Source: Saccharolobus islandicus REY15A
Lineage (GTDB): Archaea; Thermoproteota; Thermoprotei_A; Sulfolobales; Sulfolobaceae
NCBI RefSeq assembly: GCF_000189555.1
Contig: NC_017276.1
DNA: 64,000 nucleotides
Reading direction: 5' to 3' (one strand)
Shown: piece after piece, positions 1 through 64,000 of the stretch
Layout of the letters: each line of letters opens with the position of its first letter
Position numbering within the stretch: position 1 is the first letter of the stretch
The notes under the pieces: generated by a model
Seen by the model: the letters and a program-made list of their open reading frames with translations, nothing else
What the model was told of the DNA's origin: nothing
Databases searched by the model: none
Translations under genes and position numbers: made by a program

Positions 1-346
1 TAATTGGCAATTTTTTAGCATTATAACCATAACTTCTCAGATCCAGTAAAGCTTTGACTTCAGTAATTGCTAGTGTAATTGATGCAATAATTTGAAAATA
101 ATATATCGGAATTGCCAAAAAGATTAGAGAGGCTATATGTAATGCTAGGTAATTTTTGGCAGGAAAGAATAGTCTCTGTATCATACCAAAGTACAACGCG
201 TAAGCTCCCAACATCATGAAATAGGGATGATATGACCAATTGAGGGGAAGTGATAACGAACCCAAAGCCCAATATGCTATTGCCAAGAATATAAAAGGAA
301 TGTTAACTCCCCATGGTTCAATCTCCTTAATTTCACTCTTCTTCAT
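1..346 (-). CDS. Hydrophobic membrane protein, N-terminal part; runs off the window start and is absent from the ORF track
   Basis: Manual translation from ATG at 346: MKKSEIKEIEPWGVNIPFIFLAIAYWALGSLSLPLNWSYHPYFMMLGAYALYFGMIQRLFFP... stays open to base 1 with several TM-like segments. It explains the spurious 60..272 ORF in another frame. Confidence 0.7.
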   Translation of the reverse strand, partial: MKKSEIKEIEPWGVNIPFIFLAIAYWALGSLSLPLNWSYHPYFMMLGAYALYFGMIQRLFFPAKNYLALHIASLIFLAIPIYYFQIIASITLAITEVKALLDLRSYGYNAKKLPI

Positions 347-391
347 ATAGCTAAAATCGAGAACTGAATTAAAAAACCTAAAGCTTATAGA

Positions 392-604
392 TTAGGTTTC
401 AACGAGACTCTTATAACTATTAAGCAAATACCTAGCCAAGTATAGGGCGTCAGTATCTAAATAACCAGCTAGTCTGACCAAGGTTATGTCTGGATTTTGT
501 CTGATTATTTCAATTATTTTTCTTAACTTATAAGGTAAGATATCTTCATCATTTGTTGTTAAAGCCCATTCCTTAAACCTTGTCCAAAATTTTGAATAGT
601 TCAC
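392..604 (-). CDS. Small hypothetical protein, possible helix-turn-helix
   Basis: 70 aa, GTG start; IIEIIRQNPDITLVRLAGYL resembles a wHTH segment. Confidence 0.55.
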   Translation of the reverse strand: MNYSKFWTRFKEWALTTNDEDILPYKLRKIIEIIRQNPDITLVRLAGYLDTDALYLARYLLNSYKSLVET

Positions 605-684
605 AACATGTTAGTTTATTAGGATACTTTTTAAGCAAAAGTGCCTAATGACATCTTTTTATGCTTTTTTGCAAAAATGTTAAT

Positions 685-1596
685 ATGAAAATCTTAACAT
701 TTGGCGGTACCGGATTCGTAGGTAGCAATTTCGTAAGATACGCATTGAGTAAGGGGCATGATGTACTAGTTTACGCTAGGAATATGAACGATTACGCAAA
801 AGCCTTACAAAACGCTGGTGCAAATATAATTTTCTCTTATGACGATCATTTGAAAGACGTTGATTGTTTAGTCTATTTTATAGGCGCGATGTGGACTAAA
901 GATCCTAAAGAATTTCAATACTTACAAGTTAAATTTCCTACTGAAATAGGAAGGAAGTTCTTTCAAGTTAATTCAGGTAAGTTCGTATATATAAGCAGTA
1001 TAGGAGTGTCTGAAAATATCGACAGTAAAGAAAGACCTATCCTTGAGGAGAGTCCCCATGGAGAAGGTTTAAAGCCAAATACACTTCATGGAATTACGAA
1101 GCTTGAAGGGGAAAAGAGTATATCGCAATTCCCCAATTATGTAATACTTCGGTTTCCAATAATCTACGGTCCATATAGTAGAATCCTTATGTGGAGGATT
1201 TTCATGTGGTTGACTTCTCATGGTATTGGCATAAAAAATGATAATATGTTTAGCGTAGTCTCAACTAGAAATGCGTCTAAGGCAATAGAATTAGCTTGTA
1301 AATATAAGAGTAACGATTATTTTTACATAACCGATAAGGAACCCGTTAACTTAACAAGTCTTTTCTCCGATACAGCAAAAGCCATAAATAGAGAAATAAA
1401 GTCTTGGTTCCCATTTAGCGTAAAACTCATAGAGCCTTTCAAGTCTTCACATGAGATGTTAAAAATGGCCTATGACGTTCTTTCTAGGGAGTTAGTGTAT
1501 TCCTATAAGAAGGCCGAAAGGGAATTGGGTTACATTCCAGAGGACGTAAGGGTTGAGACGTTTAAGGAAATGGCAAGATACTATAAGATTATATGA
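685..1596 (+). CDS. NAD-dependent epimerase/dehydratase (extended SDR) family protein
   Basis: Rossmann motif TFGGTGFVGS, ISS motif, HGITK (YxxxK-like, His instead of Tyr), LRFPIIYGP. ATG 685 is a more likely start than 661. Confidence 0.85.
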   Translation: MKILTFGGTGFVGSNFVRYALSKGHDVLVYARNMNDYAKALQNAGANIIFSYDDHLKDVDCLVYFIGAMWTKDPKEFQYLQVKFPTEIGRKFFQVNSGKFVYISSIGVSENIDSKERPILEESPHGEGLKPNTLHGITKLEGEKSISQFPNYVILRFPIIYGPYSRILMWRIFMWLTSHGIGIKNDNMFSVVSTRNASKAIELACKYKSNDYFYITDKEPVNLTSLFSDTAKAINREIKSWFPFSVKLIEPFKSSHEMLKMAYDVLSRELVYSYKKAERELGYIPEDVRVETFKEMARYYKII

Positions 1597-1620
1597 ACGT
1601 TTAGGATTAACCTTTTTACT

Positions 1621-2007
1621 ATGCAAGTTATTAAAATTCTTATGATAATGTGCACTGTTGTAGATGATTCAAATAGATTGGACTTATTCTCCAGAGGGAA
1701 ATTCGTAGTATTATTTGACAGTAAAAATAGGGAGATTCTATTTAAAGAGGAGAATCCAGCCCTAAACTCCTCAACGAAAAGGCCATTAGTTGCTAAGGAG
1801 TGTGTAAGGTTAAGAGCCGAAATGGTAATTGCTGCGCATGGTTCTCTTTGCTATCCATCCTATTCAATTTTAAGGAAAGCTAATATCAAAATGTTGGTAG
1901 GAAATATTGGAGATAGCATATACACAGAAAACCTTCGCGCAGTAAGTAAGTGGGAAGTTACCTACTCTAGCTTCCTAGCAATTAAGGAAAGATTATTCGG
2001 ACATTAG
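1621..2007 (+). CDS. NifB/NifX (dinitrogenase FeMo-cofactor) family-like small protein
   Basis: About 120 aa; F(S)RGKFVV..D, EENPA and a conserved Cys pattern resemble the NifX/DUF134 fold (recognised from memory). Confidence 0.5.
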
Positions 2008-2955
2008 TGCCTTTTCAAGAAGGCTTAGGGATATATCATATCTATAGGTTGTGTGAAGATGGCCATCATTAAACTCCTCGTAATAGTGATTTATTCCATA
2101 TTTTTGCAACTTCTTGTGTAAAGTCCTACTTCCATACTGTATGTTGAACTCATCCTTTTTGCCCACATCTATAAATATAAACTTAAGCATTTTCAAATTA
2201 TCAGCATATTTATCAACCATCCTGACCGGGTCTTTGTCTAGCCATTTTCTCCAAACCTCCTCCAGTATTTCACCAGTCTCCAAATCGAATGGTAACTCGA
2301 TTTTTTCGTCCTTAGGAGAATAAAATGCTGCCATACCAATTACGTTCAATGTATTCAAATCTTCCCTATGTTGTTTATTCTCCTTCTTCCAATAATTTTC
2401 TAACCATTCCTCGGGAGTCTTAAATCTCCTTAACTGCTCAATCGCTTTGGGAAATGTAGGTAAGTAGACGTATTCGAAATAGGAATCGCCCGCGTGGTCA
2501 GCTATGGCTTTGATGACATTAGAATATTTCATTCCCAATACCAGTGCACCGTATCCTCCAGACGAGTGCCCAAATATTCCTATCTTATCGCTCTTGAACT
2601 TGTCCTTTAAGAAAGGTATTAATTCCTTTATGAGAAAGTCCTCATACATTCCCACCGCTGAAGAATTTATATACTGATTTCCACCAACCTTAGTGAACAT
2701 ATCTGGAAGGACTATTACTGAACCTTTCATTTTCCCCTCATTAATCAATCTCTCAACCTTTCTCTTCATATCCTCTCCCAATGGATTGTAATTGATTTGG
2801 GTTAGAGAAGAAGAGAGGTAGCCACTAAGGTAGATCAATATTGGTCTTCCCTCATATTCTTCAGGGTAAATTATTCCCACTCTTCTCCTATTTGGGTCTT
2901 TCAAGGGATTATCTCTCAAGACATTACTTTCAAATTCAATAATAGTTAAGTTCAC
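1993..2955 (-). CDS. Putative esterase (alpha/beta hydrolase, enterochelin-esterase-like)
   Basis: GHSSGG nucleophile elbow, DVGKKDEF acid motif, C-terminal DGH catalytic His. Confidence 0.85.
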
Positions 2956-3007
2956 GTATTCCTTTTCCTTCCCTAAGCTTTAAATCTTCCTTTATCCATT
3001 ATATCAT

Positions 3008-4108
3008 ATGAAGCTTACAGTAAAGGAAGTTAAGGAGCTTTTTAAGCCAAAATTATTACCAATAATTTGGAAAGATGAAAGTAATACCCTGACAATCTTG
3101 GATCAATCCTTATTGCCTTTTCAAAAGGTTTACGTGGATTTAAAGGATGTTGAAAACACAGCGTTAGCCATAAAGAATATGCAAGTTAGAGGTGCTCCAG
3201 CCATAGGAATCACTGCCGGATACGGAATGATACTAGCGTTGATCAACAACAAGAATGTAAAGACATTAGATGACGCTATTAGGGAATTAACTAGGGCTAA
3301 GACCATATTAGATTCAGCTAGACCTACAGCTGTTAATTTAGTTTGGGCGACCTCAAGAATGTTAACTTTAGCTAAAAATACAGTGGAAAGTGGTAACGCC
3401 AAGGCTGTAAATGAACTAATAGAACTAATGAAAGTTGAGGCTAAGAAGATTTTCGATGAGGAGTATGATGCTGAAATACAAATGGGGCTTTACGGTTTAG
3501 AGAAATTAAACGATGGTGACACAGTACTAACGCAGTGCAATGCTGGTGGTTTGGCTACTGGTACTGGGTTAGGAACTGCATTGGCTCCAGTGAAATTAGC
3601 TAAGGCCTTAGGGATGAGCGTTTCAGTAATTGCTCCAGAGACAAGGCCTTGGTTGCAAGGAAGTAGGTTAACCGTTTACGAATTAATGGAGGAAGGAATA
3701 AAGGTCACGTTAATAACAGATACTGCAGTTGGTTTAGTAATGTATCGAGATATGGTGAATAACGTAATGGTTGGTGCTGACAGGATATTGAGAGATGGGC
3801 ACGTCTTCAATAAAATAGGGACATTTAAGGAAGCGGTTATAGCCCATGAATTGGGTATACCATTTTACGCACTGGCACCAACTTCCAGTTTCGACTTAAA
3901 GAGTAACGTTAACGACATTAAGATTGAGGAGAGGGATCCCAATGAAGTAAGGACAATTAGAGGGATACCAATAGCTCCAGAGGACGTAAATGTATATAAT
4001 CCAGTATTTGATGTTACTCCGCCTAAATATATTACTGGTATTATAACTGAAAAGGGAATAATATATCCTCCATTCCATGAGAATATTAGAAAAATCGTTG
4101 AAAGGTAA
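3008..4108 (+). CDS. mtnA: S-methyl-5-thioribose-1-phosphate isomerase (eIF-2B alpha/beta/delta family)
   Basis: [51 protein letters not shown] motifs. Confidence 0.92.
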
Positions 4109-4150
4109 CTTAGGAAAAGTAATTTAAATATCAAGTCAGAATTAACCTTA

Positions 4151-5116
4151 ATGAGAGTTTTAACAAAGATTATCTTGATAGTTTTCGTATTTGAGGTAGT
4201 GTTATTCTTAATAGCCTCAAGCATACCTCAGAATAATCCCTCATTAGTATCAGCGTTTAACAGTACGGAAAATCAAGTATTAAACCAATCTTATTTCGGT
4301 AAGGTATTAATGATCTTTGGTAACAACGTGAGGGTCGCGTTCTTGGATTTCATACCTGCTGTTGGAATGATCATATTGGCTGTAAGTATATACTCAACTG
4401 GGGCAGTTTTAAGTGCGTTTTCATCTAGTCTCAATGTTCCTGGAATTTTGTCAGCCTTAGGCTTAATGACATTACCACACTCATGGCTTGAACTACCCTC
4501 TTATGCCGTAGCTGCATCCAGTGGGTTATACATTGTAATTAGACCAAGGGAGTGGGTGAGAGGTCTACTAACCCTCATAATTGTCCCAATAGAGTTATTC
4601 TTAGCTGCGTTGGTTGAATCAAGTGAGTTTTACGTAAGCAATCCGTATATATTATGGCTTTATTCAATACCAGCCTTTGTATTCTTGTACTTCCTTTATG
4701 AATTCTTACAAAAAAGAGCTGACAAATACATTAAAGTAAAGACACCAGTAACTCAACAACAGAATGTAATTCAAATTCAACAACCAACATACGCCGATTA
4801 TATAACTAGATACAACCAGAGTTGGAACACTGCAAGCTATTACGAAACTCAAGGTAACTTAGCTGAGGCTATGAGATATTATTGGGAGGCTATTTTCTAC
4901 TTAATTACGGCAGTTGGGAACAAATTGGGAATGCCTACGTTGACAAAGGAGGATCAAGATAATGTGATAAAATCAGTTGCGTACAAGGTTGGAAACCCTC
5001 AACTATACGATATCTATAACGAAGCATTCAAAATTAGGATTGAAAATAGGCTAAGTGATTTCCAAATATTTAAGGAGTATTTATATCAGTTAGCAAGGTA
5101 TTTGAATTCTATCTAA
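4151..5116 (+). CDS. SpoIIM-domain membrane protein with a soluble helical C-terminal domain
   Basis: IFGNNVRVA and LPHSWLELPSY SpoIIM-type motifs, TM helices, Q-rich linker and a helical tail. Confidence 0.7.
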   Translation: MRVLTKIILIVFVFEVVLFLIASSIPQNNPSLVSAFNSTENQVLNQSYFGKVLMIFGNNVRVAFLDFIPAVGMIILAVSIYSTGAVLSAFSSSLNVPGILSALGLMTLPHSWLELPSYAVAASSGLYIVIRPREWVRGLLTLIIVPIELFLAALVESSEFYVSNPYILWLYSIPAFVFLYFLYEFLQKRADKYIKVKTPVTQQQNVIQIQQPTYADYITRYNQSWNTASYYETQGNLAEAMRYYWEAIFYLITAVGNKLGMPTLTKEDQDNVIKSVAYKVGNPQLYDIYNEAFKIRIENRLSDFQIFKEYLYQLARYLNSI

Positions 5117-5520
5117 CTAATAATTTTTTCACTTATCACCTCTATTCCCAACTTTAAGGCTAGATCATAGTATTTTTTAGGGATAGCAAACACTATCAAG
5201 AAACTTCTCACTTTTTTAGAAAATTTATTTTTTAGGATTTTTTCTCTAATTAACAACTGCTCTATAGTGGAGTAGTCTGCGTAGTTTTTGGCTAAAAATA
5301 AGTAAATCTCATCTCCCTCCTCATAATACATGATTGGTAACGAGAATCCTATTCTTAAAATGCCCTCATCGTCTATCAAAAACTCCCTCTTTATTTTAGC
5401 TAATTTAACTCCCTTGCTCTCCAATTGCGGTTTAAACATATTAACTATTAAATATTCAATCTCTTCCTCCTTTCTTGAAATATCAGTGAGGAATTTTAGT
5501 ACTTGATCTTCTAAGCTCAT
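5113..5520 (-). CDS. Hypothetical protein, degenerate PD-(D/E)XK/DUF3782-like
   Basis: 135 aa. Begins MSLEDQV and ends ALKLGIEVIS, like the 36329..37087 protein. Confidence 0.55.
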   Translation of the reverse strand: MSLEDQVLKFLTDISRKEEEIEYLIVNMFKPQLESKGVKLAKIKREFLIDDEGILRIGFSLPIMYYEEGDEIYLFLAKNYADYSTIEQLLIREKILKNKFSKKVRSFLIVFAIPKKYYDLALKLGIEVISEKIIS

Positions 5521-5642
5521 ACTATAATATCATACTCCCCCTTATTAAAAATAATTTCTCAAAATACAATTGCACACAGCTGCACATAACAGTACATAAA
5601 AATACATATAGTCTTTTTAAGTAAAAATTAAAATATTATCTT

Positions 5643-5924
5643 ATGAAAACCCTTTTAGTACCGCTAACAACTTTTATGATGCTTGACGTTATAACTACAG
5701 CACTGGGATTATTTAAGGGACTTATGGAAAGCAATCCAATAATTAACGCGTTATATTCATCACTACCATTTCCGATTTTCGTTGTGGTATTCCTTCTAAT
5801 AAAGGTTGGCGTGTTAGGTTTAATATACGTTCTTTATAAATATACTAAACTCGATTTAGTGCTCATTCTTGGGATAGGTATTTCTCTGATAGTCTTCATT
5901 AACAACGTCTTTCTCATCTCTTAA
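5643..5924 (+). CDS. Small membrane protein (DUF5658-like)
   Basis: LDVITT..GL...ESNPII motif with three hydrophobic segments. Confidence 0.6.
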   Translation: MKTLLVPLTTFMMLDVITTALGLFKGLMESNPIINALYSSLPFPIFVVVFLLIKVGVLGLIYVLYKYTKLDLVLILGIGISLIVFINNVFLIS

Positions 5925-6458
5925 TAAATTATTTACGTATTTCAGCAGTAAATAGACCGCAATTAGGTTCATCATTAAGAACATGATTATACCTACATAC
6001 TCTAACCCTTGGGGAGCATATACAGTAGTATAGAGTGATGGACTTATCATTAATATTAAGGAAAGTATACTATCTCCTATCATCCATAGGGCTAAAAGAA
6101 GAACCTTAAAGTTTCTGCTAAGTTCCTTTAGAGGAGAACCTATCATTAAACCTCCAATTACTAAAGAAACCTCCTCAATTAGTCGTACGGATAAGATCTC
6201 AGCTCCTAAGTTAAAAAAATATGGATAATGCCATAGGAAAGCAATTGAAGCACCAACTATTACAGCTATACTTTTGTCCACGATTTTCCTTCTTATGATA
6301 TAATATGAAAGAAGAATACCAGCCCCAAAAAGTGAATAATGAGCTAACATATAGGGTATTGGGTTAATGAACATATACTCCTCTGTAAATGGATTAACAG
6401 AAACCGCGATAAGAAAGATACAGAAAATAAGAACTGCTATAAAAAAATAATTATTCAC
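5856..6458 (-). CDS. DUF1404 family membrane protein (CtaG-like), directly downstream of soxM
   Basis: MLAHYSL, FLWHYP and WMIGDSILS motifs; GTG at 6458 preceded by AAGGTGA; 11 nt after the soxM stop. Confidence 0.7.
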   Translation of the reverse strand: MNNYFFIAVLIFCIFLIAVSVNPFTEEYMFINPIPYMLAHYSLFGAGILLSYYIIRRKIVDKSIAVIVGASIAFLWHYPYFFNLGAEILSVRLIEEVSLVIGGLMIGSPLKELSRNFKVLLLALWMIGDSILSLILMISPSLYTTVYAPQGLEYVGIIMFLMMNLIAVYLLLKYVNNLLRDEKDVVNEDYQRNTYPKNEH

Positions 6459-6469
6459 TTTTTCACCTT

Positions 6470-8842
6470 TTATACGAAAAGATGAAGGTAGAATGTACTG
6501 AATACTACGACCCATATGGCATCTACAAAGTGCCAATAGTACGTTGCCGCAACCGATCCCCCATATGGTGTTACTCCCTTATAAGCCCTTAATAGTACAA
6601 ATGCCCACACCACCAATCCCATGATTACGTGGAATCCATGTAAACTTACTGTACTAAAGAAGAACGCTGTAAACGCTGATTGTTGTGGGGTAAAGTGTAT
6701 TACGTGCGTAAACTCGTAAACTTGTCCCATTAAGAACGTGAATCCCATTACCGCAGTTAGTATCCCTAGAGCCTTAAACATCTTCATATTTCCTTTCTTA
6801 AACTCTTCATATGCTAAATGTGCTGGTATGGAACTTGAAAGCAGTATAACTGTCATTATTACTGGCAACGGGAAGTACTCAACTCTTAATGGCGGTACAT
6901 TTGCATACGCTATAGGATTAGTGATTGGGCTTGCTACAAACATGTATCCTCCTATAAAAGATCCGAACAAACATATCTCAGCTAATATGAACCATAATAC
7001 TGCAGACCTCGCATCCCTCATTACAATAGTTCCTAATGAAGGCGTTAAAGCCATACCATTATTCACGCTACCAGCTGAGACTGGTGAACCACCGTCTAGT
7101 TGCATAGGCGGAGGTATTTGTTTGAACCATTGATCATATGCCCAATATAATCCAGTTCCTATGAAAGCCAGTAATAATATAATCCCAATTGGTATTAAAT
7201 TAATAAACATGAACATGAAACCTAAAGGTATAAACGACATTACAATTCCAAGTATGCTGTAATATGGGAAGCTTACTCCGTGATATTCTTCATAATGAGC
7301 GCCATCCAATGACTTACCAAAACTTAATGGTAATTTTACTGGTTTGATGTAGAAATCTGGTAAGCCTATCTGTATGGCGTTCCATGGATCTATTGTTTCC
7401 ACTACCTTACCCTTTATCCATGAGTATAACAAATCACCAAATGTCATTATTAATCCTATCCCCATTAATACTCCTCCAACATCAGTCATTTGCTGAAATG
7501 GTATGTAAATTACTGAGGGGACTGCGGCATATCTTCTAGGCATTCCTAGAACTCCATCAATAATCATACCAGTGGCTATTAGAAATGCACCAGCTACTAT
7601 CATTATAGTTCCACTTTTCACTAGATCTTCGTGATACCACTTACCAGTAAAGTATGGGAAATAGTAAATCAAACCAGCTAGTAGTGCAAATAGTATTGCG
7701 AACACCATATAATGGAAGTGTCCAACCACTAAATAGGTACCATTAAAAGCATAGTCTAGAGGTACTAATGGGAAGAACACTCCGGTTATTCCTCCAACCA
7801 AGAATATGGCTATAAACGATATCACTAAAATTGCAGGTGCCTTGTATCTTATCTCTCCACCATATAAAGTCGCAGTCCAGTTGAATACCTTTACTCCAGA
7901 AGGCACTGCAATTGCCATTGTTGTTGCAGATGACACTATTTGTGCTACTGTATTATCAATAGCTGTGAACATGTGGTGCATCCATACTCCTAGTACGCTT
8001 AGAAATGCTATGGCCATTGACGATAGTGCCAATGCTTTGTAACCGTAAATTTGCCTACCGACCATTCTAGGCAAGATCTCACCAACTAGCCCCATTGCAG
8101 GTAATATTAATATGTACACCTCGGGATGTCCAAAGAACCAGAACAAGTTTTGCCATAATACTGGACTTCCACCTAAAGCCTGATCAAAGAACGGTAAGTT
8201 CCACAATCTTTCCAGATAGGCGAAAACTAGTCCTGCAGTTAATGGAGGCATTGCGACCACTAGTAATATCGCAGTGGCAAAGAATGACCACGTAAATAAT
8301 GACATCTTAAAATACGGTATTTTCTTCAGTTTTATAATAGTCATAAGGAAATTAACTCCTGTTAGTGTTGATGAAATACCTGATAATATAAGGGCAATCT
8401 CGACTAACGTTACACCTAACCCATAATTCACTGATGTCTCGATGGAGAGAGGCGCATACATATACCAACCTGTATTTATGGGGCCGAACCATGGGGCTAT
8501 TAGTCCTAAGAAAACTGCTGGAACTAAAATCCAAAAGGATAACGCATTAATTCTAGGCCAGTACAAATCATGGGCTCCTATCATTCTGGGAATAAGATAA
8601 TTTGCGAAACCCACTGAAATAGGCATTACCATGAAGAATATCATGAAGATACCGTGTAATGACACAGCGTTATAATAATCTACGGCACTTAAGCTTTGAT
8701 AAGTTAGCTGGTATCTTATTAAGGCTGCGTTTACTGCACCTGCTAATAGTGCAATTATACCCAGTGTTATATACATTTGTCCAATATCACTTGCACTTGT
8801 CGTGTATAATGCTACTTTTAAAACTCTTTTTATGTTCATCAT
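6470..8842 (-). CDS. soxM: Heme-copper oxidase subunit I+III fusion
   Basis: Subunit I motifs [30 protein letters not shown]; fused subunit III motifs LHGFHV and YWHFVD. Confidence 0.95.
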
Positions 8843-8951
8843 AATAAGTGTTAAAATTTTATTTTTTAAATCTTTCTATTAAAAGCCAACTAACCTAATC
8901 AATTTAGAGTTACTTAGATTATTAAATAAAAAACACATGTATCTTATCTAC

Positions 8952-9545
8952 TTAACTTGTTGTAGCATAAGGAGTAGTCACATTTGATGAAACAATTACC
9001 ACTGACCACATTCCACTTTGTGCGTGTCCTAAGATGCCACATACTAACATGTAAGTTCCAGCGTTTAATGGTCCCCATAATCCACTATCTAGTTGACCGC
9101 TTGAAATTCCGCTGGTTTGATAATTGCTGGTGCTAGCACCTACTACATATAATATTTTTCCAAACTGCCCAACATCTGGATTACTAGGAGTTGCGGTAGT
9201 GTTTTGTAAAAGGATTAAGTTATGGGGCAAGGATTGTTCATTTACGAATTTCACGTAAACTGACCATCCTGCAGGGATATAAATTTTCAGTTGTCCATTG
9301 CTAGTACCATTAAAATTAAAAGTTGGTCCACTCGTTAAAACGGCAATTGTTAAAAATACTGTTTTATTTGCAGAATTATTATTCAATGGAATTTGGATTG
9401 AGGTTGAAGTGGAAGTACTTGTAGCTGTGGGAGTAGGTGCTGAGAGTACTTGGTATTCATAGTAAGCGTATACTGAAACTCCTACTGCTATTATTGCGAC
9501 TAGGATTCCAACGATTACGGGCAGAATAGAGGACTGTGCTTTCAT
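8952..9545 (-). CDS. soxE: Sulfocyanin (blue copper protein)
   Basis: N-terminal TM anchor, S/T linker, FNFNG, PHN, C-terminal CGILGHAQSGM copper ligands. Confidence 0.92.
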   Translation of the reverse strand: MKAQSSILPVIVGILVAIIAVGVSVYAYYEYQVLSAPTPTATSTSTSTSIQIPLNNNSANKTVFLTIAVLTSGPTFNFNGTSNGQLKIYIPAGWSVYVKFVNEQSLPHNLILLQNTTATPSNPDVGQFGKILYVVGASTSNYQTSGISSGQLDSGLWGPLNAGTYMLVCGILGHAQSGMWSVVIVSSNVTTPYATTS

Positions 9546-9685
9546 ATGCTAAATTCTTGTAACTAAGATTTATAAATTTATTACCTTATGTAGAGTATCA
9601 TAATCATATTCTATATTAAAGAATGTAAACATAAGTTAATAATGTTATATGATAAAACTTAAATATCTTATCAAGGTATATTAGA

Positions 9686-10441
9686 ATGATGAACAGAAGG
9701 ACATTCTTAAGACTGTATTTAATAGTAGGAGCTGCAGTTGCAATAGCCCCTTTAATAAAGCCATTAGCGGATTACGTAGCATATTTCTACAATGAATTAG
9801 GTATCATGTCAAAGCAATACTTAGTAGTAAATAATACTGATGGATTAGCTGGATTTCCAAAATATAAGATAGCTAATATTAAAGATATACAGCAACAGTT
9901 AAGTTCTGGCTGTCCAGTCTACTTCTTCGCTTATCCATTAACCAATGAACCTTGTTTCCTAGTTGACTTGCAAGTGCTTTTAGGTCAACCTGTTCCAGAA
10001 ATACCAAATCCATACTATGGACAATATGCGGGTCCACTAGGACAAATGAAGACCATAAGTGGTGTAGGTCCAAATAACTCCATTTACGCGTTCTCTGATG
10101 TTTGTGTACATCTGGGTTGCCAACTCCCTGCACAAGTTTTAGTAACTTCTGAAAATAATCCAGGTTTAGATACTCAAAATTCAGTCCTCCATTGTCCATG
10201 CCATGGTTCCTTGTACTTGCTAGCCAAGGGTGGTGTAGTTATTGGGGGACCAGCTCCAAGACCTCTCCCTATAATACTATTAGAATATGATCAGAGTTCT
10301 GGTGACATATACGCAGTAGGCACTAATGCTCCCTATTTCAGTGCATCAATACCCAGAACTACCCCATCTGATAACTTGCTTTACGATCCTAGATATGACT
10401 ATAGCGTACCTTCTAATCCGTCTTGCAGCAAGGGTGGTTAG
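9686..10441 (+). CDS. soxF: Rieske [2Fe-2S] protein of the SoxM supercomplex
   Basis: Tat-like NRRTFL leader; CVHLGC and CPCHGS Rieske boxes; GPAPRPL. Confidence 0.93.
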   Translation: MMNRRTFLRLYLIVGAAVAIAPLIKPLADYVAYFYNELGIMSKQYLVVNNTDGLAGFPKYKIANIKDIQQQLSSGCPVYFFAYPLTNEPCFLVDLQVLLGQPVPEIPNPYYGQYAGPLGQMKTISGVGPNNSIYAFSDVCVHLGCQLPAQVLVTSENNPGLDTQNSVLHCPCHGSLYLLAKGGVVIGGPAPRPLPIILLEYDQSSGDIYAVGTNAPYFSASIPRTTPSDNLLYDPRYDYSVPSNPSCSKGG

Positions 10442-10442
10442 T

Positions 10443-11975
10443 ATGGTAGATGAGCAAAAGGCTGGTTTATTCGATAGATTTATGAAATGGTTAGATGATA
10501 GGTTAGGAATTTACGGGCATACTTTAAGACCTGCGCCTAGATATGCTTACTCGATAGATTATTGGCTAGGAGGGCTGGTATTATCAGCGTTCATACTCGA
10601 AGTAATAACTGGTGCTTTAGTTGCACTTTACTATACGCCAAGCGATCCATACACATCGACCACTTATTTAATAAGTAAAATACCGTACGGTGCCTTATTA
10701 TTTAGTCTTCATAGCTGGGGAGCTTACGCTATGGTCTTCTTATTGTTAGTTCACATGACCAGAAACTTCTTTGTAGGAGCTTATAGACAACCAAGAGAAA
10801 TAATGTGGGTAGTTGGAGCTGGATTAGCTGGCTTAACATTAACTGAGGCTTATTTAGGATATTCACTACCTTACAACTTGATCTCATGGGTTGCAACAAC
10901 TACTGGGCTAAACTTATTCTCATACATGCCATTTAACTTAGGTTATCTAATTTCACTATTTACTGTAGTAAATCCCGATCAACCCGGTATAATGTCTGGT
11001 GTGGATCCTCTAGTACAAAGATTCTTCGTATTTCACTGGATAGTAGGTGGATTAATACTAGCGCTTATAGGTCTACATCTTTACATATTTGAAAAACATG
11101 GTATAACTCCACCAGTATCTCAAGTCAAGCCAGGCTACCCCGAGCTAATAGACGAATACCAAGATAAGATAAGGTCTGATCCCAAATGGGAACTTCAACC
11201 ATTAATGAGGTCTATAGGGATGGTGATAATGATATTCCTACTAACCTTTGGTGCGATATTTCTGATAGCAGGAGCGATACCATTTAACATTACTATTACC
11301 GGTGGTACTCCTAAATATATAATGCCTGCATTTAACCCAGTGGAAGCTGCCCAAACTCCACCAGTCCCTGACTGGTACTTCTTATTCATTTATTTCTTCT
11401 ACAAGGCAGTAAGTCCAACTAATGCCTCTCTGATATTCCTAGGCTGGGTTGTAGTTACTGTGCTATTTCCATTTATAGAGGAATATATATTTAGGCATAA
11501 GGCTCCACATCCAGCATTAAGGCCAGCGTCTATTGCAATAGGTAGTGGTTTCATTGTCAGCTTTATAGTTAACAGTGTTTGGGCAGCTTTAACACCTGGA
11601 AGAGATATTGGACCGATAGGAGCTGAGGTTGACGGTATTATTTTCCTAGTTTGTTTTGCAGTGATTTGGCCATTATTAAGATATGTTGCGCAACCTAGAG
11701 TTTTAGTTAAATGGCAGAGTTCTCCATTAACTGATGGAGGTGTGGTAATTGAGTATAAGGAAAGGAGGATATTAAGTGGGCTAGCAGTACTGCTGATTAA
11801 CGTGTCTATACTAGGTGGGCTAATATATTCTCTATATGAGGTGTTTTCACTTTCAAGCAATCCCATGATTAACCAATTTTTAATAGGTCAATTTTTAGGT
11901 ACTTCCCTAATTTTGTTTTCGATCTCAATTTTCATAAACGTGGTGATGGGGATTGGAAAAAGCCAGGATATTTGA
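10443..11975 (+). CDS. soxG: Cytochrome b-like subunit
   Basis: LHSWGA, VHMTR, GYSLPY, FHW..LHL and PDWYFL motifs. ATG 10443 follows the soxF stop; the track start at 10326 overlaps soxF. Confidence 0.9.
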   Translation: MVDEQKAGLFDRFMKWLDDRLGIYGHTLRPAPRYAYSIDYWLGGLVLSAFILEVITGALVALYYTPSDPYTSTTYLISKIPYGALLFSLHSWGAYAMVFLLLVHMTRNFFVGAYRQPREIMWVVGAGLAGLTLTEAYLGYSLPYNLISWVATTTGLNLFSYMPFNLGYLISLFTVVNPDQPGIMSGVDPLVQRFFVFHWIVGGLILALIGLHLYIFEKHGITPPVSQVKPGYPELIDEYQDKIRSDPKWELQPLMRSIGMVIMIFLLTFGAIFLIAGAIPFNITITGGTPKYIMPAFNPVEAAQTPPVPDWYFLFIYFFYKAVSPTNASLIFLGWVVVTVLFPFIEEYIFRHKAPHPALRPASIAIGSGFIVSFIVNSVWAALTPGRDIGPIGAEVDGIIFLVCFAVIWPLLRYVAQPRVLVKWQSSPLTDGGVVIEYKERRILSGLAVLLINVSILGGLIYSLYEVFSLSSNPMINQFLIGQFLGTSLILFSISIFINVVMGIGKSQDI

Positions 11976-12393
11976 ACTGTCAACTATAGTATTTGCAATT
12001 GTAATCTTAACAGTTCTGGGCATTTTTTCAGATATCTATCTGAATTCAATAAACACTGGAGCCTATCTATCAACTACTCAAAGGCAAGATGCTATTCCTA
12101 TTAAGGTAATAGCTATGCAATACGCTTGGGAATTCGTATATCCTAATGGGACTACCACAACCAATGAATTGGTATTGAAGGCCAATCAGACCTATGTACT
12201 TGAAATCCAATCAAAAGACGTTATTCACGCCTTTTATATACCGCAGTTAGGGTTCAAGTTTGAAGCGATACCGGGATATGTGTACGATTTCTATATAATC
12301 GTTAATAAACCTGGAGTATATGATATATGGTGTGCTGAATTCTGTGGCCCTGGCCATTACTTAATGAAAGGAACCTTGATAGTGGTGAGTTAG
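11953..12393 (+). CDS. soxH: Oxidase subunit II with CuA site
   Basis: DVIHAF and CAEFCGPGHYLM CuA ligands. Confidence 0.93.
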   Translation: MEKARIFELSTIVFAIVILTVLGIFSDIYLNSINTGAYLSTTQRQDAIPIKVIAMQYAWEFVYPNGTTTTNELVLKANQTYVLEIQSKDVIHAFYIPQLGFKFEAIPGYVYDFYIIVNKPGVYDIWCAEFCGPGHYLMKGTLIVVS

Positions 12394-12394
12394 C

Positions 12395-12841
12395 ATGAGT
12401 ACCAATAAGAGAATGACTCCAAAAGATTATGTGTTGTGGATAGTCACGATATTGGCATTTTTCTTCTTCTTTTTATGGATAGGGGATTTCGGAAATTTGG
12501 TATATCTTACTCAAAGTCCAATAACAACATATGTGCAAACATTATGGAGTGTAACTTATATAGCAGCAGGTGGCGTTTTCGCAGTTTTCATGGGGAGTAT
12601 AGTGTTCTTATCAGTTAAATTTAGAGCCCCATCTGAAGTTCAAACTACCAGAAGAGCAATAAACATAATGAGTTATTATTACGTCGCATTAATTTTGGAT
12701 TTATTATTTGCAATTATAGTAACATATGAAATGTTTATCATGTCAACCTATCAATTTATTACTGGTATACTAGCTTCAGCAGATTTACTACTTTTCGCGT
12801 CAATTATCTACCTTGTTTATAAGTTGTATTATCCAGAATAA
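12395..12841 (+). CDS. soxI: Membrane protein of the sox operon
   Basis: Four TM segments directly after soxH; the symbol rests on synteny. Confidence 0.65.
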   Translation: MSTNKRMTPKDYVLWIVTILAFFFFFLWIGDFGNLVYLTQSPITTYVQTLWSVTYIAAGGVFAVFMGSIVFLSVKFRAPSEVQTTRRAINIMSYYYVALILDLLFAIIVTYEMFIMSTYQFITGILASADLLLFASIIYLVYKLYYPE

Positions 12842-13037
12842 ACTAAAGTTAATCACTTTTTTATTTCTATTTAATATAATTATTTTAATAAATATGAATT
12901 ATCAAGTTACATCCACTCCATTTATGTTCTCTCAAAATCGAGAAATATTAATAATTAAGGAAGTTATACTAATTTTTATGATTAAGGAGAAAAGTTTATT
13001 AAATAGCTTTTAGATAGTATAGTATTAGGAGAGAGTA

Positions 13038-13478
13038 ATGAAAAAAGGTAAAATTATAGTACCAATAACAATAATAGCAGTGATAGTGTTATTAGTATTC
13101 TCATCTGGCGTTCTCGCTGGAAGGAATCCCTTCATATCAACTAGTGCAGTAAGTAAGGCTCTAGGTGGAAATTGGAGTGTTCAGAATTATTATACTGGGA
13201 ATAATACAATGACCGAAATTTTAATAGATTCTCAAGGAGATGTATTGGTTATCACCCAATACTCCTTCCCATCCTCTTCTCTAGCACAGAACTTCTTTTA
13301 CGCTAACTCTATAGGAAATATTGAACAATATGGGAGCAATATCATATCATATTACTCTCACGGACTTTCAGAATCTCTTTATGTCCTTAATGGAGGTAAG
13401 GTATACTATATCAGCTATGTAGCAACTGCCTCTACTTCAATGCCATCCATAAGTCAATTGTTGAGTTTGATAAAATAA
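13038..13478 (+). CDS. Secreted or membrane-anchored hypothetical protein
   Basis: Basic N-terminus, hydrophobic helix, S/N/Y-rich body. Confidence 0.7.
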   Translation: MKKGKIIVPITIIAVIVLLVFSSGVLAGRNPFISTSAVSKALGGNWSVQNYYTGNNTMTEILIDSQGDVLVITQYSFPSSSLAQNFFYANSIGNIEQYGSNIISYYSHGLSESLYVLNGGKVYYISYVATASTSMPSISQLLSLIK

Positions 13479-13507
13479 TTTTAATCCCTTCTCACTTATT
13501 TTTATTT

Positions 13508-14266
13508 ATGAAGTTATATTTTCTTTCAATAATCCCAATAGTCATGAGCCTAGTATTAACTTATATGTTCCCATTTAATGAACTAATCCCAATAGTTACT
13601 TTCTGGATATTTTTAACATATTTACTCTTTAATACAATATTAAGAGGAGAACTTCAAGTTATGAGATTATATAAAAGGAAAGGTACAAAATGGGGGCTTT
13701 TCTTCTCTTATCTAATAACTCATTACATAGTTTACAGTATAGCTATAGTCGAGTTGCTAACTTATATTTACAAACCCACACTCTCCTATCCTCAAACAGC
13801 CTTTGTCTCCCTATTTAGTACTCCCTTTGGCAGTTCACCTAGTTTAACCAACTTAGGTTTATCATTGATTTTTAACCCAACCATAACCGCCTTCATACCG
13901 CCTAACATAGTTATTGACCTTTCTTTATATAGTATATCAATGGGTCTCTATATAGCTATTTTAGTAACATCTAGTTTAGTTACACTTATCTCCTTAAATA
14001 AAAAATTGGGGTATCTCGCCTTCATTCCACTAATAGGTATTATAGCTGGAGCATCCTGTTGCGTTTCAATACCAGTCTTGCTAGCTGAGTCTATAGAAGT
14101 AAGCAATCTGGTATTCTTAACAACGTCGGTATGGCAAGCAGTGTTTATAGCTTACGTATCCCTTCCAATTATAACAGTAATATTCCTAAAACATCTATCA
14201 AGCTCACTCCATAAACTCAATGGCGGTTTAAAACAATTTAATATTTCAGGGAGAACGACTAAATAA
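13508..14266 (+). CDS. Polytopic membrane protein with a vicinal Cys-Cys motif
   Basis: 252 aa, multiple TMs, AGASCCVSIP. Confidence 0.7.
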   Translation: MKLYFLSIIPIVMSLVLTYMFPFNELIPIVTFWIFLTYLLFNTILRGELQVMRLYKRKGTKWGLFFSYLITHYIVYSIAIVELLTYIYKPTLSYPQTAFVSLFSTPFGSSPSLTNLGLSLIFNPTITAFIPPNIVIDLSLYSISMGLYIAILVTSSLVTLISLNKKLGYLAFIPLIGIIAGASCCVSIPVLLAESIEVSNLVFLTTSVWQAVFIAYVSLPIITVIFLKHLSSSLHKLNGGLKQFNISGRTTK

Positions 14267-14356
14267 TAAGAAAGTTATAGTGTGAGATTACTTGATAGTA
14301 ATTAATCATTAATCTATTATAATTGTAATAATGTCGTGAAAATCTCCTATGTCAGA

Positions 14357-16138
14357 TTAACTATGTATTATTCTTGATATTCCCTTGGGCCTCCTCTTTT
14401 TTCTCATTCTTTTGATAACTTTTACAGTAAGCTTTACTAATTCCTCTCCATTTTTATTACTTATACGCGTAAAGGTTATGGGAGGAACCCTATATCTATA
14501 TATAAAGTATAAGCTTACTAGGAGAGGGATGAATATAAGTCTTATGGGGAAGTTGTATAGTAGAGGAATTATTTCGAAAATAATATAGACCATAGTAAGT
14601 ATTACACTATAGAAGGTTGAAGAGAATGAAGTTAGTGCAAACCAGAACTCCCTAAATAGTCTACTCCTTACCTTGGCTATCTTAACTAAAATTTGATTAT
14701 TGATTGTAGAATATAATCGTGATCCTTGTGACAGAAATAAATATAGGAGGAAAAGGGCAATGGCTATTTCTCCTGCGTAAAGCACATATTGTAGAATTAA
14801 ATTATTTATGGGATCTATTATACTCGTTACTAGACTGTTTATAATAGGAAATAGTACATAAGGTAGAATTAAATATAGAAACATCTTCACAAATCCTCTA
14901 AACACCACTGATCTCAATATTGGTGAGAGACTTGCGTTAAGCGTCTTGTTAAGCCATACCATCGTGGAGTCAAGCTGTCTCAAAAAGTATGATTGTGAAT
15001 AAACTATTCCAATAATTCTTTGAAGAACATTTACTCTTACAGCTAAAATTGATGCAATGATTGAGGACACTAATACTACTACTACCGAGATGTAGTAGAC
15101 TATGGCAATATTCACACCTTGTTGCATTGCCTCTAACGATACTATTATTCCAAATTCGCTTAATGGCAACATGTACAAGCCATTAGTAAACGCCTTAACG
15201 AAAGTAGTCCCAGTAACCCAAGATGCCGTACTGAATGAAAAATACTTTATTACAAGAATTATGAAGGATATTAGAATAAACGTAGTTATGGCCGTTGTAA
15301 TTTTCAGATAACTCCCTACTGACAAGAAAAAGAAGATCAAAGCAAACTCCCTTATGGGTGCAGTATATTTTATTATCTTCTCACTACCACTTATTGATGA
15401 AAAAGCTATACCAGCAAGGATCATGGTCAAGGTAGTTGGAACTTGAGTAACTTGAGAAATGTACTCAAATACAAATACTAGAACTATTGGCAATAATATC
15501 AAAATGCTCTCATCTTCCAAACTAGTGAGCCTAAATATTGATAATCCAGTTAGAAAATACTTTGCAAACGCGTAAATTATTAGGGAAGCTATAAAAACTT
15601 CTAGGACTACGAAAAATGTTCTAAAAAAGTTAAAGTAACCGTTAATGGCTATCGCAACAGAATATAAGAAGAAAACTTCAACATCCTCTACTGAGGCAAC
15701 TGCTATTAACAAATCCCTATCATTCTTGGCAAGTTTATTCCCAGCTATCTTGTATAGAATGGAAGTACTAGTATCTATGGAGGCCATTACGAGAAATAGT
15801 GAATCAAAGGGATCTAGATGGAGTAAATAAAGGCCAATGAAATAAGAGATTAACAAGATGAGTATTAACTCGGTTAATGCAATTCCTATAGCCCTTCTAA
15901 ATAACTCCTTAGCTCTTGAAATATCGAAGGACGTACCAATCTCAAATGCCAACAAGTTTAAGGCTAGGAAGTTCAGTATTTCAAAATACGAGGAGTTAAA
16001 ATCAAAGTGAAAATAATTGAAAGCAATTAACCCACCTAAGAGGTAGGCAATAACTGGTGAGACCTTTAACCTAGTTAAGATGAATGCAAGTAGTAAGGTA
16101 AAAAGTAGCATTAAGCTCAGTAATGCATAATCCATCAA
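14357..16138 (-). CDS. Cation:proton antiporter (CPA2 / Na+/H+ exchanger family)
   Basis: LAFEIG, IDTSTSI, SVEDV, FFLSVG and PLSEFG motifs; more than 12 TMs. Confidence 0.85.
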   Translation of the reverse strand: MMDYALLSLMLLFTLLLAFILTRLKVSPVIAYLLGGLIAFNYFHFDFNSSYFEILNFLALNLLAFEIGTSFDISRAKELFRRAIGIALTELILILLISYFIGLYLLHLDPFDSLFLVMASIDTSTSILYKIAGNKLAKNDRDLLIAVASVEDVEVFFLYSVAIAINGYFNFFRTFFVVLEVFIASLIIYAFAKYFLTGLSIFRLTSLEDESILILLPIVLVFVFEYISQVTQVPTTLTMILAGIAFSSISGSEKIIKYTAPIREFALIFFFLSVGSYLKITTAITTFILISFIILVIKYFSFSTASWVTGTTFVKAFTNGLYMLPLSEFGIIVSLEAMQQGVNIAIVYYISVVVVLVSSIIASILAVRVNVLQRIIGIVYSQSYFLRQLDSTMVWLNKTLNASLSPILRSVVFRGFVKMFLYLILPYVLFPIINSLVTSIIDPINNLILQYVLYAGEIAIALFLLYLFLSQGSRLYSTINNQILVKIAKVRSRLFREFWFALTSFSSTFYSVILTMVYIIFEIIPLLYNFPIRLIFIPLLVSLYFIYRYRVPPITFTRISNKNGEELVKLTVKVIKRMRKKRRPKGISRIIHS

Positions 16139-16197
16139 ACAACAAACTCCTTAGGAGAAATTAAAAGTTTATTTACTACCGAGAGAATATTATATAT

Positions 16198-16407
16198 TTG
16201 ATGAATGTTGTTGACTTGAAGAAAATATATTCTCAAATTTTATCTCTTTCAGAGGAATGTAAAAGATGTATAGACTGTGAAGCTTGTGATAGAGTGGAAG
16301 AATTAATAGATTACGTAGTTGAAAACATAGATAAAATGTCAATCGAAGAGCAAACAGAGACCAGAAGAATATTAAATAGTATAATTGCACTTAGAAAGGA
16401 AATTTAA
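16198..16407 (+). CDS. Small Cys-rich hypothetical protein
   Basis: 69 aa with ECKRCIDCEACD (CxxCxxCxxC). Confidence 0.55.
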   Translation: MMNVVDLKKIYSQILSLSEECKRCIDCEACDRVEELIDYVVENIDKMSIEEQTETRRILNSIIALRKEI

Positions 16408-16918
16408 GGGGAAAAGCTAGTGAGTAACTAAAAATAATTTTTCTATTTAAATATAAAAAAGTTATTTTTTTTTAAAAAATTGTTGGGCACTCTCCAGCCA
16501 ATGGTCCCGCAGCTTTAATATGGTATTTTGTATCATTTAAGATGCTTGAACTATTTGTGGAAACTGGTCTAAATTATTGAGAACGTAACTCGGCGTATAC
16601 CCTTCAAGAACTATAGGATTAACTATCGGTGTAGTCACAATGTAAGTACCATTCGGACCAGAGATTAGTATTGCAAAATTTAAGTGCGATGGTTTGCCAT
16701 AAAACGCTGAAGGCTCTCCATACTGCTGTATTGGTACTTGCGTTTCGTATTGGATAATGTAATGAACTACTTGAGAGGGCAGACCCATTTGCGTATATTC
16801 CTCTTTAACTTAATTAGGGGTTAAGGGGGCGAAAGTCCCCTTCCGTGAGGGATGAATAGCCCCCTTATAGAAACCTTTTTATTGCAAAAAATAGATAATT
16901 CTTAGGCCTCGGCTGTAA

Positions 16919-18139
16919 CGGTAGACCCAAAATCACCTCCTTAAAAATAAATCTATAGTATAAATAAGCGTTTCAACTATATTAAATGTAAAATTCTCTG
17001 GATTGAATAAATCAGGAAATAAAAGAATTAATAATAATCTAAACTCCTCTCTCCCCACCTCCCCCTTGAATATGGTATATAAGGAGTAGAGTACAAGGGC
17101 CAGCACGAAGATCAACGTGCGGAAAACAAACTTAGTAGAACTAGTAAATGGAAGAAAAGCCTTAATGTTCCTATAAGAGGTCTCTATGGGACCTCTTACC
17201 TTATTGTACAAATCCAACACTTCCCTCTTGGATAGGTCTAGGTTAGTAGCCCTAGCGAAGTAAACAAGACTCTTCTTCTTTCTCCCCACTTTTTCCTTGC
17301 TGTACACGAGAAGCCTGAACTTGACCTGCTCATCCCTCCTATGCCTCTTACTATTAGTTGTGTAATCCCCGTCAAACTCCTCGTACACCTTCACGTCCCC
17401 AACCGGAACAGCAATTATGTACTTAAACTGTGAAATGAAGTTGAGCACGTCAACAGTATAGAAACCAGCGTCAAGAGTTATCAACCTTATCTTGAATCCC
17501 ATTGCCATTACTTGTTCAACAAGAGCCTTCACTATCTCGTCCTTAGTCATACCGTTCACTTGCGGAATAAAGGCAAGTAAAAGCACTTTCCCCTTATACT
17601 TGGTTGTTGCAGTTGCGTAGTTCCACGAGTTTCCTTTTTCAGAGCTCCCGAGCCCTTTCACTGGTTTCCCGTACCATATCTTGGTTGTCCAGTCTATTGA
17701 AAGATCTATCTCATTCACTCCCTTTAATATCTCCAAGGATATTTTCCTAGCTCTTTCCAATAGCTTTTCAGTCACTTCCATCCCTTGTTTCTCTACGTAA
17801 TTCCTCACGGTCTGTGGGGATACGTCATACGCTCTGGACTTGTTCTCTACTGAATCGTTCCACAAACACGCGGAGATGAGAGTTTTCGCTACCTCCTCTA
17901 CCTTTTCCCCTTGGAAGTTTAGCATGGAAAGTAATTTATATCCTATTTGTTGAATATTATTTTGGTGAGGGAGACTTGGTGTTACCATCTTGGTTATTCA
18001 CATGGTAATACGCCATCTCCCTCACCTTAAATCCTTTCTTCAATTGAATTCTTTATACTCTTATAAATTTCTTTATCTTTTATAAATTCGATATTATCCT
18101 ACCAGAAATATTTTTTCTAATATGATTTTGGGTCTACCG
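16919..18139 (-). mobile_element. ISH3 family IS (ISC1225-like), apparently intact
   Basis: Perfect 17-bp IR CGGTAGACCCAAAATCA (16919-16935 / 18123-18139), 4-bp TSD GTAA (16915-16918 / 18140-18143), 1221 bp. Confidence 0.92.
16933..17988 (-). CDS. ISH3 family DDE transposase
   Basis: 351 aa uninterrupted; SIDWT, TLDAGF and IETSYR motifs. Confidence 0.92.
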   Translation of the reverse strand: MVTPSLPHQNNIQQIGYKLLSMLNFQGEKVEEVAKTLISACLWNDSVENKSRAYDVSPQTVRNYVEKQGMEVTEKLLERARKISLEILKGVNEIDLSIDWTTKIWYGKPVKGLGSSEKGNSWNYATATTKYKGKVLLLAFIPQVNGMTKDEIVKALVEQVMAMGFKIRLITLDAGFYTVDVLNFISQFKYIIAVPVGDVKVYEEFDGDYTTNSKRHRRDEQVKFRLLVYSKEKVGRKKKSLVYFARATNLDLSKREVLDLYNKVRGPIETSYRNIKAFLPFTSSTKFVFRTLIFVLALVLYSLYTIFKGEVGREEFRLLLILLFPDLFNPENFTFNIVETLIYTIDLFLRR

Positions 18140-18874
18140 GTAAGAGCTGGGCCGTACCCTTGGGACTGGGGGAACTTACGCCTGTGGAGAGCAACCCTCC
18201 GTAACCCCTCTTCCACACGGGGCATTACAGAACGGTTCCGTTCGATGGAACCTCCGCTGTGGGTGAAGGGGGATCGAGGTTGCTCTGAGAAGCAGGAAAT
18301 CCCCATCGTGAGGTGGAGATGCCCTGTCCGTAAGGGCGGGGTAGTTCACTTATCTGTTCACCAACCGGAACTAACTCGTTTTGAGGTATAGGCGTTCCAT
18401 TGTATGAGGCATTTAAATACTCATTATAAACGTATGCTATATAAAAATCTACTATAGAATTACTCGTAAAATTAGTGAATAATAACCTTGGAATATTAGC
18501 TGGGGTACGGTATGGGTCAGAGTACCATAGTTTATATCTTAAATTACCATAATGTTGCAAAACATCATATATTGCCCAAGATGCCGCAGCACCTACTGGA
18601 CAGCCATACCAAGATTGCTCCACTATTATCACCTTACCCTTTGGGGCTAAGTCAACATTACTTATCTTAATGAATTTCCCCGCAGGAATATGTTGAGCAG
18701 ACACTACAAAATGAGTAACATATGCAATAACTCCAGTTATTATTACAATAATTCCTATTATTGCTGTAATTAAATTTCTTCTATTCATTAATAATAATAC
18801 TAACGTATGTCTAAAAATTTTTTCCTAAATCATTAGTAGTCATCTTTATTTTATACGTAGAGAGAAGTTATCCA

Positions 18875-19456
18875 ATGAGCATGTTTAACAATACCCATCC
18901 AGAATTCATGAGAATTGGAATTACAATAGAAAATGTTGACACTAGATATAAGCCACTAATGAGAATGGGGATATCCATTGACGAGATGATTTACCTTGCT
19001 AGGAGATTGTATCCATTAATAAGAGATGGAAAAAAGATTTTAGATTTAGCTTGTGGAAATGGCCTAATTACAGTGATCTTATCAAGATTGATGAGTGATG
19101 CGGAATTTCACGCAGTCGATGATTGGAAAAAGGTCTCTAGAGATGATTTAATTAGGAATATTGAGATTGATAAAGCTAGGATAATGTTAGGAGAGTTTAA
19201 AGATCAATTCACTTTATCATATCAAGATACTTATTTTGACTCTGTATATAGTGTAATGTTTCTATCAAATATTGGTAAAGACGGTAGAGTTAAGATAAGT
19301 GATGAGGTTTATAGAGTGTTAAAAGAGAAAGGAAAGTTTGTAGTTATCGATACTTTAGTATTTAGAGGCAAAATAAAGAAGGATTTGGAACATAAATTCA
19401 AATTAGATTGGTATGGAGAGGAGAACGGATTTTCATTCTTTGTTTGGAGCAAATAA
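18875..19456 (+). CDS. Class I SAM-dependent methyltransferase
   Basis: ILDLACGNG motif I; YFDSV; VLKEKG. Confidence 0.85.
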   Translation: MSMFNNTHPEFMRIGITIENVDTRYKPLMRMGISIDEMIYLARRLYPLIRDGKKILDLACGNGLITVILSRLMSDAEFHAVDDWKKVSRDDLIRNIEIDKARIMLGEFKDQFTLSYQDTYFDSVYSVMFLSNIGKDGRVKISDEVYRVLKEKGKFVVIDTLVFRGKIKKDLEHKFKLDWYGEENGFSFFVWSK

Positions 19457-19951
19457 CGAATAAGTTTGAATTCATCTCATAAAGGTAAGGTAAACCACTA
19501 TCATCGGACTAAATATTGCGATAACATTCATCAATATAGGAGTAGTGATATTAGAAATAGATATCTTTATATACCTAAAATTTAGTACTGCTGTTTTCTC
19601 TAAAGAGATAACATAACGGTAAAATATTTTAAATTTAATCCTATAGTATCAATCTACTAGGCAATTCTATCCATTTAACTTCATTGAATATTGCGTTAAG
19701 AAGTTTGTTTAGCTTTTGGTAGTCCCATTTAAAAGTAATTAAAGAGTTTTTATCTCTAATCGGGCTTTCTTATGTTTATTATAGGAGTTTTACCTTTCTC
19801 TATATAAATTCATGATGAACACTAACGAAAGAACACAGAAAGTTTCCTACAATAGTATTTTAAATAATTTAACTAAGCTCCTTTAAAATTAAAAAGTTTT
19901 TTAAGATGAACTAAATAAGGCTTTTTTATTACTTTTGGAGATAAACCTCCT

Positions 19952-22009
19952 ATGAAGTCTCGTAAGGCATTTAAGGGCTTAAGTAGAACCTTTATAGCAA
20001 TAATTGTTGTTGTAATTGTTGTAATTGGAATAGCTGTTGGAGTATTATTAGGTAATCACCCATCTAGTAATAATATAAGCACTACTACAACTTCTTCTAG
20101 TATTACCTCTACAACTACCCTATCATCAACATCTTCCTCAACATCTCCTCCTAATAGCGTTTCAATACCTTCTAGTATTACCGTGGAAGAAGCTGCAACA
20201 CCAGTAAGTGTAGATCCGGCAAGTAGCTATGATATAGCAGGTGGGGAAATTATTCAGAATGTTTATCAAACTTTAGTATTTTATAATGGGACTAATACAT
20301 CTTCCTTTATTGGAGTTTTGGCAGAAAATTGGACTGTAGAGAACAATGGTACTACTTATATCTTCCATCTATGGCCCTTTATTACTTTCAGTAATGGTAA
20401 TCCTCTTAACGCTACAGATGTATGGTTTTCAATATACAGGACGATGCTTATTAATTTAGGTATATCAATTTATACTAGTCAAGCTTTAGCTGTTAATAAT
20501 GGTCTTGGTTTTGTAGGAAAATTACCCAACGGGAAATACGGTACAATAATGCTACCTAATGGCATACTACAAGCATTAGAGTATGCTGGGTATAATTTTT
20601 CGTCAAATAAAACTATTGCGATGGAACAAGCTGCATATGATTTGGCATACATTTTATCCCATTTTAATGTAAGCAATACCACAATTCAGAAGGTAATGTC
20701 ATATCCTCATCAGGCAGTAGTAGTTATCGATCCATATACCGTAGAGTTTAATTTAGATTACCCATATTCAGCATTTCTAGCTGCTCTTTCCACAAGTACT
20801 GGGGCTATAGTAAATCCAGTTTTTGTTGATGAGAATGGCGGAGTTCAAATTGATACTTCTAATACTTATCTTTCCACTCATGCTTTAGGCTCTGGACCCT
20901 ATATTCTGGAAACTCCAATAGGAGGGTCTTACGTAGTGCTAAATGCTAGTCCTAACTATTGGGCAAGTAAAGTCCCTACAAAAGATCTAAATCCGATGTT
21001 GGAGACACCTAAGATTAAGACGATAATTATAGATTATCAAACTAACGAGGCAGTAAGAATATTAGACTTACAGCAAGAGAAGGCACAAATTTCGCAGATT
21101 GACGTGATAAACTTACAGGAGCTAATAGGTAGCTCTGGTGTGCAACAACTTCAGAATCTGGTTAATGGAAAGACGTTCCCAACAACCTATACCAGTGGTA
21201 ATGTGACAATTTATATTTGGGGGCCTTCAGCACAAATAGACTTCTTGGCAATAGATGCATATCAATACCCATTTAACATAACAGCAGTAAGATTGGCCAT
21301 ATCACATGCAATAAACCCTGTACAAATTCAACAACAAGTCTATAAGGGCTTTGCAATAAACTATGTTGGACCTTTAGATCCATCATTACCATACTATAAC
21401 TCATCAATAATAGGCTATACGTATAATCCCTCCCTTTCGATACAACTACTAGAAGAAGCAGGATTCAAATTAACACTACCTAATGGAACTACAGTAAATC
21501 CAAATGGAAAACCTTTCCCAACAATTACCTTAACATATCAAACTGGTAGTACAGCTCTACAAGATGAGGCATTACTGGTTCAACAACAGCTAGCTCAAAT
21601 AGGAATAACAGTTCAGCTAAATCCTGAATCCGCGGTAACAATAGTAGAATCGTATCTAAATCCACCCAATTCATCAGCATATCCTGCCTTCCAATTAGCC
21701 GGTAACTTCCCTCCAGTGCTGAGCCCCATAGACCCAGCAATATACTTACTGTCTCAAGCTAGATTACACCACGGAAATCCAGCTTTCGTAGATAATAGTA
21801 CGATTAATCAGTTAATCGTAGAGGCTGTAAGAACCAATAACCCCCAGCAATTACAACATATATATAATGAAATAACTTTACTAACCTTAGCACAAGCACA
21901 GTATGTATGGTTAGATGACTTTTTAGCCTATACGGTAGCATCGTCAAGTATTCATGGATTCTGGTATAGTCCCGGATTAGATGGGTTATTCTATGCTGAC
22001 TTATACTGA
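19952..22009 (+). CDS. ABC transporter substrate-binding protein (family 5, DppA/OppA type)
   Basis: Class III (prepilin-like) signal KG|LS plus hydrophobic helix, S/T-rich linker, FSNGNPLNATDVWFS, GSGPY. Confidence 0.92.
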   Translation: MKSRKAFKGLSRTFIAIIVVVIVVIGIAVGVLLGNHPSSNNISTTTTSSSITSTTTLSSTSSSTSPPNSVSIPSSITVEEAATPVSVDPASSYDIAGGEIIQNVYQTLVFYNGTNTSSFIGVLAENWTVENNGTTYIFHLWPFITFSNGNPLNATDVWFSIYRTMLINLGISIYTSQALAVNNGLGFVGKLPNGKYGTIMLPNGILQALEYAGYNFSSNKTIAMEQAAYDLAYILSHFNVSNTTIQKVMSYPHQAVVVIDPYTVEFNLDYPYSAFLAALSTSTGAIVNPVFVDENGGVQIDTSNTYLSTHALGSGPYILETPIGGSYVVLNASPNYWASKVPTKDLNPMLETPKIKTIIIDYQTNEAVRILDLQQEKAQISQIDVINLQELIGSSGVQQLQNLVNGKTFPTTYTSGNVTIYIWGPSAQIDFLAIDAYQYPFNITAVRLAISHAINPVQIQQQVYKGFAINYVGPLDPSLPYYNSSIIGYTYNPSLSIQLLEEAGFKLTLPNGTTVNPNGKPFPTITLTYQTGSTALQDEALLVQQQLAQIGITVQLNPESAVTIVESYLNPPNSSAYPAFQLAGNFPPVLSPIDPAIYLLSQARLHHGNPAFVDNSTINQLIVEAVRTNNPQQLQHIYNEITLLTLAQAQYVWLDDFLAYTVASSSIHGFWYSPGLDGLFYADLY

Positions 22010-22035
22010 AAAGATAGTGGGGTGTAAATTTCAAT

Positions 22036-23097
22036 ATGATTTTTTATAAATTCTTGATTAAGAGAGCTATTGAGGCTTTCTTAGTAATAATGGCTGAACT
22101 TATTATAGTTTTTTATTTAGCCAATATCGCAGCTCCTAATCCAGCATCAGTTTGGGCGGGCCCAGAAGCCTCACCAGAACAAATCCAAATCGTAACTGAG
22201 CTTTATCATTTAAATCAACCTTGGTATATCCAGCTTTACTATTATTTAGGCAATTTCTTTACTGGAAAATGGGGAATATCACCATTATATCAAACCCCAG
22301 TTATATCATTGATAGAGGAATACTTACCAGTTACAATAGAATTAGCAATTATCGCCTTAATCCTAAAGATAATTCTCGAAATATCACTAGGAATCTTATC
22401 CGCTTTGAAACCCAATGGTCTATTAGATAACTCAATAAGAGTAGTATATACTATAACAAGAAGTGCACCCCCATTTATAGTAGCATTATTATTACTCCTA
22501 ATCCTTTCCTATTACTTTCACGTATTCCCTTCTTCATATTATATGAATCCAATCCTAGCCTTACATGAGAGCAAGTTTTACATTCAAATAGGAGGGCATA
22601 AATATTATTTCTGGTTCATAGATAACATGCCAATTTTGAATTCATTACTTGTGGGTGATATTCCGGCTTTCGTATCTGCTTTAGATCATTCCATATTACC
22701 AGCTTTAGCCCTCACACTATTCGGCTTTGGAGGAATAGTTAGGCTCACTAGAAACTCAATGCTTGAAGTCTTAAATACGGACTATATAAAGACTGCTAGA
22801 GCTAAAGGTCTAAAAGAGAGAATAGTAATAACGAGGCATGCGTTAAGGAATGCGCTACTATCCTCTATAACGCTTATAAGTGTAATTTTTGCTGGTCTAA
22901 TGCAGGGAAGCTTAGTAGTGGAGACCATTTTCAACTACTACGGAATTGGTTATTTAGTAGCTGAAAGCTTACTAAACTTAGATACACCAACGTTAATAGC
23001 AGCTACAGTTGTGATAACAATTGTAGTTGTAATATCGAATCTCGTCGCAGACATTTCCTATGCATTATTAGATCCTAGGATAAGGGAAGCACTATGA
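22036..23097 (+). CDS. ABC transporter permease (DppB-like)
   Basis: EAA loop DYIKTARAKGL; ETIFNYYGIG. Confidence 0.92.
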   Translation: MIFYKFLIKRAIEAFLVIMAELIIVFYLANIAAPNPASVWAGPEASPEQIQIVTELYHLNQPWYIQLYYYLGNFFTGKWGISPLYQTPVISLIEEYLPVTIELAIIALILKIILEISLGILSALKPNGLLDNSIRVVYTITRSAPPFIVALLLLLILSYYFHVFPSSYYMNPILALHESKFYIQIGGHKYYFWFIDNMPILNSLLVGDIPAFVSALDHSILPALALTLFGFGGIVRLTRNSMLEVLNTDYIKTARAKGLKERIVITRHALRNALLSSITLISVIFAGLMQGSLVVETIFNYYGIGYLVAESLLNLDTPTLIAATVVITIVVVISNLVADISYALLDPRIREAL

Positions 23098-23957
23098 ACC
23101 TAAAGGATATAACCAAAAATATGAACCTAACCGTAGGACTGATTATTATTCTCTCCTTCTTAATCCTAACAATAATTTCTACAGCTGATTTACACATATT
23201 AACACCCTATAATCCAAATCAACTCAATTTCAGCCAAGCTAACTTACCTCCCTCTTCCAATCACGTCTTCGGTACGGACCAAGAAGGTAGAGATGTTTTT
23301 ACTAGATCTTTGACGGCTTTACGTATAGACTTCTCAATACCTTTCCTAATCGTAGGTATCTCGATGCTCATAGGTACAATCATAGGGATTTTAAGCGGAT
23401 ACTTCGGTGGACTATTGGATGAGGCTCTAATGAGAATTACAGATATATTCTTAGCATTTCCAGGAATATTATTAGCCTTGGCCATAAGTGAGATCTTAGG
23501 GAGTACCCATCTATCACTAAGACTTTACTTAAGTGCGTTGGCCTTGGCTATTGTAAATTGGCCGATTTACGCTAGGTTAGTAAGAGCACAAATCTTGCAA
23601 GTAAAGAACATGCAATATATAACCTTAGCTAAGGTAGCTGGGCTAAATAATTTTCAGATAATAAAAAAGCATATAATCCCACACCTAGTCTCTCTATTAT
23701 TAGTCTATACTACGTTGGATATGGGCACAATAATATTAAATTACTCCATTTTAGCGTTCTTCGGATTAGGAGCTCCACCGCCCACTCCGGAACTGGGGAG
23801 AATGGTCTATGATGGCCTCTCAGCACTTCCACAAAACTGGTGGTCATCAATATTTCCCGCAATAATCATAACGCTAATGGCCTTAGGCTACTCATTAGCA
23901 GGAGATGGGTTAAGAGATATATTAGATCCAAGATTAGGTGAAAGGACAAATGTCTAA
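23094..23957 (+). CDS. ABC transporter permease (DppC-like)
   Basis: FGTDQEGRD, MRITDIFLAFP, LAFFGLGAPPP, GDGLRDILDP. Confidence 0.92.
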   Translation: MNLKDITKNMNLTVGLIIILSFLILTIISTADLHILTPYNPNQLNFSQANLPPSSNHVFGTDQEGRDVFTRSLTALRIDFSIPFLIVGISMLIGTIIGILSGYFGGLLDEALMRITDIFLAFPGILLALAISEILGSTHLSLRLYLSALALAIVNWPIYARLVRAQILQVKNMQYITLAKVAGLNNFQIIKKHIIPHLVSLLLVYTTLDMGTIILNYSILAFFGLGAPPPTPELGRMVYDGLSALPQNWWSSIFPAIIITLMALGYSLAGDGLRDILDPRLGERTNV

Positions 23958-24969
23958 TAAATTACTATCATTGGAGAATTTGTGGATAACTTACTACAAG
24001 GGGAATAAATCTGCGTATGCAGTGAGAGGAGTGAGTTTAGAGGTCAATTACAATCAGGTCGTAGGTATCGTTGGTGAAAGCGGTTCTGGAAAATCAACCT
24101 TAGGTCACTCCATAATAGGTTTACTGCCTAATAATGCAAGGGTTGAAAAGGGTAAAATCATTTTCGAAGAGACGGATCTAGCTAAGATAAACAAAAGTGA
24201 TTTCTATAGGTTCAGAGGCAAAAGGGGGATCTTTATGATATTTCAAGACCCCATGACAAGCTTAAATCCTACAATAAAAGTTAAGGAGCAATTGGTAGAA
24301 ATAATAAAGAACGGACCCAATGAAAATAGTGTTAATACCTTAAGCCACTGGTTTATCGGTAAAGTAAATAAAAGTGAGATAGTTAGAGATGAGAAGCAAC
24401 TAATAGAATCCCTAAAGAAAGTTGGTTTCAGAAACCCTGATGAGATTCTAGATAAATATCCGCATCAGCTTTCTGGAGGGGAAAGACAGAGAATAATGAT
24501 AGCAATGGCTTATCTATTAAAACCTAAACTACTCATAGCTGATGAACCTACAACAGCCTTAGATGTAATAACTCAAGCACAAGTATTGAAAATGTTATTA
24601 GAACTAAAGGAAGAATATAAATCGTCGATTATCTTCATAAGCCATGACATTACATTAGTGAGCCAAATCAGTGATAAGGTAATTGTTATGTATGGAGGAA
24701 TTGTCATGGAGGAAGCTAGTTCCGAGGAAATGCTTAAGAACCCCCTTAATCCATATACTAAGGGACTAGTCGCATCAATACCCAATTACTTCAAAGGGGA
24801 GGGTAAAATATCTTCAATACCAGGATTTCCTCCAAATATATTTGAACTACCTCAAGGTTGTCCATTTAACCCGAGGTGTAATTTGGCAATGTCAGTTTGT
24901 AAATCTCAATTACCTAAATTGAAAAGCATAGGTGAGTCTCACAGTGTCGCATGCCACCTCTATAGTTGA
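23950..24969 (+). CDS. ABC transporter ATP-binding protein (DppD-like)
   Basis: GESGSGKS Walker A, LSGGERQR, ADEPT, C-terminal GCPFNPRC...CH. Confidence 0.93.
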   Translation: MSNKLLSLENLWITYYKGNKSAYAVRGVSLEVNYNQVVGIVGESGSGKSTLGHSIIGLLPNNARVEKGKIIFEETDLAKINKSDFYRFRGKRGIFMIFQDPMTSLNPTIKVKEQLVEIIKNGPNENSVNTLSHWFIGKVNKSEIVRDEKQLIESLKKVGFRNPDEILDKYPHQLSGGERQRIMIAMAYLLKPKLLIADEPTTALDVITQAQVLKMLLELKEEYKSSIIFISHDITLVSQISDKVIVMYGGIVMEEASSEEMLKNPLNPYTKGLVASIPNYFKGEGKISSIPGFPPNIFELPQGCPFNPRCNLAMSVCKSQLPKLKSIGESHSVACHLYS

Positions 24970-25882
24970 AATAGAAAACCTAAGAGTCAGTTATAAGGTA
25001 AGAGAAGGGAAGAAGATTGCAATAGATAACGTAACATTGAGTATTACTAAAGGAGAGACTCTAGCAGTATTAGGTGAGTCCGGAAGTGGGAAAACCACAC
25101 TAGGATTAGCCATACTTAAATTAGTTAAAGTTGATGAGGGAAAGATTTACTTTAAGGGAAATGACATAACCAACTTAAAGGAAAAGGAAATGAGGGAAAT
25201 AAGGAAGCTAATGCAATTGGTACCCCAGGATCCTTACTCTAGCATGAACCCAAAATTGAGAATAAAGGATATAGTTGGGGAACCCTTACTGGCTAATCCG
25301 GATCATGTAATAGATAAAATCCGCAATAGTCTAGAACAAGTAGGATTAGATCCATCAATTACGGAGAGATATCCACATGAGTTATCTGGAGGACAAAGAC
25401 AAAGAGTACTAATAGCTAGGGCGTTAATTAGCAATCCAGAATTTATAGTATTAGATGAACCGACGTCCAACTTAGATGTATCAATACAAGCACAAATCTT
25501 AAACCTATTACTAGATTTACAAATACAGAAAAATCTAACTTATCTATTTATCACACACAACATATCCGTAGCTAAATATATGGCTGATAGAATAGCAATA
25601 CTATATCACGGAAAATTAGTTGAAATAGGGAAAAGCAAAAACGTGATTATGAAACCACTCCACCCATACACCACAAAGCTTATTGAAGCAGTACCATCAA
25701 ACGGATATAGAGCCAAAATAAGGGAATTTGAAATCTCAGAGATAGATGATTCGAAGAATCAATCAAAAGGGTGTAGTTACTTTTCCAGATGTCCATTTGC
25801 GAAAGACATATGTAAAGTAAAAGAGCCACAGTTAATAACTATTGATAACGACCATATGGTAGCTTGTCATTTATACACTTGA
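24932..25882 (+). CDS. ABC transporter ATP-binding protein (DppF-like)
   Basis: GESGSGKT, LSGGQRQR, LDEPT, GCSYFSRC...ACHL. Confidence 0.93.
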   Translation: MSLTVSHATSIVEIENLRVSYKVREGKKIAIDNVTLSITKGETLAVLGESGSGKTTLGLAILKLVKVDEGKIYFKGNDITNLKEKEMREIRKLMQLVPQDPYSSMNPKLRIKDIVGEPLLANPDHVIDKIRNSLEQVGLDPSITERYPHELSGGQRQRVLIARALISNPEFIVLDEPTSNLDVSIQAQILNLLLDLQIQKNLTYLFITHNISVAKYMADRIAILYHGKLVEIGKSKNVIMKPLHPYTTKLIEAVPSNGYRAKIREFEISEIDDSKNQSKGCSYFSRCPFAKDICKVKEPQLITIDNDHMVACHLYT

Positions 25883-25981
25883 CTAGTGTTCAAAGACGTA
25901 GAAGGGGAATATTAGGGTTATCTCGTTATAACGTTCTCGTCGTACTTGTACCAATCTCTAGTGTACTTACTCTTTCCCATG
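25882..25981 (-). pseudogene. Short 5' remnant of an IS5-family (ISC1058-like) transposase
   Basis: Minus strand reads MGKSKYTRDWYKYDENVITR, then a frameshift into TLIFPFYVFEH and a stop; resembles Sulfolobus IS5 transposase N-termini (from memory). Confidence 0.6.
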
Positions 25982-26541
25982 GGTAATACTTAACGGAATA
26001 ATCTATAAACTTTTTGTACAATTCTGAAGCAACCCGCAAAGCACTTGCAGTCATCTTATTCGATATCTAGGAGTATGGCATACCATCAAAACCTAATCTT
26101 TAGGAAAAATATATTGATAAAGTTGGTAATTCCTAAAAAGAAAAAGAATGTCCTAGAGTCTTTTTCATAATAGTTGTAATCCACCCTCTCACATAAGGTT
26201 TGCTAATGATCTTAACACTAGTTTAATCAAATGGTAACATTGCACTCAATAAGAAAAGAGTACTATAATTGCTATTCTTACAACTATGGGGATTAATTTT
26301 ATTCAACGTTGGGACTGCAAAGATAGAATTAATATTTAGGACAAAGATACACAAGTAAATTCAATAAGTTTCTAGCTTTCTGATGATGGCGATTTTGAGC
26401 AGAAAAGGCTTAATAATTTAGTGAAAATACTAACGGAACAACGTTAAGGATATTATGAAATCAGTATTTGAATCTGGAGAAAATAATATTACTCCCCACC
26501 CTCTCATCAATATTTATTAATTTCTTTCTCTGTATAAATCT

Positions 26542-27696
26542 ATGTCATCCCCATTTCACTATTCACAATTCACCAAGTTTACTATCTTTAGTGTATTTGC
26601 AGGATTCTCTTTTATACAAAACGAGTTAACCACTTATTGGCTTTTCATTCTCCTATTCCGTCAAGAGATAACATTGTTTGGATTAGGAGTAATAGCTAGA
26701 CCTTTAGTGAGAGTTTTCGTCTCTTACTTCATGGGTTATATATCTGATAAATACAATAGGGCTAAACTATTTTACATAACTAGGGGTGTGGCTGCCGTAT
26801 TACTCTTACCCTTAACCTTAGCCTTTATTTACCATTCTATACCTTGGATATTTGGAGTTTACTACATTAGGACAATAATTGTTGAATTGTCAAATAACGT
26901 TGGTTACGTTGCTTATTATGCTGTAGTTCCAGAACAAGTTAGGGCTAAGGCAATATTTTATATAAGGATATTCTCAATGGTTTCAAGAGTGGTGTCTGGT
27001 GCTATTTGGTTTTTAATATATCAATCAATTGGTGCTTATGACTTGTTACTAACTGCCATATTAGGCCTTATTGGATTGGCAATGCTAAAGGGGTTTAACA
27101 TAGGTGGTGGTAGCGAGAGGGTTAAATTAACTACTGGAATAGATTTCTTCAGAAAGGATGAGAGGATTAGGGGCATAATATTGTTATATTCTGTAACTGA
27201 CGGACTAACTTATTCTATAAATTACTTGTTACCTTTATTAATTCTAGTATATCACGGTACTGAGGAAATATATAGTCTATCACAAACTGTACTGTACGGC
27301 GTATTAGTCATTGCTAGCTTTATAATGACTAAGATGAAAGACCCAGTTAAAATAGCAGTTACTTACATACTGAGTGGTTTCTTGTTTTACATGGTATTAG
27401 TATATCCTTCACCATACGTTTTGCTAATTTCATTATTGCTTTACGGATTTGGGAGTGGCTTTATCGAGAATTACGTAATGGCTACAATAAAGCAAAGCGT
27501 TGGTGATGAGTTTTTGGGAAGTGTATTAGGATTGGACGTCTTAGTTACAAGCTCACTTGAGATACTCATTATACTCTTAGCCCAATACTTGATAACCATT
27601 AACGTAATATACTACATCATTTTAGGCATTGCGGGAATGGTATTTGTCTTAGTTTCGTGGTTATTACATCCTAAGCTTAGGGAGGTAAAGTTATAA
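26542..27696 (+). CDS. MFS transporter
   Basis: GYISDKYNR motif A; about 12 TMs. Confidence 0.85.
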   Translation: MSSPFHYSQFTKFTIFSVFAGFSFIQNELTTYWLFILLFRQEITLFGLGVIARPLVRVFVSYFMGYISDKYNRAKLFYITRGVAAVLLLPLTLAFIYHSIPWIFGVYYIRTIIVELSNNVGYVAYYAVVPEQVRAKAIFYIRIFSMVSRVVSGAIWFLIYQSIGAYDLLLTAILGLIGLAMLKGFNIGGGSERVKLTTGIDFFRKDERIRGIILLYSVTDGLTYSINYLLPLLILVYHGTEEIYSLSQTVLYGVLVIASFIMTKMKDPVKIAVTYILSGFLFYMVLVYPSPYVLLISLLLYGFGSGFIENYVMATIKQSVGDEFLGSVLGLDVLVTSSLEILIILLAQYLITINVIYYIILGIAGMVFVLVSWLLHPKLREVKL

Positions 27697-27737
27697 TAAG
27701 CAGAATCCCTTTTTAGCTTTTCACGCGAATTAATTCA

Positions 27738-28220
27738 TTGATGATACTTTCTCACCAGTCAATTAAAAAGCTGTTAGGCAAAGTGATAATGAATTACGTT
27801 GAGGAGAACGTAAGGGAGAACGGCTACGATTTAAGAATATGTGGTGAAAAGTACTACGAAGTTGAAGAGGGTGCTAAATTACCAAGTATAAAGGCTAAAA
27901 TTAGGGAAATACCTTTTAAAGAGGTTGCTAATCTATCACCCCTTAATACTTACTTATTCGAGTCATGTGAGGAGTTTAACATGCCAGATAACTTAGCGGT
28001 GTTGATAACCTTAAAAAGTACTATGGCTAGGAACGGTTTTCTAGCTCCTCCTACTGTTATTGATGCTGGGTACAAGGGAAAGATTTACTTAGCTATAACT
28101 TCCGTCTATGGTTCTTCATTAGCTAAGGAAATCAGTACTCATCATTTAATATTTTTAGAATTAGATCAGAAAACTGAAAAAGTTTATAGTGGCAAATATC
28201 AAGGAGGTATACCAATCTAG
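27738..28220 (+). CDS. dcd: dCTP deaminase family protein
   Basis: [28 protein letters not shown]. Confidence 0.8.
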
Positions 28221-28774
28221 CTGAGAACGGAAGAGTATAATAAAATTCTTTGCTGATAAACCGGAAAATATTTTTCTGGAACTTTAAAATATTCATTTGA
28301 AAATATACAGAACTCGCTAAGGGGGCCCATAGCTAATTGCTTTCTCCATAAATTTTGTGAAAAAGGTTTAATCTCAGTATAGAAGTCTTCATACCTCATA
28401 CCAACTGGTTTGGATATCCAATAACCAAATCTATAAGATGGGGATAATTGCTCTCCGTTTAGGAGCTTATATAATCCACCCTTACCGTTTCTAGCAATCC
28501 TTGCTATAGAATCATGAACTGCTTTTATATCATTTGATTCCAATATTATATTATTAAGTAAATCCAATGTCTTTGAGGTTTCTATGAAATACCAGTCTTC
28601 ATAAACTTCTCCTTCAATCCAAGGTACATGATCTACCTTTACTACAAGGGATCCTAAATAGCCCTCAATCTTGGCTTTTTTATTAAAGTAGTCATGAAAG
28701 TTCAACAGCGAACTTTCATATTCATTAGCTGGAAAATCTCTAGCTCTTTGATGCCAAAAGACATATGCTAACAT
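28217..28774 (-). CDS. Conserved hypothetical protein
   Basis: 185 aa open frame with typical composition; MLAYVFWH start, YEDWY and WRKQLAMGP motifs. Confidence 0.7.
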
Positions 28775-28839
28775 TTCTCTTACGAAAATGGGTATATGTA
28801 ATTAAAAAATCTAACGTTTTCATTATTGTGTAGGGAAAA

Positions 28840-29157
28840 GATGGGATCAACCCCGTTTCTGAGGAGACTCCTACGGAGAACTCACGCAAAACTAGAGAAC
28901 GAGTAAAAACAAGTATTACAAGAGAAAAACAAAATAAGCCCAAGGAGGCTGAGGGGATAAAACCCGTGTAGGAGGTTCTAACCAAATTACCCTAGGGCCG
29001 AAACACTTAACACTATGCAAAGAAAACAAGGTATTATGATAACAAAGAATATATAGAGACACATGATTGACACCCGTAAATTCTCGATTCCCTTAGGTCT
29101 GTTAGCTTCCGGTATAAAAACCTTTCCATCAAAAATCGAGCATAGTCCACACTACTT
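28840..29157 (+). mobile_element. Degenerate right-end remnant, probably of an IS607-type (tnpB) element
   Basis: 29108-29157 matches 36277-36326 (right end of the IS607 element) at 42/50 nt by manual alignment; upstream sequence is a broken frame. Left boundary approximate. Confidence 0.45.
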
Positions 29158-29178
29158 ACGCAAGCGATGAAACCTGCT

Positions 29179-30098
29179 TTACTCACTAGCATCAAAGGGC
29201 CTATTATAATACAGCACAGCCCAAGTAATAACAGCCAATTTCCTTACACAAGCAGTAATCAACTTCCTACCCCTAAGCCTACCCTTATGCTCCTCATAAA
29301 AACGCTTGATAACAGGATTAACCTTGATGGCAGTAAAAGCTGCAAGATAGGAAGCCCTCCTCAAAACAGCATCACCCCTCTTAGAAATACCTCTCGATAC
29401 AACACTCTTACCACTAGACTCAACAACAAGACCACAATAAGCAACAAACCTCTTCTTATCACTAAAGCGCCTAACATCACCAACCCTAGCCAAGATAATA
29501 CAACCCAAGGTTTTACCAATACCCGGAATAGTGAAAATCAAACTATCCTTGGGGACTAGCTCTCTAAGCCTATCCTCAATCTTCCTACCCTCAAGCCTCT
29601 CCAACTCCTCCAAAAGAAACCTCAGACAACACTATACTATCCCCACCCCTCAAAACCTCCTCCAAATTCTTCCTAGACAGACTATCCCTATAGCCTAAAA
29701 GTACCAAATCCCTCCTCAACCTTAACCCTAACAATACTCCTAGTAACAAAATCCCACTGGCTAGTCAACTCCCTAGCATCACTTGTTGTAAACTCACTAC
29801 CCATACTTACAACTATTTCTGCTAGCATCATTCTTATCACTCTTCTTACCCCTAAAACCCTTGAACTTCTTGAGTATAAAGGGATTAATAATCCTAACAT
29901 CATACTCACCCATCAAGTACTTAGCGAGGTTAATGTGGTAAACTCCAGTACTTTCAATACCCACTTTGCAACCCTTAGGCAAGATCTTCCTTATCTCCTC
30001 ATAACCTCGCTTGTCATTAGTAAACTCGTAGTACTTGCCTTGAAAATACATAATTAATTTATCTTTTGATCATCTATTCCCGCAACTGGGGCCTCCAA
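29179..30098 (-). pseudogene. IS110 family transposase (ISC1190/ISC1229-like), multiply frameshifted
   Basis: TTG start MEAPVAGID with a 1-nt loss right after; GIESTGVYH; KSDKND; IPGIGKTL; ESSGKS; ACVRKLAV, spread over several frames. Confidence 0.88.
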
Positions 30099-30202
30099 AT
30101 TTACCCTTATTCGGGCTTTAAGCCCAACTTCCGGTTCGAATTGGAGGCAGGCCAAGCTAACAGCCGAGCTTTGAGCCCAAGGGAGTCAACGGCCTACACC
30201 CC

Positions 30203-30231
30203 AGTCAGATCTGTATTACTCAGATCTGACT
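30203..30231. other. Perfect hairpin in the non-coding leader of the IS110 element
   Basis: AGTCAGATCTG-TATTACT-CAGATCTGACT: 11-bp stem, 7-nt loop. Confidence 0.85.
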
Positions 30232-30593
30232 AATATGTTTTATATAAGAGGCGAAGCATGTGGTGCCTCTCAAGAGGTCAACGAGTAAAGAAGACTTCCG
30301 CTTGCTATTAATTATCCCGTTTTTACATGATAATATTGCCACAATATAAGAATATTCAGTTAAACTATTTTATTTACTTTTTGACTTTTTGGAATTATTT
30401 TCGGGTGACGAATTTGAAGTCTACGATTTGTATTTAAATCTTTTTCTTTAAGTTAGCACATATTAACATTTAAAAATATTAAAAAATGATTACTGATATT
30501 CCTCATGAAATATAAACATTATATAAGACTTACAATCATATACTAAAAAGTGTTAAGAGTAAAAAAAAAGCTAATTATCTATATAGAATAATA

Positions 30594-30600
30594 GAGGGAG
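30594..30600 (+). promoter_or_regulatory. Shine-Dalgarno-like site for the small Cys-rich ORF
   Basis: GAGGGAG 5 nt before ATG 30606; an A-run and TTATCTATATA (30575-30585) upstream could be BRE/TATA. Confidence 0.6.
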
Positions 30601-30605
30601 TAAAA

Positions 30606-30728
30606 ATGCAAAATGTCCCAATAGGCTTAGTTTTCCCAAAGTGGGTAGAACTTGGAAAGCTAAACGAGGGTGAGTTTCGCAGGAAAATTGCAGTATGTAT
30701 AAATGGTAATTGTGGGTGTGGAACTTAA
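30606..30728 (+). CDS. Putative RiPP precursor peptide, 40 aa (missed by the ORF track)
   Basis: MQNVPIGLVFPKWVELGKLNEGEFRRKIAVCINGNCGCGT*. All three Cys lie in the last 10 residues; RBS present; 21 nt upstream of the radical SAM gene on the same strand. Confidence 0.8.
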   Translation: MQNVPIGLVFPKWVELGKLNEGEFRRKIAVCINGNCGCGT

Positions 30729-30749
30729 TAAGATGATTAATGGAGGTGA

Positions 30750-31673
30750 ATGAAGATAAGTAATAGTTTTTTTCAAATTATTTTGATGTTATCAGAACAA
30801 TGCAATTTTAGGTGTTTTTATTGCTATGAAAGATTTTCTAATAATAAATTAAATGATTTGGATCAACGGATAATAAAATTTATTCATAAACTAGTAAATG
30901 ATTACGATATACATAGTATTGTTATGTCCTTTTTTGGCGGAGAACCCATGCTATATTATGATAAAATTATAAAAATTATGGAATATAATAATTCTATAGT
31001 AAATACATACGGTGATATGACTACAAATGGATATTTGCTTAGCATAGAAAAATTTGAAAAATTAGTAAAACTTAACGTAAGAGAGTATCAAATAACTTTT
31101 GACGGTTATAAGGATTATCATGATAAATTTAGAGTAACAGTAGGTAAAACCCCCACTTTTGATAGGATCTTCAAAAACATTATATCATATAAGAATGTAA
31201 AGAGTGATTTCAAAGTCAAAATAAGAATACACATACATAAAAATAATTCTTCATCAGTAAAAAAGCTTATAGACCTATTAGCAGATTATTTAGGTAATGA
31301 TAAAAGATACTCAATACTTATAAGATCCATATCGAAACTTGGAGGATCTAATGATGAGATGATATCGTTACCGAGTAGAGAAGAAGTAGAAGATGTACTA
31401 GCTTATGCTAAGTCAAAGGGACTCAGCATAGCTATGCCAATACATAACATCTGTTATGCATCTCTACCAAATTCAATAGTTATTAGGAGTGATGGAAAAA
31501 TATCTAAATGTACAGTAGATTTATACTCAGATAGAAATATAATAGGATATTTAGATAGTGATGGAAATCTAAGATTAGACCAAAATAAATTAAGATTTTG
31601 GACCAGAGGATTTTTTACGGGTGATTTAAAAGAGCTAAGATGCCCTCTTACTGGTGAGGACAATTATGATTGA
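30750..31673 (+). CDS. Radical SAM protein with Twitch/SPASM-like C-terminus (putative peptide maturase)
   Basis: CNFRCFYC (C18/C22/C25), FFGGEP, TTNG, QITFDG..HD..R; C-terminal CYASLPNSIVIRSDGKISKCT...RCP; RBS GGAGGTG. Confidence 0.92.
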   Translation: MKISNSFFQIILMLSEQCNFRCFYCYERFSNNKLNDLDQRIIKFIHKLVNDYDIHSIVMSFFGGEPMLYYDKIIKIMEYNNSIVNTYGDMTTNGYLLSIEKFEKLVKLNVREYQITFDGYKDYHDKFRVTVGKTPTFDRIFKNIISYKNVKSDFKVKIRIHIHKNNSSSVKKLIDLLADYLGNDKRYSILIRSISKLGGSNDEMISLPSREEVEDVLAYAKSKGLSIAMPIHNICYASLPNSIVIRSDGKISKCTVDLYSDRNIIGYLDSDGNLRLDQNKLRFWTRGFFTGDLKELRCPLTGEDNYD

Positions 31674-32169
31674 TGTTCATATAGTGTTTGGAGGAAATTT
31701 GGAAATAGGAATCCATAATATTGACAAAAAAGAAATATATGTGACTATAATTCCATTAATTCCCAATTTTTTCAAATTATTGGATTATAATTATAGAAGG
31801 GATTCTAAAGAAGTTTATTATAATTATAATTCTGAGAACAATTCTACATTAGAATTAATAAGAAAATATATAAATCAAAGTTTTAATATAGATGATCAAA
31901 TTGATAATATAATTGTTTCTGGTTCAGAAAGTTATTTCTTACAAAATCCTTTAGATATAAGTCTTACTATAATAAGGAAAATATTTGGAAATAACTACAA
32001 TAAAATTTATTATTATACACTATTAAATAAATTTATTGACTTTGATCAAATGGAATTAATTCAACTTTCTAATATTACCAATAAAGAAGTCTCAGTATAT
32101 TCATCTATTGTAGGTCCTCTGTTAAAAATAAGAAGTATGAGGCTTGAACATAAAGTGATCCCAGTATGA
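31666..32169 (+). CDS. Orphan hypothetical protein in the radical SAM operon
   Basis: ATG 31666 overlaps the rSAM stop and follows GGTGAGG; its stop overlaps the MFS start (ATGA); N/I/Y-rich, no recognised motif. Confidence 0.7.
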   Translation: MIDVHIVFGGNLEIGIHNIDKKEIYVTIIPLIPNFFKLLDYNYRRDSKEVYYNYNSENNSTLELIRKYINQSFNIDDQIDNIIVSGSESYFLQNPLDISLTIIRKIFGNNYNKIYYYTLLNKFIDFDQMELIQLSNITNKEVSVYSSIVGPLLKIRSMRLEHKVIPV

Positions 32170-33329
32170 AAATAGCTAAGGAGATAATTAATGTAGTATT
32201 TTTGCTTACTCTTCTTAATTTCGTAAATGCGTTTATAGGATATTATTTTGTAATAAACACATATTTAGTTTATAATAACTTGGTAATCTCAGCGTTAGTA
32301 TTGATTCTATTGAACGCCCCGAATGTCTTCTCAATACCTCTACCCTACATTTTTAAGAGATTAAAAAGTGTAAAAATTAATGTAATAATATTCCCTCTAC
32401 TGGCCTTCCTTGTAATCTTCACTTTAAGTCTAGACTTGACACCGTTAGAAGAGATCCTTCTAATAGCTTTATTCGATTTCCTAATTTTAACAGTAATCAG
32501 ATCATTAGGATATTATGCAAGAACTTTACTAGACAAATACGGCGAATTCATAGATTATAATTCTATTCAGCAAATTTTCTTTTTAGGTGCTTCTATCATC
32601 GCGTTAATAATAGCGGGGCTATTTAATACATACTTGCCCAGAACTTATCTACCGATTATAGGATTCCCTCTATTGATAGTAGTCCTTTTATCCATGACAT
32701 TAAATGACGTTAAGATAACCCTCTCTTCCACCAATTCCTTTAAGGTATGGGTAAACTATATAAAGAGTAACCGCATATTTATGTTCTTAGAAACACGGGT
32801 ATATCCAGTTATGGCCTTAGCTAATGCATCGACCGTTTTGTTTCTCAAACTTGTTTACGTAAACAAGGAGACATTCCCAGAATACATTACTGTAGTCTTA
32901 GTAGTGAGTATATTAGCTCAGGCAATTGGTGCCATTATTGCCCTAAAGTGGAAGTCGGAGACTACGAGAAAATTCTTGCTCTTATCACTCCCTGCCATAT
33001 CAATTGAATATGTATTCCCCTTCATCCGTGGCGATTTAATAACTATTTCAGTTTTAACTTTCTTACAGTCAGTGCTTGTGGCTTATGTTTTCATCCATAT
33101 TAATTCTATTTATCAATATATTATTAATAAAGATGTTTATGTAAATGTCACAGTCACACAAGCAGTTTTAACACAAGTCTCAATATTTATAGTGAGCACT
33201 TTAGTATCGGTAATAGCTACTGTCGTGGGGATCACATATACTTATATAGGTAATGCGACAATAATGCTACTAATAGTGCTATTTACAATATTCTCCAATA
33301 CCATAAAAGATATAAAGGCAAAAGATTAA
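32166..33329 (+). CDS. MFS-type transporter, probable exporter of the rSAM operon
   Basis: 387 aa with about 11-12 hydrophobic segments; translationally coupled to the preceding gene. Confidence 0.8.
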   Translation: MKIAKEIINVVFLLTLLNFVNAFIGYYFVINTYLVYNNLVISALVLILLNAPNVFSIPLPYIFKRLKSVKINVIIFPLLAFLVIFTLSLDLTPLEEILLIALFDFLILTVIRSLGYYARTLLDKYGEFIDYNSIQQIFFLGASIIALIIAGLFNTYLPRTYLPIIGFPLLIVVLLSMTLNDVKITLSSTNSFKVWVNYIKSNRIFMFLETRVYPVMALANASTVLFLKLVYVNKETFPEYITVVLVVSILAQAIGAIIALKWKSETTRKFLLLSLPAISIEYVFPFIRGDLITISVLTFLQSVLVAYVFIHINSIYQYIINKDVYVNVTVTQAVLTQVSIFIVSTLVSVIATVVGITYTYIGNATIMLLIVLFTIFSNTIKDIKAKD

Positions 33330-33626
33330 CGTAAGTTACAAGCGGATAAAGAAATTAAAGATCAGAGCTTTATTAGATCCCTCAATTTTCTCAGAACTTA
33401 AACTCATAAATTTTGCTTAAATTCAAAATCAAGCGTTAGATTAAAGGAATGTTTAACGTTAGAATTGATGAAAATTGAAGAAATCCATAAAGCACTGAAA
33501 GCGTTAATGGGTGCAATTATAGGATAGCATTTTGCATAACATCTTAGCATGCGGGATTTTGGAATAAGTTAGTATTACTTATAGAATATAAATCTTTCCC
33601 TTTAAAATCTGACAAAGTACAAAAAA

Positions 33627-34064
33627 TTACCAAATAATTTCTATCCCTAACTTCCTCGCAACTAGAGTGAGATCTTTATCTCCAGTTATTATTCCTACAC
33701 CTAATTTCTTAGCTAAATGAATTATTGTAGAGTCAACTATGCTTAACCTTCTTCCATTCATTTCCTTTGCCAAGATGTCATCACCCTCCTTCTTAATTTT
33801 AGCACTGTCAATAAAATCGTCAGAAGTCAACTCATTAACCTTGAAATAAGTGAAAAGAAATGTTCTGGCTTCATCTATGGACTTAAGGGAGGGAATTCTA
33901 CTCCTAAGCCAATGCACAATAAATTCAAAAACTACGGTAGAAGGGATTACCCCCTCATATAGACCGCTCCTTATACCAGACATAACCTCCTCTCCCCTCT
34001 TCGTTAACTCACCATATGCCATTGCCAAGATAGCATAAGTATCAACTATTATGCTCTTTTCCAA
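33627..34064 (-). CDS. vapC: PIN-domain toxin
   Basis: IIVDTYA, E in STVVFEF, LSIVD, TGDKDL acidic tetrad. Confidence 0.9.
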   Translation of the reverse strand: MEKSIIVDTYAILAMAYGELTKRGEEVMSGIRSGLYEGVIPSTVVFEFIVHWLRSRIPSLKSIDEARTFLFTYFKVNELTSDDFIDSAKIKKEGDDILAKEMNGRRLSIVDSTIIHLAKKLGVGIITGDKDLTLVARKLGIEIIW

Positions 34065-34282
34065 AATTCCTCTTCCTCCTCATCTAATTCCCTTTCAGCA
34101 TCTTCTGAAGACCCCTTACAACATTTCCACACCTTATCCCATAGATCTATTTTCTCAATAATTATCTTACCTCCCTCTACTCTCATCTTAACAATATCGC
34201 CCTCATTAATTCTGACCTCTTCTCTTATCGCCTTAGGAACTACTATAATACCCTTCTTATTAACCTTTACCCTAACTTCCAT
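34049..34282 (-). CDS. vapB: AbrB/MazE-type antitoxin
   Basis: VKVNKKGIIVVPKAIR swapped-hairpin motif, acidic tail, overlaps the vapC start. Confidence 0.88.
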   Translation of the reverse strand: MEVRVKVNKKGIIVVPKAIREEVRINEGDIVKMRVEGGKIIIEKIDLWDKVWKCCKGSSEDAERELDEEEEEFWKRA

Positions 34283-34415
34283 AATTTTAACTCATAAGTT
34301 AAACTAATAAGTTTAACCCCTTTCATACAATAGAAGTAATAAAAGGGTAAAGCCGTTGCAAACAGTTTCCGATGAACCGTAAAGTTTATATTATTTCATC
34401 ATAAACTCTTATACA

Positions 34416-35000
34416 ATGCTAAGACCTAAAGAAGTATGCCAACGCTTAGGAATATCCTATGCAACGCTTAGAGAATACGTAAAGAAGGGTTATATCAAAC
34501 CAGTAATACTACAGAGCGGGAAGTGGAGGTTCAGAGAAGAGGACATAGAAAAGCTGATGGGGATTGTTAGAAAGAGGAAAGTGATCCTTTATGCTAGGGT
34601 ATCATCAAACACACAAAAAGACGACTTGGTAAACCAGGTAAAATATTTACAAGAGCAAGTAAAGGACTACGACCAAGTAATAACTGACGTAGGTTCTGGG
34701 TTAAACATGAAAAGGAAGGGATTCCTCAAGTTGTTGAGGATGATACTAAACAACGAAGTATCAAAAGTAGTCATAGCTTACCCAGACAGACTGGTTAGGT
34801 TTGGTTTCGAGATAATAGAAGAAGTATGCAAAGCACACAACTGCGAAATAGTAGTTCTTAATAGGGAGGACAAAACACCAGAACAAGAGTTGATAGAGGA
34901 TCTGATCTCAATCCTAGTATCATTCAGTGAAAAACTCTACGGAATGAGGAGTCACAAATACGAAAAGGTGAAGAAGTGTGTCGAAGAACTTAAGAATTAA
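34416..35000 (+). CDS. tnpA: IS607 serine recombinase (TnpA)
   Basis: N-terminal MerR-like HTH, YARVSS catalytic motif, DVGSG, DRLVRFG. Confidence 0.92.
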   Translation: MLRPKEVCQRLGISYATLREYVKKGYIKPVILQSGKWRFREEDIEKLMGIVRKRKVILYARVSSNTQKDDLVNQVKYLQEQVKDYDQVITDVGSGLNMKRKGFLKLLRMILNNEVSKVVIAYPDRLVRFGFEIIEEVCKAHNCEIVVLNREDKTPEQELIEDLISILVSFSEKLYGMRSHKYEKVKKCVEELKN

Positions 35001-35180
35001 ATCATTCAAACCAGAGGAGGAGTACATTTACCTAACTTACTCCATAAAGAACAACAAGAGGGAGGAGACGAAAATACTACTGGAGAACTACAGAGTCCTA
35101 CTACAGAAAGCATTAGACTGGTTATGGGAGAGGGTGAAGGTAGAGAGAAAAGAAGTGAAGAAGGGTAAGAAAGTACTCAC
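34978..35180 (+). pseudogene. tnpB: 5' fragment of tnpB, cut by the IS630 insertion
   Basis: Overlaps the tnpA end; about 68 codons before the TA target; no RuvC or zinc-finger region remains after the insertion. Confidence 0.75.
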
Positions 35181-35182
35181 TA

Positions 35183-36223
35183 GTATTTCCGAAAAGTTTA
35201 TAGCCTAGTATTACCAAATTGAATTATGCAAGATTTAGTTAAAGCTTACGAGGAAGAGAAGGACGCGAGGATTAAGGAGAGGATTCTTGCGGTGAAGCTG
35301 CATGTGGTTGACGGTAAATCGGAGAAAGAAGTTTCGAAAATGCTGAACAAGGGTTATTCCACAATAAAATTGTGGGTTGGCAAGTACAAGAAAGAAGGTC
35401 TTGACGGACTAAGAGACAAACCTAGATCAGGAAGACCGAGAAAAGCTGAGAAAGAAAAAATAAAACAAATACTAGAAGACCAGCCTCAAAAATACGGAAT
35501 ACAAGAAGAGTACTGGACAATGAGAACACTAAAAATAGCACTACTACAACAAGGAATAGAGTACAAGAAATCCAGGCTATACGAGATAGTTCACGAACTA
35601 GGATACAATCTAGTAAAACCTAGGCCTACTAACGTTCAAGCAAGAAAGGACATGTGGGAAGACTTTAAAAAAAATAAAGAAGTTGGAAGAAGAGGCTCTC
35701 TTCTTTCCAGACGAGAGTAGGGCAGTAATTAGCACGTCGATCCGGAAGGTTTTAAGATTGGTAGTAAGCCCGTAATGCACGTCAATATAGGTTTTTCTTC
35801 GATCTATGTCATTCTTGCTGTAAACGCTTGGACTGGTGAAGTAGTTGTTTCTCTTGTTAGGAGGCCTAATTCTGAGTCTGTTAAGTACTTCTTGAGGTAC
35901 TTTAAGAGACGTTTTGGTAGTGGAAGGGTCTACATGGTTATGGATAATTATTCTCCTCACAAGACTAAGGGTACGCTTGAGGTTTGTCGTAGGAAGGGCA
36001 TTCATCCCATATTTACTCCTCCTTATTCGCCCGAGCTTAACATGGCCGAGGCAGTCTTCAAGTCCCTCAAGGAATACATGAGCAATAAAATATTTTATAC
36101 GATAGAAGACGTTAAAAACTGTATTAAGCAGTTCTTTGAGGAAAATAAGTATAAGTTTAATCTTAATGCAATAACATACTTAGAATTAGATAAAACTGAA
36201 CGCTAAGAACTTCCCGGAAATAC
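35183..36223 (+). mobile_element. IS630 family IS (ISC1048-like)
   Basis: 16-bp IR GTATTTCCGAAAAGTT / AACTTCCCGGAAATAC (2 mismatches), TA on both sides (35181-35182, 36224-36225), 1041 bp. Confidence 0.9.
35226..36206 (+). pseudogene. IS630 transposase with a -1 frameshift site and an extra, probably inactivating, frameshift
   Basis: HTH ORF (GRPRK); slippery TTTAAAAAAAAT near 35664; the -1 frame carries DES but stops near 35775; MDNYSPHK and YSPELNMAE are in another frame. Confidence 0.8.
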
Positions 36224-36328
36224 TAACTATGCTTGAAGTTCAACCGAAAGATTTTATCATTGAACGCCACAAAGCATCCGATATAAAAACCCTTCTAAAG
36301 AAAATCGAGCCTAGTCTACACTACTTGA

Positions 36329-37087
36329 TCAGCTTGAGGGGTATATTATTTCTATTCCCATATCCTTAGCCATTGCCTTAACTCTTTCAGGATATCTATC
36401 GTGAATAAATGGTGTTACAACATAAACTAAATTAACCTTAATATTCTTAACTTTTTCATAGAACTCCTTCTTCCTCTTTATTGTTGGTAAGTCCCCTCTT
36501 TTTAAAGAGGAAGTGATTTCAACCAATATAACACTACCGTCTTTAATTACAATATCATATTCAACATCAGAAGGCTCATCATAAACATATCCACCCCTAT
36601 CATAAAGCACTTCCCTAGGAACCTTCCAACCACTATTACTCAAAAGCTCACCAATTCCTTGCCTAAAGGAATCCTCATTCATAATTCCCCATCTAGCCCC
36701 AAGACCGGTAATAATAGTTTCTAATCTCTTCAAGTCTTCTTTTGTGGCCATGGTCTTTAGATCCTCCTTAGTGACCATTCCCTTCAACTCTTCTTTTGTG
36801 GCAATCACGTTCTTAATTTCCTCTAACTCTTGCTTAGTAGCCATTATTTTCTTGGTTTCCTCAATCTCCTTGTCTAGTCTTTCAATATCTTGCTTAGTAG
36901 CCATCGTGTTCTTAATTTCATTTATAGTCCTATCTAGTCTTTCAATATCTTGCTTAGTAGCCAAGTTTTGCCACGGAGTTATCCTAGCTAAAACCTGATA
37001 AACTATCTCTGGTTTAGCAGTTAGAACGTCCACTAATATCGATGGATTATTAAGCAGTACTTTTTTAATTTCTTCTTCTAAACTCAC
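36329..37087 (-). CDS. DUF3782-type PD-(D/E)XK nuclease-domain protein with coiled-coil repeats
   Basis: ATKQDIERL / ATKEDLK repeats, LGARWG, VEYDIV...VEITSS. Confidence 0.8.
   Translation of the reverse strand: MSLEEEIKKVLLNNPSILVDVLTAKPEIVYQVLARITPWQNLATKQDIERLDRTINEIKNTMATKQDIERLDKEIEETKKIMATKQELEEIKNVIATKEELKGMVTKEDLKTMATKEDLKRLETIITGLGARWGIMNEDSFRQGIGELLSNSGWKVPREVLYDRGGYVYDEPSDVEYDIVIKDGSVILVEITSSLKRGDLPTIKRKKEFYEKVKNIKVNLVYVVTPFIHDRYPERVKAMAKDMGIEIIYPSS
36873..36963. repeat. Exact 31-bp direct repeat with 60-bp spacing inside the DUF3782-type gene
   Basis: TCTAGTCTTTCAATATCTTGCTTAGTAGCCA at 36873-36903 and 36933-36963. Confidence 0.9.
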
Positions 37088-37138
37088 ATATTAAATTACT
37101 CTTATAATAATTTAAATCTAACTTAAGAGGCTTTTAAC

Positions 37139-37450
37139 TGAATCCTCACCGCCTCATACAAGTTCCTCCATGAGGGGTTCATTGTTCCCAACATCGATTC
37201 ACGATCTCATTTGGTGGGAAGTCGGGGTAGACAGAAAGCCATAACTGAGGGGATCCATCATCCACGTTGTCTGGATCCCGTGAAAGGGAAAATGATACTT
37301 TTTGCTCCTCCCTCAGTCTCATTAAGCCCTCAATCGGGCTGGAGAAGAGCAGTACTAACATCACTAGAAGATATCTCGACAAAAGGGTATTTAAATATAG
37401 AGGCTATCCATCTCCTTGGGTGAAGTTTTCCACCCCTTAACCATTACTTT
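37139..37450 (-). mobile_element. Degenerate non-autonomous IS605/IS1341-derived element (312 bp)
   Basis: On the minus strand preceded by TTAC, left end GGTTAAGGGGTGGAAAAC...GATGGATAGCC, ends in TTCAG; clearly homologous to 59066-59401. Confidence 0.75.
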
Positions 37451-37503
37451 GTAAGGTAGTTTATTTTTTAAATATAAATTTTAATAAGACAAAAAACAAG
37501 ATC

Positions 37504-39561
37504 TCATTGTTCTATAATATCCCAAGGATATATTGGAGTTTTATTGAACTTTTTATGTGTGATTTTCTCTAGGGCCAGAAACACAGCAGGTAAAGCACCA
37601 GTAGTACCTGCTTCTCCTACTCCTCTGCTTTTAGCAGATGTTACAGATGGATATTCAACCTCATTGACATAAATCTTATAATTCGCTTCGACAGCAGTTG
37701 GAACTCCACAGTCTGCAATTGACGAGAATAGTGGATTTCCATTTTCATCATACGGCGCGTGCTCCCATAATACTTGTGAAATGCCTTGTAATACCCCACC
37801 AATAATTTGACCTTCAACTTCTTCTTTTATCAATGTTCTACCTACGTCATCCACAGCATAGTATTCAAGGACCTTAACGAACCCAGTATCTTTATCTACG
37901 TCAACAACCGCCACATGAGAACCAGGAGAAAATATATCATCTGACTTATAGAATACCTCGGCCTCTACACCATTTATCTCCTTTAGCGCTTTCTCTATAG
38001 GCATATTAATTTTACTCAATAATTGCTTGCAAGCTTCGATAACTGCTGAACCTCCTGCAGTTGCACTTCTAGAACCGAAACTCCCTATTCCTTCTTTTAC
38101 TCCATCAGTTGTGTTGGTAATTACTTCAATCAAATCTTGAGGAACTCCCAATATCTCTGAAGCTAATTTCGAAAAAGTATCACCATGAGCTTGACCATGT
38201 GGCCCTGTCCCCACAAAGATCTTAATTTTTCCATTCTCTATTCTCACTCTTGCACCTTCTCCCGGAGATAATCTTACAATATCTGTAAATACTGTTATTG
38301 ATACTCCCTTACCCTTGTAAACCTCCCTAGCTTTCCTATAATACTTCTCAGCCTCATTCAACACTTGATTATAACCAGCAGGATCAATCTTAACGCCTAA
38401 AGGCGTAACATAACCATTATCACCGATCAAATTCTTCCTCCTAATCTCAACAGGGTCCATACCTAATTCATTAGCCAAATCCTCAACAAGGGTCTCATGA
38501 ATTAACGCAGCCTCTGGTCTACCAGCACCCCTGTAGGGACCAGTGGGAGGCAAGTTTGTGAATATTCCGTAAGCTCTTATTGACGTAAACTTCATTTTAT
38601 AGGGTCCGGTAAGTAATTGAGCTATGAATGCTGGGGTGGTAGGATTTAATGTATAATTATACGCACCTAAATCTACAGCTATATAACCTTCTATTCCTAG
38701 TATTTCACCTTGTTTAGTAGCATACATTTTGATATCAGAGAGAACTCCTCTTCCAACAGTAGGATTTTTTAAGTGCTCATATCTAGTCTCTATCCACTTT
38801 ACTGGTCTGCCTAATTTCATGGACGCAATAGAAGCTATTACATACTCAGGATGAGCTGGTACTTTATTTCCAAATCCTCCTCCAACGTTTTGCGGAGAAT
38901 ATACTCTAATTTTTTCTGGTGGTAAGTTTAGGGCTTCCCTTAAATCATTCTTTACTCTAAAAGAGGATTGGAATGAGCCATATATGTTTAAATGCTCTCC
39001 ATCCCAGAATGCTATAATCCCTTTAGGCTCCATAGGATTTGAAATTATCCTAGTTTGGTTTATCTTTCTACTCACTATAATTTCTGCTCTTTTCTTAGCA
39101 GATAATTCCCCTCCTTCTAACAGTTTATCTACAGAGATGTTTCTTTTAGCCCCAGAATGTATCTCATCATTACTGTTCATAGCCTTTTCTATGTTAATAA
39201 TTGGTTTAAGTTCCTCGTATTCTATTGATACCTCATCTGTAATGTCCTCAATCTCATATCTGTCTTCTACTACATAGGCTAAGACTGGCTGTCCAACGAA
39301 ATTTACTTTACCATCAGCAAGTATAGGCATTTTCACTATATTGGATTGCTTTAGTGTCTCTGGGTCAGCTCTTACTGGCATGTAAATCTTCGCATCTTCC
39401 CATGTTAGAGTGAGCAGAGCTTTTTCTGGTTTTGATATACTCTTTATAATACCTCTGGCTATGGGTGATCTAACTATACCTAAGTAGACTGTATTCATAG
39501 GGTTAAGGTCATCAATATACATTCCTTTTCCACTTATTTTCGGAAGATCTTCTTTTATCAT
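37504..39561 (-). CDS. Xanthine dehydrogenase family molybdopterin-binding (CutA/CoxL-like) large subunit
   Basis: [43 protein letters not shown]. Lacks the VAYxCSFR loop of true CO dehydrogenase. Confidence 0.9.
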
Positions 39562-39664
39562 TGCTAGAACATTATCGTTTACTGCTTAATAGTTTTTCCT
39601 AAAACTAGTGCGATAAAACTAGTTTGATTAAACACATATCTACCTCTACTAGTAATGAGAATAT

Positions 39665-40525
39665 ATGGCTAAATATGTTTCATTTTACGTAGGTAACCTT
39701 AGGAAGATAGGCGTAGTTGAAGGAAACTACGTCTATGAGGTTTCTGAAATTGGTGAGGATAAGGAAAGAGGAAATTCTTATAAATTAAATGAAATAAATT
39801 TAGATATTCCAATACAACCGTTAGCAATAATATGTACATTAGTAAATTCTCCAAAAATGGTTGGAGTTGATAACAAAAATGAGGCTAGGGAAATGGTGAA
39901 AAGTCCGAAATTTTTCATTAAACTCCCTACTGTGGCAATTGCTCATAGACAACCTATTATATCGCCCCCGGATGCTATAAGACCTGAGGTAGAAATTGGT
40001 ATTATTACTAGATTAAAAATGAAAGACATAAGTAGAAGTGATGTTAAGAAATATATCTTAGGATATACAGTATTTAATGATATAACTTATCCTCCAGGCC
40101 TAAAGGAGGATTCGTATTATGCTATGCGAAGAGACCCTACAGATGGTAATGTTAAGAAGTTATTAATGAGAGGTACTCATTTTAGAAATAAAGTTAGAGA
40201 TACTTTTGCCCCAATGGGACCATATATTGTAACCGAGGAGGAGATAGGCGATGTTAACTCCTTAAGGATGAGAAGTTATTACAATGGCGAATTAGTACAA
40301 GATGGATATTCAAGTGAATTTATATTCTCTATAGAAGAAATATTGGTAGAGCTTTCTAAAATCGTTACAATTCCCCCGTTTAGTGTTGTATCGACTGGAA
40401 GTATTGGTTATACTAACGTTTCTGACGCTTCCGAGTTTACCCTAAAGCCAATTGAAAATGCATTAATGGTAGCTGAAGTCGAGAAGATAGGTAGGTTAGA
40501 GAATCCCATAAAAATTTACCAATAA
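39665..40525 (+). CDS. Fumarylacetoacetate hydrolase family protein
   Basis: [36 protein letters not shown]. Confidence 0.88.
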
Positions 40526-41001
40526 AATTAGTATTTCAGTATCTTAATTTTTCAGAGAAATCTTAAATATTATATTATGATAATGAATTGCTCCAGATTA
40601 AGAGGTTGTACATCTTATATTTAAGGATTTCAAGTGTCACCAACTATAAATGAGGGACAGATCTTCACATTCTGTCTCGTATACTCGAGCTCTTCTATTA
40701 TATTTAATAAAAAGACTTTGGAACTTCTTTCTATATCACTCATCGACTTTTATATTATTTTTAGGAATCCTCTTTCATGACTTCGAAGTATAAATTAGGT
40801 TAATGGAGGTACTTGTTCAATTTCAGTTAATACTTTATGGTTCTATTCCAAATCTTCTTAAAGCTATTATCCTTCTAGTTAATTCCTTATACTTATCAGA
40901 AATCTCTATTTCCAATGTTATTTAATGCTTTTACAGCGCTATTGTAATTGAAATACTAACCTTATTGGACAACTTATTCCTTGTTAACAATTCTCCCTTA
41001 T

Positions 41002-41309
41002 ATGCATAAGGTAATTGAAATCAACGGCTATCCGATAATGATTTATGAAAAAAGATGGAAAAGAGTCCACTTACTTTGCTGGACTTTCTCATAAGCAAAA
41101 ACCAATAACTGATATTGGATACAAAATTGAGGGAGATAATATAATTTGTCCATTTCATCTAGCAGTCTTCTCACTCATAACCGGTGAACTCATAAAACCG
41201 CCAGAATCCAAAAACACCTTGTTCACCTAATTGCAAACTTATAAGAGCTAGATTAATAAACGGTGAGGTATTGTTTGATAAGCCATTTATACCCAAAACA
41301 AAGGGTTGA
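41002..41309 (+). pseudogene. Degenerate, frameshifted Rieske-type ferredoxin
   Basis: CPFHLAVFSL.TG second box intact; first box reads GLSH; two frameshifts; ends at the start of the hydantoinase gene. Confidence 0.55.
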
Positions 41310-41314
41310 TAAAT

Positions 41315-43258
41315 ATGGAGTGTAAAGTGGCAATAGATATTGGTGGGACGTTTACTGATTTCATAGTCCTATCCAGTGAGGGGGAAATTAAGACAATAAA
41401 AGTCCTAACTAACCCTAAAGACCCTGGACAAGTCATTAAAGATGTAATAAGCACTTTAAACTGCAACGTAAATGAGATAGCTCACGCCACGACACTTGCA
41501 ACAAATACGTTATTAGGGCAGGAAAACCTGACCATCTCAAAGACTGCCTTACTCGTTACAAAAGGATTCAAGGATATTATCGAAATAGGTAGACAGAATA
41601 GGCCTAGGCTTTATGATTTACATTTTGAAAAGCCAAGACAATTGGTCCTCAGAAGTTTAAGATTTGAGATTGACGAGAGGATCAACGCTGAAGGGAATAT
41701 AATAAAGGAGGTGAATCCAGACGAAATAGAGAGTATTTCTAAAAAACTTTTAGACGAAAATGTAATATCGATTGCAGTAAGTTATCTACACTCTTATCTT
41801 AATCCAAAAAATGAGCTAATTACTGAAAATGTGTTAAAGAAGTACTTCAACTACATCTCAATCTCCTCAAAAATAGCACCAGAACCTAGAGAATACGAGA
41901 GGACTTCTACTACAGTAGTTAATGCAGTGCTAATGCCATTAGTATCTGCATATCTTGAGAAATTACAAGCCTCTTTACCAACTGAAAACTTCTATATTAT
42001 GTCAAGTTCTGGAGGATTAGTAGATATTAAAGAAGCGTCTGAGAAGCCAGTACAGCTAATTGAATCCGGACCAGCAGCTGGTTTAATAGCTTCGGCTAGC
42101 TTCTTGCCTAATGAGAGTTTTATAAACTTTGACATGGGGGGTACTACCGCTAAGGCAGGTGTTATAATTAATGGTAATTTTGAAATGACCACTGAGTATG
42201 AAGTTGGAGGGGAAGTACACTATGGAAGGATAGTTAAGGGTACCGGGTATCCAGTAAGGTTCCCATTTGTTGATTTGGCCGAAGTATCTGCTGGTGGGGG
42301 TACGATAATATGGAGGGACGAGGCTAATGCTTTAAAAGTTGGACCTATAAGTGCTGGTGCTGATCCTGGACCAATTTCCTACGGAAAGGGAGGAAATAGG
42401 CCTACAATAGCTGATGCCAATCTGATTTTAGGAAGATTGGGGACAGAGCTCATTGGTGGTAATCTAAAGTTAGATAAAGAGAGTGCAATAAAGGGGATGA
42501 GTAGATTAGGCGATCCATATGAGGTAAGTAAGAATGCTTTAGAATTGATAAACTTGGAGATGGCTAGAGCAATAAGGTTAGTTACAGTGGAGAGGGGATT
42601 AGACCCATCAAACTTCTCCTTAATAGCCTTTGGAGGTGCTGGTCCGCAACATGCATTATATTTGGCTGAGGAGGTGGGGATAGGTAAGGTTATAATATCA
42701 CCTCATCCAGGATTATTCAGTGCTTTAGGATTATTACTAGCTGATTGGCGTTTTGAAGTTAGGAAATCATATCCTAAAGACTTAGAGAGTGAATTTAAGC
42801 GATTGGAAAAGGAGCTATATGATAAGTTGAAGGGGAACGTCGACTACTTCTTGAGACTTGCAGATGCGAGATATGAGGGACAAGGATGGGAGTTAACAAT
42901 TCCAGTAAATAACGTTCATGAGATTAGGAAAGTGTTTGAGGAGAAGCACCTAGCGACTTATGGTTTCGTGATGAATGATAGGGAGATAGAGATTGTTACA
43001 ATAAGGGTTTTCGCTATCAAGAAGAGACCATTACCTAAAATAAAGGTAACATTTGGAAATTGTGATAAGCCAAGGGAGGTTAGGAAAGTCATGATTGATG
43101 ACGATTGGGTAAATGTCGACGTCTATGTTAGGGAGAAGTTATCTAAAGGCTTTAGAATAAGGGGGCCAGCAATAATTGAGGAATACAGCTCGACTACAGT
43201 TATAAAGGATGGTTGGAATGCAATTATAGATGATTCAATAATATTGGTGAGAGAATGA
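41315..43258 (+). CDS. hyuA: Hydantoinase A / 5-oxoprolinase subunit
   Basis: [39 protein letters not shown]-like motif, FGGAGPQH. Confidence 0.88.
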
Positions 43259-44787
43259 CAAGTTGGGAAATAATTCACAAAGCCTCTGAGTTCATTGCAG
43301 AGGAAATGGGCGTTATGCTAAAGAGATCAGCCATGTCACCAAACATTAGGGAGAGGACGGATCATAGCTGTGCAATAACGGATGTCGAGGGTAATATTAT
43401 AGCCCAAGCTGAACACATACCAGTTCACCTAGGCTCTTTTAGCATTGGAGTTAAAAACACGTTAAACTTGATAGGCGAAATAGAAGAGAGTGATATGGTT
43501 ATTTTAAATGATCCTTATATATCTGGTACTCATCTGAATGACGTAATGGTTTTAGCCCCAGTTTACTATAATGGTAAGCTAATAGGATATGTTGTAAATA
43601 AGGCACATCACGTTGATGTAGGTGGACCAATGCCAGGTAGTTTAAATCCATATGCAACGACAATTTACGAGGAGGGTTTTGTAATACCCCCAGTGAGGTT
43701 GATGAGGAAAGGGCAGATAAATAATGAGATTATTAATATAATTAGGCATAACTTCAAGGTACCCGAGGTATCAATAGGCGATCTGAACGCTCAAATTTCG
43801 GGGAACCTCAATGGTATAGCTAGGATTAGGCAAATGTTTGATAAGTACGGTTACGAGAACGTTCTTAATGCGTGGAAGATCTCAATGGAGTATGGGAAGA
43901 AATTGGCGTTATCTGAAATTTCAAAATGGGGTAAGGGTGTTGGTGAGGATGAAGATTATTTAGAAATAGGTGATGACCTAAAGAAAATAAGGCTAAAGGT
44001 AAAGATTGATGAGAATGGTGTTTACGCTAATTTTGCTGGAACTGATACCCAGATTGAGGGACCTTTAAATGCAGTATATGGAGTTACGTTTTCGGCTGTT
44101 AGTTTTGTCATAAGGTCATTAATAGGAAAGGATATTCCTACTAATGAGGGCTTTTACAGTCTAATTAATGTTGATGCGCCTAAGGGTACTATAGTTAATC
44201 CCAATAAGCCAGCAGCAGTTGGTGGTGGAAACGTAGAGACTTCACAGAGAATTGCCGATGTTACCTTTAAGGCTTTATCTCACCTTATTGACGTTCCCGC
44301 TGCTGGTTCTGGTACTATGATGAATGTTATGATGGGTGGAATTTATAGGGGTAAATATTGGGCTTACTATGAGACAATAGGTGGTGGTACTGGAGCGAGG
44401 CCAAATAAGGATGGTGTTTCAGCTGTTCAAGTTAACATGACTAATACTTTGAATACTCCCATTGAAATTGCTGAAAGGTATTATCCAATAATGTTTACTA
44501 CGTATCGAATAAGGGATGGTAGTGGTGGTGATGGCAAGTATAAGGGTGGTGATGGTATAATTAGGGCATTTAAGATTCTGGAAAAGACTAGACTATCAAT
44601 AATCGCGGAGAGATTTAAGATTGCCCCTTGGGGTTTGAAGGGTGGTAGGAACGGTAAGCCTGCAAGGGTTACAATAATAAGGGTTGATGGTAGAAAGGAG
44701 GAAATGCCTAGTAAGTTTTCAACAATTTTGAATAAAGGTGATGAGGTGATAATTGAAACTCCAGGTGGCGGAGGATATTATGGTTAA
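43255..44787 (+). CDS. hyuB: Hydantoinase B / 5-oxoprolinase subunit
   Basis: [44 protein letters not shown]. Confidence 0.88.
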
Positions 44788-44886
44788 GGGTTAAATATTT
44801 TTGTAGTTTTTAGTTTCTAGCGGATAAACAATTTACATTTATTAAGAATGAATCTTTGATGAATCTGACTTTCATACCGCCATAAA

Positions 44887-45222
44887 CGGTAGATCCAAAA
44901 TCTATTCTCAGAAATAATCTATACCTAAATATCATAATAGTTAAGCAGTTAAAGTTTATAATTTCTTAATAATCACAGAAATTTAAAGTGAAAATGTTAT
45001 TAAACATTCCAGTGTTTATGTATAACTGAAGAGGCAGTATTATAATTTAAATAATTTTTTCATATTTTCTTACAGATATGAGGAAAACGGGAAAGAAATA
45101 CTTTAGTTTCACAAAAATTTAGATAAAATCATCCCCTTTCGATATATTTTATCACATATAATATAGTAAACATTTATTAATTTTTTATTATTACATTTAA
45201 TTAAACGATTTTGAGTCTACCG
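44887..45222. mobile_element. Putative ISH3/ISC1225-derived MITE (336 bp, AT-rich, non-coding)
   Basis: Ends CGGTAGATCCAAAATCT and (reverse complement) CGGTAGACTCAAAATCG resemble the 17-bp IR of the intact element at 16919; no clean TSD. Confidence 0.6.
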
Positions 45223-45281
45223 TTCAAGGTAGGGAGGAGACCAGTAAAATAGAGTATACTCTTAATTATAATTATATCAAT

Positions 45282-46202
45282 TTGTTAGTGGCGATAAACC
45301 TTTTTATCATTAAACTATCAATTATTTGTATGGGTCTCACTGACATTCTAGGACAGCCAATATGTTTCACAATGCTTATGGGTATTGCCGGAATATCGAT
45401 AGCATCATATTTAGGTAAATTAATCCTACTCTCATTAATCTCATTTGGGATTGCCCTAGTATTTTTAATCCTCCTAACTTCTTTCTTCATTCTTAATCTA
45501 AAAAGATTGAAATACGAAATGGTTGACCTTATCTCAATAATTTCAGGTCTTGCCTTACTCATTACTAGGTTACGTTTATCTTACCCTTCTCCATTCTATT
45601 TCATTCCTCTTATAATATTATCAATCTTTTATTTCGTAATTGTATATAAGGTGTTTGTATCACTTAAACAAGTAACGTTTAAACATCACTTACTAGGAGT
45701 TGCAATCACACTTCTTTCAATCGGCCTAAGAAGTTACATAACTCTATTGTCGCTAATATTTGCAAGCATAGGTATTTTAATATACTTTACAATAACTGCT
45801 CTCATACTGAAGAGTATTATGACTACAAAAAGAGATATAATTGGGATTATAGATGGAGCTACGTGGATTCAAATGGGATTATCTGCACTTATCTCTTTTG
45901 CAATCAGCCCTTTTTCTAAATTAGCAAGCTTGGTTTTCTGGTACTTAGCATTATTTCTCTTACCCATAGTAATATTGGTAAGCATATTGAAATTAATTTC
46001 TGTCAAAATTATAAGATATCATCCATCTCTATGGTCAGTAATCTTTCCACAAGCTGTTTTCTCAACTGACACATTTAGCATTATAAGGGAACGCCTTATC
46101 GTTTTACCTATCTTATACGATGTTTCCTTTTCTGTATTGCTTTCGGCCTTTTCCTTATTTATACTATTCCTTTCTTTTACAATATTTTCAGTAACAAGAT
46201 AA
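45282..46202 (+). CDS. TDT/SLAC1 (TehA/Ssu1-like) anion channel family protein
   Basis: FTMLMGIAG, WIQMG, WSVIFP motifs; about 10 TMs. Confidence 0.75.
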   Translation: MLVAINLFIIKLSIICMGLTDILGQPICFTMLMGIAGISIASYLGKLILLSLISFGIALVFLILLTSFFILNLKRLKYEMVDLISIISGLALLITRLRLSYPSPFYFIPLIILSIFYFVIVYKVFVSLKQVTFKHHLLGVAITLLSIGLRSYITLLSLIFASIGILIYFTITALILKSIMTTKRDIIGIIDGATWIQMGLSALISFAISPFSKLASLVFWYLALFLLPIVILVSILKLISVKIIRYHPSLWSVIFPQAVFSTDTFSIIRERLIVLPILYDVSFSVLLSAFSLFILFLSFTIFSVTR

Positions 46203-46209
46203 CTATTAT

Positions 46210-46401
46210 CTATTCCTCGCTGTCTTTTCTTTCCACATATCTCATGAAGAGAAATATACTCAATGCCCACAAAATTGAGAGAAATAACATTATATCTCCT
46301 ATTACGTAATCTCCTACAATAACAAGTCCGACACCTAAGGAAGCGAGAAATATAACTCCAGAGACTATGTATAATATTTCCTCAAAATCGGGCTTTTCCA
46401 C
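46210..46401 (-). CDS. Small two-TM membrane protein
   Basis: 63 aa, downstream of the TauE-like gene on the same strand. Confidence 0.6.
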   Translation of the reverse strand: MEKPDFEEILYIVSGVIFLASLGVGLVIVGDYVIGDIMLFLSILWALSIFLFMRYVERKDSEE

Positions 46402-46437
46402 ATAATTAATTTAGATTCAAGGCCTTATAAAAGCGAT

Positions 46438-47280
46438 TTAATCAATCTCCCTAACAATCTTCTTTCTTTTAACTATGTACTTTGATAAAAGGTATAAGTC
46501 AATAGCAATTACTACAATCATGGGCCAGTATAATACATCATAGCCAATAACTTTACCTAAGTTAAACGAAAGTCCATATCCACTTACCCAACTATCAAAA
46601 CTCATAACGAGTCTTCTGAAATCCTCCTTTCGTTTAATTATCCTTGCCGTGAATACTCCTATTGCCATCCCTGTTATTACGGCTGGAGAAGTGATAGCTA
46701 CATAATAAAGAACTTGAGAACTAAACACTCCTAATGTAAGGTAACCACTAAACGTTGTAATACTCTCTGCAACCCTAAGTGCAGAAATAGCAAACTTAAA
46801 CTCTTCTTTTGTCAACCCTTGATTGTTTATTATTAGGGCTAAAGGTGGTCCACTTATTGTCGATACTCCATATAATACACCTACTGGAAAGGTTACTAAA
46901 TATCCGACCTTTTTCCACTTATCTAAACTTATCTCCTTTCTAAAACCAGCAGCTTGAAGTAGGATTAATGGTATCAATACGCTATACACAATCACCTTTA
47001 GCAGTGCGTCATTTACCGAAATTTTCAAAAGATAAGCCCCAAGTAAAGAGCCTATAGCTATTCCAGGTATTCCGTAGATGGTGATTGTTAGAGATTTTTT
47101 AGTGTAGTTCCTAAAATTTAACATAACATTAGCGGTATTTTGAAATATTTCTATAAAATTCAGTATTGGGGAGATTTGTCTATTAGTATACCTTATGAGT
47201 AATAGCGGTGTTGCAGTGGCCGAAAATCCATATGCAAATGCACCAGAAGGTATAGAGGCAATGAAAAGAATCACTGACAA
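46438..47280 (-). CDS. TauE/SafE (sulfite exporter) family protein
   Basis: GAFAYGFS and GVSTISGPP repeats; multiple TMs. Confidence 0.85.
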   Translation of the reverse strand: MSVILFIASIPSGAFAYGFSATATPLLLIRYTNRQISPILNFIEIFQNTANVMLNFRNYTKKSLTITIYGIPGIAIGSLLGAYLLKISVNDALLKVIVYSVLIPLILLQAAGFRKEISLDKWKKVGYLVTFPVGVLYGVSTISGPPLALIINNQGLTKEEFKFAISALRVAESITTFSGYLTLGVFSSQVLYYVAITSPAVITGMAIGVFTARIIKRKEDFRRLVMSFDSWVSGYGLSFNLGKVIGYDVLYWPMIVVIAIDLYLLSKYIVKRKKIVREID

Positions 47281-47297
47281 ATAAGTTAAATCTGACG

Positions 47298-47603
47298 TTA
47301 AATGTCACCCTTTAATCTTTTTATGGCTTCCATTAGGGCTTTCTTCGGTTCAATTCTCTTTTCCACGATTATCCTCAATATCTCATTTTTGAAACTCCTA
47401 GGCAGAAGCTCAATTGATTTTGTAGTTGAAGAATCTACTTTCGCGTTAGGAAACAGCTTAACTATTTCTTCTACTATCTCTTGTTCCACATCTATTTCTA
47501 TACGTTTCATCCCTCCCAATACCTCCCTTGCGTAATTCAATCCTAATTCCTCCAATTTTCTACTCATTTCCTCACTAAGCCAAATGTATATTTTCATTAC
47601 CAT
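47298..47603 (-). CDS. Hypothetical protein coupled to sat
   Basis: 101 aa; its start abuts the sat stop. Confidence 0.7.
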   Translation of the reverse strand: MVMKIYIWLSEEMSRKLEELGLNYAREVLGGMKRIEIDVEQEIVEEIVKLFPNAKVDSSTTKSIELLPRSFKNEILRIIVEKRIEPKKALMEAIKRLKGDI

Positions 47604-48824
47604 TCACCCTACTATTCTCTGTCTCTTCTCTAGGTATTCTTCAGTCACGAAAGGACTCCCGAACCCATATTGCTTTGCCGCTTTCATTAAAACCTCATAC
47701 ACTTCTGGCCTCATTACCATCTTAGTTGGCTTTACCTCATCTAATATTATACTCCTTATCAAACTGCCACTAAACTCTTGTTTCTCATCCTTGTGATCAC
47801 AAAGTATTTCGTTTTCTATACTGCCACATATTGGGCAGTAATAGTTTTCCCTTAAGAATATCGGCTTTATCAACAGGTCGTCTTCATTGATGTTGTCAAA
47901 TATTTGATGTGCCTCATAAGGTGAATAATAATTCCCAACCCCCGCATGATCCCTACCAAAGACATGATGGGTACATCCTAAATTACTCCTAATTATAGCG
48001 TGAAGCAAAGCTTCTCTAGGTCCAGCATACCTCATATCCCATAAAGTAAATGAAAGTAAATGCACTTTCTTACTTATGTAACCGTATTTAGATAATGCCT
48101 CATGAGTTAAAAGAATTGCCTCATCTATGTAGTCACCTATTCTCTTCTCCCCAATGACAACATTTACTAGGATACCTGTCCTAGGTTCATGAACCTTCTG
48201 ATTCTCATTCGCTGCAAACCAAGCAAACTTCATTAAGTATTCATGACCAGTATGGGGAACGTTCCTAGTCTGGAATGCAACTATTTTTTTCCAACCCTTC
48301 TTTTCAAAAATTACTCTATGCATTCTAGGAGTTAACCAGAATTCGGAGTATGGTGAAGTAAACTGTGGTTCCCTAATAAGCCAAACATCTCCCGCTAAGA
48401 ACGCATCTGCGTAGCTTAATGTTCTTTTCACTCCAGGATGCTTAATATCTCTAGTCTTATAGACCTTCTCAGCCAATTTCACCTTATCGTATTTGAAGAT
48501 CTCCTTTACTTCCATGACTGCCAATGGTTTTCCTAAATAAGTTATCCCTATAGTATCCCCCTCCTTGACAATTTCATTTTGGCTATAATCGAACATTATT
48601 GGTATTGGCCATAATACGTCGTTTGGTAATCTCATGTTTTCCACTACAGAATCCACTTCCTCATAGTTCATGAAACCCTTTAGTGGAGATAAAAAACCAT
48701 AAGCTATACTTACTATCTCATGGGCTAACTGTCTCTTCACTTCAATTTTTTGCAGTTCTTCAAGGTCTGAAATCCTTCTTATTCTCTCAACTATCTCAAC
48801 CTTGCCGTGCCCTATTAGATTCAC
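47604..48824 (-). CDS. sat: Sulfate adenylyltransferase
   Basis: SPLKGFM, FQTRNVPHTGH, YAGPREA, FGRDHAGVG. Confidence 0.95.
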   Translation of the reverse strand: MNLIGHGKVEIVERIRRISDLEELQKIEVKRQLAHEIVSIAYGFLSPLKGFMNYEEVDSVVENMRLPNDVLWPIPIMFDYSQNEIVKEGDTIGITYLGKPLAVMEVKEIFKYDKVKLAEKVYKTRDIKHPGVKRTLSYADAFLAGDVWLIREPQFTSPYSEFWLTPRMHRVIFEKKGWKKIVAFQTRNVPHTGHEYLMKFAWFAANENQKVHEPRTGILVNVVIGEKRIGDYIDEAILLTHEALSKYGYISKKVHLLSFTLWDMRYAGPREALLHAIIRSNLGCTHHVFGRDHAGVGNYYSPYEAHQIFDNINEDDLLIKPIFLRENYYCPICGSIENEILCDHKDEKQEFSGSLIRSIILDEVKPTKMVMRPEVYEVLMKAAKQYGFGSPFVTEEYLEKRQRIVG

Positions 48825-48866
48825 AGTCTTAATCTTGTTAAGGGTAAGCTTATATATTTAGCTATT

Positions 48867-48887
48867 TGTGCAAATTTTGCACATATC
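48867..48887. promoter_or_regulatory. Palindromic operator candidate between divergent sat and cysH promoters
   Basis: TGTGCAAA-T-TTTGCACA, a perfect 8-bp inverted repeat, followed by TATC. Confidence 0.65.
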
Positions 48888-48912
48888 GAAACACTAAAGT
48901 ATTAATCTTTAC

Positions 48913-49644
48913 TTGATTATTCTGATGCTTAGCAAAGAGGAGTTAGACTCTCTAAACAAATGGTTTGAAGATAAGGAACCATTAGAAGTGTTGAAATGGG
49001 GAATTGAGAAATTTCATCCTAAAATAGTCTTAGCATGCAGTCTTCAGGCTGAAGATTTAGTAATACTGGATATGTTAAGTAAGGTAGTTGAAAAACCAAA
49101 GGTTTTCATAATAGATACTGGTAGACTTCATCAAGAGAGTTATGAGTTAATAGAGGAGATAAACAAAAAATACAACACTGATTTAAGGATATATTTTCCA
49201 GACTATAAAGAGGTAGAAGCTCTAGTCAATAAACACGGAATAAATCTATTTTATAGAAGTGTTGAACTTAGAAAAGCATGCTGCGAAGTGAGGAAAGTTC
49301 TCCCCCTTAGAAGAGCATTAGAGGGAATGCAGGCTTGGATAACTGGGCTAAGAAGAGAACAAAATTTCACGAGAGGGGGAATTAAGAAGATAGAAATAGA
49401 TGAGGTTAATGGAGGTATAGTTAAGTTAAACCCCTTGGCTGACTGGACATGGGAACAAGTATGGGAATACATAAAGAAAAACAACGTGCCCTACAATAAA
49501 CTTTACGATAAGGGTTATAAGAGCATAGGATGCGTACCATGTACTAGACCAGTAAAACCGTGGGAGCATCCAAGAGCTGGTAGATGGTGGTGGGAGCAGA
49601 ATAGTGACAAGGAGTGTGGACTTCACTATAGAGGGGTGAAGTGA
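48913..49644 (+). CDS. cysH: APS/PAPS reductase; CC and CxxC Fe-S ligands suggest the APS type
   Basis: DTGRLH, CCEVRK, TGLRREQ, SIGCVPCT, ECGLH. Confidence 0.93.
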   Translation: MIILMLSKEELDSLNKWFEDKEPLEVLKWGIEKFHPKIVLACSLQAEDLVILDMLSKVVEKPKVFIIDTGRLHQESYELIEEINKKYNTDLRIYFPDYKEVEALVNKHGINLFYRSVELRKACCEVRKVLPLRRALEGMQAWITGLRREQNFTRGGIKKIEIDEVNGGIVKLNPLADWTWEQVWEYIKKNNVPYNKLYDKGYKSIGCVPCTRPVKPWEHPRAGRWWWEQNSDKECGLHYRGVK

Positions 49645-51536
49645 GGATTCCCATAGAGCCCAATTTTAGAACAGATCCTAAGGATTACAGTGAGGAAGAG
49701 AGAGTAAAGCTGAAAACGAAGGGATTAACTGAGGATACCATAGGGATATATTCATCATTTCACGATTTTACTAGGGACGACCTCGAGAAGGAAGTATCTT
49801 TGATAGCTAAAAGTTTTGGAATTTATATGGAATTCAATAGGGATAAGATGAAATCAAACGCAATAAAAGACTGGATCTACATGGTAAGGTTACCGATTCC
49901 AGGAGGAGGTCCAATAAGACTTGACCAATGGAGAATTTTAGATGATGTTTCAAATAAGTATACCATATCAGATGCATATACTGGATATCCTTTACCTTCT
50001 CTGAAACTAACCACGAGACAAGCTATTCAATTTCACCATGTAAAGAAAAAGGATTTGCCTAACCTTATAAGGGAGATTGCAGAATCTGGCTTTCTTACCA
50101 TAAATGGCTGTGGGGATAATTTAAGGAATACGATAGCTTGTCCACTTTCCAAGTTTTGGATTTTCGACTCAAATACGCTCGCTAGAAAAATTGCTGGCTA
50201 CTTTAGATTACCTTCAGAGCTGTATCTTCAAGTTTTTGAAATACCTCTTTCTGAAGAAAGGCAATTTAATAATAAAGAATCCTTCAAATATGCTGATAAT
50301 CTTCTACCCAGAAAGTTTAAGATTGGAATAGCTGGAGTAATGAGGACAATTGACGGAAAGTACATAATTGACAATTGCGTTGAGGTGCGAGCTAACGATA
50401 TAGGCGTAGTCCCTCTAATAGAAGGGGAAAAGGTAATAGGTTATCAGATATACGTTGGTGGATCAATGGGTGAAAATAACTCCTATCCCACTTTTTCAGC
50501 CCTCGGACTTCCAATTGGGACTGTATCTAAAGACGAGGAGTTATTGAGAGTATTGGATGCAATTGTGAGAATACAAGAGCAATGGGGAGATAGGAAGAAT
50601 AGGCATTGGGCTAGGTTTAAGTACGTTGTATATAAAATGGGATTAGAGTGGGTAAGGGAAAAAGTATGGGAATACTCAGGGATTCGATTAGGTAAAATAG
50701 TGAATGTAAACTTAGATCATAGTGACTTACACTTGGGATGGATAGACTTAGGTAATAGCAAGTGGGCTTATGGTGTTTTCGTTGAAGACGGTAGACTAAT
50801 AGATGGAAAAAACGGTAAGGTAAAGAGTATGATCAGATACATTGCGGATAATTTCCATAATGTAACGTTTTACATAACTCCAAATCAACACTTATTAATT
50901 ACGGAAATAGACGAGGATCAGATGGAGGAAATTGAGAAAACACTAAGGGATTTCAACTACGGCTTTAGAGATGGAAAACCTTACTCGAATTTAAGAACGA
51001 ATTCGATTGCATGTGTAGGATTTCCAACATGTAAATTATCATTTACAGATTCCGAAAGATTCCTTCCGAGTCTAATTGACGAGTTGGAGAGAAGAGGATG
51101 GAAAGATATTCCAGTTTCAATAGGACTATCGGGATGTGTCGCTCAATGTTCGAGACCAGCCGTTTATCCCATTAGTTGGATTGGTAGTGGATATGAGCTC
51201 TATATGTTAAAGATAGGTGGAGGAAACGGTAATTTGGGAGAGCCGCTAATTGACTGGGATGAAAATGTAATTTACCTATATCAAGTTCCAGCCAATAGAT
51301 TAGCAGACGTGACTGAAGCGTTGTTTGAATTATACGAGAGAAATAAGGATATAAGTGAGGAACCAGGAAAAGTATTCAGAGTAATAGGTAATAGGAAGAT
51401 AATTGAATGGTTAAAGAGCCATGAGAAGACTAGAGACCTAATGAGACCTCATAAGTTTGATAAAAAGATCGAGGGTTATAGGGAATATCACGACTTGTTG
51501 AGAAAGCGTTTGGAAGAGGTGAATAGGTATAGGTAA
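49641..51536 (+). CDS. Assimilatory sulfite reductase hemoprotein (nitrite/sulfite reductase family)
   Basis: LTTRQAIQFH, GDNLRN, LPRKFKIG, ACVGFPTC and SGCVAQC siroheme/[4Fe-4S] ligands. Confidence 0.9.
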   Translation: MRIPIEPNFRTDPKDYSEEERVKLKTKGLTEDTIGIYSSFHDFTRDDLEKEVSLIAKSFGIYMEFNRDKMKSNAIKDWIYMVRLPIPGGGPIRLDQWRILDDVSNKYTISDAYTGYPLPSLKLTTRQAIQFHHVKKKDLPNLIREIAESGFLTINGCGDNLRNTIACPLSKFWIFDSNTLARKIAGYFRLPSELYLQVFEIPLSEERQFNNKESFKYADNLLPRKFKIGIAGVMRTIDGKYIIDNCVEVRANDIGVVPLIEGEKVIGYQIYVGGSMGENNSYPTFSALGLPIGTVSKDEELLRVLDAIVRIQEQWGDRKNRHWARFKYVVYKMGLEWVREKVWEYSGIRLGKIVNVNLDHSDLHLGWIDLGNSKWAYGVFVEDGRLIDGKNGKVKSMIRYIADNFHNVTFYITPNQHLLITEIDEDQMEEIEKTLRDFNYGFRDGKPYSNLRTNSIACVGFPTCKLSFTDSERFLPSLIDELERRGWKDIPVSIGLSGCVAQCSRPAVYPISWIGSGYELYMLKIGGGNGNLGEPLIDWDENVIYLYQVPANRLADVTEALFELYERNKDISEEPGKVFRVIGNRKIIEWLKSHEKTRDLMRPHKFDKKIEGYREYHDLLRKRLEEVNRYR

Positions 51537-52221
51537 GGTAGTTTTAGTGGGAGCTGGTCCCGGGGATCCCGAACTAATAACGTTAAAGGGTATTAAATAC
51601 TTACAAATGGCTGATGTAATAGTTTACGATAAGTTAGTATCTAGAGAGCTAATTAGTTACGCTAAGCCGTCTTGTAGTGTTATACTCCTTAGTAGTGACG
51701 ATATTGAAATTGACTTATTGAAGAAGTATGCTTTAGAAAATAAACTGGTGATAAGGTTAAAAAATGGGGATCCTTACGTGTTCGGAAGGGGAGGGAAAAT
51801 TTGCCAAGAACTAATTAAGGACGGTATAGAGTGTGAAGTGGTACCGGGAGTTTCATCAGTTAACTCAGTTCCAGCATATGCTGGAATACCGCTTACTTTC
51901 AACGGTATCTCTGATATGATAACAGTTATAAGTGCTGTTACGCAAGGTGGTAGGCTCTTTGACTTTAAAAAAATTCCAGATGATGGTACTTTAGTAGTTT
52001 TAATGAGCGGTAGGAGGTTGGAGGAGGTAAGTAAAGAACTAATGACAAAGAGGGATCCTTCTGAAGAGGTTGCAGTTATACAAAGAGGAACTTATTTTGA
52101 CCAGAAAGTAAACGTTACCAAATTGAGGGAATTAACTAAAATTGGTAATTTAGCTACTCCCTCCATGCTGGTTTTAGGAGATGTTGTCAAATTGAGATGT
52201 ATTTTATGGAAATCTAGTTGA
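51529..52221 (+). CDS. cobA: Uroporphyrinogen-III C-methyltransferase (siroheme synthesis)
   Basis: GAGPGDPELIT, RLKNGDPYVFGRG, VPGVSS. The frame extends to an ATA at 51529 preceded by GAGGTG; the track uses GTG 51547. Confidence 0.88.
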   Translation: MGKVVLVGAGPGDPELITLKGIKYLQMADVIVYDKLVSRELISYAKPSCSVILLSSDDIEIDLLKKYALENKLVIRLKNGDPYVFGRGGKICQELIKDGIECEVVPGVSSVNSVPAYAGIPLTFNGISDMITVISAVTQGGRLFDFKKIPDDGTLVVLMSGRRLEEVSKELMTKRDPSEEVAVIQRGTYFDQKVNVTKLRELTKIGNLATPSMLVLGDVVKLRCILWKSS

Positions 52222-52269
52222 TAAATTGTTTAGAAACCCTATTATTCTTATTTTTAAATTTTGTGTTAA

Positions 52270-52289
52270 GTGCCAAATTTGCACATATC
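52270..52289. promoter_or_regulatory. Second copy of the sulfur-cluster palindrome, upstream of the rhodanese gene
   Basis: GTGCCAAATTTGCACATATC, 18/20 identical to 48868-48887, just upstream of GATATATAA. Confidence 0.65.
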
Positions 52290-52336
52290 AATAGATATAT
52301 AACTTACGGGGAATAGGAATAATTTAGGGAGTGTAA

Positions 52337-53218
52337 ATGAGTCAAGTACAAGAACAACAAGTAATAGTAGACAATAAGTGGGTGTTAGATCATTTAAAAG
52401 ATCAGAAGGTTAGAATCGTGGAAGTAGACTATGATCCAAATACGGCTTATAATGTATGGCATATTCCTGGAGCAGTTCTAGTTAGGTGGAGGGAAGACTT
52501 AAGACATCCGGTCTTAAGGGACTTCATAGAACCTAGTCAGTTTGAGAAGTTAATGGAGTCAAAGGGAATAAGTAATAACACTACTATAGTGCTATATGGT
52601 GATTATAATAACTGGTTTGCAGTTTATGCCTTTTGGTTGTTTAAGTCTTACGGCCATGATGATGTCAGAATTTTAAATGGCGGGAGGACTAAATGGGCTA
52701 AGGAGAATTTACCTACAGAACAAGGGGCAAAAGAACCTCAATATCCTAAAGGCAGTTATAAGGTTAAGAAGGTAGATTGGGGTAGCCATAGGGCTTTCTT
52801 CTGGGAAGTTCTTCAGAAGATAACCAAGGGTGAAGTGGGGAGAACTACCATACTAGTTGACGTTAGATCTCCCAAAGAGTACACTGGTGAAATTAGAGCT
52901 CCTCCAGAATACGCTGATGAACAAACTCAAGTAGGTGGGCATATACCTGGTGCTGTAAGTTTTCCATGGGCTCAAGCTGTTAACCCAGATACTGGTGAGT
53001 TCAAGTCTATAGAGGAGTTGAGAAGATTAGTTGAGAGTGCTGGTATAACTCCAGAAAAGGAGATAATTACGTATTGTAGAATAGGAGAGAGGGCTTCCCA
53101 TACTTGGTTCGTTCTAAAATACCTACTGGGATATCCAGCGGTTAGAGTATATGATGGCTCTTGGGCAGAATGGGGAAACATTGTAGGAGCTCCAGTTAAG
53201 AAAGGAACTGAACCATGA
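52337..53218 (+). CDS. Two-domain rhodanese / thiosulfate sulfurtransferase
   Basis: HIPGAV, LNGG, DVRSPKEY, CRIGER active loop, YDGSWAEW. Confidence 0.92.
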   Translation: MSQVQEQQVIVDNKWVLDHLKDQKVRIVEVDYDPNTAYNVWHIPGAVLVRWREDLRHPVLRDFIEPSQFEKLMESKGISNNTTIVLYGDYNNWFAVYAFWLFKSYGHDDVRILNGGRTKWAKENLPTEQGAKEPQYPKGSYKVKKVDWGSHRAFFWEVLQKITKGEVGRTTILVDVRSPKEYTGEIRAPPEYADEQTQVGGHIPGAVSFPWAQAVNPDTGEFKSIEELRRLVESAGITPEKEIITYCRIGERASHTWFVLKYLLGYPAVRVYDGSWAEWGNIVGAPVKKGTEP

Positions 53219-53466
53219 AGATCATAGAAAAAGTTAAATTAGATAAATTTGAATCTTGTGGATCTAGAAGTCCATTATCGATAATGCTAGAGGTTATTAT
53301 GAAAATTAAGGAATGCGATGAAGGTGTTGAAATTTTAATTAATGACTATGATTGGCTGCTAAGCTTAAAATACATTCTAAAAATTAATGACCTTAAAATG
53401 AAAATTGAGGAAAAGGGGAAGGAGGATAATTTTTTAAAGCTAGAAGTATTAAGGGATTGTACATAA
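53215..53466 (+). CDS. TusA-like sulfur-carrier family protein
   Basis: 83 aa, coupled to the rhodanese gene; SCGSRSP resembles a degenerate CPxP motif. Confidence 0.6.
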   Translation: MKIIEKVKLDKFESCGSRSPLSIMLEVIMKIKECDEGVEILINDYDWLLSLKYILKINDLKMKIEEKGKEDNFLKLEVLRDCT

Positions 53467-53534
53467 GTTTAATATTTTTTATATAAACTTTTTTCTACAG
53501 AAAGTTTAAATTATACCATTAACAGTATTTACTC

Positions 53535-54638
53535 ATGAAAAGATTAGTCGTAGTAGGAGGAGGAAATGCAGGAACGTTAATAGCAAATCTATTAGCGGGA
53601 AAATTAGAAATTACAGTAATAGAGCCAAATGAATATCACACTTATCAACCTGGATTAGTGGATTATATTACTGGGGAGGTAGATGAGACTAAAATACAAA
53701 TGCCTACTAGATCATTGTTAAAACCATCTGTAAAATGGGTAAGGGCTAAAGCTACCAAAATAATACCAGAAGATAGGGCTGTAGTAACTGAGGACGGAAA
53801 AACATATGAGGGTGATTACTTAGTAATAGCAACTGGAGGTCAAAATAAACACATATACAACTTAAAGGGCTATCATGGAATTGATGACTCTAAAGTAATT
53901 AGGAATGAGGTTTTAAATCCAAGAGGAAAAAACTTCGTTATTGGATCTCTTCCGGGAATAATAAAGTGTCCAGCTGCTCCATGGGAATTATCATTTTTGA
54001 TAAAGAGAAAATATCCAAGTGCTAATGTTAGTGTAATAGTTCCAGCCAAACAACCACCACCATTACAAGTTCCAATGTCAAACATGTTTAATAAGAAGGC
54101 TAACGAGTTAGGAATAAAAGTATATAAAGGATTTGTGATAGAGGAAGTGAACCATAACGAGAGATACGTGGTATCAACTGAGGGAGATAAGATCACTTTT
54201 GATCACTTGATTATAGATACGCCAATCTCAACGAATTTCACAGAATTTGCAGATAGATCTGGATTAATTCCAGTTGATAAGAGCACTTTAGTTTATAGGG
54301 ATGGCGTCTTCGTGGTCGGCGATGCTAATAATACCCCGACACCTAAAACTGGTGCTGCTGCCCACTTTCAAGCTGAGGTTGTTGTAAATAATATACTAGC
54401 TGAGATAGAGGGAAATAGGAGTAAAGAGAGTTACGATGGTACTGCAATGTGTGCAGTTTACTCTGGACCAAATGAAGGTATGTTAGTTTGGTTAAACTAC
54501 GAGAAGAGCAAGGCCTTAGGACCTACATCAATTTATCGTTATATGAAAAAAGCGTTCACTAGCTTATATTGGGCCAGTTTAAGCGGTGGAGTCGACTTTG
54601 TCCTAAAGCCTTTAGTCGAATCTGTTAGAAAGAATTAA
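53535..54638 (+). CDS. SQR/FCSD-like FAD-dependent oxidoreductase
   Basis: GGGNAG, IKCPAAP, VGDA, PKTG, AMC. Confidence 0.82.
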   Translation: MKRLVVVGGGNAGTLIANLLAGKLEITVIEPNEYHTYQPGLVDYITGEVDETKIQMPTRSLLKPSVKWVRAKATKIIPEDRAVVTEDGKTYEGDYLVIATGGQNKHIYNLKGYHGIDDSKVIRNEVLNPRGKNFVIGSLPGIIKCPAAPWELSFLIKRKYPSANVSVIVPAKQPPPLQVPMSNMFNKKANELGIKVYKGFVIEEVNHNERYVVSTEGDKITFDHLIIDTPISTNFTEFADRSGLIPVDKSTLVYRDGVFVVGDANNTPTPKTGAAAHFQAEVVVNNILAEIEGNRSKESYDGTAMCAVYSGPNEGMLVWLNYEKSKALGPTSIYRYMKKAFTSLYWASLSGGVDFVLKPLVESVRKN

Positions 54639-54964
54639 ATATCCACTTCTATCCAACCGCCATTATCTCTTATTTGATACGTTTTTAATCCTAATTTTTC
54701 CTTTGGCGCATCTGGGGCAACATATGGTGGTTCTAGCATTTGACCACTCCTTAAATCAAACAATGCATGATGACAATAACACTTTACAGTAAGTTTCTCT
54801 TCATCTAGTTGACCTAAAATACACCTTGCGTGTGAACACACTGCATCCATAGCGTATAACACTCCCTTAATATTAGCTATAAAAACAACTTTATCTTCTA
54901 CCTTAACTGCTGCACTTTTCGCTTTTTCTAAGGCTTTTGCGGATATAGTTCTTTTCCAGACCAT
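54635..54964 (-). CDS. Soluble Rieske-type ferredoxin (sulredoxin-like)
   Basis: CSHARC and CYCHHALFDL.SG boxes, 109 aa. Confidence 0.88.
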   Translation of the reverse strand: MVWKRTISAKALEKAKSAAVKVEDKVVFIANIKGVLYAMDAVCSHARCILGQLDEEKLTVKCYCHHALFDLRSGQMLEPPYVAPDAPKEKLGLKTYQIRDNGGWIEVDI

Positions 54965-55049
54965 AAGTCTAATATAAAGATATATCTTATATTCTTTAAT
55001 TTGATAAAGTTTAAATCGTCATTATAAATAAAAATAAGTCATAAGACTA

Positions 55050-55853
55050 TCATATCTTTCTCCTTCTTTCTAAAGCCTCATTTAGGCCTCTTAAGTTGAC
55101 CTCTACTTGTTTCCTAAGAATTTCCCCTCCTATACCTCCAATATCAATTTCTTCACTAATATTCAAACTCTCTTTACCCAACATTTGCTCTAGGTGTTGT
55201 TCTAATACGTTAGGACTTACAAGTCCACCATGAGCTAAGCCAATCACCTTGGGTTTTAAGGAAATTTGTAACCTTAAACTATTAACGTAATTATCGTAGT
55301 CTAATGGTGGGGGAGTTGTTGGTATCACGATACCGTTAAAGTAAGCTCCCCCACTATCCCCAGTGAATAAAATATCTTCACTTATTACGGAAATGTGGTG
55401 TTTAGCATGGCCTGGGGTATAAATTACCTTCAAAGTCTTTCCATCTCCAAGATCAATCATCTCTCCACCCTCAACCTCGACCACTTTGTCTGGATCTATT
55501 TTTGTAAACTCGCCGTAAATATAATAAAGATCTCCCAATACTTTCTCTGAGCTCTCATTCAATCTCTTTACCCCATCGTCAGTTGTCAAAAACTTTTTAA
55601 AACCACTTCTTACCATAACTTTAACATTCTTATACCTATCTAAAATTTCTGGTAATAGCCCAATATGATCTATATGAATGTGTGTCAATATAACGAGATC
55701 AAGTTTGTCTAAAAAAGAGGAGTCCATAATTGAATTTGTAACACCAGCGTCTATCATTACGTTAAGCTTCTCCCCACAAATTACGTAAACTGTTGCTAGT
55801 TCGGGAAACTCTGGAGGACCAGCTGGTATTGCGTGTAAACCTCTACAAGGCAT
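55050..55853 (-). CDS. MBL-fold metallo-hydrolase
   Basis: THIHIDHIG, TPGHAKHH, FTGD, LAHG. Confidence 0.9.
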   Translation of the reverse strand: MPCRGLHAIPAGPPEFPELATVYVICGEKLNVMIDAGVTNSIMDSSFLDKLDLVILTHIHIDHIGLLPEILDRYKNVKVMVRSGFKKFLTTDDGVKRLNESSEKVLGDLYYIYGEFTKIDPDKVVEVEGGEMIDLGDGKTLKVIYTPGHAKHHISVISEDILFTGDSGGAYFNGIVIPTTPPPLDYDNYVNSLRLQISLKPKVIGLAHGGLVSPNVLEQHLEQMLGKESLNISEEIDIGGIGGEILRKQVEVNLRGLNEALERRRKI

Positions 55854-56151
55854 AGTTACACTATGTTAAGTAAGTTTATAACATTATTGAGCCTTTGAAA
55901 GTTATAAGTGCCGTTATTAACTTATAAATTCAAGGATGACCGTCTTGTCCTACAAGACTAAGGGCAATAAAATACTTAATTATATCCTAAAATACTCGTA
56001 ATATAAAAATAAATAGGTTAACGGCAACATTATGTTTAAAAGTGAGTATTTTATTTCTTATGAATGACACCAAATATTTCCTATTAAATCAATAAAAGCT
56101 ATAAATGAAAAAATCAATTTATAAATCACAATTAGAGGGGAAATCCTTTAA

Positions 56152-56270
56152 TTTCACAAAAATCTAGATAGAATCCTTCCTTTTAGATATATTTTATCAT
56201 ATATAAGATAATAGTAAAGATTTATTAATCTGCGATTATTATATTTAATTCAACGATTATGGGGGTACCA
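56152..56270. repeat. Partial degenerate second copy of the right part of the 44887-45222 element
   Basis: TTTCACAAAAAT.TAGATA.AATC...GATATATTTTATCA.ATATAA...TTTATTAA...AACGATT shared with 45107-45222. Confidence 0.65.
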
Positions 56271-56353
56271 CGCAAAGGCGAAGCTTCCCGTTCCCTAATC
56301 CCATTTTTGGTAAAAATTTCTAAATTTTTCTTGCTTGTTTTACTCCTTTTTAT

Positions 56354-56920
56354 TTAGTCTATCCAGTAGAGATCGTAAGGTGATAATTCTCTTGAGCCAC
56401 AGAAATCGCAGTATTCTGCATTTTCTTCATTTATGCTTCCACAAAAACTACAAATCTTGTAAGTTCCACCCATTCTGTAACTTGACTTTAGAACAAAATT
56501 TTTTATTAATGCTATATTTTTTTGTCGAGTTAAAAATTTAAAAAGTAATCTATCACCATAAATTATTGCAAACTTCGCGAGAAAAGGCTTATCATAAAAC
56601 CCAATTATTAAATTTTTATCCCTTAGATTAAACTCAAATCTATTTTTTCTCAAAAGACTATTTTTTACCAAGATTTTTCCATTAACAATCAGAAAACGGT
56701 AAGTTTCTAGAAGTAAAATTAGTATAAGAAGTATTAATGACATAAGATAAACCATGAAACCAGTTAATAGTTGGAACATAATATCTACCTTTTTGATAAT
56801 TATTGAGAACACGGAGTAGCTGAGCAGAGAAACTCCTACTAACATTAAACCAAGATGAAAAGCCATGATTAAAGGATGGAATTCAATTACGGATAAGATC
56901 CTAATTGTCTCCCTCTCCAT
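56354..56920 (-). CDS. Membrane protein with a C-terminal zinc ribbon
   Basis: Two TMs; CSFCG...CDFCG. Confidence 0.7.
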   Translation of the reverse strand: MERETIRILSVIEFHPLIMAFHLGLMLVGVSLLSYSVFSIIIKKVDIMFQLLTGFMVYLMSLILLILILLLETYRFLIVNGKILVKNSLLRKNRFEFNLRDKNLIIGFYDKPFLAKFAIIYGDRLLFKFLTRQKNIALIKNFVLKSSYRMGGTYKICSFCGSINEENAEYCDFCGSRELSPYDLYWID

Positions 56921-57013
56921 AAGAATTAATGCGTACTCAAAATTAAAAGAAAATTGGTCTAAGCAAAACTCAATTGATAAACATTTAAATACCTAACAAT
57001 ATCTTACTTACTC

Positions 57014-57928
57014 ATGGAAAAGAAGACATTAGGATGGACGAATGAGAAGATATCTCCATTGATTTTAGGTTCTTGGGAATTCGGTACCCCTTCAATAGTT
57101 GATGAAAACAGCGCCATAAAAGTTATTCAAAAGTCAATAGAGCTCGGAATTAACGCCATTGACACTGCCGAATCTTATGGAAATGGTCTCTCAGAAACAA
57201 TTATTGGAAGAGCCATAGGCAAGTTCAAGAGGGAAGATTTGTTCATAATAACTAAAGTGTCAATTGACCACTTAAGATATGATGACGTTTTAAGGGCTTG
57301 CGAGGGAAGTTTAAGAAGGCTTAACACTTCATATATAGACCTATACCTCGTCCATTGGCCTAACCACTATGTGCCCATAAGGGAAACAGCTAAGGCAATG
57401 GAGAGGTTATTTAGTGAAGGGAAAATTAGATACATTGGCTTAAGCAACTTTTCACTTCCCTTGTTGAGGGAATTTAGGGAACATCTGTCTAAGACAGACG
57501 TTGCAGCAAATGAATTGCATTATAACGTTTTGTTCAGAGACGTTGAGAAAGAGGTTCTCCCTTACATGTTAAGGGAAAATATCTCCTTGTTGGCATATGA
57601 TTCCTTAGGATTAGGTTATCTAATAGGGAGAAAAGAGATCAGAAATGAATATAGATGGTACGTTCTTGCCAGAGAAGCTTACGTTAAAAACTTAGAACCA
57701 CTTGTGGATGAAATATCTTTAATTGCGAAGGAAATAGATAGAACTCCAGCACAAATAATTCTAAATTGGTTAGTCAGTAAGGATAACGTATTCGCAATTT
57801 TCAACACAACAAAAGAGGATCACCTCAGGGAGAATTTGGGCAGTCTAGAATGGTCACTGAGAGATAGCGATTTGAAAAGATTAGATGAAGCGGTAAAGAA
57901 AGTCGTGATAGATTATTTCATAAGGTAA
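57014..57928 (+). CDS. Aldo/keto reductase
   Basis: IDTAESYG, TKV, DLYLVHWP, IGLSNF. Confidence 0.92.
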   Translation: MEKKTLGWTNEKISPLILGSWEFGTPSIVDENSAIKVIQKSIELGINAIDTAESYGNGLSETIIGRAIGKFKREDLFIITKVSIDHLRYDDVLRACEGSLRRLNTSYIDLYLVHWPNHYVPIRETAKAMERLFSEGKIRYIGLSNFSLPLLREFREHLSKTDVAANELHYNVLFRDVEKEVLPYMLRENISLLAYDSLGLGYLIGRKEIRNEYRWYVLAREAYVKNLEPLVDEISLIAKEIDRTPAQIILNWLVSKDNVFAIFNTTKEDHLRENLGSLEWSLRDSDLKRLDEAVKKVVIDYFIR

Positions 57929-57986
57929 TTTAAGCCTTTTTTATTTACCAAATTACTTTTTATCTTAATATTTAACTGATATAGAT

Positions 57987-58424
57987 ATGGGTAGCCTATT
58001 TGACAAGGACCCCGAACTAAAGAGACTTTATGAGAAAGGACTTGAAGTTAGGAAAAAGGTGATGGGAAAGGAATACGTGGAAAGGTCATTAAGTCAGGCT
58101 ACAGACTTTAATAGGGAACTCCAAGAAATGGTGACAATTTTCGCATGGGGGCTAATATGGACTAGAGAAGATATTATTCCAAGGAAGATAAAAAGTTTAA
58201 TAAATATTGGAATACTAAGCGCTCTGAACAGGCAAAATGAACTTAAATTACACATTAAAGGAGCAATAAGGAACGGTTGTACTGAGGAGGAGATAAAGGA
58301 GGTACTATTACAAGTAGGAGTTTATTGTGGTCTGCCCGCAGCCATGGAGAGCTTCAGAATAGCACAAGAGGCTATTAAGGAACTTGAAGATGAGGAAAAA
58401 AGTGAAAAACATAAAGATAATTAG
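57987..58424 (+). CDS. Carboxymuconolactone decarboxylase family protein
   Basis: WGLIWTR, ELKLHIKGAIRNG, EIKEVLLQVGVYCGLPA. Confidence 0.88.
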   Translation: MGSLFDKDPELKRLYEKGLEVRKKVMGKEYVERSLSQATDFNRELQEMVTIFAWGLIWTREDIIPRKIKSLINIGILSALNRQNELKLHIKGAIRNGCTEEEIKEVLLQVGVYCGLPAAMESFRIAQEAIKELEDEEKSEKHKDN

Positions 58425-58456
58425 CAAAGACAAGAGGATAGAAGTGAGTGTTAGTA

Positions 58457-59065
58457 TGGATCTGATAATCGTGAAAAACGGTATAGTTCCTTTCACTAAG
58501 GGAGATCCGAAATACTTCAATGGAAACGTAATTGTTAAACAAGTACACTAGTATTTCCAGAAAATTTTTGCACTCCATCATTCGTTAATAAGTTCCTAAT
58601 AAATTTGAGATGAAAAGGATTAACTCATTAGGGTGAACGTACTCATCAATGCCAATATTGTATAACTATAATTTTCATAATTAGTTTATCAAATAATACT
58701 AGACTATAAATTTAATGGAAATACTAACGATTCAGAAGAACCATCCAGAGTTACTGCTAGTGTCGTAACATTTGAACCAAGTGGAAGAACAAATTGGCAC
58801 TACTATCCATTAGGGCAGTTATTGATAGGTATTTATGGAACGGGATTAATTCAAACTTGGCGAAGTCCTCCCAGAAAGATAAAAGCAGGAGATGTAATAT
58901 GGATTCCGCTCGATGTGTAGCACTGGCATGGTGCTACGGCAACAACTACAATGATCCATATAACTATTCAAGAATAGCTATTCAAGAAAAAATAAACGGT
59001 AAGGCAGTAGAGTGGCTTGGAAAGGTTAGTGATAAGGAGTGCGAAGAGGTGCAATCTGCTTCCGA
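58457..59065 (+). pseudogene. Cupin-domain gene inactivated by a MITE, a stop codon and a 14-nt duplication
   Basis: MDLIIVKNG..GDPKYFNG | MITE | VTFEPSGRTNWH, KAGDVIWIP, in-frame TAG, HWHGAT; TAACTATTCAAGAA/TAGCTATTCAAGAA tandem near 58961-58988. Confidence 0.75.
58551..58724. mobile_element. IS630-type MITE (174 bp)
   Basis: IR GTATTTCCAGAAAATTT vs GTATTTCCATTAAATTT (15/17); TA on both sides (58549-58550, 58725-58726); first 8 nt equal the IS630 IR at 35183. Confidence 0.85.
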
Positions 59066-59401
59066 CTGAATTTCTCCCCACCCTGAAAAGGTCGAGGATT
59101 CCCTCCCAGAGGGCTCATAGTCCCCACCATCAATTCGGAACTACATCTCTCATCTGGTGGGCAGTCGAGTGGATCAGAGATCCACTCCCATTCGAATAGG
59201 GGACTTTCATCCATAACGTCTAGTCCCTTAAAGGGAGGAGATACTAGATACTCCTCTCACAGTCCCATTAAGCCCTTAATCGAGCTGGGGAGGAGCATCA
59301 TTAACATCACTAAAAGATATCTCAACAAGGAAGTATTTAAATATAAGGGGGCTATCCATCCCCGCTGGTGAGGTTTTCCGCCCCCTTAACCCCCAATTTT
59401 T
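59066..59401 (-). mobile_element. Non-autonomous IS605/IS1341-derived element (336 bp)
   Basis: Preceded by TTAC on the minus strand, ends TTCAG; removing it restores TCC GAG TAA TAA, the cupin stop. Confidence 0.8.
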
Positions 59402-59409
59402 GTAATAAG

Positions 59410-59616
59410 ATTGCTTCAGTTACTAGAGCAATCTCAGCGTAAATCCCGTAGTGTGCCAACATGCTATTAATTGTTAAAGGTAAACGGAATACTGACAATA
59501 GTATTACTAAAAACTCCCGCTGATGCAATAATGTTTAGTATGGAGTAGATTAGGAAATAGATAGCTCCTTTCCTAACATTTTCTAATCCAACTCTTTCAG
59601 TATTTTGCTGTGGCAT
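59410..59616 (-). pseudogene. Truncated membrane-protein fragment (DUF973-like N-terminus)
   Basis: MPQQNTERVGLENVRKGAIYFLIYSILNII... with an early stop. Confidence 0.35.
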
Positions 59617-59814
59617 AAATAAGTTAATTTTTCTATATAAAAAACTTTTCTATTATATCGTTTTTTAATTAATTGCTATAATAAGAAATTAATATCGTGA
59701 ATTTTATGAACTCATCTATTGAAATTAATATCGGACTAGCGTTTCCCTAGATGCTTAAAGAATTAAAACTAGTTAGAGAAAAAGGTATTTAATTAGCCAA
59801 TTTAATATTTACCT

Positions 59815-60618
59815 ATGAGTTCGTGTGAGATCTTTCCATTAATTTCAAAGTTAAGTGCCGAAGGGAAGCGCTTTGCAATAGTTTCAATTTACAAGGGAAA
59901 TAGGCTAGAGAGGACTTTAGTATCTGATGGAAAAGTACTTCTTGGAAGTTTGGATAAGGAAGTAATTGGACTTGCACTGGAAGCATTGGAAAAGGGTGAG
60001 GTAATTCAAAAGGATGTAGAGGATGGAAAATTAGTCATTGAACCAGTAGAACCTAGACCGGCTATAATAGTAGTGGGGTCTGGTATTATTGCCAAGTTTA
60101 TAGCAAAATTAGCAGTAGATATGGGCTATTACGTTGCAGTAGTTGGATCTGGTGATGTTAAGGAAGAGGACTTTGTTGGAGTTTACGCCATTTCAAATGA
60201 TCTAAATCTCTTAGAACAAATGGTAAGTGAGGATTCATTTGTAATTGTCGCAAATGAGGGAGGTAAACCATACGATATAGATGCGTTATATATCGCAATG
60301 AAAAAGAAGGCTAGGTTCGTTGGGTTACTTGCTAGCCAAAAGAGGGCAGCTTTAATGATTTCATTACTAATAAAGAGAAACATCCCATTAGAGGAAATTA
60401 AGAAAAGATTTCACTCCCCATTAGGCTTAGATATCGGTTCAAAGACTTCAGAGGAGATAGCCTTGAGCATATTATCTGAGGTAGTGCTAGAACTTAGAGG
60501 AGGTACTGGAAAACGCTTACAAGAAGTTAAGAATCCTTATCTTCTATTAGATGACGCTTTAGCTGGAAAGATTGAGGATAAGTGTATGTTTGTACCTAAG
60601 TCTTTAAGTCAACAATGA
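59815..60618 (+). CDS. XdhC/CoxI family molybdenum-cofactor maturation factor
   Basis: [37 protein letters not shown]. Confidence 0.88.
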
Positions 60619-60649
60619 ATATATTAACAATCAATTCCCTTTTTAATAC

Positions 60650-61582
60650 ATGAAAGCGGCTATTCTCACACAGTTTAACTCACCTTTTGTTATAGGTAAC
60701 GCTGAGCCTAAAGGGGTTGGAGTTAAAGTAAATGTAGCATATGCTGGAATATGCGGAAGAGATCTAGTTATATGGAAGGGTGGATTTAAAAACCTTAAAT
60801 TGCCTTTAATCTTAGGACATGAAATAGTAGGCTACTATAAGGGAAGACCTGTTGCGGTTTATCCAAATCTGAATTGCGGAAGCTGTGAGTACTGCAAAAG
60901 TGGGGAGGAGAATCTGTGCGACAATGCTAGAATTTTAGGAGAAGGAGAGATAACTGGAGGGTATGCTGAGGAGGTTATAATTCCAGAAAGAAACATTATA
61001 CCATTACCAGACGATAAATTAGAAAAATACGCCGCAACCATGGACCCCGTAGCAACTGCAATTCACGCAACTAAGCTTGCAAATTTAAATAGAGATAGTA
61101 AAGTTTTAGTAACTGGTGCAGGTGGAGGAGTGGGTATTCATCTCGTACAATATTTGAAATATTTGGGTATTTCTAGTGTTTATGGGCTATCGTCTAAAGG
61201 GGAAAAGCTACAAGAATTGGGAGTAACGCCCATTAGCGATATAAGAAGTGAGAAGTTTGATACAATATTTGAGCTGGTAGGCTCTAAAACAATAAACGAT
61301 TCCTTGAGGGCACTAAAGAAGGAGGGTACTCTAGTTTTGATAGGAAATACTGAAGGCGAGCCAATAACGTTGTTAAGGCCAGCCATGACTATAATGAGAC
61401 AACAAAAAATTATAGGTTCGGCATCTTATACTAAGGCAGAGTACGAGGAAGCTATTAGATTAGTGGGAGAAGGGAAAATAAAAGCGATATATGAGATTTA
61501 CGAACTAGAGAGGATAAATGAGGCGTATAGGAAAATGATGGAGAGAAAGGTTCTGGGAAGAGCTGTATTAAAGGTAGTTTAA
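60650..61582 (+). CDS. Zinc-binding alcohol dehydrogenase family (MDR) protein
   Basis: GICGRD, LGHE, CGSCEYC...C, TGAGGGVG. Confidence 0.9.
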   Translation: MKAAILTQFNSPFVIGNAEPKGVGVKVNVAYAGICGRDLVIWKGGFKNLKLPLILGHEIVGYYKGRPVAVYPNLNCGSCEYCKSGEENLCDNARILGEGEITGGYAEEVIIPERNIIPLPDDKLEKYAATMDPVATAIHATKLANLNRDSKVLVTGAGGGVGIHLVQYLKYLGISSVYGLSSKGEKLQELGVTPISDIRSEKFDTIFELVGSKTINDSLRALKKEGTLVLIGNTEGEPITLLRPAMTIMRQQKIIGSASYTKAEYEEAIRLVGEGKIKAIYEIYELERINEAYRKMMERKVLGRAVLKVV

Positions 61583-61765
61583 CCTTCTTTATACATGTAG
61601 TTCTCATAAGGTGATAACCTAAATATTATATTTTTACGTTGACCTTTCTTTAATTCATAATGAGTAATGTATTAGTTTTTGAGGTAAGTATACGCTAAAT
61701 TATAGGCTAAAATAAAACCTAATGATAGAAAGAGTTATAATCAGTCTAGTAGGTCTTAACTATAT

Positions 61766-62968
61766 ATGGTTTTACCTTTCAATAGTGTGGAAGCATTTTC
61801 TGTAAACGTTTCTGAGAAACATGAACTATTTAGGAGAGCAGTAAGGGAATTCATGGAGAGAGACGTTGCACCTTATGTTGAAAAGGGTGAAAAAGAAGGT
61901 ACAGTACCAAAGGAGGTGCTAGAAAAAGCTAAGGAAATAGGTCTATATGGCGTTGCAGTACCAGAACAATACGGTGGACAAGGTGGAGATACGCTAATGA
62001 CTGCAATAGCCCAAGAGGAAATATCTAGAGTTTGGGCCTCGTTATCTACGAGAGTATCTGTTGGAGGCCTATTCATGACTCCAATATTGCTTTTCGGTAA
62101 TGAAGAACAGAAGAAAAAGTACGTTACTCCAGTGGCTAGAGGAGATAAAGTCGCAGCTTTTGCTAATACTGAACCAGCCGCTGGATCTGACGTTGCTGGA
62201 ATACAAACAATTGCTAAAAAGATAAATGGTAAGTACGTTATTAATGGTAGAAAAATCTTTATCACCAATGGTGGGATAGCTGACTATTACGTAGTTACAG
62301 CTAGGACATCACCCCCAGAGCCCAATGCCAGATGGAAAGGGATATCGATGTTCATAGTAGAAAGGGAATGGAAAGGAGTTAAGGTATTAAATAGAATTGA
62401 GACTATGGGACTAAGGGCTTCAAACACTGCAGAGTTAGCCTTTGAGGATGTTGAAGTCCCCGCAGAAAATCTACTAGGAGAAGAGGGAAACGGGTTTAAG
62501 TACGCAATGGCGACTTTTGATAGGACAAGGGTTGGTGTTGCCGCTCAAGGAGTTGGTGTTGCACAAGCCGCGCTAGAGAGAATGGTTACATATTCTACTC
62601 AGAGGTTTGCTTTCCAGAGTCCATTGATAGGATTTCAGATGGTTCAAGAGAAGATAGCTGAATCGCTAACTGAAGTAAATACTGCAAGACTACTTACGTA
62701 CTGGGCAGCTAGTTTATTTGATCGTGGTCTTGAGAATGAGGCTATAGTAGCAGCATCAATGGCGAAATTGTACGCAACAGATATTGCAGAGAAGGTTGCA
62801 ATTAGGGCAATAACTGTTCATGGTGGATATGGTGTAGCTACTTCTACTGGTGTAGAGAGATTGTTGAGAGATGTTGAGGTAATGAGAATATATGAAGGTG
62901 CTAACGATATTCAAAAACTAGTTATATTAAGGGAAACTGCGAGAAGACTCCTCGGAATTAAGATGTAA
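61766..62968 (+). CDS. Acyl-CoA dehydrogenase
   Basis: TEPAAGSD, NGRKIFITNG, TMGLRAS, HGGYG, IYEGANDIQ. Confidence 0.93.
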   Translation: MVLPFNSVEAFSVNVSEKHELFRRAVREFMERDVAPYVEKGEKEGTVPKEVLEKAKEIGLYGVAVPEQYGGQGGDTLMTAIAQEEISRVWASLSTRVSVGGLFMTPILLFGNEEQKKKYVTPVARGDKVAAFANTEPAAGSDVAGIQTIAKKINGKYVINGRKIFITNGGIADYYVVTARTSPPEPNARWKGISMFIVEREWKGVKVLNRIETMGLRASNTAELAFEDVEVPAENLLGEEGNGFKYAMATFDRTRVGVAAQGVGVAQAALERMVTYSTQRFAFQSPLIGFQMVQEKIAESLTEVNTARLLTYWAASLFDRGLENEAIVAASMAKLYATDIAEKVAIRAITVHGGYGVATSTGVERLLRDVEVMRIYEGANDIQKLVILRETARRLLGIKM

Positions 62969-63002
62969 AATTTTTTATAGTTGTTTTTCTAAGTATTATA
63001 AC

Positions 63003-64000
63003 ATGAATAGCGAATATTACGAGTACCAATTAACAATAGATAAGATATTAGATTCTGGTTCTAGAAGTTTTTCAGATAGAGAAATAGTATACAGAGATAT
63101 TAGACGATATACCTTTAGATCTTTCGCAAATTCTGTAAAAAGGTTAGCAAATGGATTAAGAAAGATAGGAGTTAAGAAAGGGGAAAAGATAGGAGTTATA
63201 GATTGGGATACTGATGTCTATATGCATAATTATTATGCAATACCAATGTTAGGCGCAGTGCTACACACGGTAAATATCAGATATCCCTTGGAGTTAATAG
63301 CAAAGACAATATTACACGCAGAGGATAGGTATTTAGTAGTAAGAGACGAGTTCATGCCACTTATTGAAAAAGCAAAGGGAATAATGCCTGTGGGAATGAA
63401 AGTGATATCCTATAGTGATTCTAAGGAAAAGGTGAGAAGCCCATTAGATACAATAGATTTTTGGGAATTGATTGAGTCAAATGAGCCATCGGAAGAGGAG
63501 ATTAACGTTAATGAAAGCGATATGGCAACGATCTTTTACACTTCTGGTACTACTGGAGAACCAAAGGGCGTATGGTTTAATCATAGGAAAATAGTATTAC
63601 ATGCAATGAGCGTAAGCCTAGTTGGTGCTAGACCCCCATTAAGCTTGACATCAAACGACGTATATATGATCCTAGTACCAATGTTCCACGTGCACGCTTG
63701 GGGATATCCATATGTAGCACTGATGGCAGGAGTTAAATACGTTTTACCCGGTAAATACGATTACAGTTTTATACTAAGGTTAATGGATAAGGAGAACGTA
63801 ACATATTCAGCCATGGTACCAACTATACTGTATCTATTGCTAACAAACCCAGATGCTCCTAAATACCTTCACGTATTCAAAAGATGGAAAGTTACAATAG
63901 GAGGTTCCGCTCTACCAGAAGGATTAGCCAAAAAGGCGAAAGAATTAGGTATTACTGTAATAGGAGGATATGGGTTATCTGAAACTTGCCCAGTATTGTC
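63003..64000 (+). CDS. Long-chain-fatty-acid--CoA ligase, partial (runs off the window end; not in the ORF track)
   Basis: MNSEYYEYQLTIDKILD..., LHTVNIR, YTSGTTGEPKG, PMFHVHAWG, GYGLSET. Confidence 0.92.
   Translation, partial: MNSEYYEYQLTIDKILDSGSRSFSDREIVYRDIRRYTFRSFANSVKRLANGLRKIGVKKGEKIGVIDWDTDVYMHNYYAIPMLGAVLHTVNIRYPLELIAKTILHAEDRYLVVRDEFMPLIEKAKGIMPVGMKVISYSDSKEKVRSPLDTIDFWELIESNEPSEEEINVNESDMATIFYTSGTTGEPKGVWFNHRKIVLHAMSVSLVGARPPLSLTSNDVYMILVPMFHVHAWGYPYVALMAGVKYVLPGKYDYSFILRLMDKENVTYSAMVPTILYLLLTNPDAPKYLHVFKRWKVTIGGSALPEGLAKKAKELGITVIGGYGLSETCPVL

What the first reader, a model, noticed from the sequence alone, without database searches (positions are those of the whole stretch)
30594..30728. 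Unannotated 40-aa leader/core-type peptide ending CINGNCGCGT
Seen: the ORF is below the 60-aa cutoff of the track. It has GAGGGAG before the ATG, a Cys-free N-terminal 30 aa (a hydrophobic VPIGLVFPKW patch, then charged EGEFRRK) and a Gly/Asn-rich tail with C31-x4-C36-x-C38. Inference: residues 1-30 are the leader and the tail is the core. Cys thiols could form thioethers to Asn/Gly/Thr carbons, and RRK could be a protease site.
Basis: partly seen in the sequence, partly recalled or inferred. Interest (0 to 1): 0.85.

Follow-up and report, generated by a model that had tools for sequence, protein, structure and literature searches.

The report
Archaeal radical-SAM peptide precursor gene
The 40-codon ORF is very likely a real gene for a small peptide that the neighbouring radical-SAM enzyme cross-links (probably Cys to Asn) before export, making it a candidate first peptide natural product from the model archaeon Saccharolobus islandicus.

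Summary
The ORF (30606-30728, +) is exactly as described. It opens a four-gene operon in Saccharolobus islandicus: peptide, radical-SAM (rSAM) enzyme, an internally deleted gene of unknown function, and an MFS-type transporter.

Alone, the ORF is no more than chance would give. The evidence is comparative:
- Acidianus brierleyi (rSAM 78% identical) has a homologous 38-aa ORF at the same place, with the same start, the same frame and all three Cys.
- Sulfuracidifex tepidarius keeps a homologous leader remnant.
- More distant archaeal and bacterial rSAM homologues have adjacent small ORFs with Cys-bearing C-termini. Some sit in textbook RiPP clusters (GG leader, C39-ABC exporter).
- In 30 such peptides, 53% of core Cys have Asn at -3 (0 of 10,000 shuffles reach this).
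- The window's core pattern N-x-N-C-x-C recurs in 8 of 520 nearby same-strand ORFs and 0 of 3,917 others.

The rSAM has no RRE domain and only three C-terminal Cys (twitch-like). Its closest solved relatives are CteB, anSME and SkfB.

Best reading: a RiPP precursor whose Cys36 and Cys38 are thioether-linked to Asn33 and Asn35, as NxxcB does. The chemistry, expression and function are untested. It is a new variant of a known kind.

The parts
30575..30586 (+). TATA-like box (TTATCTATATAG), about 20-31 nt upstream of the ATG. This is the inferred promoter of a leaderless or short-leader operon mRNA.
   Evidence: Read. Acidianus has TTTACATA at the equivalent distance (L006 5761-5768, ATG at 5792). 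Inference only; no transcript data.
30594..30600 (+).
   Evidence: Present but not conserved in Acidianus. Its relevance is doubtful if the mRNA is leaderless.
30606..30695 (+). Predicted leader, residues 1-30 (MQNVPIGLVFPKWVELGKLNEGEFRRKIAV). The leader/core boundary is not determined.
   Evidence: M1, V9, W13, L16, K18 and F24 are invariant in S. islandicus, Acidianus and the S. tepidarius remnant.
30696..30728 (+). Predicted core, residues 31-40 (CINGNCGCGT), plus the stop codon. It contains N33-x-x-C36 and N35-x-x-C38, i.e. N-x-N-C-x-C at 30702-30719.
   Evidence: All three Cys are conserved in Acidianus. Asn at -3 of Cys is enriched in the family. N-x-N-C-x-C is specific to small ORFs next to the rSAM and occurs once in the window.
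30742..30749 (+). GGAGGTGA directly before the rSAM start codon (internal ribosome-binding site). The peptide and rSAM genes are 21 nt apart.
30750..31673 (+). Radical-SAM peptide maturase, 307 aa.
- CxxxCxxC at C18, C22, C25 (30801-30824).
- Twitch-like C-terminal domain with only three Cys: C235 (31452-54), C254 (31509-11), C298 (31641-43).
- No RRE domain.
- NCBI starts it at M13 (295 aa), which would cut the conserved first strand.
31654..32169 (+). 171-aa ORF (167 aa from the ATG at 31666). It is an in-frame, internally deleted copy of a 389-411-aa orphan partner gene, missing about 216 residues. Its start overlaps the rSAM stop and its stop overlaps the next gene's start.
   Evidence: residues 1-126 match 1-126 and residues 123-168 match 343-388 of the Acidianus protein. 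The family has only 10 members among 1.84 billion representatives and no Pfam match.
32166..33329 (+). 387-aa polytopic membrane protein, a divergent MFS-type transporter. It is the presumed exporter or immunity protein.
   Evidence: 57% identical to the Acidianus gene in the same position. Homologous (E = 1e-13) to the L009 protein, which matches Pfam MFS_1.

Best explanation
The ORF is the precursor gene of a ribosomally synthesised, post-translationally modified peptide (RiPP). It is the first gene of an operon: peptide, rSAM maturase, a deleted accessory gene, and an MFS exporter.

Proposed mechanism:
1. The first ~30 residues act as a leader that the rSAM recognises without an RRE domain.
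2. The C-terminal core CINGNCGCGT enters the active site, where a core Cys thiol binds the open iron of the single three-Cys auxiliary [4Fe-4S] cluster.
3. The 5'-deoxyadenosyl radical abstracts a hydrogen from the Asn three residues upstream, and a C-S bond forms.
4. Two such events (Asn33-Cys36 and Asn35-Cys38) would give a compact, overlapping bicyclic C-terminus, 2 Da lighter per link.
5. The product is exported by the MFS protein. Leader removal would need a protease encoded elsewhere.

Shown here: the gene order, the enzyme's architecture, conservation of the peptide, and the family-wide N-x-x-C / N-x-N-C-x-C pattern.

Inferred only: expression, the thioether chemistry and its regiochemistry (C-beta as in NxxcB, C-alpha as in QmpB), export, and biological role (antagonism or signalling).

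My sub-estimates: real precursor and substrate of this rSAM, about 0.85; the modification is a Cys-Asn thioether, about 0.55.
For: Gene order and enzyme:
- The peptide stop lies 21 nt before the rSAM start, and the downstream genes overlap.
- The best rSAM family matches are RiPP maturases: TIGR04463 1e-34, CefB 7e-33, geopeptide, PapB.
- The closest solved structure by sequence is CteB.
- The AF2 model (pLDDT 88.8) best matches CteB, anSME and SkfB.
- Across 22 family members the only invariant Cys are the CxxxCxxC triad plus C235, C254 and C298.

Conservation of the peptide:
- Acidianus has a 38-aa homologue with the same start and frame, all three Cys, and one in-frame codon indel.
- Peptide DNA is 64% identical against 42% for the 100 nt upstream; dN/dS is 0.48.
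- S. tepidarius keeps a leader remnant.

Family-wide pattern:
- Other archaeal loci end in KCGNFIC, NGGCGGGC, GGCGPSDC and NNACLNIRNCR.
- Bacterial loci have a shared leader motif, GG cleavage sites, and in Delftia a C39-ABC exporter, S41 protease, HlyD and OEP.
- Asn is at -3 of 40 of 76 core Cys. The shuffle test gives 35 observed against 6.4 +/- 2.3, with 0 of 10,000 shuffles reaching it.
- The unbiased test gives 17.8% against 2.9%, p = 8e-11.
- N-x-N-C-x-C is in 8 of 520 nearby ORFs against 0 of 3,917, p = 3e-8.

Precedent: NxxcB makes a Cys-S to Asn-C-beta bond in N-x-x-C, with the Cys activated on an auxiliary cluster (PMC9389541).
Against: - There is no transcript, ribosome-profiling, proteomic or mass-spectrometric evidence.
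- Only 21 of 75 loci have an upstream ORF with N-x-x-C, and 23 of 82 have a leader-motif ORF nearby. L097, in the same clade, shows no Cys peptide upstream.
- The 30 peptides were hand-picked, on leader and Cys tail rather than on Asn.
- C31 has no Asn at -3. The Micrarchaeota and some bacterial cores lack N-x-x-C.
- NxxcB and QmpB have full SPASM domains with two auxiliary clusters; this enzyme has one, so the analogy is functional and not one of membership.
- The operon may be decaying: the partner gene is internally deleted, IS fragments flank it, and sister loci are damaged.
- dN/dS of 0.48 over 38 codons is weak evidence of constraint.
Confidence: 0.6

Rival explanations
1. The peptide is a real substrate of the rSAM, but the chemistry is different. 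Options are a sactionine to an alpha-carbon (Gly or Asn), epimerisation as by the short RRE-less EpeE/YydG, Cys oxidation as by anSME, or another cross-link. In that case the conserved Asn at -3 would be a recognition or conformational element rather than the acceptor.
For: - Foldseek also returns anSME, SkfB (alpha-thioether) and EpeE (epimerase, about 320 aa) with E-values from 1e-9 to 1e-12.
- QmpB links Asn-C-alpha to Cys-S.
- Sequence alone cannot fix the regiochemistry or reaction type in this superfamily (PMC10288494).
- Several cores lack N-x-x-C.
Against: - Cys is the only universally retained core residue, and it pairs at a fixed spacing with Asn or Asp (61% of Cys). This is what a Cys-acceptor cross-link predicts.
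- A three-Cys auxiliary cluster with an open site is the arrangement used for thiol activation in CteB-type enzymes (established knowledge; PMC9389541).
- No sulfatase gene is nearby.
Confidence: 0.22
2. The gene family is real, but the S. islandicus copy is an inactive relic. It would be either not expressed or unable to yield a mature product, because the accessory gene is internally deleted and the locus lies in an IS-rich variable region.
For: - The partner gene has lost about 216 internal residues.
- IS110 fragments lie upstream, and IS607/IS630-type genes lie downstream.
- Many other S. islandicus and S. solfataricus strains carry only fragments of the transporter gene (85-293 aa).
- S. 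tepidarius has lost the core and the rSAM.
Against: - The peptide, rSAM and MFS genes are intact, and the rSAM has every family-invariant residue.
- The deletion is in frame and keeps the overlapping start and stop codons.
- The Sulfuracidifex metallicus and bacterial clusters work without any partner gene.
- The exact peptide is found on 48 contigs.
Confidence: 0.12
3. The ORF is a chance reading frame in the 5' region of the rSAM operon, and the rSAM acts on some other substrate.
For: - ORFs of this length are common in this AT-rich DNA.
- The peptide has no detectable homologue in the 5.8-billion-protein database apart from itself.
- No curated family covers it.
Against: - The frame, start and Cys codons are kept in Acidianus despite 36% DNA divergence and one in-frame indel.
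- The same core pattern lies next to distant rSAM homologues.
- There is no Rfam match for a structured leader RNA.
Confidence: 0.05

Closest known systems
NxxcA/NxxcB (Streptococcus orisratti; beta-thioether RaS-RiPP)
   Same: The core has Cys with Asn three residues upstream (N-x-x-C). The rSAM would link Cys-S to Asn, with the thiol activated on an auxiliary Fe-S cluster (PMC9389541).
   Different: - NxxcB has a full SPASM domain with two auxiliary clusters, whereas this enzyme has one three-Cys cluster and no RRE.
- NxxC clusters sit beside shp/rgg quorum-sensing genes in streptococci; there is none here.
- I could not obtain the NxxcB sequence, so direct homology was not tested.
[quoted passage not shown]
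   Same: An Asn-Cys thioether installed by an rSAM.
   Different: The link is to the alpha-carbon, the enzyme is a SPASM enzyme, and the precursor motif is different.
CteB / SCIFF ranthipeptide maturases (PDB 5WGG, 5WHY)
   Same: CteB is the closest solved relative by sequence (3e-11) and by fold (6e-13). It modifies a Cys-rich C-terminal core through thioether formation.
   Different: - CteB has an N-terminal RRE and a full SPASM domain.
- The SCIFF precursor has six Cys in 45 residues.
- The NCBIfam SCIFF-maturase score is far below its cutoff.
SkfB (twitch-domain sactisynthase, PDB 6EFN)
   Same: A thioether-forming RiPP maturase with a single auxiliary cluster in a twitch domain. It is among the top fold matches.
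   Different: SkfB keeps an N-terminal peptide-binding domain and makes an alpha-thioether. Sequence identity is about 21%.
NCBIfam TIGR04463 (rSAM next to Cys-rich peptide) and CefB (Cys-every-fifth maturase)
   Same: These are the best profile matches (1e-34 and 7e-33). The alignment covers the core and the first half of the SPASM domain.
   Different: - Scores are 120 and 114 bits against cutoffs of 525 and 600.
- The alignment starts at profile position 79-80, so the N-terminal domain is missing here.
- The second half of the SPASM domain is also missing.
CrpC/CrpA of Methanococcus voltae (PMC13692751)
   Same: An archaeal rSAM shown to install ranthionine thioethers on a Cys-rich substrate encoded next to it.
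   Different: CrpC has an RRE and a SPASM domain with three clusters in total. Its substrate is a protein rather than a 40-aa peptide, and it comes from a methanogen rather than the Sulfolobales.

Membership tests
rSAM-modified thioether RiPPs (sactipeptides / ranthipeptides) | A short precursor with a Cys-bearing core, encoded next to the maturase | tested here: met
   The 40-aa ORF lies 21 nt upstream of the rSAM, with three Cys in the last ten residues. It is conserved in Acidianus.
rSAM-modified thioether RiPPs (sactipeptides / ranthipeptides) | Radical-SAM core with CxxxCxxC | tested here: met
   Pfam Radical_SAM 8.9e-18; C18, C22 and C25 are invariant.
rSAM-modified thioether RiPPs (sactipeptides / ranthipeptides) | C-terminal SPASM domain with seven Cys binding two auxiliary clusters | tested here: not met
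   Only C235-x13-G-x4-C254 and C298 are present and invariant. The CxxCx5Cx3C block is absent, so the domain is twitch-like. SkfB shows that twitch enzymes can still be thioether maturases.
rSAM-modified thioether RiPPs (sactipeptides / ranthipeptides) | RRE (PqqD-like) leader-binding domain, fused or discrete | tested here: not met
   The enzyme aligns from profile position 79-80 of RRE-containing families. The family alignment starts at most about 30 residues before CxxxCxxC. No PqqD-like gene is in the operon.
rSAM-modified thioether RiPPs (sactipeptides / ranthipeptides) | A Cys-S to carbon thioether in the mature product | not testable with these tools
   This needs mass spectrometry or NMR.
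NxxC subfamily (NxxcA/NxxcB) | N-x-x-C motif in the core | tested here: met
   N33-x-x-C36 and N35-x-x-C38 in the window. Family-wide enrichment is shown.
NxxC subfamily (NxxcA/NxxcB) | Maturase orthologous to NxxcB (SPASM, two auxiliary clusters) | tested here: inconclusive
   The architecture differs. No NxxcB sequence or model was available, so similarity could not be measured.
NxxC subfamily (NxxcA/NxxcB) | Linkage to the shp/rgg quorum-sensing operon of streptococci | tested here: not met
   No such genes are in the window or in related loci.
NCBIfam TIGR04463 / CefB / PapB / SCIFF-maturase equivalogs | Score above the curated cutoff | tested here: not met
   Scores are 119.8 against 525, 114 against 600, 82.7 against 340, and 49 against 425 bits.
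Anaerobic sulfatase-maturating enzymes | Score above the cutoff and a sulfatase substrate gene nearby | tested here: not met
   62 against 349 bits. No sulfatase gene is in the neighbourhood. LAL14/1's 'arylsulfatase regulator' label is a legacy name.
Prokaryotic viperins (defence) | Full-length match to pVip models | tested here: not met
   Only the generic rSAM core (residues 12-175) matches, at 8e-16, which is weaker than the RiPP-maturase matches.

The most novel reading that the evidence does not exclude
This locus is the Sulfolobales representative of an uncharacterised, widely spread RiPP family found in bacteria and in several archaeal lineages. The family is defined by a minimal rSAM maturase (no RRE, one three-Cys auxiliary cluster) and by precursors whose C-terminal N-x-N-C-x-C cores are turned into overlapping Asn-Cys thioether bicycles. 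It would be the first modified-peptide natural product from a thermoacidophilic crenarchaeon. Existing RRE- and SPASM-based genome-mining pipelines would miss this enzyme type.
Probability: 0.4. Interest if true: 0.78.

Novelty: new variant of a known kind. Interest (0 to 1): 0.68.

Why it matters
- Characterised archaeal RiPPs are few. According to PMC12144867 only two haloarchaeal lanthipeptides had been characterised, and a methanogen rSAM thioether system acting on a protein was reported only in 2026. I found nothing for the Sulfolobales.
- The window matches a 2.52-Mb S. islandicus chromosome, whose size I recall as that of the genetically tractable strain REY15A; the strain was not verified here. 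If it is that strain, deletion plus mass spectrometry could test the prediction directly.
- The enzyme lacks the RRE and the full SPASM domain that large mining efforts use as filters; the 14,695-enzyme set of PMC10288494 is RRE-associated. The family of at least 414 detected relatives, with its conserved leader and N-x-x-C cores, may therefore be a blind spot.
- A minimal maturase of about 300 aa from a thermophile that makes tight four-residue thioether rings could also be useful for peptide engineering.

Tried and rejected
- **Peptide homologue search.** The search of 5.8 billion proteins found only the peptide itself, because small ORFs such as the Acidianus one are not called as genes. 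Synteny had to be used instead.
- **Curated families.** NCBIfam and Pfam scans of seven precursors found no family.
- **Structured RNA.** Rfam found nothing on 30100-30900, so a structured leader RNA is not the explanation.
- **Defence system.** PADLOC gave only generic pVip rSAM-core matches, so I rejected this reading.
- **Plasmid origin.** No DNA match to the plasmid collection.
- **Partner protein.**
  - No Pfam, NCBIfam or PADLOC family.
  - The AF2 model had pLDDT 40.9, so I ran no fold search on it.
  - The profile search against PDB gave one weak hit, to an uncharacterised archaeal protein (3C0B, E = 9e-4).
  - The exhaustive HMMER search found only 10 relatives.
  - Its function stays unknown. 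An actin-like ATPase fold is only my guess, from the strand and helix order and a DFGG motif.
- **RRK as a cleavage site.** Not conserved.
- **GAGGGAG as the ribosome-binding site.** Not conserved.
- **Flanking repeats.** I looked for repeats that would mark a mobile cassette and found none of note.
- **Second copy.** There is no second N-x-N-C-x-C gene in the window.
- **Literature.** Searches for the peptide string, its accession and locus tags returned nothing. Searches for RRE-less or twitch-type Asn-Cys thioether maturases returned no description of this family. Subscription journals are not covered.

Full report
**1. The observation**

The ORF runs from ATG 30606 to TAA 30726-30728 on the + strand. 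It encodes MQNVPIGLVFPKWVELGKLNEGEFRRKIAVCINGNCGCGT. GAGGGAG is at 30594-30600. The Cys are at residues 31, 36 and 38.

Taken alone, the ORF is not remarkable. The same 10 kb contains 64 ORFs of at least 30 aa.

The window is Saccharolobus islandicus: the exact proteins occur on a 2,522,992-bp chromosome. The peptide is already in NCBI and UniRef, and its V4A variant is WP_258164969.1, 'hypothetical protein'. It is therefore missing only from the scan's track, but it has no functional annotation, and the searchable literature does not mention it.

**2. The neighbourhood is an operon**

- **rSAM.** Twenty-one bases after the peptide's stop, preceded by GGAGGTGA, begins a 307-aa radical-SAM protein (30750-31673). 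Pfam Radical_SAM scores 8.9e-18.
- **171-aa ORF.** Its start overlaps the end of the rSAM gene (31654-32169).
- **Membrane protein.** The 171-aa ORF's stop overlaps the start of a 387-aa membrane protein (32166-33329).
- **Membrane protein identity.** It is 57% identical to the Acidianus gene in the same position. It is also homologous (E = 1e-13) to the protein at that position in locus L009, which matches Pfam MFS_1.
- **171-aa ORF identity.** It is an in-frame, internally deleted copy of a 389-411-aa gene that is intact in Acidianus, S. tepidarius, L009 and L097.

The partner family has only 10 members among 1.84 billion representative proteins and has no known domain. Its AF2 model was too poor to use. 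Sulfuracidifex metallicus and the bacterial clusters lack this gene, so it is accessory.

Around the operon:
- Upstream are two fragments of an IS110-family transposase.
- Downstream are a VapBC-like pair and IS607/IS630-type genes.
- The operon has 27-32% GC, against 35-41% in its flanks.

**3. The enzyme**

- **Profile matches.** The best NCBIfam matches are peptide maturases: TIGR04463 1.2e-34, CefB 7e-33, then geopeptide, PapB and others. All are far below their cutoffs. The alignments begin at profile position 79-80, which means the N-terminal RRE domain of those families is absent.
- **Invariant Cys.** In an alignment of 22 family members (300-370 aa, archaea and bacteria), the only invariant Cys are C18, C22 and C25 plus C235, C254 and C298. 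This is C-x13-G-x4-C, the first half of a SPASM motif, plus one more Cys. It amounts to a twitch-like domain for a single auxiliary cluster with three protein ligands.
- **Solved relatives.** By sequence the closest solved structure is CteB (3e-11). The AF2 model (pLDDT 88.8) best matches CteB, anSME, SkfB and ChlB. These are all enzymes that act on peptides and use auxiliary clusters.
- **Start codon.** NCBI's start at M13 would remove the conserved first strand, so I prefer the start at 30750.

**4. Conservation of the peptide in Sulfolobales**

- **Acidianus brierleyi** (rSAM 78% identical) has MQSISEKWVHQSWLDLVKLSKNKFSRQTAVCLDNCDCV at the same place. It has the same ATG and frame, 15 of 38 identical residues including all three Cys, and one in-frame codon indel.
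- **Divergence.** DNA identity is 64% in the ORF, 42% in the 100 nt upstream and 83% in the rSAM gene. dN/dS is 0.48 for the peptide and 0.22 for the rSAM. This is weak but real constraint, as is usual for RiPP precursors.
- **Sulfuracidifex tepidarius** keeps a homologous leader (MDGVPTNWVSPKWMELGKQSKEKFA...). It has lost the core and almost the whole rSAM through a deletion, while the partner and transporter genes remain.
- **Leader positions.** M1, V9, W13, L16, K18 and F24 are invariant in all three species.
- **Promoter.** A TATA-like box lies about 22-31 nt before the ATG in both S. islandicus and Acidianus, whereas GAGGGAG is not conserved. I infer a leaderless or short-leader mRNA.

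**5. The pattern across the rSAM family**

More distant archaeal loci also have a small ORF of about 40-58 aa just upstream of the rSAM:

| Locus | C-terminal end of the small ORF |
|---|---|
| Sulfuracidifex metallicus | ...LKCGNFIC |
| L009 (a MAG) | ...KNGGCGGGC |
| Micrarchaeota | ...LGGCGPSDC |
| L098 | ...TNNACLNIRNCR |

Bacterial relatives show the same arrangement, often with classical RiPP features:
- Delftia has an 80-aa precursor with a GG site, followed by a cupin/JmjC gene, an S41 protease, a C39-ABC exporter, HlyD and OEP.
- Bacillus toyonensis has ...TNGNCNCR....
- Vibrio has repeated CPDGD units.
- Many metagenomic loci share a leader motif (hydrophobic-x-hydrophobic-D-x-x-G-R/E followed by three hydrophobic residues). 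Some carry several precursor paralogues.

Statistics:
- In 30 collected precursors, 40 of 76 core Cys have Asn at -3 and 6 have Asp. At other positions Asn is 1-17%. Shuffling the last 25 residues gives 6.4 +/- 2.3 against 35 observed, and 0 of 10,000 shuffles reach that.
- Without any hand selection, N-x-x-C in the tail occurs in 17.8% of same-strand ORFs ending within 330 nt upstream of the rSAM, against 2.9% of background ORFs (p = 8e-11). The leader motif occurs in 12.7% against 0.4%.
- The window's own hexapeptide pattern N-x-N-C-x-C, within the last 15 residues, occurs in 8 of 520 nearby same-strand ORFs and 0 of 3,917 others (p = 3e-8). It occurs once in the whole window.

**6. Limits of the comparative evidence**

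- Only 21 of 75 loci show an upstream N-x-x-C ORF.
- L097, from the same clade as the window, shows none.
- Some cores lack the motif.
- C31 has no Asn at -3.
- The more distant rSAMs may therefore have other substrates, or their precursors may lie elsewhere.

**7. Mechanism**

According to PMC9389541, NxxcB forms a Cys-S to Asn-C-beta thioether in N-x-x-C motifs, with the thiol activated on an auxiliary cluster. QmpB links Asn-C-alpha to Cys-S.

A three-Cys auxiliary cluster with an open iron site, Cys as the one constant core residue, and Asn fixed at -3 together make an Asn-Cys thioether the most economical prediction. For this peptide that means Asn33-Cys36 and Asn35-Cys38, two overlapping four-residue rings.

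Not established by anything here:
- the carbon attacked;
- the fate of C31;
- how and where the leader is removed (no protease in the operon, and RRK is not conserved);
- the biological role.

**8. Comparison with known systems, and novelty**

- The system works like a ranthipeptide or sactipeptide system and resembles the NxxC subfamily in its core motif.
- It fails two architectural features of those families, the RRE and the two-cluster SPASM domain, and it fails every curated family cutoff.
- SkfB shows that twitch enzymes can make thioethers. SuiB-type leader binding outside the RRE is a precedent that I recall from the literature and did not test here.
- I found no description of this enzyme-precursor family or of any Sulfolobales RiPP.
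- Verdict on novelty: a new variant of a known kind.

**9. Verdict**

| Claim | Estimate |
|---|---|
| Observation confirmed | yes |
| Leader/core interpretation supported | yes |
| Real precursor of this rSAM | about 0.85 |
| Modification is an Asn-Cys thioether | about 0.55 |
| Overall confidence in the full explanation | 0.6 |
| Interest | 0.68 |

Noticed in passing
L006 5889-5920 (Acidianus brierleyi), also in L015: A perfect 16-bp tandem duplication (ATAATTGTGACTGTGT twice) lies at the end of the precursor core. It places the stop codon right after ...CDCV. Without it the peptide would continue as ...CDCVLKRQQEVIHYDNTR and overlap the rSAM start. The metagenomic relative L015 has the same duplication, with one change that gives ...CDCG.
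   Followed up: partly
L095 4742-5008 (Sulfuracidifex tepidarius): A deletion fuses the precursor leader to unrelated codons and removes the core and all but the last ~20 codons of the rSAM (...GELRCPLTGEDNYD). The partner (389 aa) and MFS (388 aa) genes stay intact.
   Followed up: yes
window 29179-29613 and 29797-30051 (- strand): Two ORFs match the C-terminal (Transposase_20) and N-terminal (DEDD_Tnp_IS110) parts of an IS110-family transposase. This is a broken IS copy directly upstream of the operon, and local GC rises to 41% with strong negative GC skew.
   Followed up: partly
window 33627-34282 (- strand); L006 9373-9997: A VapBC-like toxin-antitoxin pair (PIN domain plus AbrB/MazE-type antitoxin) follows the transporter gene in both S. 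islandicus and Acidianus. Synteny therefore extends beyond the peptide operon.
   Followed up: partly
window 34416-36206: This stretch holds an IS607-type serine recombinase (MerR-HTH plus Resolvase) followed by a short ORF, then an IS630-like transposase split into an HTH part (35226-35720) and a DDE_3 part (35775-36206). It is an IS-rich variable region.
   Followed up: no
L011 (Bacillus toyonensis-type contig) 3643-9467: The rSAM and its downstream precursor (...TNGNCNCR...) sit next to a phage integrase, and an AimR (arbitrium receptor) gene lies about 2 kb further on. This copy is probably carried by a prophage.
   Followed up: no
L012 (Vibrio cyclitrophicus) 4571-5011: The 146-aa ORF upstream of the rSAM carries seven CP(D/S)xD repeats instead of N-x-x-C. 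It lies among defence-island-type genes (SNIPE/T5orf172, PIN, group II intron reverse transcriptases, GAPS4-like nuclease). It may be a Cys-Asp variant of the same chemistry.
   Followed up: no
L035 (metagenome), about 1.3 kb upstream of the rSAM: Four tandem paralogous precursors share the leader motif (LDREGRVTITN-like) and have multi-Cys cores rich in N-x-N-C and N-G-C.
   Followed up: no
window 28217-28774 (- strand): A 185-aa ORF with no Pfam or PADLOC match lies between a dCTP-deaminase-like gene (27738-28220) and the IS110 fragments.
   Followed up: no
cluster 1: A 432-aa ENA protein (P0003) is listed as a member of the 40-aa peptide's 90%-identity cluster, although the two sequences look unrelated. 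This is probably a clustering artefact of the database.
   Followed up: no

Follow-up and report, generated by a model that had tools for sequence, protein, structure and literature searches.

A short radical SAM enzyme encoded beside an Asn/Cys-rich peptide in Saccharolobus islandicus: a probable peptide maturase without an RRE

Introduction

How much of a radical SAM enzyme is needed to modify a ribosomal peptide? To our knowledge, every radical SAM thioether synthase studied so far (AlbA, SkfB, CteB, PapB, NxxcB and QmpB) has an RRE, and most have two auxiliary clusters as well. What these elements do is still under debate (PMC6231123), and peptide-modifying radical SAM enzymes with no RRE and a single auxiliary cluster are already precedented by EpeE (PMC13012085). 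The question is raised by a 307-aa radical SAM protein encoded in the 64,000-nucleotide stretch of S. islandicus DNA analyzed here (the window). A first-pass annotation, made from the sequence alone, had described it as a minimal peptide-modifying enzyme that either works without an RRE or depends on a neighboring protein. We examined the gene, its homologues and its surroundings by computational analysis.

Results and Discussion

The enzyme gene and its missing domains

The following features, all on the + strand, define the gene.

30742..30749, +, Shine-Dalgarno-like GGAGGTGA abutting the ATG at 30750 (read from sequence)
30750..31673, +, radical SAM enzyme, 307 aa, core plus Twitch-like C-terminal domain, no RRE (ORF listing, profiles, alignment, AF2, Foldseek)
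30801..30824, +, C18-x3-C22-x2-C25, predicted ligands of the SAM-binding [4Fe-4S] cluster (ORF listing and alignment)
31452..31511, +, C235-x13-G249-x4-C254, first SPASM/Twitch half-motif (Cx9-15Gx4C), on either side of a beta-hairpin (alignment and model)
31641..31646, +, C298-P299, lone invariant Cys after the C-terminal helices, predicted third auxiliary-cluster ligand (alignment and model)

The ORF opens with an ATG, and its N-terminal sequence, MKISNSFFQIILMLSEQCNFRCFYCYERF, places the radical SAM motif at C18-x3-C22-x2-C25. No other window ORF of more than 150 aa contains CX3CX2C, and no second radical SAM gene was found in the 64-kb window. Membership of the radical SAM superfamily is evident from this motif, the invariant G63-G64-E65-P66 (GGEP), the match to Pfam Radical_SAM (PF04055; 65.4 bits against a cut-off of 29.5) and the fold seen with AF2 and Foldseek. 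In the public annotation the protein begins at M13 and has 295 aa. Judged from sequence and model, ATG 30750 is the better start, since GGAGGTGA adjoins it and the first strand of the modeled barrel is made up of residues 7–13; a reading of the sequence before codon 13 revealed no Shine-Dalgarno-like motif. Compared with A. brierleyi, the dN/dS of the enzyme is 0.22, and the gene is under purifying selection.

Only 17 residues precede C18, and the ~80–100 aa N-terminal PqqD-like element of an RRE is not present; in RRE+SPASM relatives the radical SAM motif lies at residue ~90–140. The best NCBIfam matches were RiPP maturases, TIGR04463 (rSAM_vs_C_rich; 1.2e-34) and CefB (NF038107; 7.2e-33), both below the family cut-offs (120 and 114 bits versus 525 and 600). 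The enzyme aligns colinearly with their radical SAM core and first SPASM half, whereas their ~78 N-terminal residues, comprising the RRE, and their last ~70 residues (CX2CX5CX3C...C) have no counterpart in it. The alignments cover only profile positions ~79–371 of ~440; consequently the enzyme has neither the N-terminal RRE nor the second half of SPASM. No PqqD-like match was found by Pfam among the neighbors of the enzyme in the window. Outside the radical SAM motif the protein contains only three cysteines, C235 (NICYASLPN), C254 (ISKCTV) and C298 (LRCP). On length, on CxxxCxxC at 18–25, on these three cysteines in their contexts and on the lack of an RRE, the ORF listing and profiles agree with what the first-pass annotation had read from the letters.

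A SPASM domain has seven cysteines (CX9-15GX4C-gap-CX2CX5CX3C-gap-C) and two auxiliary clusters. The enzyme has only C235-x13-G-x4-C254 and C298, and PF13186 (SPASM) gave no match at E<=1. With the second half absent, the domain is best described as a Twitch-like, single-cluster domain. The AF2 model (pLDDT 92.7, pTM 0.90) has the beta-hairpin and helix of a truncated SPASM domain, with strands at 242–246 and 250–252 and helices at 278–290 and 293–297 followed directly by C298. C235 precedes the hairpin, C254 follows it and C298 follows the helices. Twitch domains have their ligands placed ahead of the beta-hairpin, behind it and behind the next helix, alpha2' (PMC6231123), so that the earlier assignment of the three cysteines to Twitch ligand positions holds in the model. 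C235, C254 and C298 would thus hold one auxiliary cluster, putatively with an open site, though a fourth, non-Cys ligand may instead occupy that site.

A clade of short enzymes

The first-pass annotation had described the minimal architecture for this one gene; comparison with homologues shows that it extends much further. A search at E<=1e-30 yielded 760 representatives (50% identity clusters), of which the best 150 are almost all 275–375 aa, and at least 140 of these 150 have the short architecture. Judged from these sequences, the trait characterizes a whole clade of several hundred proteins and is no oddity of a single gene. CX3CX2C begins at a median of residue 28 in the homologues. Cx9-15Gx4C occurs in 112 of the 119 homologues, and exactly one Cys follows it in 95 of those 112. 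A family alignment of 76 sequences shows no variation at C235, G249, K253, C254 or C298-P299, and C18, C22 and C25 are nearly invariant. The minimal proteins form their own branch in the tree, apart from the RRE+SPASM relatives (support 92/98).

No curated NCBIfam model reaches its cut-off for the family, and no family-specific Pfam match was obtained. A family of this size that lacks such a model is probably under-called by RRE- or SPASM-based RiPP mining. In the literature on Sulfolobus RiPPs, RRE-less Twitch maturases and NxxC we found no description of the minimal clade.

The candidate substrate

A short gene precedes that of the enzyme.

30577..30601, +, A/T-rich stretch with TATA-like ATCTATATAG (30577–30586) and GAGGGAG (30594–30600), possible archaeal promoter and/or ribosome-binding site (read from sequence)
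30606..30728, +, precursor peptide gene, 40 aa, MQNVPIGLVFPKWVELGKLNEGEFRRKIAVCINGNCGCGT (ORF listing; 40-aa gene in the public record)
30696..30725, +, core CINGNCGCGT, predicted modification site (ORF listing and precursor comparison)

In Sulfolobus the usual distance from a TATA box to the transcription start downstream of it is about 25 nt. The 40-aa ORF ends in AVCINGNCGCGT and lies 21 nt upstream of the enzyme gene. Its leader spans roughly residues 1–30 and its core C31–T40, with two overlapping NxxC elements (N33..C36 and N35..C38). The A. brierleyi ortholog is a 38-aa ORF ending in ...AVCLDNCDCV, and the dN/dS of the 40-mer gene is 0.43. There is no second precursor copy in the 64-kb window, and neither Pfam nor NCBIfam has a family for the 40-mer or for six related precursor candidates.

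Equivalent peptides across 34 loci share a leader motif, hydrophobic-x-hydrophobic-D/N-x-x-G-x-hydrophobic-x-hydrophobic. This motif together with Cys was found in 29 of 100 adjacent same-strand small ORFs, compared with 9 of 623 other ORFs of the same loci (Fisher p ~1e-19). Asn stands three residues before Cys (NxxC) at 61 of the 131 Cys (47%) in 42 related precursors, while shuffled sequences gave 17 ± 3.7. The family is therefore associated in genomes with NxxC peptides, and metagenomic RRE+SPASM relatives adjoin such peptides as well. An adjacent precursor, Cys donors and conserved acceptor positions, as found with a thioether synthase, are all present here in the 40-mer, its NxxC elements and its position next to the enzyme gene. 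Among the neighbors of family members are C39-peptidase ABC exporters, MacB/FtsX, HlyD and OEP; leader-cleaving exporters occur in bacterial loci of the family, and no leader peptidase gene was found in the archaeal locus.

The archaeal peptides deviate in part from this pattern. Sulfolobales leaders match the bacterial leader motif only loosely. A single NxxC is present in the A. brierleyi core (CLDNCDCV) and in that of the Sulfuracidifex metallicus paralogue (KCGNFIC), and none in the Micrarchaeota core GGCGPSDC. Given so few NxxC elements in these sequences, Asn may not be strictly required as acceptor within the archaeal subclade.

Comparison with characterized enzymes and the proposed reaction

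A Foldseek search with the AF2 model gave CteB as the best match (E 1e-13, TM 0.69), followed by anSME, SkfB, ChlB and EpeE, and the family profile retrieved CteB from PDB sequences at 7e-30. CteB (PDB 5WGG/5WHY) is the SCIFF/thermocellin thioether synthase. In its Aux I the protein supplies three Cys ligands, and the substrate Cys binds at the open site (PMC6231123). It differs from the enzyme in having an N-terminal RRE, a second auxiliary cluster and a length of 450 aa, and the two are only 17–20% identical. Along with the RiPP maturase profiles and the Cys peptides that recur beside family members, the match to CteB upholds the original designation as a peptide-modifying radical SAM enzyme. 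The first-pass annotation had considered that a cofactor-biosynthesis enzyme, or anSME with a sulfatase target, as best structural match, along with a lack of peptide docking or activity, would count against this designation; CteB ranked first, and no sulfatase lies nearby.

Other known enzymes resemble the predicted state of the auxiliary domain. In SkfB, BtrN and MoaA a truncated SPASM domain holds just one auxiliary cluster, and the Twitch cluster of MoaA has three Cys ligands and an open site (PMC6231123). SkfB differs in having an RRE and, following alpha2', a CXC pair, where the enzyme has one Cys after the helix, and BtrN and MoaA act on small molecules rather than on a peptide. EpeE/YydG, at ~320 aa, has no RRE, one auxiliary cluster in an extended Twitch domain ('T-SPASM') and its radical SAM motif near the N terminus (PMC13012085). 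It is therefore like the enzyme in being short and RRE-less and in acting on a short ribosomal peptide, although it epimerizes Val/Ile and the presumed core here is rich in Asn and Cys. Sequence searches of the PDB did not detect EpeE.

With regard to substrate, the closest parallels are NxxcB and QmpB, in which Asn lies three residues upstream of Cys, the same spacing as in the precursors of this family. The streptococcal NxxcB links Asn C-beta to Cys S, with the substrate thiol proposed to chelate an auxiliary cluster; in QmpB the bond to Cys S is made from Asn C-alpha (PMC9389541, PMC11851443). NxxcB has a SPASM domain (PMC11851443), whose second half the enzyme lacks, and is set apart from it on this description; no NxxcB model is among the 25 best NCBIfam matches listed. 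Its host is Streptococcus, whereas the present gene is archaeal and has no shp/rgg context. By analogy with these enzymes, members of the family most likely cross-link short Asn/Cys-rich peptides.

We believe that the gene probably encodes a functional RRE-less peptide maturase with one predicted auxiliary cluster. Our preferred reading, to which we assign a probability of about 0.6, is that the enzyme is a RiPP maturase of a distinct minimal radical SAM clade, that the 40-mer is its substrate and that it forms an Asn-x-x-Cys thioether by means of a single open-site cluster. The C18/C22/C25 cluster would cleave SAM, and the resulting 5'-deoxyadenosyl radical would remove a hydrogen at either C-alpha or C-beta of an Asn in the core CINGNCGCGT, be it N33, N35 or both in turn. 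C235, C254 and C298 would hold one Fe-S cluster in the Twitch-like domain with one iron free, and this iron would bind the thiolate of C36 or C38, each three residues after its Asn. Attack of the carbon radical on sulfur would then close one or two small rings, each an Asn-x-x-Cys thioether, and the electron would leave through the auxiliary cluster. The leader would be recognized by the catalytic domain itself, or its recognition would not be needed.

It is also conceivable, with a distinctly smaller chance, that the enzyme and peptide are correctly paired and the chemistry is of another kind, namely epimerization, Cys C-beta oxidation, a C-C or C-O cross-link, or modification of the C-terminal residues. 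Similar SPASM/Twitch sequences carry out many reactions (PMC6231123), and anSME (E 9e-13) and the RRE-less, single-cluster epimerase EpeE (E 8e-11; PMC13012085) are among the structural neighbors. The lack of NxxC in some archaeal cores points the same way. However, EpeE uses Cys223, together with Asp210, for hydrogen return (PMC13012085), and such a catalytic Cys beyond the cluster ligands is not found in the enzyme; its three cysteines outside the radical SAM motif are all invariant predicted ligands, which leaves none to spare. Conservation of the core on Cys and on Asn at −3 is the pattern of known Asn-Cys thioether substrates, and the top match in both sequence and fold is a thioether synthase, CteB.

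Variation of the locus among strains

The surroundings of the gene pair bear on whether the enzyme is still in use.

29179..30051, −, broken IS110-family transposase (two ORFs) bordering the locus (Transposase_20 1.2e-22, DEDD_Tnp_IS110 6.7e-07)
30269..32456, no strand assigned, strain-variable 2.2-kb segment containing the precursor, the radical SAM gene, a 171-aa ORF and the first 97 codons of a membrane protein gene (blastn/tblastn)
33627..34282, −, VapBC-type toxin-antitoxin pair (PIN and AbrB/MazE-like), syntenic with the locus in A. brierleyi

We take record CP002425 to be S. islandicus REY15A, a strain with established genetics. The flanks of the locus in CP002425.1 are 92–99% identical to other S. 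islandicus genomes, which bears out the thermoacidophile origin suggested earlier. Using blastn and tblastn, we found that the 2.2-kb segment is missing from CP001404, CP001403 and two metagenome contigs of S. islandicus. Since the membrane protein gene is truncated in those other strains, the difference is a deletion there and not an insertion here. The locus is accessory and dispensable.

These losses raise the possibility, which we consider rather unlikely, that the locus is decaying in this strain as well and that an intact enzyme no longer makes a product. Besides the absence of the segment from four other S. islandicus genomes or contigs, the locus of Sulfuracidifex tepidarius is degraded, with the radical SAM gene reduced to stubs and the precursor devoid of its core. 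At the locus itself a neighboring orphan gene carries a 222-codon deletion, IS fragments flank it, and its GC content of 29% is the minimum of the window. Against decay, the enzyme ORF is full length with every family-invariant residue and the low dN/dS given above, the precursor is intact with a conserved core, and the Shine-Dalgarno-like motif and TATA-like element are present. The orphan gene is absent from all other contexts of the family and is therefore not required by it.

The 171-aa neighbor

31654..32169, +, 171-aa ORF, in-frame internal-deletion form (residues 1–130 and 352–395) of a 395-aa Sulfolobales orphan (sequence comparison)

A maturase with no RRE of its own might use a surrogate recognition element, either this neighbor, as the first-pass annotation had proposed, or another factor acting in trans. 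RREs in trans are known (PqqD, MftB, StsC, WprC); the 171-aa ORF overlaps the stop codon of the radical SAM gene, suggesting translational coupling, and its fragments have dN/dS values of 0.23–0.31. However, this ORF lacks 222 codons in frame and is a remnant of an orphan whose homologues were found only in A. brierleyi and S. tepidarius. The orphan is not beside the S. metallicus, Micrarchaeota or bacterial homologues, and in 143 neighboring ORFs at 42 loci nothing PqqD-like is among the 25 Pfam families seen most often, a listing of families matched by two or more neighbors. The ORF has no Pfam, NCBIfam or PADLOC match and, from its sequence, is probably vestigial. Dependence on a neighboring protein was thus not borne out, and we regard a surrogate element as improbable. 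An AF2 model of the 395-aa orphan from a 4-sequence alignment reached a pLDDT of 39.8; its N-terminal pattern beta-beta-beta-alpha-beta-alpha-beta only hints, in a model of this quality, at an RNase H/ASKHA-like fold.

That the enzyme is not a peptide maturase at all, and instead a cofactor-biosynthesis, sulfatase-maturating or viperin-like radical SAM protein beside a coincidental small ORF, is very hard to credit: models of MoaA, NirJ, anSME and prokaryotic viperins match it weakly, and MoaA too has a three-Cys Twitch cluster, but the scores are far under the cut-offs (anSME, TIGR03942, 62 bits versus 349; MoaA 56 versus 325; viperin 56 versus 180), no sulfatase or cofactor genes lie nearby, and the association with peptides has strong statistical support over 34 loci; leader-cleaving exporters also occur in bacterial loci. 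A defense-system reading was tried separately and set aside; PADLOC gave only generic viperin-core matches (pVip, residues 12–175) and no specific one.

Implications

If thioether formation by a single open-site cluster is correct, the locus might represent the first Sulfolobales (Thermoproteota) RiPP pathway and the type of a bacterial-archaeal clade of thioether synthases, comprising at least 140 clusters at 50% identity, with neither an RRE nor a second auxiliary cluster. We put this forward tentatively, as a proposal that could well fail. Were it true, the catalytic domain alone would recognize a hairpin-like leader, and a single open-site cluster would serve as binding site for the Cys thiol and as acceptor of the electron. 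Radical C-S bond formation would then need neither Aux II nor the RRE, and the enzyme would be a naturally thermostable peptide macrocyclase of 35 kDa. A clade with neither element that acts on the same kind of substrate offers a direct test of the minimal needs of C-S bond formation and leader recognition. With its predicted activity, the enzyme could serve as a small heat-stable catalyst for peptide cyclization, and the natural deletion strains of S. islandicus are ready controls.

The downstream membrane protein

32166..33329, +, polytopic membrane protein, 387 aa, candidate exporter (57% identical to the A. brierleyi neighbor)

This protein may export the product of the pathway. It has no Pfam or NCBIfam match. 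It also occurs without the radical SAM gene in Sulfolobus sp. S-194 and in Stygiolobus, and its link to the pathway is therefore weak. An exporter family shared with the S. metallicus homologue was considered and rejected, since BLASTP revealed no similarity between the 387-aa protein of the window and the MFS-like protein, also of 387 aa, encoded next to that homologue. The Stygiolobus homologue of the window's protein is named 'MFS transporter' by one source.

Locus and enzyme gene

The enzyme gene is a genuine ORF, and neither a second radical SAM (rSAM) gene nor a second such peptide occurs elsewhere in the window. It lies in the following setting.

29179-30051, -, broken IS110 transposase bordering the locus
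30606-30728, +, precursor ORF of 40 aa ending ...RRKIAVCINGNCGCGT, 21 nt upstream of the enzyme
30750-31673, +, enzyme, 307 aa
31654-32169, +, 171-aa ORF downstream of the enzyme, with overlapping stop/start
32166-33329, +, membrane protein of 387 aa after the 171-aa ORF, with overlapping stop/start
33627-34282, -, VapBC pair, syntenic in Acidianus brierleyi
34416-36206, +, IS607-type MerR-resolvase gene; IS630-type transposase divided between two ORFs

GC content reaches its window-wide low at the locus (29% in 30001-32000 versus ~36% overall). The public record starts the enzyme at M13 (window 30786; 295 aa). We consider ATG 30750 the better start because GGAGGTGA directly abuts it on the 5′ side and, in the AF2 model, the first barrel strand is made up of residues 7-13. 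A start at M13 would lose this strand and disregard GGAGGTGA; the annotated start is probably mis-called. The radical SAM motif is C18-x3-C22-x2-C25. With 17 residues before the first cluster cysteine, the first-pass annotation was right that CxxxCxxC at residues 18-25 leaves no room for an N-terminal RRE, and also that only three other cysteines exist, C235, C254 and C298, in the contexts that it had quoted.

Family, fold and clade

The HMM search that had been proposed as a check returned Pfam Radical_SAM at 65.4 bits and no Pfam match to SPASM. The top NCBIfam matches were RiPP maturases, namely TIGR04463 ‘rSAM_vs_C_rich’ (120 bits against a cut-off of 525), CefB, geopeptide maturase and PapB. 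These alignments span only profile positions ~79-371 of ~440, and the enzyme lacks any equivalent of the RRE or of the CX2CX5CX3C...C half of SPASM. It departs from the SPASM/RRE maturase families in two features that define them, and no NCBIfam family cut-off was reached by either the enzyme or one bacterial homologue.

The AF2 model, built on a 76-homologue alignment, is confident (pLDDT 92.7, pTM 0.90). Foldseek against the PDB placed CteB first (E 1e-13, TM 0.69), followed by anSME, SkfB, ChlB and EpeE, and the family profile matches CteB at 7e-30. In the model, C235-x13-G249-x4-C254 forms a Cx9-15Gx4C motif around a β-hairpin (strands 242-246 and 250-252), and C298 follows helices 278-297. 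In BtrN and SkfB the Twitch ligands lie on either side of the hairpin and beyond helix α2′, and clusters held by three protein ligands, with one iron left open, occur in MoaA and CteB (PMC6231123). The three cysteines are thus predicted by the model to be placed as the Twitch ligands of BtrN and SkfB.

The short architecture is a clade trait and not an oddity of this enzyme. In a set of 119 homologues the median start of the radical SAM motif is residue 28, and 112 contain Cx9-15Gx4C, 95 of these with exactly one later cysteine; C235, C254 and C298-P299 are invariant in the 76-sequence alignment. Metagenome relatives fall into a minimal class (motif at ~20-45, one later cysteine) and a sister class with RRE and SPASM (motif at ~90-140, five later cysteines). 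A maximum-likelihood tree parts the classes (44 minimal sequences plus one long-branch exception versus 30 RRE+SPASM; support 92/98), and its four archaeal sequences group together in a starred subclade (100/96). An exhaustive HMMER search gave 760 representatives (50% identity) at E<=1e-30; among the best 150, nearly all are 275-375 aa and aligned from the first ~45 residues.

Precursor peptides

Many metagenome contigs have short Cys-containing ORFs beside the minimal enzyme, as do A. brierleyi, Sulfuracidifex metallicus, one Micrarchaeota MAG, Delftia, Vibrio, Bacillus and one deltaproteobacterium. One leader motif is common to the bacterial precursors: hydrophobic-x-hydrophobic-(D/N)-x-x-G-x-hydrophobic-x-hydrophobic. 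This motif together with Cys was found in 29/100 adjacent same-strand small ORFs, compared with 9 of the 623 remaining small ORFs in those loci (p ~1e-19). Asn stands three residues before Cys (NxxC) at 61 of 131 cysteines (47%), against 17 ± 3.7 (maximum 30) in 2,000 within-core shuffles, an enrichment independent of leader-motif selection. C-terminal N-x-N-C-x-C, i.e. two overlapping NxxC units, is frequent (NGNCGC in the window, NGNCNC in Bacillus). NxxC cores also occur in the RRE+SPASM sister clade, where the leaders are of another kind (acidic, or with a terminal GG); loss of the RRE therefore goes with a change of leader type.

Sister-clade cores (retrieved loci L040, L045, L051, L056, L059 and L086) include ...TNGNCVC and ...NNLNCGCS, with LEDFSILELEDRLEF as a leader example. 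Two or three paralogous precursors, with cores of 3-6 NxxC units, stand beside one minimal rSAM in loci L019, L023, L030, L038, L047, L064 and L068. Just past the stop of the A. brierleyi precursor gene (L006 ~5880-5925) is a ~15-nt tandem duplication, with ATAATTGTGACTGTG twice, and a metagenome variant ends ...CDCG instead of ...CDCV (loci L006 and L013).

Proposed chemistry

NxxcB joins Asn Cβ to the Cys three residues downstream, the substrate thiol chelating an auxiliary cluster, and QmpB makes the Cα analogue (PMC9389541, PMC11851443). By analogy, we infer that the enzyme would form one or two Asn-x-x-Cys thioether rings in CINGNCGCGT, its single Twitch cluster serving as both thiol binder and electron acceptor; this predicted working mode would be shared with known radical thioether synthases. 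The concept of a single-cluster, RRE-less peptide rSAM has a precedent in EpeE. The lack of a spare cysteine to act as hydrogen donor argues against an EpeE-type epimerase mechanism. The searchable literature yielded neither a description of a clade with this architecture that is linked to NxxC peptides nor an example from the Sulfolobales.

Neighbouring genes

The 171-aa ORF corresponds to residues 1-130 and 352-395 of a 395-aa A. brierleyi orphan. The suggestion that the enzyme relies on a neighbouring protein was not borne out: homologues of the orphan occur only in S. tepidarius and it is missing from all other family contexts, so it cannot be a general RRE surrogate. Homologues of the membrane protein stand in Sulfolobus sp. 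S-194 and Stygiolobus behind different upstream genes and with no rSAM, so this protein is not confined to the peptide pathway. The upstream genes encode a 405-aa HTH_20/DUF7347 protein in S-194 (L099 3266-4483) and a 139-aa APH-like_N protein in Stygiolobus caldivivus (L100 4063-4482).

Elsewhere, Pfam families beside minimal enzymes include C39-peptidase ABC exporters (5 loci), MacB/FtsX, HlyD and OEP; no PqqD-like family is among the 25 most frequent. Delftia acidovorans (L011 3339-11020) has a full RiPP-type cluster comprising HlyD-like protein, 80-aa GG-leader peptide (Pro8 tract), minimal rSAM, JmjC/cupin, S41 peptidase, C39-ABC exporter and OEP. In Vibrio cyclitrophicus (L010 4571-5011) the adjacent 146-aa protein carries seven CPDxD/CPSD repeats, whose Cys-x3-Asp spacing is reminiscent of PapB/freyrasin substrates; SNIPE, PIN, group II intron RT and GAPS4-like genes surround the locus, giving it a defence-island-like environment. 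Some family members are on prophage-like or viral contigs. On a Bacillus toyonensis contig (L009) the rSAM gene is flanked by a phage integrase and an AimR (arbitrium) module, and a ...TNGNCNC... peptide is encoded downstream. Six IMG/VR contigs (L101-L106) encode minimal enzymes, with Asn/Cys-containing small ORFs alongside in 5/6, NxxC-rich in four.

Origin, and deletion or degradation in relatives

The thermoacidophile origin proposed earlier is supported by an identical protein encoded on CP002425.1 (S. islandicus REY15A), flanks 92-99% identical to S. islandicus CP001403 and CP001404, and the closest homologue (78%) in A. brierleyi. A 99%-identical membrane protein is labelled Sulfolobus islandicus Y.G.57.14 by its source.

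The locus is deleted or degraded in some relatives. In Sulfuracidifex tepidarius (AP018929.1; L094 3742-4005) a degenerate copy retains rSAM residues ~3-16 fused near 281-307 and a peptide ORF without the Cys core, ending ...KFANCIIIIIPK*, with intact orphan (389-aa) and membrane (388-aa) genes downstream. Decay of the window enzyme itself is argued against by its intact ORF, retention of all invariant residues and a dN/dS of 0.22 versus A. brierleyi. Four further S. islandicus genomes or contigs (CP001403, CP001404 and two metagenome contigs; L095-L098) have a deletion of window 30269-32456, removing the precursor, rSAM, 171-aa ORF and first 97 codons of the membrane gene, which is thereby truncated. 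The deletion begins beside the IS110 remnant.
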